11,228 bases of DNA from Candidatus Micrarchaeota archaeon (lineage in GTDB: Archaea > B1Sed10-29 > B47-G15). Positions within the stretch are counted from its first letter, which is position 1. Each line of letters begins with the position of its first letter. The position numbers were made by a program, and so were the translations under genes. The stretch spans positions 1 through 11,228 of the forward strand of contig QMVG01000014.1 of assembly GCA_003660975.1 (NCBI GenBank), given 5' to 3'. This document shows, one piece after another, positions 1 to 11,228 of the stretch. The notes beneath the pieces are model-generated. The model worked only from the letters and a program-made list of their open reading frames with translations, was not told the DNA's origin and ran no database searches.

Positions 1-27
1 GATATAAGAGTAGATTCCCTGTGGGGG

Positions 28-455
28 ATTTCAATCCCTTATTCCTCAGGTCTAAACCTGGAAGAGTATGTAGTTGAAAACAGCCCCTTAGTCATTTCAA
101 TCCCTTATTCCTCAGGTCTAAACCGGAAGTAACCTCCGTTGTCACAGATAAGAAAACATCATTTCAATCCCTTATTCCTCAGGTCTAAACCGTGTGTGCG
201 TGCGTGTACATTTTCGGCGCACATACCATTTCAATCCCTTATTCCTCAGGTCTAAACCTCGATCATAGACTTGTACTGAGCCTTGGCTTGCTCATTTCAA
301 TCCCTTATTCCTCAGGTCTAAACTCGGCCAAAGTCAAGGAGCTGGAAGCAAAAACCTAAATTTCAATCCCTTATTCCTCAGGTCTAAACGCCTTCTCATC
401 TCCTGAGAGCACTCTACATACACCAATTTCAATCCCTTATTCCTCAGGTCTAAAC
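28..455 (-). CRISPR. CRISPR array, leader-proximal end; 7 repeats and 6 full spacers, probably continuing left of the window
   Basis: Identical 30-bp repeat ATTTCAATCCCTTATTCCTCAGGTCTAAAC at 28, 94, 161, 228, 294, 360 and 426, separated by unique 36-37 bp spacers; 1-27 is probably a partial spacer. The minus-strand form GTTTAGACCTGAGGAATAAGGGATTGAAAT ends in ATTGAAAN, typical of Cas6-processed type I-B/III repeats. Confidence 0.98.
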
Positions 456-700
456 CCATTTAAGTATGAGAACCTCTTATTCTTCTTTTCAAAGAGCACT
501 TCGGGACTTTTGATCCCGAATAAAATGTGTTCAGGAGTCCAAGCCTGTGAGATAAAAATTTAGACTTAAACCCGATTGTTGTCAACCCCCCAGGGATTCT
601 GCACTACCAGAGGTAGACACATAAAAATATGATCAGACAAACTTTTGGTAAGTTCTTGTGCTTCAATTCTAATAGACTTTTTTCAGAAAAAGTTTTCCGA
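456..700 (-). promoter_or_regulatory. CRISPR leader with sigma70-like promoter
   Basis: AT-rich and non-coding. Minus-strand TTGACA (585-580)-17 bp-TAAATT (562-557) points at the array. An imperfect dyad TGTCAACC...GGTAGACA (580-619) resembles the GTCGACC..TAGTG..GGTCGAC motif I recall from type I-B leaders. The right boundary is approximate. Confidence 0.75.
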
Positions 701-718
701 ATGCCTTAAGACGGGGAC

Positions 719-747
719 TTGACATTCCAAACTCGACCGCATATATT
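719..747 (+). promoter_or_regulatory. sigma70 promoter of the HTH-rep transcript
   Basis: TTGACA (719-724), 17-bp spacer, TATATT (742-747); GAGG RBS at 771-774 before the ATG at 780. Confidence 0.75.
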
Positions 748-779
748 AATAGCAACCATCTTTGCATTGCGAGGCTATT

Positions 780-1130
780 ATGGGGCTCGTAATCGGGAGA
801 AGCAACGCCATTTTAGGATATATCCTCCAACACGGGGAGACGGGAGTCGAAGCTGGCGAGATTGCGGAGGCTTTAGGGTTGAAGCCGAACTATGTCCGAG
901 CTGTCTTAGTCAGCCTCCGTGACCGGGGCGCTGTGCGCAAGGTGGGGAAGCGCTGGGTGCCTACCGAGGTCGGAATGAGGGAGGTGAAGGGGTTAGGGGA
1001 TATTGAAAGATTTAAGAAGGATAGTTCTAAGCTCTCTTGGGTCTTCTGGTTAGGTGTAGCCGTTTTCGTACTCATGGTGCTTTCCTCAAAGGATAAAGAG
1101 GAGGAAGAAAAGAGGGGGACTCATTCGTGA
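780..1130 (+). CDS. Winged-helix DNA-binding protein with C-terminal transmembrane helix
   Basis: AGEIAEALGLKPNYVRAVLVSLRDRGAVRKVGKRW is wHTH-like; hydrophobic segment LSWVFWLGVAVFVLMVL. Start moved from 762 to ATG 780 because of the RBS and promoter position. Confidence 0.75.
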   Translation: MGLVIGRSNAILGYILQHGETGVEAGEIAEALGLKPNYVRAVLVSLRDRGAVRKVGKRWVPTEVGMREVKGLGDIERFKKDSSKLSWVFWLGVAVFVLMVLSSKDKEEEEKRGTHS

Positions 1131-1181
1131 GCCCCCCGGAAGGAGGCACAAAACTTGTGCCTGCCCCCAGCTACGCACCTG
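1107..1181 (-). ncRNA. Putative antisense (countertranscript) RNA, about 75 nt
   Basis: Minus-strand promoter TTGCGC (1216-1211)-17 bp-TATTTT (1193-1188); internal hairpin AGGCACAA/TTGTGCCT (1144-1162); terminator hairpin 1114-1137 followed on the minus strand by TCTTTTC. Ends are approximate. Confidence 0.55.
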
Positions 1182-1218
1182 TCTCTAAAAATACACAAGA
1201 TTGGGGGCGAGCGCAAGT

Positions 1219-1256
1219 GCCTCCTTCCGGAAATGGTGGAAGGAGGCTTTCTTGTT
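1219..1256 (+). terminator. Conditional terminator/SD-sequestering hairpin (attenuator)
   Basis: Perfect 10-bp stem GCCTCCTTCC (1219-1228)/GGAAGGAGGC (1238-1247) followed by TTTCTTGTT. The 3' arm contains the SD AAGGAGG. It is mutually exclusive with the perfect 14-bp pairing 1136-1149/1217-1230. Confidence 0.7.
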
Positions 1257-2085
1257 GCAGGTCAAGAGCTACGAAAGATTAAATCAAGAGGTCCTCAGAA
1301 GAAGCGAAGCTCGACAGTACCGCCTCTGGTTGTTGCTCCGGGCTCTGGACCTCGAAGGGAGGGGGTGGATTAACTATAAAGAAGCTCAAAAAGCTTTCCT
1401 TGCCCTCGGCCTTTCCCGGCGGTCCTTCAGGGATGTGCTTCGGAAAGGGGAAAGCCTTTGGTGGACCCGGGGGTCGAATAGGATCTTCTATGCTTCCTTA
1501 GGAAAGGTTTGTTCCCGTCTACGGGTATTACCGGGACGACCTATTGTAATACCTCTCGATTCCCTTAGGAAGCTTTCGACCTTTAAGGGGGTTCTGTACG
1601 CCTCCTTTTTCACAAGGGAAAGGACCATCAGTCGGGCCCGGTTGATGGAGTTATGGGGAGTTTCCAGGACAACCCTTCGGCGTTGGGAGAGGGCTACTGG
1701 CATTAGAATTCAGCAGAATTATGCTCGTTCGTCCAAGCCGTTCTCGGCGGGAAGGTCTTCTGGTAGACGGCTTATTGTAGGTTCCGAGGAGGAAAACGGG
1801 GGGCCTTACTGGGAGGTTGTTCTGGATAGGAAGCGGTATTTAGCGTGGCAGATTCCGAATTCTTACATCTATTTAGGGACGGAGTTCGCCTACGCACCCT
1901 ATGGCCTTGCTCGAAAGGTGAGGAAGAGGCTCACACCTCCTGAAGGTGGCGGGGGGTACCTGAGGCTCTACTTCCGGAGGCCGAGGGATGCGTACAGGTA
2001 TCTTAGGAGGCAAGGAGAGGGTGTATACCTCTTCGATAGAAAGGCCCCGTGGGGGCGTCTGTGGGTACATCTGTCTTTAGCATAG
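1255..2085 (+). CDS. Putative HTH-containing replication initiator (Rep-like), very basic
   Basis: HTH-like ISRARLMELWGVSRTTLRRWE followed by QQNY and WQIPNSY; Arg-rich. Start moved from 1201 to the in-frame TTG at 1255 (or 1252) after SD AAGGAGG 1240-1246. Rep function is inferred from the leader architecture. Confidence 0.5.
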   Translation: MQVKSYERLNQEVLRRSEARQYRLWLLLRALDLEGRGWINYKEAQKAFLALGLSRRSFRDVLRKGESLWWTRGSNRIFYASLGKVCSRLRVLPGRPIVIPLDSLRKLSTFKGVLYASFFTRERTISRARLMELWGVSRTTLRRWERATGIRIQQNYARSSKPFSAGRSSGRRLIVGSEEENGGPYWEVVLDRKRYLAWQIPNSYIYLGTEFAYAPYGLARKVRKRLTPPEGGGGYLRLYFRRPRDAYRYLRRQGEGVYLFDRKAPWGRLWVHLSLA

Positions 2086-2210
2086 GTGGCAGATTTTGTG
2101 CCCCCTAGAGGGTGGTGGTGCAAAGAGGGAACAGAATACAGAAATGAGAAATTCTCTAACTACCTTGGTATAGAATCGGGATCGTATTCAGAAAACCTCT
2201 AGGTATTGAG

Positions 2211-2354
2211 TTGCAGCTCTACTTTAGTGGTTTATGCACGTCCGGGTTCAGAAGCAAGGGTTCTGGGTGCAAGCTCTATCTTGCCGAAAGTTACCGAACG
2301 GATGGCAGGGTTAAGCAGAGGAAGATTTACCTGGGAACTCTTCCAGGGAATTGA
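2211..2354 (+). pseudogene. Micro-ORF or frameshifted remnant with an IS1634-N-terminus-like beta-strand DNA-binding motif
   Basis: Frame 2211-2354 encodes ...KLYLAESYRTDGRVKQRKIYLG...; ATG 2234 (MHVRVQKQG) joins this frame if one base is removed. It is below the ORF-track cutoff. Confidence 0.45.
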
Positions 2355-2380
2355 CGTAGGGCTTCGATCGCTCCAGCGTC

Positions 2381-2713
2381 TCAGACATATTCACTCCTTT
2401 CTTCTTTTTCTATCCTCTCTACCGAGCATCCGTCCTCAAGGCACCTCTCGCAGACCCTAAGCGCAACGTCCCTGGACGAAGCTTTAACCTCCACAGGAAA
2501 GCGCACATCCCCTATCCTAACCCACACGATGAACTCCCCGTCGTCCCACGAAAGGCCATTTTCTTCCTTCACCCTTTCCTTGATCCTCTTTATCCTGTAC
2601 AAAGCATCCTGAACCTCGAAAAAAATCTGGGTAAGGGGCTTCCTCTTCTTTCCTACATACCTTCCGTTTACCTCCGAAAGAAGGTGGTTTGCTAGGATTT
2701 CCGTTGTGGTCAC
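2381..2713 (-). CDS. Hypothetical protein (110 aa)
   Basis: The GTG start overlaps the upstream stop (GTGA); last gene of the ATPase operon. Confidence 0.7.
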   Translation of the reverse strand: MTTTEILANHLLSEVNGRYVGKKRKPLTQIFFEVQDALYRIKRIKERVKEENGLSWDDGEFIVWVRIGDVRFPVEVKASSRDVALRVCERCLEDGCSVERIEKEERSEYV

Positions 2714-2943
2714 GACTTCCTCCTTAAAATCTCCCTTAGGTACCTTTCTGTATTAGGTCTTATGGCCTCCACGGCCTTCAGGACCCTTTCCCTATCCCCG
2801 GGAAGGAAATCCTTGGAAGACGCCCACCTGTCGAAGGCCGTCTTCATATCTCCCCCGAACCTTCCCCAATAGGAAAGGAAGCTTTCGGCCTGGTGCAGGA
2901 CGTCTTCAAAACGGCTTGATTTAGCCTGCTTTTCAACCCCCAT
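2710..2943 (-). CDS. Hypothetical protein (77 aa)
   Basis: Overlaps the ATPase end by 11 nt and the next gene by 4 nt, consistent with a translationally coupled operon. Confidence 0.7.
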   Translation of the reverse strand: MGVEKQAKSSRFEDVLHQAESFLSYWGRFGGDMKTAFDRWASSKDFLPGDRERVLKAVEAIRPNTERYLREILRRKS

Positions 2944-4033
2944 GTTTGAGCCAGTTGATTACGGTAGCCTTGCTCACTCCCAGCCTTTTCGCAATCTTCC
3001 CATAAGAAAGTCCCGCATCTCTCCAGGCCTTCGCCTGCCTCTTCTTTTCCTCCTTCGAAGCGGAAGGAGGTCTTTGAGCAGGGGACGATATCCCTTGGGA
3101 GTAAGCTCGGCTAAGCTCCTCACTCCAATACGAAGGAAGAGGAGTCTCCAGAGGACCTTCAAAATGAACCTCTGGAGACCAGACATAACACCATCCCCTC
3201 TTATCTCCTGTCCTCTCCTGGAAGAAATCCCTGGCCCTCTTTAAAACTTCTTTGAGCTCCGGTCTCTCAAACTTGACCTCCATAGCCCCCGGCTCTTTGA
3301 ACAAAAACAGGTTGGCATACCCCACAATATTCTTGTCCAGGTGCCTTGCCTCGTGAGCCACGAACAGTATGGAGTACCCTCTTTGCCGGGCAAGACCCAA
3401 AGCCCTGGACATCTCCTGAATGCTCTCATCAAAGCTGCTCTTCCTTGCGTGATAGAGCAGATAGGCCTCGTCCACCAAGACGATGGAGTCCGGGGGTACC
3501 TCATCAAAGTGCCTGGCGAGACCGATCCACTCTGGCAAGAGAGCCTTCTTCTCCTCTGGGAATCCCAGGACATAAGGGGTCATCTTCCACCTATAAAGCT
3601 CTAAAAGCATGTGCCCCGTGGCGGACTTACCCGACCCGGGTGCTCCCAAAATCAAACCCCTTGCGAACTCTGGCATGATCTTAAACCACTGGGAAGCCGA
3701 TAGCTCTGAGGGAGCCCCTTTTCTAGGTTCAGGTAAGGGCTGTGACTGAGCGGCCACTTGCGCTTCCAGCTCCTCTATTTGACTTCGGAGCCAGTCGTTC
3801 TCCTGTTGGAGCCGGGAGACCTCCTGCTGGAGCTCCTGCTTCTCAGACCATATTTTCAGGTAAGATAACGCAAGCTGGACTAGCTTCTGCCGAAGATACT
3901 GGATCTCCCGCTGGGCTTGCTGGAGGGCTTGGGTAAAGCTCACCGCCGTCTCAGCCATAGGAACGCCTAACTTCTCCCCCAACAAACCCCAGCCGAAAAT
4001 CTTGGCCACCTTTACCAGGGGATGATCTGGCAT
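2933..4033 (-). CDS. Coiled-coil + P-loop ATPase (Zot/FtsK-HerA-like) + C-terminal HTH
   Basis: Gln/Glu-rich heptad region, Walker A GAPGSGKS, Walker B VLVDEA, ARQRG motif, and C-terminal HTH GLSYGKIAKRLGVSKATVINWL. Start moved to ATG 4033 behind SD AGGAGGTGA. Confidence 0.8.
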   Translation of the reverse strand: MPDHPLVKVAKIFGWGLLGEKLGVPMAETAVSFTQALQQAQREIQYLRQKLVQLALSYLKIWSEKQELQQEVSRLQQENDWLRSQIEELEAQVAAQSQPLPEPRKGAPSELSASQWFKIMPEFARGLILGAPGSGKSATGHMLLELYRWKMTPYVLGFPEEKKALLPEWIGLARHFDEVPPDSIVLVDEAYLLYHARKSSFDESIQEMSRALGLARQRGYSILFVAHEARHLDKNIVGYANLFLFKEPGAMEVKFERPELKEVLKRARDFFQERTGDKRGWCYVWSPEVHFEGPLETPLPSYWSEELSRAYSQGISSPAQRPPSASKEEKKRQAKAWRDAGLSYGKIAKRLGVSKATVINWLKHGG

Positions 4034-4047
4034 AGTCACCTCCTCTC

Positions 4048-4118
4048 GGTCAAAGAGCTGACCGGCCCCGGTCAAAAATCCGAAAGTTGACCCTTTTTGA
4101 CCGATTTGACCCGGTCAA
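4048..4118. repeat. Cluster of seven TGACC/GGTCA motifs (putative protein-binding array)
   Basis: GGTCAA at 4048, 4070 and 4113; CTGACC at 4058; TTGACC at 4087, 4097 and 4106, in direct and inverted orientation just upstream of the ATPase RBS. Confidence 0.7.
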
Positions 4119-4164
4119 GGACACATATCTATTGAGATTTGCGTTAAACATGACTCGGGATTTC

Positions 4165-4242
4165 GGGTATCGGTTGGTGGGTATGCGAAGTTGCCGAAGG
4201 CAATTTGGGTGAGCGAAGCGAACCGCATACTTGCTTTTATAC
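4165..4242 (-). other. attC-like site C (degenerate, terminal)
   Basis: Minus strand GTATAAA-AGCAA-GTATGCG...CTCACCCAAATTGCCTTCGGCAACTT-CGCATAC-CCACCAACC-GATACCC. R'' has AAC>AAA and R' reads GAT at the GTT position. Confidence 0.7.
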
Positions 4243-4261
4243 GCCTGTGCCGTGCCAGCTT

Positions 4262-5890
4262 TTATTCTTTCCATCTCCTTTTTATCTCAATACCTGGTAG
4301 GTATTTCAATAAAATCACATTCAAGTTGTTTCCTGAATATTCCCATACGTATCTGTAATCACCCTCAACTTTTGTTAGCTTCTCCTTGTTTCTTGAATCC
4401 CATGCTATGATTAGAGATGTTTGTTCTGGAACATGGTCATGATCCGAGTAATTTTCTAAAATGTATTCAACTTCTACAGCTTGGAATAACTTTTTCTCTG
4501 AATGCTCTTTTTCCTGATATTCCGCAATGATATCTATTCCCTTCTGAGCGGTGTGTTCTAAAGTTTTGAAATAATAGAAAGGCAAAGCATTTAAGGTCTC
4601 CAATTTCCAAAGCAATGCTCTGACATCCTGCTCATTTTCAGGTTCTTTATGTAATAATTCTTCTTTGTAAAAGACCCAACGATCCTTCCTCATTAATTCA
4701 TCCTTTCTTTGGTTAAGTGTCTCTGCTAAATCCTTTTTCTTTAAATCTCGGCGATACTTAACCCATTCTTTGTAGTCTTTGGTTTCCATTACTTTTCTAA
4801 AAGCTTCCCGGAGAGCAGCGGTGAATAGCGGTTCTTTTACACCATCAGAAACTCTGCTTCTTGCGATATCTGTCTCAACATCATCGCATTCTACAACGAA
4901 CCTGCAGAACTTGTAATATAAGTCAAATCCTTGGGGTTTATATCGGTTAAAATCTAAGTTAAAGTATGGTATTCCTTTCCATGCGTAAGTCAAGCCAACA
5001 CCCTTGCTCTCTAAAATACCATAATCACTCATCCCGAATTCACTCGTCTTTAATGCATATCCTCCCTTTAAAATCACTGTAACCTTATTCCCTTTTTTGT
5101 CTTCTTTAGTTATTTCTATAGGAGGTTCTATAACTCCTATTTTTTGACCTTCTACATGATCCCCTTCCTTTCGTATCCAAGGAAATCCAATTTTTAACTC
5201 CTCTCCATCTGGGATAGCAGGTGTTTTTATTATGATCTTAGGGAAGCCCTCGCGTAGTCTTTCTGGTCGGGTGTATCCTATTAGAGTTCTGAAGTAGAGA
5301 TACTTCTTTAGTTTCTCTGCATCTTCATATTCTGGGTATTTAATTCCACCGTCATACCCACAAACTCTAATAATAGTTCCGTGAGGGAAATCTAATGCTT
5401 CAGGTGGTAACTTATAAATAAGAGGTTTAGGCATTTCAGGTTTCTCTTTTTTAAGGAGTTTACCTATTGGATCGTGAACTTCCACTTTATGGCATTCTCC
5501 TTCATATGTTTTTGTTTCGATTTCAAGCTTTTTACATAAATACATGAGTTTTGAACCAAGACCTTTGAACCCAAACTCATCTGCTTGAATTCCAGCAACC
5601 CCACTGTATGCTAAATTTAGAAACCTATCTAAGCGTCCTTGTTTTTCTGGCTCCTTTTTACCTGTATAATTCATTCCTATGCCATCATCTTCAAAAATAA
5701 ATGACCAACCATATGTTCCATCATAGAAAATGGTTATTTCAAAACAGGTTGCTTTTACTTCTTTAGCACACGAGTTAGATAAGGCTTCTCTTATTATATC
5801 CAGTGGGTTAGCCCTATTTTGAACAACTTGCTTTATTATGGCTATTCCAATTGATATTTCATGCTCCTTAGGCTCATACACCTCGTTCAT
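4262..5890 (-). CDS. GHKL (HSP90/MutL/MORC-like) ATPase with C-terminal putative PD-(D/E)xK-like nuclease domain; cassette 3
   Basis: Bergerat motifs IIREALSNS, EDDGIGM, GFKGLGSK and HGT; C-terminal EPENEQDV..GIDII..VEVEY..DHDH..IIAWD; SD AAGGAGG. Confidence 0.8.
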   Translation of the reverse strand: MNEVYEPKEHEISIGIAIIKQVVQNRANPLDIIREALSNSCAKEVKATCFEITIFYDGTYGWSFIFEDDGIGMNYTGKKEPEKQGRLDRFLNLAYSGVAGIQADEFGFKGLGSKLMYLCKKLEIETKTYEGECHKVEVHDPIGKLLKKEKPEMPKPLIYKLPPEALDFPHGTIIRVCGYDGGIKYPEYEDAEKLKKYLYFRTLIGYTRPERLREGFPKIIIKTPAIPDGEELKIGFPWIRKEGDHVEGQKIGVIEPPIEITKEDKKGNKVTVILKGGYALKTSEFGMSDYGILESKGVGLTYAWKGIPYFNLDFNRYKPQGFDLYYKFCRFVVECDDVETDIARSRVSDGVKEPLFTAALREAFRKVMETKDYKEWVKYRRDLKKKDLAETLNQRKDELMRKDRWVFYKEELLHKEPENEQDVRALLWKLETLNALPFYYFKTLEHTAQKGIDIIAEYQEKEHSEKKLFQAVEVEYILENYSDHDHVPEQTSLIIAWDSRNKEKLTKVEGDYRYVWEYSGNNLNVILLKYLPGIEIKRRWKE

Positions 5891-5919
5891 ATTTCATCCT
5901 CCTTGTAGCACGGCATGGC

Positions 5920-6001
5920 GTATAACGTTCCGAGTGTATCTGAAGTCATACGAAGCAGGGTTTGGGCGGAGCGAAGCGTAGCCGTATATCCGCTGTTATA
6001 C
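5920..6001 (-). other. attC-like site B
   Basis: Minus strand R'' GTATAAC (6001-5995) ... R' GTTATAC (5926-5920); shares the GCTTCGCTC..CCCAAA..ACTTC core with sites A and C. Confidence 0.85.
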
Positions 6002-6025
6002 GCCGTGCCGTAATCCTTGGTTCAT

Positions 6026-6904
6026 TTATTCCTCCGATAACTTTGAAATTCTATCAAATTCCTCCCGTAACTTTTTATATACTTCATCTAATTCCTCTGC
6101 TTTACCAGCTAAATTTTTAAAGTGGGTTTTGTAAAATACTCGCCATACTTCATCAACTTCTCTGAACCGTTGTGAGAGCCTCAAGATGTCATTTTTTACT
6201 TTTTCCGCCTTTTCTGAAAGTTTCTTTGCATGAACTCCAGCTTTTATGAGTTCGACTTTGTGCGATAGGGTTAGTGGCGATACTACTTGGACTCCATTTT
6301 TTGTATATTCGCGAAGCAATCCAAAATATTCATTTATTAGGAACCAATAAACACCCTCTGACGGAATGAAGGCAAAGGCAAAATCTGCAGAGCCTTTTTC
6401 AGGACAGACATAATCGCTAGCTATTTTATCCAAATGACCTTTTACATCTCTGAGAAATTGCCTTTTGAACTTCTCTTTTTCCTGGGGGTCATCACTTTCC
6501 ATAATCTTCCTGTAATTCTCTAATGGAAATTTGGAGTCTATACAAATAATGCCAACCGTTGATTTAATATAAGCATCTGGGGTTTTACCCTCAAGAACCT
6601 TTTCTCTAATCCCAAACATATCTGGAGGGAGTTGATCAGAAAGGATAGTTTCGAGAGCTATCTCACCGAATGCTCCCCTTTCAGCAGGCACTCTAAGCAT
6701 TTGCTCAATAGATTTATGTGTTTCTTTTATTTCTTTAGCATGGGTAGCCAATTCCCCTACTTTATCACTTAATCCAGATTCTTTCCATACCCTAAGTATG
6801 GCAGTTTCTATATCTTGCGGTTTAACTTTTACCTTTCTGAGTGAAAGGATGATTAATATGCCTAAGAGTACTATGATTGCTCCAAGTAAAATTTCTATTA
6901 TCAT
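6026..6904 (-). CDS. rmuC: RmuC-family protein (N-terminal TM anchor, PD-(D/E)xK domain); cassette 2
   Basis: RGAFGEIALETIL, PDAYI, IDSKFPL, FIPSEG and VSPLTL are RmuC hallmark motifs; hydrophobic N-terminus; SD AGGAGG. Confidence 0.88.
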   Translation of the reverse strand: MIIEILLGAIIVLLGILIILSLRKVKVKPQDIETAILRVWKESGLSDKVGELATHAKEIKETHKSIEQMLRVPAERGAFGEIALETILSDQLPPDMFGIREKVLEGKTPDAYIKSTVGIICIDSKFPLENYRKIMESDDPQEKEKFKRQFLRDVKGHLDKIASDYVCPEKGSADFAFAFIPSEGVYWFLINEYFGLLREYTKNGVQVVSPLTLSHKVELIKAGVHAKKLSEKAEKVKNDILRLSQRFREVDEVWRVFYKTHFKNLAGKAEELDEVYKKLREEFDRISKLSEE

Positions 6905-6939
6905 ATTCCCTCCTGTTTCATGATTCTTTTAGGCATGGC

Positions 6940-7025
6940 GGATAACGTCCCGGCGGGTATCTGAAGTCGCCGAAGGCGATTTGGGTGAGGGCTGAAAGCC
7001 TGAACCAGATACCCGCCTGTTAGGC
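6940..7025 (-). other. attC-like site A
   Basis: Minus strand GCCTAAC-A-GGCGGGTATCTG...CAGATACCCGCC-GGGAC-GTTATCC: a perfect 12-bp inner stem between RYYYAAC and GTT cores. Confidence 0.88.
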
Positions 7026-7092
7026 GTGGGCAATAGCCCCGAAATGAGCGAAAGCGAACGGAGAGTTGGTTGCGGCATAATTTTTAGGGAAT

Positions 7093-7365
7093 TCATTCTT
7101 TCACCATTTTATGCTTATTTGGATCATATAATTCATACGTTCCATCTTCATGGAGCAATAAAAACGGCTCGACATGAGGCCAATGTCTTCGTGCTGGTGG
7201 TAAATTTACCACTAAAGCCATTAAATGCTGGTATATAGTATCATCTTTCCAGTTACCTTTATTTCTAACTCTTCTGAAGAGTTCACTAAAAGTTACCACC
7301 TCTCCAAGTTCTAAACTATTTCTTATAGCTTCTTTACATGATTCACCAAACTTACCTTTTCCCAT
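7093..7365 (-). CDS. Small hypothetical protein, wHTH-like (resembles DUF7669 from memory); cassette 1
   Basis: 90-aa ORF with strong SD AAGGAGG; it fills the cassette between GTTAGGC (7420) and attC A; pattern TFSEL..TIYQHL..VN...GTYELY. Confidence 0.8.
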   Translation of the reverse strand: MGKGKFGESCKEAIRNSLELGEVVTFSELFRRVRNKGNWKDDTIYQHLMALVVNLPPARRHWPHVEPFLLLHEDGTYELYDPNKHKMVKE

Positions 7366-7413
7366 TTTACCTTACCTCCTTCTTTGATATTTTTCAACGC
7401 CGCAACCGATTAC

Positions 7414-7468
7414 GCCTAACTACAGGATAAACGAAGTACTTCGTTTTGCGAAGTACTTCGTTTATTCT
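7414..7468 (-). other. attI-like cassette insertion site with adjacent double palindrome
   Basis: Minus strand GTTTATC-CTGTA-G|TTAGGC (L, 5 bp, R). It is preceded by 17-bp inverted arms 7427-7443/7449-7465 built from two copies of the palindrome CGAAGTACTTCG. It lacks the attC family core. Confidence 0.6.
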
Positions 7469-7629
7469 CAAATGAAGGAGGCTTCCCTCGCCATTTCCAC
7501 CCCGATCATTGAACGAAAAAACGTAAAGCTTACACCTTTACACCCCCTCAGCATTTCGAGTATATCATACCACCCCTTCCGTACCAAATATGATAGGGCC
7601 TTACACTTTTCTATATCTTCCCACATCAT
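7468..7629 (-). CDS. 53-aa ORF, possibly a truncated HxlR/ArsR-like wHTH
   Basis: ATG 7629 overlaps the AAA stop (ATGA); MMWEDIEKCKALSYLVRKGWYDILEMLRGCKGVSFTFFRSMIGVEMAREASFI ends at the edge of the double palindrome. Not in the ORF track. Confidence 0.45.
   Translation of the reverse strand: MMWEDIEKCKALSYLVRKGWYDILEMLRGCKGVSFTFFRSMIGVEMAREASFI
7559..7587 (-). promoter_or_regulatory. Candidate Pc-like promoter for the cassette array
   Basis: TTGGTA (7587-7582)-17 bp-TATACT (7564-7559) with a TGn extension, about 140 bp upstream of the first cassette; it lies inside the 53-aa ORF. Confidence 0.45.
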
Positions 7630-8594
7630 AACGACACCCCCTGTCGCTTCATAACTTCAACTACCACTTCGGCCTTCTCCTTTTCGCCGTTCGCCATCCT
7701 TGCTATGCTTACACACTGCCTTACATCGGACTTGTTCCCGTACATGTTCCAAACGGAAAGGGCTATGAATTCGGCTACATCCTCCGGGACCCCTTCTCTT
7801 TCGAGGACCGACTTAGAAACCTTTAGAAACTCGTCCCTCGAATAGGGTTCGAACCTTATCTTGATGAACCGTGAAAGGAGGTCCCGTGGTAGGGAATTCA
7901 CCTTTATCCCCGCCGCGAATACCTTCGTGTAAAGTACGGCATAGCGGGTTTTCCCCCACTTCGTCTCGCTTATCCTTCCCGTAGCCATAAGGCTATTGAG
8001 GACGCCTAAATTATCCCCGTGTAGGCGATCTATCTCGTCTATGAGTAGATACTTGGGCTGGAGCGCAAACAGGACCTCGTTAAGCCCTGCACTCGTCATG
8101 GTGGGGGCAAGCAGGTAGTAGCTTTCGGGAAGGCGGGAAAGTTCCATCAGAAACAGCGTCTTTGCCGAAGCCGGAGGCCCTACCAATAGCACATGACAGG
8201 GACGCTCCGACTCTATCGCGTAGCGCAGGACGGTCTTCACGTTCTTATGTCCAACGATTATCTCGAAAAGATCGTTGGGAACCTCGCTTTCGGGTTGTAC
8301 TTCTATCCCCGAAGCCTCTATCTCGTCTATCACCTCCCTTATAAGGTCCCTATCCCGAAGGACGTACGAAGTGCTCGAACGACTTGCGTACACTATGTCA
8401 AGTATCCTTTTGGACACCATATTGTTCAACACTTGGGGTGGGGTGTGGACTTCGTACCACTCCCACCCCAAGTAATTGTGTCCCTTTTCTTCGGCCTCCT
8501 TCCGGCCCTTCTCCTCGACTTCGAGGGCCTCCTTAAGTGTTTCCACCCAATCGGGATTTTCGGCAAGTAACAGCTTAAGTTCCAACTTCCTCAT
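7626..8594 (-). CDS. AAA+ ATPase (RuvB/MoxR-like core) with N-terminal wHTH-like domain
   Basis: Walker A GPPASAKT, Walker B LLIDEID, Arg finger LLSRF, sensor-2 DVRQ; IIVGH N-linker; SD GGGGAGTGA. Confidence 0.85.
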   Translation of the reverse strand: MRKLELKLLLAENPDWVETLKEALEVEEKGRKEAEEKGHNYLGWEWYEVHTPPQVLNNMVSKRILDIVYASRSSTSYVLRDRDLIREVIDEIEASGIEVQPESEVPNDLFEIIVGHKNVKTVLRYAIESERPCHVLLVGPPASAKTLFLMELSRLPESYYLLAPTMTSAGLNEVLFALQPKYLLIDEIDRLHGDNLGVLNSLMATGRISETKWGKTRYAVLYTKVFAAGIKVNSLPRDLLSRFIKIRFEPYSRDEFLKVSKSVLEREGVPEDVAEFIALSVWNMYGNKSDVRQCVSIARMANGEKEKAEVVVEVMKRQGVSL

Positions 8595-8650
8595 ATCACT
8601 CCCCTAAAAAGGAAGCACTGAAGCACCAAAGCACTTTAAGGAAGCGAGGA

Positions 8651-9202
8651 TTATTCATCATCTACGCCTAGAACAAGAACAGGGATATCTATCTCACTTT
8701 CCCCTCTGTGAACTAGGTCGGCTTTAACCTGCTCGAAGTAAGAAACACCTGTGGACATCTGTCTTGCCATGTTAAGCATAGGGACAATTTCAACACCTGA
8801 ATCTATGAGTCCAGAGTTATGGAATATCGTCATTTTAGCAAGGATATTATAGACCATAAAAGCATACTTGCCAAATTGGATCTCCACGCCTAAGCCGTTT
8901 TTGAAAGCATCCATCTCCCGAGGGCCTTCATGGATCCTCCCTATTTCTGGGATTTCGACTCTAAGAATAACCCTTCCTTTTTCCCATCCTCTCTTTCTAA
9001 ATTCTTCTTCAAATCTTTCGTTTAGAGCTTTAGGAGAATAGAGAACTCTTCCCATCATTGTCTTCTCCTTACTGATCTTAGTCTTAAGTTTCGAGGCTTT
9101 TATAGCTTCTATTATTTCCTCTATCTCTTGGTATTCTTGGGGGTGATGTTCCCTTATGAATTCCTCTCCTCCTCTGTGCGAATACTTCGCTACAATTTTC
9201 AT
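8651..9202 (-). CDS. Type II restriction endonuclease, BglII/BstYI family
   Basis: YSH..G N-terminus, LN..F...GW, and D-x8-E-I-Q-F-G-K with Gln in place of the catalytic Lys, as in BglII. Start moved to ATG 9202 (ATGA overlap with the MTase stop, SD GGAGG). Confidence 0.88.
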   Translation of the reverse strand: MKIVAKYSHRGGEEFIREHHPQEYQEIEEIIEAIKASKLKTKISKEKTMMGRVLYSPKALNERFEEEFRKRGWEKGRVILRVEIPEIGRIHEGPREMDAFKNGLGVEIQFGKYAFMVYNILAKMTIFHNSGLIDSGVEIVPMLNMARQMSTGVSYFEQVKADLVHRGESEIDIPVLVLGVDDE

Positions 9203-10188
9203 GTCCGCCTCCACTCAAGGGGTATTTGGGCCACTTTCTCTGTTCCTTTTGGCTCATACTTTGGTTTGCCTAAAGGCCTTCTTCTAAGTGTCCCGTTTAA
9301 GGCTTGGATTACTCTTTCATGTGCTATCTTCACATAAACTTCCTCTTTGTCCACTCCTATAGCTCTCCGATCGTGGAGCAGGGCGGCAATAAGAGAAGAC
9401 CCTACCCCCATGAAGGGATCAAAAACTATATCATCCGGATTTGTTAATGCTAAGATCAATCTCTCTACAAGTTCTATAGGAAATTGAGAGGGATGGATTG
9501 TTTTCTCAGGATGGTTTGCTTTGACATTAGGTATATCCCAAACTTCTTCTTCCCATTCTTTAAGAAGAAAATCCCAGATATCTCCTGGGTTCTTCCCAAG
9601 GGGATTCGCGGAAGGTTCCCCTTTGTGCGGTCCTTTGTAATGCCTCTTTCCTGGATATTTCTGGGGAATCCTCACCGGATCAAGATTAAATACATATTCA
9701 TCACCCTTTGTAAACCAAAGGATAACTTCATAACGACCAGAAAACCTTCTTTTGGCATGAAGTCCATGCTCAAATCTCCAGATGATTCTATTACGAAGCT
9801 TTAAACCGAGCTTTTCCTTTAGGATTTGGTAAAAAAAGACATCGAGAGGAAAAACTTCCCCTGAGTTCACGTGATTACCTACTTCCCAGCATAGACTTCC
9901 TTCAGGCTTAAGTATCCTCACACACTCACGTAAGACATTAGTTTGCCATTCAAGATATCTCCGAAACTCTATCTTTTTTTCGTAAGGCTTCCCAATGTTA
10001 TAAGGGGGTGAGCTTACTACAAGCTGAATGCTTTCGTTCGGAATTGTCCGCGTAAAAGCGAGAGTATCGTTGCATGAAAGGAGTACATCGAACTCAGGAA
10101 CGAAGTATAAGCTTTGTATAATCTTTTTATTCCTTCCCAATATTTCTGGAAATTCAGCCTGTAACTTTCTGCGTCTTTTTTCTTCCAT
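9199..10188 (-). CDS. Beta-class amino DNA methyltransferase (probably N4-cytosine)
   Basis: Motif IV SSPPY lies N-terminal, with HPSQFP and motif I DPFMGVGS C-terminal (beta order); coupled to the REase. Confidence 0.93.
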   Translation of the reverse strand: MEEKRRRKLQAEFPEILGRNKKIIQSLYFVPEFDVLLSCNDTLAFTRTIPNESIQLVVSSPPYNIGKPYEKKIEFRRYLEWQTNVLRECVRILKPEGSLCWEVGNHVNSGEVFPLDVFFYQILKEKLGLKLRNRIIWRFEHGLHAKRRFSGRYEVILWFTKGDEYVFNLDPVRIPQKYPGKRHYKGPHKGEPSANPLGKNPGDIWDFLLKEWEEEVWDIPNVKANHPEKTIHPSQFPIELVERLILALTNPDDIVFDPFMGVGSSLIAALLHDRRAIGVDKEEVYVKIAHERVIQALNGTLRRRPLGKPKYEPKGTEKVAQIPLEWRRT

Positions 10189-10192
10189 AGCT

Positions 10193-10621
10193 TCACTCCT
10201 CTTTAATCTCTATGCCTGTGGCCAGTTCAGATTCTCTTAAGAGTTTCTTCTTTAGAAAATCTCTAATAGTAATTAAGGGTCCCTTTCCTGGCTCTCGATG
10301 TGGATAGACATCACTTGGGTATTCCCCCTCCCCTTCGTAGACTAAGAGAGCAGGGACCTCCTTACCGAAGAAGAGACCACCGCCCCGTCGCTTAGTGCCA
10401 AAGACTCGTCTTATCCCGATATGCTTCCAGATAGCAACCTTGCAAGCCTTTTCATAAGTTATCTGAAGCTTCTCCTCTGGGAGTTTGTTTGTATTTATAA
10501 TCTCTACCGATATTCCCTTCTCCTGAAGTAGAGAAAGAAGCTTTAATGCCTCCTCAAAGCCCTTATTGGGAGGTAGATCGAACAGCCGCTCTTTTCCTGC
10601 CCAATAAAGGACCAGCTTCAT
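10193..10621 (-). CDS. Hypothetical protein, possibly thioredoxin-like fold without CxxC; first gene of the R-M operon
   Basis: 142-aa ORF, SD AAGGAG, 4 nt from the MTase start; VPALLVY..VYPH pattern. Confidence 0.75.
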   Translation of the reverse strand: MKLVLYWAGKERLFDLPPNKGFEEALKLLSLLQEKGISVEIINTNKLPEEKLQITYEKACKVAIWKHIGIRRVFGTKRRGGGLFFGKEVPALLVYEGEGEYPSDVYPHREPGKGPLITIRDFLKKKLLRESELATGIEIKEE

Positions 10622-10671
10622 TTTGACTCCTTGTTCAATCCTATCTCCCTCCCCTCCACCACCACAGGTAG

Positions 10672-10700
10672 AGTATAATCTATTTTTACTCCGATGTCAA
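10672..10700 (-). promoter_or_regulatory. Strong sigma70 promoter of the R-M operon
   Basis: TTGACA (10700-10695)-17 bp-TATACT (10677-10672), immediately after the recombinase stop. Confidence 0.85.
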
Positions 10701-10702
10701 GG

Positions 10703-11228
10703 TTAATCCTCAAACTCCACCTGTTGCTGGATCCTCAGGGAATCCTCTTGGGTGAGGGTAGAAAGGTACCTCATCACCATAACGGTCGAGGAATGGCCAA
10801 GGTGGTGTTGGAGGGCCTTGGGGTTTCCAGTCTGGCGGAGCCTTTCGATTGCGTCCGAATGCCTCAATAGATGAGGATAGACCCTCTTTTGGATCCCTGC
10901 TCTTGCTGCAAGCTCTTTAAGGATTTGCCAGGCTCTTTGTCTGTTTATAGGAAAGAACTTATCCTTCGGTCCAAGGCCCTTCTTGTAAGCATAGGCTCTG
11001 AGTTTATCAGCTAATCTCTCAGGACAAGCAACGAGCCTCAGCTTCCTTCCCTTTCCCAAGACCTCCAGAGCTGGCTTTCCTTCAAATTCCCTGATACTGG
11101 AAGGTGTCAAAGACAGAGCCTCGGATATCCTCAGCCCCGTCTGATATAGGACCTGAATCAATAGTGCGTCCCTTTCGCCTTTCCTTGGCCTCCTCTTTGC
11201 CTCCTCGACGAGGAGCTTGACCTCCTCC
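10703..11228 (-). CDS. Tyrosine recombinase/integrase (XerC/D-like catalytic domain), 5' end outside the window
   Basis: TGLRISE (R), GKG (K), HLLRH, LGH and MRY (Y). The frame stays open to the window edge (EEVKLLVEEAKRRPRKGERDALL). Confidence 0.95.
   Translation of the reverse strand, partial: EEVKLLVEEAKRRPRKGERDALLIQVLYQTGLRISEALSLTPSSIREFEGKPALEVLGKGRKLRLVACPERLADKLRAYAYKKGLGPKDKFFPINRQRAWQILKELAARAGIQKRVYPHLLRHSDAIERLRQTGNPKALQHHLGHSSTVMVMRYLSTLTQEDSLRIQQQVEFED

Follow-up and report, generated by a model that had tools for sequence, protein, structure and literature searches.

We found that a block at positions 4171-7419 of the window (the whole stretch analysed, 11,228 nt of a Candidatus Micrarchaeota archaeon MAG) consists of three low-GC cassettes of integron type, each with one ORF and a terminal structured attC, and occupies the intergenic region between the AAA_5 ATPase gene and the P-loop/HTH gene of a GC-rich integrative element (Table 1). 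Both crossover positions, 4171 and 7420, hold up from the attC register and the exact branching of public contigs, and repeated G|TT recombination has taken place at the left junction, since other metagenomes carry other first cassettes there. We consider it somewhat probable that this array is a CALIN (cluster of attC sites lacking an integron integrase, a kind of array known from bacteria as well as archaea) that arose by insertion of an attC cassette into a GWT site, and that its left junction then became attI-like, served by an enzyme in trans.

Table 1. Positions and properties of the features in and around the cassette array
Feature	Positions	Strand	Remarks
Window	1..11,228		contig QMVG01000014.1
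P-loop ATPase gene, C-terminal HTH	2933..4075	minus	likely start ATG 4033 (366 aa; 380 aa from 4075)
Repeated GGTCAA/TTGACC motifs	4047..4121		upstream of the 366/380-aa gene
Right dyad arm GATACCCGAA	4162..4171 (G4171 to A4162)	minus	near-repeat ATCCCGA follows
attC3, hybrid last site	4167..4249	minus	crossover G4171|A4170; covariance model 77.1 bits
Cassette 3	5925 to 4171	minus	
Cassette 3 ORF, 542 aa	4262..5890	minus	HATPase_c_3 match only, sub-threshold
attC2	5922..6007	minus	crossover 5926|5925; covariance model 73.4 bits; 17-nt R stem
Cassette 2	6945 to 5926	minus	
Cassette 2 ORF, 292 aa, RmuC family	6026..6904	minus	PF02646, 133.7 bits
attC1	6942..7028	minus	crossover 6946|6945; covariance model 60.3 bits; fold z -4.1
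Cassette 1	7419 to 6946	minus	starts at G|TTAGGCG
Cassette 1 ORF, 90 aa	7093..7365	minus	weak DUF7669 match, E 0.0019, under Pfam cut-off
Left crossover G7420|T7419 (G|TTAGGCG)	7413..7420	minus	complementary to attC1 R''; branch point in public contigs
Palindrome	7424..7468		20-nt inverted arms 7424-7443 / 7449-7468, 95% complementary, 5-nt loop
Left dyad arm TTCGTTTATC	7426..7435 (7435 to 7426)	minus	part of the larger palindrome
AAA_5 / RuvB-like ATPase gene, GC-rich	7626..8594	minus	upstream of left junction
Tyrosine recombinase, XerA-like	10703..11227	minus	PF00589; NF040815, 99.3 bits; cut by contig end

attC sites are imperfect palindromes that carry R''/R' and L''/L' boxes and recombine at the G|TT of R'. 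The sites of this array have R'' boxes complementary to the cassette start, 12-nt L stems, an inner hairpin and G|TT junctions. In attC1 the R'' box (CGCCTAAC, 7027-7020) is perfectly complementary to the beginning of cassette 1; the R'' boxes of the other two attCs likewise correspond to the beginning of the cassette that each closes, that of attC2 with a single mismatch. The covariance model for attC was built in this analysis from 8 sites of this genome, and its structure was assigned manually from the bottom strands; RNAalifold found no useful structure in the alignment of the top strands. Across the 8 sites, 85% of the cells pair versus 28-44% with the partners slid, both sides change in 11 of 20 pairs, and none of 500 shuffles matches the covariation score. 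Members of this family also occur on chromosomal contigs of the MAG with 40% GC, where the covariance model gave 11 matches (8 of which are the training sites); four of the 30 other phylum genomes contain the family, in one case only weakly (21.7 bits), and it is highly abundant in metagenomes, at depths of 200-5800. Since attC1-3 share one orientation, are closely spaced and have no integrase on the contig, the array is a CALIN, and the block had been correctly described in the initial annotation as attC cassettes without an intI beside them.

The RmuC-family ORF of cassette 2 also gave a weak RTasRmuC match, and the 542-aa protein of cassette 3 had no match in PADLOC, NCBIfam or PDB. The GC content of the block is 35-41%, versus 50-56% in the flanks and 39.6-41.6% in the five largest host contigs. 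The host is a small-genome archaeon, DPANN-like, and the MAG has a completeness of 89.7%; that the contig belongs to this host is not certain, because its GC-rich backbone is unlike the main contigs of the MAG. A scan of the window against Rfam returned zero matches, and a scan for sigma-70 promoters and terminators was uninformative, the models being ill-suited to an archaeon.

G|TT is located at three junctions (7420, 6946 and 5926), of which the internal ones read G|TTATCCGCC (6946|6945) and G|TTATACGCC (5926|5925). At the right end, attC3 is in register with seven other attCs as far as the crossover and the sole difference is G|AT; the five canonical sites of that alignment (attC1, attC2, both sites of contig C118 and that of C15) are all G|TT. 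The target triplet on the minus strand is G4171-A4170-T4169, which conforms to GWT. Moreover, the contig of cassette 3 in metagenome run X6 terminates exactly at 4171, and the right end at 4171|4170 with a GAT core, as originally proposed, is thereby corroborated. Backbone contigs stop about 30 nt into attC3, at 4200 (X4, X6) or 4204 (X3), which probably reflects a k-1 overlap at an assembly branch point. Cassettes also occur at secondary sites, RSF1010 being an example, and a right G|AT together with a left G|TT is the pattern expected from single-strand exchange at GWT in attC x attG insertion. GWT is described as the consensus for genome insertion by IntI1, with CRGM at +6 to +9 in E. coli attG hotspots (bioRxiv 10.1101/2022.09.11.507474). 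The present junction differs in having CGAA at +6 to +9 and thus no CRGM, in its archaeal host, in the palindrome beside a seemingly reused site, and in that dependence on IntI is assumed.

Alleles were compared by aligning short Logan contigs at 90% likeness in four of the 20 carrying runs (X3-X6; X1 and X2, with shares of 0.93 and 0.91, were left out), an alignment in which an uncovered part or a missing joint is no proof of absence. A contig linking 5926 via 10 other letters to 7449 is present in both X4 (depth 5.6) and X5 (depth 17.2); there the 542-aa cassette comes first at the same position of the backbone, which itself has diverged by about 5%. The backbone contig of X3, with 3 differences from the window over 1188 nt, continues beyond 7413 into about 1050 nt unlike the window, and the X3 contig of cassette 1 is identical to that of the window and ends at 7420 plus 15 unlike letters; these two separate contigs of similar depth suggest an extra first cassette. 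A contig of X6 spans 7360-8004 with the window arrangement. Three arrangements are thus located at one backbone nucleotide, for which we infer the direction (gain or loss) and, in X3, the contiguity. At the other end, backbone contigs of X3, X4 and X6 enter attC3, which makes the 542-aa cassette the one that stays constant at the distal end. Differently loaded alleles, anticipated from the outset together with empty ones, were found as different first cassettes in X3-X5, but an empty allele was not: no joint skipping 4171-7419 was present in the contigs of X3-X6 (4 of the 20 carrying runs). Neither the flank DNA 7421-8600 in 40 relatives nor plasmids searched with flank DNA and protein gave an empty or related backbone, the 380-aa protein recovered no related backbone in 30 other genomes of the phylum, and viral contigs searched with both flank proteins and a 30-nt flank word gave nothing. 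The reconstructed empty site stays hypothetical because no empty allele was seen.

We propose that a circular cassette with the 542-aa gene would have recombined via its attC with a GWT-type site (G|AT) that is not an attC and lies 4 nt off the base of the palindrome. Two hybrid junctions would have resulted, backbone-G|TT-cassette on the left and attC3-G|AT-backbone on the right. The left one would have stayed an entry and exit point for cassettes, like attI, which would explain the different first cassettes at the same nucleotide in related copies. As with attI, the first-position cassettes vary while the distal 542-aa cassette is constant, the crossover is G|TT, and the reconstruction would place marginal inverted boxes around a short spacer; in contrast to attI, there is no adjacent intI, the box symmetry is weak, and no accessory binding repeats were identified. 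Most archaeal integrons are reported to be CALINs whose cassettes can be mobilised by IntI in trans (PMC9668308). The present array likewise has three co-oriented attCs closing single-ORF cassettes and no intI on its contig, but it lies inside a GC-rich integrative element and not in a chromosome, and its left boundary is nucleotide-exact, with other first cassettes in other samples.

The cassettes are presumably moved by an IntI-type enzyme acting in trans, because the contig encodes none; this enzyme is an assumption, since neither the MAG (TIGR02249 best 77.8 bits, cut-off 265) nor any of the 31 phylum genomes (the MAG and 30 relatives) contains an IntI over the TIGR02249 cut-off. The arrangement of a complete integron, in which an intI with the extra domain lies beside the array and attI lies downstream of intI, was not found. 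The recombinase gene of the contig is 3.3 kb from the array with four genes between, and it matches TIGR02249 in two separate stretches with model positions 177-240 missing between them, hence without the IntI-specific segment. Only three tyrosine-recombinase loci were found in the MAG, one with internal stops.

When the minus strand is joined from G7420 to A4170, with 7425 to 7421 reading CTGTA, it has 10-nt arms that are 8/10 complementary around a 5-nt spacer, and the letters of this dyad are as first reported. Dyads of 10-nt arms with at least 8/10 complementarity across the junction (spacer 0-10) occurred at 4.8% of 20,000 random window junctions (P 0.048), at 0.7% with the spacer fixed at 5 (P 0.007), and at 5.7% when the actual left flank was paired with right flanks chosen at random. 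The dyad is therefore only marginally beyond chance; it may add a weak simple-site-like symmetry to the reconstructed site without necessarily being needed there, and a recombinase might instead recognise the GWT core together with the palindrome, or neither feature. The palindrome that contains its left arm is stronger, with a fold of -21.3 kcal/mol versus -6.9 +/- 1.8 for shuffles (z = -7.9; 0/200 shuffles as good). Within its arms the 12-nt palindrome CGAAGTACTTCG is present twice and exactly (7432-7443, 7449-7460), the only 2 copies across the window. The base of the large palindrome is 4 nt from the left crossover, its length differs among the metagenome alleles, and the low-GC tract extends through it to about 7468.

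A minor possibility is that the G|WT site beside this palindrome serves the archaeal integrative element as a specialised platform for capture without intI, an attI analogue that would take up attC cassettes again and again with the help of the element's XerA-like recombinase or of an unrecognised archaeal enzyme. Of the dedicated GAT-core landing pad of the initial annotation, the recurrence of the left junction in X3, X4 and X5 is supported, but its symmetry is not, the dyad being marginal and one arm lying inside the palindrome.

We regard it as quite unlikely that the palindrome is a short degenerate attC of the AAA_5 gene ('cassette 0'). The alleles would then come from normal attC x attC exchange, the array would in fact have its left end farther upstream, and the reconstructed join would represent no empty site. 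On visual inspection, the palindrome has on its bottom strand AAC, a 4-nt spacer, a 9-nt stem and AAGT, as in the attCs of the family, GGATAAACGAAGT in the palindrome closely resembles GGGATAAAGGAAGT of contig C118, the allele series fits an attC here equally well, and the low-GC tract suits it too. However, the palindrome scored 0.3 bits with the attC HMM (E 5.6), 0.5-1.8 bits with an HMM of the 5' half, and 5.4 and 4.5 bits with the covariance model (E 4.7, 8.6), where true sites have 60-77 bits, and it is without an R'' box complementary to any R'. In addition, the AAA_5 gene has a GC content of about 52% and only 56 nt, without an inverted repeat, before its upstream gene. The attC HMM gave no match at E<=0.05 over 160 loci, including 80 AAA_5-homologue loci, and two of the latter read downstream (L092, L093) had no comparable hairpin.

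That the dyad is the element's own resolution or attachment site for the XerA-like recombinase, doubling as a landing pad for attCs in an intI-less proto-integron, we find rather improbable. This reading would accommodate the 8/10 arms, a XerA-like recombinase 3.3 kb upstream on the same strand that is among only three tyrosine-recombinase loci found in the MAG, the presence of attCs in a phylum with IntI in 0/31 genomes, and the reuse of the site. An imperfect inverted repeat round a short centre on an element with such a recombinase also recalls Xer/dif. Yet dif sites are described with 11-bp arms and a 6-bp spacer (PMC2958812), whereas the arms here are 10 and the spacer 5, the complementarity was lost when the geometry was moved by hand from 10-5-10 to 11-6-11, and the exchanges here are attC-type, with all junctions of the classic G|TT IntI type. 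The dyad is also marginal (P 0.05; 0.007 at fixed spacer) and overlaps the stronger palindrome. Moreover, five related metagenome loci with a recombinase and the P-loop/HTH gene (directly upstream of it in 4, about 3 kb off in the fifth) have no dyad, palindrome or attC. No AAA_5 neighbour, attC, palindrome or dyad was present at the metagenome loci encoding homologues of the 380-aa protein (80 kept, <=57% identity), and the last three were likewise absent from 80 AAA_5-homologue genome loci.

We consider it very improbable that the block arrived without attC recombination, either by homologous exchange or in the manner of a transposon whose imperfect terminal inverted repeats would be the 10-bp arms, or that the junctions are assembly artefacts at repeated attCs. 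In chromosomal cassette loci of the MAG a conserved 20-mer follows the terminal attC and is inverted upstream at two, a hint that terminal inverted repeats may delimit such units, and the high depths of the attC family invite chimeras, but the alleles vary exactly at the G|TT crossover and not at the arms, the 20-mer is absent from the window flanks, no target duplication was seen around 4162 or 7435, and junction-spanning contigs would require real reads over 31-mers.

Recent reports of archaeal integron cassettes are described as concerning mainly integrase-less clusters, with boundaries and dynamics little known (PMC9668308). Because the present array, which we read as an attC insertion at a GWT site, lies on a mobile element with boundaries exact to the nucleotide, ends distally in a GWT-type junction and occurs in natural alleles that differ in the first cassette, it is a concrete substrate for studying cassette movement in archaea when no IntI lies close by, and the possibility that sites other than attI take over its function. 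It also illustrates how cassettes of the chromosome, with RmuC-type and unknown genes, can reach a mobile element and so spread.

Some homologues of the P-loop/HTH protein are labelled as Pfam Zot-type NTPase. The GGTCAA/TTGACC repeats are operator- or iteron-like sites of the backbone, and relatives have analogous repeats upstream of their homologues of the 366/380-aa gene.

The three minus-strand ORFs of the block 4171-7419 are each followed by an imperfect palindrome of 83-87 nt (attC1 to attC3), and each cassette begins with bases complementary to the R'' box of its own attC, with one mismatch at attC2, a pairing that is expected of integron cassettes. Across the bottom strands of eight sites, the 12-bp L stem and 8-bp inner hairpin were paired in 85% of cells, compared with 28-44% when the partners were slid, and two-sided changes occurred at 11 of 20 pairs, giving a covariation score that none of 500 shuffles reached. 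The sites are genuinely of attC type, and the block is an array of three cassettes. The same attC family was found with an HMM on the chromosomal contigs C1, C2, C3, C7 and C15 of the MAG and on its small contig C118, while a covariance model gave 11 matches on MAG contigs, 8 of them its own training sites. Of 30 further genomes from the phylum, four carry the family, most clearly G020 with three sites in a row; one of the four matches is weak (21.7 bits). A divergent short attC-like site (C3:72712-72765) lies upstream of a single HD-domain cassette, and the family HMM recognises no more than its 3' half (E 0.09).

Features of the contig, with cassette junctions (slash, crossover), and copies of the conserved 20-mer at other loci
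Feature	Position or junction	Strand	Remark
Tyrosine recombinase	10703-11227	minus	cut by contig end
142-aa ORF	between recombinase and restriction-modification pair	minus	
N6/N4 methylase and BglII-like endonuclease	8651-10188	minus	
AAA_5 ATPase	7626-8594	minus	
Cassette ORFs of 90 aa, 292 aa (RmuC) and 542 aa	after AAA_5, in that order	minus	
Junction starting cassette 1	G7420/TTAGGCG	minus	
Junction after attC1	G6946/TTATCCGCC	minus	
Junction after attC2	G5926/TTATACGCC	minus	
Junction after attC3	G4171/ATACCCG	minus	right end
P-loop/HTH gene	2933-4075	minus	last in gene order
CRISPR array	28-455		7 identical 30-nt repeats, spacing 66-67 nt
20-mer, contig C1	138209-138228; 140856-140875	minus; plus	
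20-mer, contig C2	117462-117481	minus	
20-mer, contig C3	72612-72631; 73530-73549	minus; plus	
20-mer, contig C7	14978-14997	minus	
20-mer, contig C16	1451-1470	plus	
20-mer, further locus L184	4467-4486		

The initial annotation had joined the minus-strand sequence ending at G7420 to that starting at A4170 and read the product as an empty recombinase-type site. The join is arithmetically exact, with 10-nt arms that are 8/10 complementary around a 5-nt spacer, and the right end of the block is well placed: attC3 keeps its alignment register as far as the crossover, where one base departs from the canonical triplet. The dyad itself is statistically weak: 4.8% of 20,000 random joins were as good with spacer and register free, and 0.7% with the spacer held at 5. 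Its left arm lies inside a far stronger feature, the inverted repeat 7424-7468 (20 nt, 95%; folding z = -7.9), which has its base 4 nt from the crossover and is made of two copies of a 12-nt palindrome absent elsewhere in the window. This repeat could represent a degenerate attC belonging to the AAA_5 gene, and by eye it has the same order as the attCs (AAC, spacer, stem, AAGT), but the profiles reject it, giving it 0.3-5.4 bits where true sites score 60-77 bits under the covariance model. Moreover, the AAA_5 gene is GC-rich and has no attC upstream, 80 AAA_5-homologue loci gave no attC match, and the downstream DNA of two of these 80 has no such hairpin.

The dyad could also be a site for the recombinase of the element itself; however, its geometry is not dif-like, the reconstructed site failed the test for a dif site, and relatives are without the dyad. 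Distant P-loop/HTH homologues in metagenomes have an architecture different from that of the window: a recombinase homologue stands directly upstream in four loci (L012, L014, L022, L024) and 3 kb upstream in L016, whereas the window has the two genes separated by cargo of about 6.6 kb (142-aa ORF, restriction-modification pair, AAA_5 and cassettes), and neither dyad, palindrome nor attC was found in those metagenome loci. Upstream of the P-loop/HTH gene each of these loci has a short iterated motif specific to it, GGTCAA at window 4047-4121 and GTTCAA or GTTTAA types in L012, L014, L022 and L024; the motifs look like operator or iteron sites co-varying with the P-loop/HTH protein.

Searches of 40 relatives, 30 phylum genomes, viral contigs and plasmids gave nothing related to the backbone. 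Parts of 2900-8600 occur in twenty public metagenome runs, and contigs of four of them (X3-X6) were aligned to the window. Empty or differently loaded alleles had been proposed as the check on the reconstructed site; different loading was indeed found, in three arrangements sharing the left crossover, while no contig of these 4 of 20 runs skipped 4171-7419 as an empty allele would. In the first arrangement, X6 spans 7360-8004 as the window does, plus 22 extra letters. In the second (X4 and X5), the 542-aa cassette comes first, at the same backbone nucleotide: one contig runs through 5712-5926, then 10 letters TATTGGATAA (window: TACAGGATAA), then 7449 onward, on a backbone about 5% diverged, with a 25-nt deletion at 7582 and one 12-nt palindrome unit instead of two. 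In the third, a 4464-nt backbone contig of X3 has 3 differences over 7413-8600 and, after the shared TTAGGCG, about 1050 nt unlike the window, and a cassette-1 contig is identical over 7068-7420 before 15 unlike letters at its end; both have depths of 9-11, and the two separate contigs would fit an extra cassette between backbone and cassette 1. The palindrome at 7424-7468 differs in length among these alleles, with one 12-nt unit in X4 and X5, two in the window and the 22 additional letters in the X6 contig. In agreement with the right end as placed, a cassette-3 contig terminates at 4171, and backbone contigs stop at 4200 (X4, X6) and 4204 (X3), about 30 nt into attC3, which we read as the k-1 overlap at an assembly branch point. 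Since the backbone contigs from each of X3, X4 and X6 run into attC3, the distal member that stays constant is the 542-aa cassette. A transposon-like or artefactual origin of the block does not fit, as the allele variation falls exactly at G/TT. Two features go beyond the routine: boundaries placed exactly on a mobile element of an archaeon, and natural alleles in which a junction other than attI has been used again.

By structure the block is a CALIN (an attC cluster without integron integrase) and its distal junction fits an attG-type insertion; it failed the tests for a complete integron, having neither intI nor an intI-linked attI. The contig recombinase is XerA-like (NF040815, 99.3 bits, C-terminal fragment) and matches the IntI model in two pieces only, skipping the IntI-specific segment, as do the best TIGR02249 matches of the phylum sample (G010, G005). 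The earlier description of attC cassettes without intI is upheld by the structured attCs and by the lack of an IntI on the contig or, over the TIGR02249 cut-off, in the MAG; none of the 31 phylum genomes has one over the cut-off either, and five of them carry attC-family sites. A bolder but rather unlikely reading would be a dedicated platform that lacks intI, in a lineage with no detectable IntI. The simplest account is that a folded attC would have recombined with a GWT site in an IntI-type reaction, after which the hybrid left junction would persist as an attI-like point of cassette gain and loss. The IntI-type enzyme would be supplied in trans, which we presume because the contig, the MAG and the 31 genomes gave none as described. 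The preprint bioRxiv 10.1101/2022.09.11.507474 describes genome insertion by IntI1 at a GWT consensus with a minimal site of 9+9 nt, and trans action is proposed for archaeal CALINs in PMC9668308.

In X3-X6 the depth of the 542-aa cassette was 22-138 and that of the backbone 3-17, and joints returning from about 5930 to about 4186 place this cassette after another attC as well; therefore, it mainly resides elsewhere. The attC bins reached 200-5800, as summed contig depths over window 5956-6146 and 6911-7101 in hydrothermal and marine sediment metagenomes, and very many such cassettes must be present in some abundant community members.

The MAG (1.33 Mb, 130 contigs, 89.7% complete; relatives 0.3-1.2 Mb) is identified as archaeal by ribosomal protein S8e on contig C7, and C14, the contig studied here, is one whole contig of 11,228 bp whose CRISPR repeat has no copy on any other MAG contig. 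The GC content of the three-ORF block is 35-41%, against 50-56% in its flanks and 39.6-41.6% on the five largest contigs; in composition, therefore, it is the surrounding element that is foreign, whereas the block is like the host chromosome. Contigs C6, C11, C12, C17 and C20 have 48-54% GC, against about 40% on the main contigs. They represent additional mobile elements or else contamination from binning, which leaves the shared attC family as the main ground for assigning C14 to this host. The endonuclease/methylase pair, which has a GC content of about 41% and lies between the recombinase and AAA_5 genes, resembles a further piece of cargo inserted into this interval.

A conserved 20-mer, CCAACAATAAGTTAACAGAA, follows the terminal attC in chromosomal cassette loci of the MAG and is absent at the window's site. 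It starts 5 nt past the crossover in most loci, C2 and C7 deviating, and C1 and C3 have a second copy, in inverted orientation, on the upstream side of the cassettes, 2.6 kb away in C1 (where a 10-nt direct repeat flanks the pair) and 0.9 kb away in C3. The 20-mer may mark the termini of a mobile unit or a landing site present in multiple copies; in the phylum sample it occurs in G000 and G020 only, always beside attCs.

Follow-up and report, generated by a model that had tools for sequence, protein, structure and literature searches.

The minus strand of the window (the whole 11,228-nt stretch of contig C14 that was analysed) very probably carries, at 4161-7420, an integron-type array of three cassettes without an integrase, that is, a CALIN. 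Such arrays were described in archaea in 2022 (Sci Adv, PMC9668308), and the definition quoted there asks for two or more attC sites separated by less than 4 kb, with intI lacking in the vicinity. The window holds three sites, called by the family-specific model R1, at spacings of 1020 and 1755 nt from GTT to GTT, and no intI was found on the 11.2-kb contig or in the rest of the MAG. Each cassette consists of one ORF and one site of about 86 nt (Table 1). The sites are imperfect palindromes of about 86–94 nt that begin 16–64 nt past the stop codon of a co-oriented ORF, and their alignment gives a mean column identity of 73%. Three related attC-like sites, one per ORF, and complementary cassette ends had both been predicted originally; the sites are borne out by this identity and placement, and every cassette-end string that had been quoted is present on the minus strand. 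The cassette ORFs are low in GC (35–37%); the flanks have 46–50% and the genome as a whole has 43.5%.

Table 1. Features of the cassette array in window coordinates; end pairings were counted by reading.
Feature	Position	Strand	Evidence
Hairpin, perfect 17-20 bp, then TGTA, then first GTT	7424..7468	-	inverted repeat I1
Cassette 1: ORF 7093-7365 (90 aa) + site C	6946..7419	-	ends pair 9/9
Half-site GTTAGGCGT, cassette 1 start	7412..7420 (7420->7412)	-	complementary to ACGCCTAAC at 7019-7027
Cassette 1 end ACGCCTAAC	7027->7019	-	string located in window
Site C, best preserved	6936..7029	-	R1 72.9 bits; inverted repeat I20
Cassette 2: ORF 6026-6904 (292 aa, RmuC family) + site B	5926..6945	-	Pfam; ends pair 13/15
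Cassette 2 start GTTATCCGCCATGCC	6946	-	string located in window
Cassette 2 end GGCACGGCGTATAAC	6009->5995	-	string located in window
Site B, chimeric	5916..6005	-	R1 79.4 bits; inverted repeat I4
Cassette 3: ORF 4262-5890 (542 aa, MORC/Hsp90-like GHKL ATPase) + site A	4171..5925	-	structure match; ends pair about 16/20
Cassette 3 start GTTATACGCCATGCCGTGC	5926	-	string located in window
Cassette 3 end GCACGGCACAGGCGTATAAA	about 4256->4237	-	string located in window
Site A, terminal, decayed	4161..4246	-	R1 81.3 bits

The sites belong to a family with a defined structure. A covariance model was built from this genome's own site copies and used, together with nhmmer, to search the genome; family statistics were then taken over 76 sites from 41 sources. 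The general form is ..YTAAC-A-(11-bp helix)-CGCTTCGCTC.CCCAAAT-(small hairpin)-ACTTC-(helix)-nnnAC-GTTA..., in which CGCTTCGCTC.CCCAAAT is a conserved core. Over the 76 sites, 89.8% of the structure cells are paired, compared with 65.5% in shuffles, and both sides change in 18 of the 20 model pairs. The covariation score is 0.576, against 0.162 for shuffled alignments (0/500 shuffles reach 0.576) and 0.05–0.10 for slid partners. In the inner helix, each of the 11 pairs has changed on both sides and 90.1% of the cells are paired, against 23.5–41.5% in slid-partner controls, although fitting the alignment to the model biases this in favour of the structure. The AAC core is present in 68/76 sites and GTT in 67/76, the commonest R' forms being GTTATAC (15), GTTAGGC (7), GTTATAT (6) and GTTAAGT (5); the core-to-core length ranges from 74 to 113 nt, with a median of 86.5. 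A co-oriented ORF ends no more than 250 nt upstream of 52 of the sites, while the others have an opposite-strand ORF (17/76), no ORF (4/76) or a position at the locus end (3/76).

Textbook attC sites have extrahelical bases in the L box or inner helix. The family differs in this respect: a single-base bulge of the inner helix is found in only one of the 76 aligned sites, and its place is taken by a constant asymmetric internal loop, whose 5' side is 1 nt (A) in 57/76 and whose 3' side is 5 nt (nnnAC) in 50/76.

Why should the two ends of a cassette match? By analogy with integrons, the site would fold as a single-stranded hairpin and a tyrosine recombinase would cut at G|TT, allowing a circular cassette to go in or out. 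If the cut is made there, the first bases past each GTT come from the following cassette and find their partners at its far end, and the two ends of one cassette should therefore be complementary. In cassette 1, the crossover would lie between 7420 and 7419. For the family as a whole, 33 successive site pairs were compared, the 5 nt after the upstream GTT being set against the reverse-complemented 5 nt that precede the next AAC. On average 3.18 of 5 positions matched, compared with 2.41 under random pairing (0/10,000 permutations, p<1e-4), whereas the two ends of the same site matched at chance level (mean 2.52, p 0.33); cassette ends exceeded own-site ends with p 0.011 (Wilcoxon).

The three sites of the window are not equally well preserved. 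Site C has a perfect 12-bp inner helix (6952-6963 with 7006-7017) and a loop that holds two small hairpins, and it folds well against shuffles (z -3.07 and -3.23). Sites A and B are damaged. Site B has an outer inverted repeat of 17 bp (I4 arms 5910-5926 and 5995-6011, 94% complementary), but by reading only 6 of the 11 positions in its inner helix are paired. In its 5' half it agrees with the own site of the RmuC cassette (comparison with locus L043); the 3' half is similar to the site located before RmuC in another archaeal genome, G031. In four metagenome runs, 14–18 contigs per run carry the cognate 3' half in place of that of site B (place 5961). Sites C and B both retain AAC and GTT, whereas site A has AAA and GAT: TATAAA replaces TATAAC in its 5' core, and GAT (4171-4169) replaces GTT as its 3' triplet, with ACCCGAAAT coming next. 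The fold of site A is no better than that of shuffles (z +0.39 and +0.93).

At its other end the array begins with a hairpin, TGTA and GTTAGGCGTAAT. The hairpin (an inverted repeat of 20 nt, 95% complementary) folds at -18.1 kcal/mol, with z -7.42, and may be a docking-site-like structure, a decayed site whose 5' core is missing, or a terminator that belongs to the AAA_5 gene upstream. The layout of hairpin, 4–6 nt and GTTAnnnG.AAT is common to the array head and to the sites behind IntI-like recombinases in four archaea; the sequences themselves are unlike. The outer junctions are ...G|TT at one end of the array and site-G|AT at the other. Cassette 1 is present up to 7420/7421 on contigs of metagenome runs X3 and X4; on one contig of run X3, similarity to the right flank stops at 7413 and the next 1050 nt are unlike. 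No empty target site was recovered. Most likely, the three cassettes were inserted successively at ...TGTAG|TT behind the hairpin, the oldest having gone into a genomic G|AT target that would survive at 4171, by a recombinase that acted in trans or has since been lost. The array is probably static now, because there is no matching integrase in the MAG, site A has lost its GTT and the chimeric site B no longer pairs.

In a search for further copies of the site, the family occurs 10 times in the 1.33 Mb of this MAG, and 20 of 100 related archaeal genomes have it as well, with as many as 8 sites in an array. Some copies are solitary. In the MAG itself, sites adjoin dph5, GlyRS and TrpRS on contig C3 and Dph2 (arCOG04112) and TruD on C2; in other genomes, too, sites are found between housekeeping genes. 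A homologue of the RmuC cassette, 71% identical and with the same ends, lies between two family sites in G031 (contig C22), which belongs to another archaeal family. Its neighbours differ from those in the window, hisD being one of them, and the DNA homology begins at GTTAT(C/A)CGCCATGCC and stops inside the site. The presence of the RmuC cassette, ends included, in two unrelated archaeal families is direct evidence of cassette movement between archaea. The cassette common to two genomes also fits the suggestion that cassettes may have been harvested from an integron pool.

On the Klebsiella pneumoniae plasmid NZ_CP044036.1, a family member is the attC of the first cassette in an intI1-attI1 array (L087:4993-5088; R1 70.2 bits; blastn 77.5% over 74 nt), the order being intI1, attI1, a cassette with a T1RH-like_C fragment, then ere(B). 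Model R1, which is family-specific, picked up no other site of this class 1 integron, and among 72,556 plasmids this was the only record with such a site.

Which enzyme moved the cassettes? Canonical IntI was not found in the 21 site-bearing genomes (this MAG and 20 relatives): matches to TIGR02249 above its cut-off were found in 0/1 own genome, 0/60 relatives and 0/7 further site-bearing relatives. The highest-scoring match in the own genome had 77.8 bits (cut-off 265), and no match there spans profile positions about 180–236. With its AAC...GTT cores and covarying inner helix, the array therefore stands as the original prediction had it, integron-type and lacking an integron integrase. The search of this MAG turned up no recombinase that could recombine the sites, but one may be unassembled, since the MAG is only 89.7% complete. 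In most site-bearing genomes, the Xer-like gene has no family site near it.

Four other archaea (G031, G107, G102 and G134) encode an IntI-like recombinase that is devoid of the IntI-specific insertion and stands directly before a docking site, a layout found in all four members of this subfamily that were seen. The docking site, 90–130 nt past the end of the recombinase gene, consists of a hairpin, GAAnnA and GTTAnnnGAAAT. Cassettes ending in a family site were confirmed behind the recombinase for two of them, G031 and G107, where comparison of the first cassette start with the far-end core of the next family site gave 9/11 and 9/9, respectively. The G031 enzyme (contig C32) has its best match in VchIntIA (2a3v; 161 bits), ahead of XerA (5hxy, 4a8e; 150 bits). 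It passes the NCBIfam archaeal XerA model "tyrosine recombinase/integron integrase" (237.6 bits, cut-off 220) but stays below the cut-off of 265 on TIGR02249 (230 bits). Where IntI has about 60 residues, the IntI-specific insertion, this enzyme has 20; it has about 68 extra N-terminal residues and is co-directional with its cassettes. Recombinases of this type are absent from the window and from the MAG.

The best candidate for the recombinase of the window would be such an IntI-like enzyme without the insertion, with canonical IntI as the alternative. A wider reading can be put forward tentatively: small-genome archaea may have a separate integron-like system, to which the sites of the window belong as an orphan array. 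The integrase of this system would be IntI-like, without the insertion thought necessary for attC recombination, co-directional with the cassettes and docking them at a short attC-like site 90–130 nt past its stop codon. The sites would still be usable by classical IntI1, which would link the archaeal pool to clinical class 1 integrons. If the IntI-like enzyme is the recombinase, the insertion is dispensable for cassette recombination, a prediction that can be tested at the bench.

What do the cassettes carry? The 90-aa protein of cassette 1 has a sub-threshold match to Pfam DUF7669 (18.8 bits, cut-off 23). The product of cassette 2 has an N-terminal membrane helix and matches Pfam RmuC at 9.2e-39 (133.7 bits), with a weak match to PADLOC RTasRmuC (29.5 bits). 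The 542-aa protein of cassette 3 matches HATPase_c_3 weakly (16.5 bits) and has an unassigned C-terminal domain; its AF2 model (pLDDT 85.6) finds MORC3, MORC4, Hsp90 and GyrB with Foldseek at E about 1e-11. It has 562 homologues, many of them 70–88% identical, in MAGs labelled bacterial and archaeal, and three genome loci carry a homologue without any family site. A role in defence is plausible for this cargo of an RmuC nuclease, a GHKL ATPase and a 90-aa protein. Relatives carry CfrBI R-M and MNT/HEPN pairs as cargo.

The flanks bear on two other explanations. The array had been placed, as cargo, inside an integrative element with an integrase at the right end of the window, an element that itself would gather cassettes from an integron pool. 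A Xer-like recombinase is indeed encoded there, and the genes that separate it from the array include R-M genes and one for an AAA_5 ATPase. The flanks are also GC-richer than the genome, and a CRISPR array at the opposite end suggests an accessory or defence region. However, only the C-terminal 174 aa of the recombinase are present (10703-11227; PF00589, 79.7 bits) before the gene runs off the contig end, 3.3 kb and four genes away from the array. The fragment scores low on archaeal XerA (99.3 bits, cut-off 220) and on TIGR02249 (51.5 bits), lacks the IntI insertion and is weakly like the G031-type enzyme (E 2e-7). The window contains no tRNA gene, any ends of an element would lie beyond the contig, within which no att repeats can be seen, and elsewhere family sites lie outside elements. 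Close relatives of the flank genes are missing from all 100 related genomes; this would suit accessory DNA, but is not enough to delimit an element. An integrative element, as in this part of the original prediction, is an unlikely setting for the array.

Somewhat more doubtful still is the idea that contig C14 is a mis-binned piece of another organism or of a plasmid, being tied to the Micrarchaeota-like archaeon by binning and the common site family alone. The higher GC of the flanks, a CRISPR repeat that is found on no other contig of the MAG, the absence of the flank genes from 17 genomes of the same order and the fact that MAGs labelled as Clostridiales, Aminicenantes and Dehalococcoidia encode close relatives of the 542-aa protein would all fit this idea. 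On the other hand, the site family occurs on long contigs of the MAG beside archaeal-type genes (Dph2, dph5) and in 20 other archaeal genomes, and the nearest RmuC cassette is in an archaeal genome. Mis-binning would in any case alter the host, not the nature of the array.

A spread of the repeats by themselves, without their genes, as REP/MITE-like palindromes or transcription terminators is highly improbable: they are GC-rich, structured and intergenic, solitary copies exist, and contigs of four metagenome runs break inside them, with many contigs on them, but a genome-wide repeat independent of ORF ends is largely refuted by the few copies, by their placement at ORF ends and by own-site ends that pair at chance where cassette ends pair, which is unexpected for a self-contained palindrome, while the RmuC gene moved along with its site, the homology beginning exactly at the GTT, one member occupies the attC position of a class 1 integron, and Rfam gives no RNA family.

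The closest known systems are the archaeal CALINs of PMC9668308, beside which the window alone is one further integrase-less cassette array from an archaeal MAG. As described there, those arrays likewise consist of tandem, mostly co-oriented short ORFs with folded AAC/GTT sites and no nearby intI; sites are alike within a genome, and the cargo includes R-M and toxin–antitoxin genes, as in the relatives of this MAG. Micrarchaeota are not named in the main text of that paper. The present family differs from what is reported there in its conserved loop core (CGCTTCGCTC.CCCAAAT ... ACTTC), which is common across archaeal families, and in the lack of canonical IntI in the MAG and its 20 site-bearing relatives. 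A second parallel is the insertion of cassettes at attG sites, which gives rise to SALINs and small CALINs (bioRxiv 2022.09.11.507474) and, according to that preprint, was demonstrated for IntI1, IntI2 and IntI3 in E. coli. There, too, small arrays or single cassettes lie among ordinary genes with the integrase far away, and the G|TT and G|AT outer junctions of the window are as expected for the reported attG consensus GWT (a 5'-GWT-3' target); a difference is that the first junction here is located just behind a strong hairpin. Finally, the attC of the Klebsiella class 1 integron has the same core, spacers and orientation behind an ORF as the sites of the window, but is part of a complete mobile integron with IntI1. 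This occurrence of the family in a class 1 integron of a clinical plasmid ties an environmental pool of cassettes to mobile integrons.

The array in the window lies on a complete contig of 11.2 kb, one of 130 in a MAG of 1.33 Mb that is 89.7% complete, and is an integrase-less integron-type cassette array, of a kind that is already known. Behind each of its three ORFs, at a distance of 16-64 nt, lies an imperfect palindrome rich in GC (sites C, B and A, in that order), and the three palindromes align with a mean column identity of 73%. The cassette ORFs have a GC content of 35-37%, against 46-50% in the flanks and 43.5% in the genome. The G of the 3' core is at 6946, 5926 and 4171 in the three sites and at 7420 in a half-site that precedes the first ORF; the core at 4171 reads GAT instead of GTT. 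All of the cassette-end strings quoted in the original prediction are present, on the minus strand, and the core of its interpretation, a cassette array of integron type without an integrase, has held up; the integrative element within which it had placed the array is unproven. As single strands, site C folds strongly (z -3.07 and -3.23), site B moderately (z -2.09 and -2.98), and site A no better than its shuffles. An Rfam search of the window (E<=1) gave a single chance-level match, outside the array region, and the phage records searched with the array gave no match.

Features of the window contig and of two loci elsewhere
Feature	Coordinates	Strand	Remarks
CRISPR array, 7 repeats of 30 nt	1-470		Contig left end; repeats start at 28, 94, 161, 228, 294, 360, 426
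380-aa protein	2933-4075		Just downstream of site A; coiled coil, C-terminal helix-turn-helix, apparent P-loop region (read by eye)
Site A	4161-4246	minus	attC-like
ORF, 542 aa	4262-5890	minus	Third in series
Site B	5916-6005	minus	attC-like
ORF, 292 aa	6026-6904	minus	Second in series
Site C	6936-7029	minus	attC-like
ORF, 90 aa	7093-7365	minus	First in series
AAA_5 ATPase	7626-8594		Flank gene
BglII-family restriction endonuclease (92.1 bits) and N6/N4 DNA methylase (191.5 bits)	8651-10188		16-nt overlap
Recombinase fragment	10703-11227		Xer-like
Tyrosine recombinase, 216 aa	G000:C22 1721-2371 (L018)		Same MAG; catalytic domain only, GC-rich contig
Glycosylation block	G107:C10 9869-17224 (L088)		Related genome; six genes incl. 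nucleotidyl transferase, two glycosyltransferases, GH130 enzyme

Are these sites recombination sites or simply repeated hairpins? In a set of 76 sites from 41 sources, aligned to R1, the covariance model of the family, both partners vary in 18 of the 20 model pairs. Since the alignment was fitted to the model, it is biased toward the structure, and the figures are to be read accordingly: 89.8% of cells are paired, against 65.5% after shuffling, and covariation is 0.576, against 0.162 in shuffled alignments (0/500) and 0.05-0.10 with slid partners. Of the 76 sites, 68 retain AAC and 67 retain GTT, and the core-to-core length is 74-113 nt. The ORF upstream is co-oriented and ends within 250 nt at 52 sites and is on the opposite strand at 17; there is none at 4, and 3 sites are at a locus end. 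When the 5 nt after an upstream GTT are set against the 5 nt that precede the next AAC, read as their reverse complement, 33 successive site pairs match at a mean of 3.18 positions, compared with 2.41 for random pairings, and none of 10,000 permutations reached the observed value. The two ends of a single site, on the other hand, pair at chance (2.52, p 0.33), and cassette ends match better than a site's own ends (Wilcoxon, p 0.011). The cassette-end pairing is the footprint of GTT recombination moving ORF-plus-site units; a self-contained palindrome would leave no such pairing.

A member of the family also occurs in an integron. A blastn search of plasmids with site B returned one record, K. 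pneumoniae NZ_CP044036.1, in which the match follows the first cassette ORF of an intI1-attI1 array and precedes ere(B), scores 70.2 bits with R1 and has the same core and spacers as the family. From its position in that array, this family member is the attC of a cassette in a class 1 integron. The first cassette ORF (locus L087, record 73482-74150) codes for the C-terminal part of a type I restriction R subunit (T1RH-like_C, 192 bits); the PLSDB RGI label for the interval, AAC(6')-Ib7, disagrees with this Pfam result.

A profile of the three window sites found further copies in the same MAG, and R1, which was built on six own-genome copies, finds ten there: three on the window contig, two on C118 and one each on C2, C15, C3, C1 and C33. 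On C118 the sites again lie between small co-oriented ORFs. Single cassettes adjoin diphthine synthase, GlyRS and TrpRS on C3, and Dph2 (arCOG04112) and TruD on C2, so the family resides in clearly archaeal chromosome pieces of the MAG. Among 100 related genomes, 20 have R1 matches (E<=0.01), and the spread is patchy: 0 of 17 from the same order, 3 of 13 from the same class and 17 of the 70 that share only the domain. The longest array has 8 co-oriented sites (G035:C15). In four metagenome runs, the summed contig depth over window positions 3800-7700 is ~140-9700 in bins with sites against ~4-240 in gene bins, an excess by which the family is highly repeated in the hydrothermal and sediment metagenomes of four studies. 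A pattern catching more than a quarter of the 76 sites was estimated to give hundreds to thousands of chance matches in the genome collection.

Movement is evident for the RmuC cassette, of which the related genome G031 has a 71%-identical copy (contig C22), flanked by two family sites and adjoining histidinol dehydrogenase. DNA similarity between the two jumps from family level to 83% exactly at GTTAT(C/A)CGCCATGCC, continues through the RmuC gene and stops in the 5' half of the site; on sequence comparison, the shared cassette is direct evidence of mobility. Site B itself is a chimera: it joins the 5' half of the RmuC cassette's own site to a 3' half like that of the site before RmuC in G031, and only 6 of the 11 positions in its inner helix are paired (read by eye). 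The hybrid points to an exchange that took place in the conserved core of the loop (by homologous recombination, for instance) and not at GTT. In each of the four metagenome runs, from four studies, 14-18 contigs lead from the 5' half of site B to its cognate 3' half, as in G031. Metagenome contigs of these runs end inside sites; one of 4464 nt from run X3 matches the right flank up to 7413 and continues with 1050 nt unlike the window, and cassette 1 is found on separate contigs up to 7420/7421. These patterns fit varied neighbours at the junction and are not proof of excision. No contig linked 4171 to 7420 (an empty site) in the covered parts of the four runs. Five listed joints were rejected as excisions: they bring together similar-looking stretches of different sites, and either their sides measure 20-42 nt or other letters intervene.

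How did the array arise? At the left junction the sequence is hairpin-TGTA-G|TTAGGCGT, at the right one site A-G|ATACCCGAAAT. In genomes, integron cassettes insert at sites whose consensus is GWT (bioRxiv 2022.09.11.507474). The first cassette would have entered a G|AT target, and both outer junctions match the pattern expected from this; later cassettes would have entered at the left G|TT, an order of insertions that we infer. Serial single insertions are favoured because each of the three window cassettes pairs with its own far end.

The cassettes may carry defence genes. The 292-aa ORF belongs to the RmuC family (Pfam, 133.7 bits), with a weak PADLOC match (29.5 bits) to the RmuC protein that accompanies a defence reverse transcriptase, and the 90-aa protein has a sub-threshold DUF7669 match only. 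The 542-aa protein is modelled (pLDDT 85.6; Foldseek E ~1e-11) as a GHKL ATPase plus transducer domain, like MORC3/4, Hsp90 and GyrB, with no domain assigned to its last ~140 residues. PADLOC had no match for the 90-aa or 542-aa proteins, nor did a PDB sequence search for the latter. The 542-aa protein has 562 homologues, many 70-88% identical, in bacterial- and archaeal-labelled MAGs, and is absent from all 100 relatives; on an Aminicenantes contig the homologue comes after McrBC-like genes. Three named genome loci with a 74-81%-identical gene have no R1 site; in the Methanophagales copy, both gene ends still show short look-alike strings (read by eye). Defence as the role of this cargo is thus a reasonable guess rather than a finding. 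The restriction-modification pair lies between the AAA_5 ATPase and a 142-aa ORF of no known family, and with this pair and the CRISPR array the whole contig looks like a defence island. The window has no cas gene, and the repeat of its CRISPR array is found on no other contig of the MAG. The 380-aa flank protein has no family match and no relative on viral contigs; the closest relatives of it and of the AAA_5 ATPase in the 100 genomes are only 28-30% identical. The 3' part of the 380-aa gene occurs on two short metagenome pieces (1060 and 1710 nt, 98-99% identical), neither of which reaches the array junction.

Which enzyme moves the cassettes? No match to the integron integrase profile TIGR02249 exceeded the 265-bit cut-off in the MAG, in 60 relatives or in 7 other site-bearing relatives, and all good matches skip profile positions ~180-236. 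The recombinase fragment of the window, truncated where the contig ends and separated from the array by 3.3 kb, is Xer-like (99.3 bits on XerA, cut-off 220). XerA acting through dif-like mimicry may be an alternative. With filters off, R1 gave no family site in the neighbourhood of the ordinary Xer genes from G005, G010, G044, G045, G049, G051, G054, G067, G072, G088 and G091 or beside the C22 recombinase gene of the own genome; the best scores there were 9-14 bits, for short palindromes. The cognate integrase may be an IntI-like enzyme that lacks the hallmark insertion, a proposal that rests on other genomes. On G031:C32, a 349-aa recombinase is encoded on the same strand and directly upstream of an array in which a methylase plus CfrBI-type endonuclease, with a site behind them, precede an ORF and another site. 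Its homologues (E<=1e-20) occur in only 15 of the 61 genomes around G031, and it is thus not a universal housekeeping gene there. Past the end of the gene, by 90-130 nt, all four readable members of this N-extended subfamily (G031, G107, G102 and a broken G134 copy) have a short hairpin, GAAnnA and GTTAnnnGAAAT, a putative docking site for which the evidence comes from four genes, with R1 sites confirmed behind two. In G031, 9 of 11 positions agree between the cassette start at the docking site and the far-end core of the next site. In G107 the agreement is complete (9 of 9), and the two matching ends lie on either side of a 7.3-kb glycosylation block, with GTTAGGCGA as the border at the docking site and TCGCCTAAC as the border at the family site that closes the block. 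The block appears to be one single cassette, far above the usual integron cassette size, and the next one carries an MNT/HEPN pair. The MAG itself has no recombinase of the G031 type; its C22 enzyme (35% identity over the catalytic part) is not of this type and may come from another element or a mis-binned contig.

Integrons and CALINs (attC clusters without an integron integrase) in Archaea were described in 2022 from 75 MAGs of nine phyla, mostly as CALINs and with six IntIs that have the IntI-specific domain; Micrarchaeota are unnamed in the main text of that study (PMC9668308). Defence genes in integron cassettes have likewise been published (bioRxiv 2024.07.02.601719). The sites of the present family depart from the textbook attC in two respects: a single-base bulge in the inner helix is a feature of just 1 of the 76, and a constant internal loop, 1 nt versus 5 nt, separates the outer helix from the inner one. 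Their loop also has a conserved core, CGCTTCGCTC.CCCAAAT ... ACTTC. The short IntI-like candidate is a more novel point than the array itself. Literature searches on integrons in DPANN/CPR and on integron-like arrays that use Xer-type recombinases gave no account of a short IntI-like platform. One classification of tyrosine recombinases calls the insertion "not fully conserved" in the integron-like subgroup and includes a "Cand" group, made up of Xer-related enzymes of candidate phyla (PMC8138268). The best solved relative of the G031 recombinase is the integron integrase VchIntIA (161 bits, against 150 bits for XerA), from which it differs in having 20 residues where IntI has ~60, and 68 extra residues at the N-terminus.
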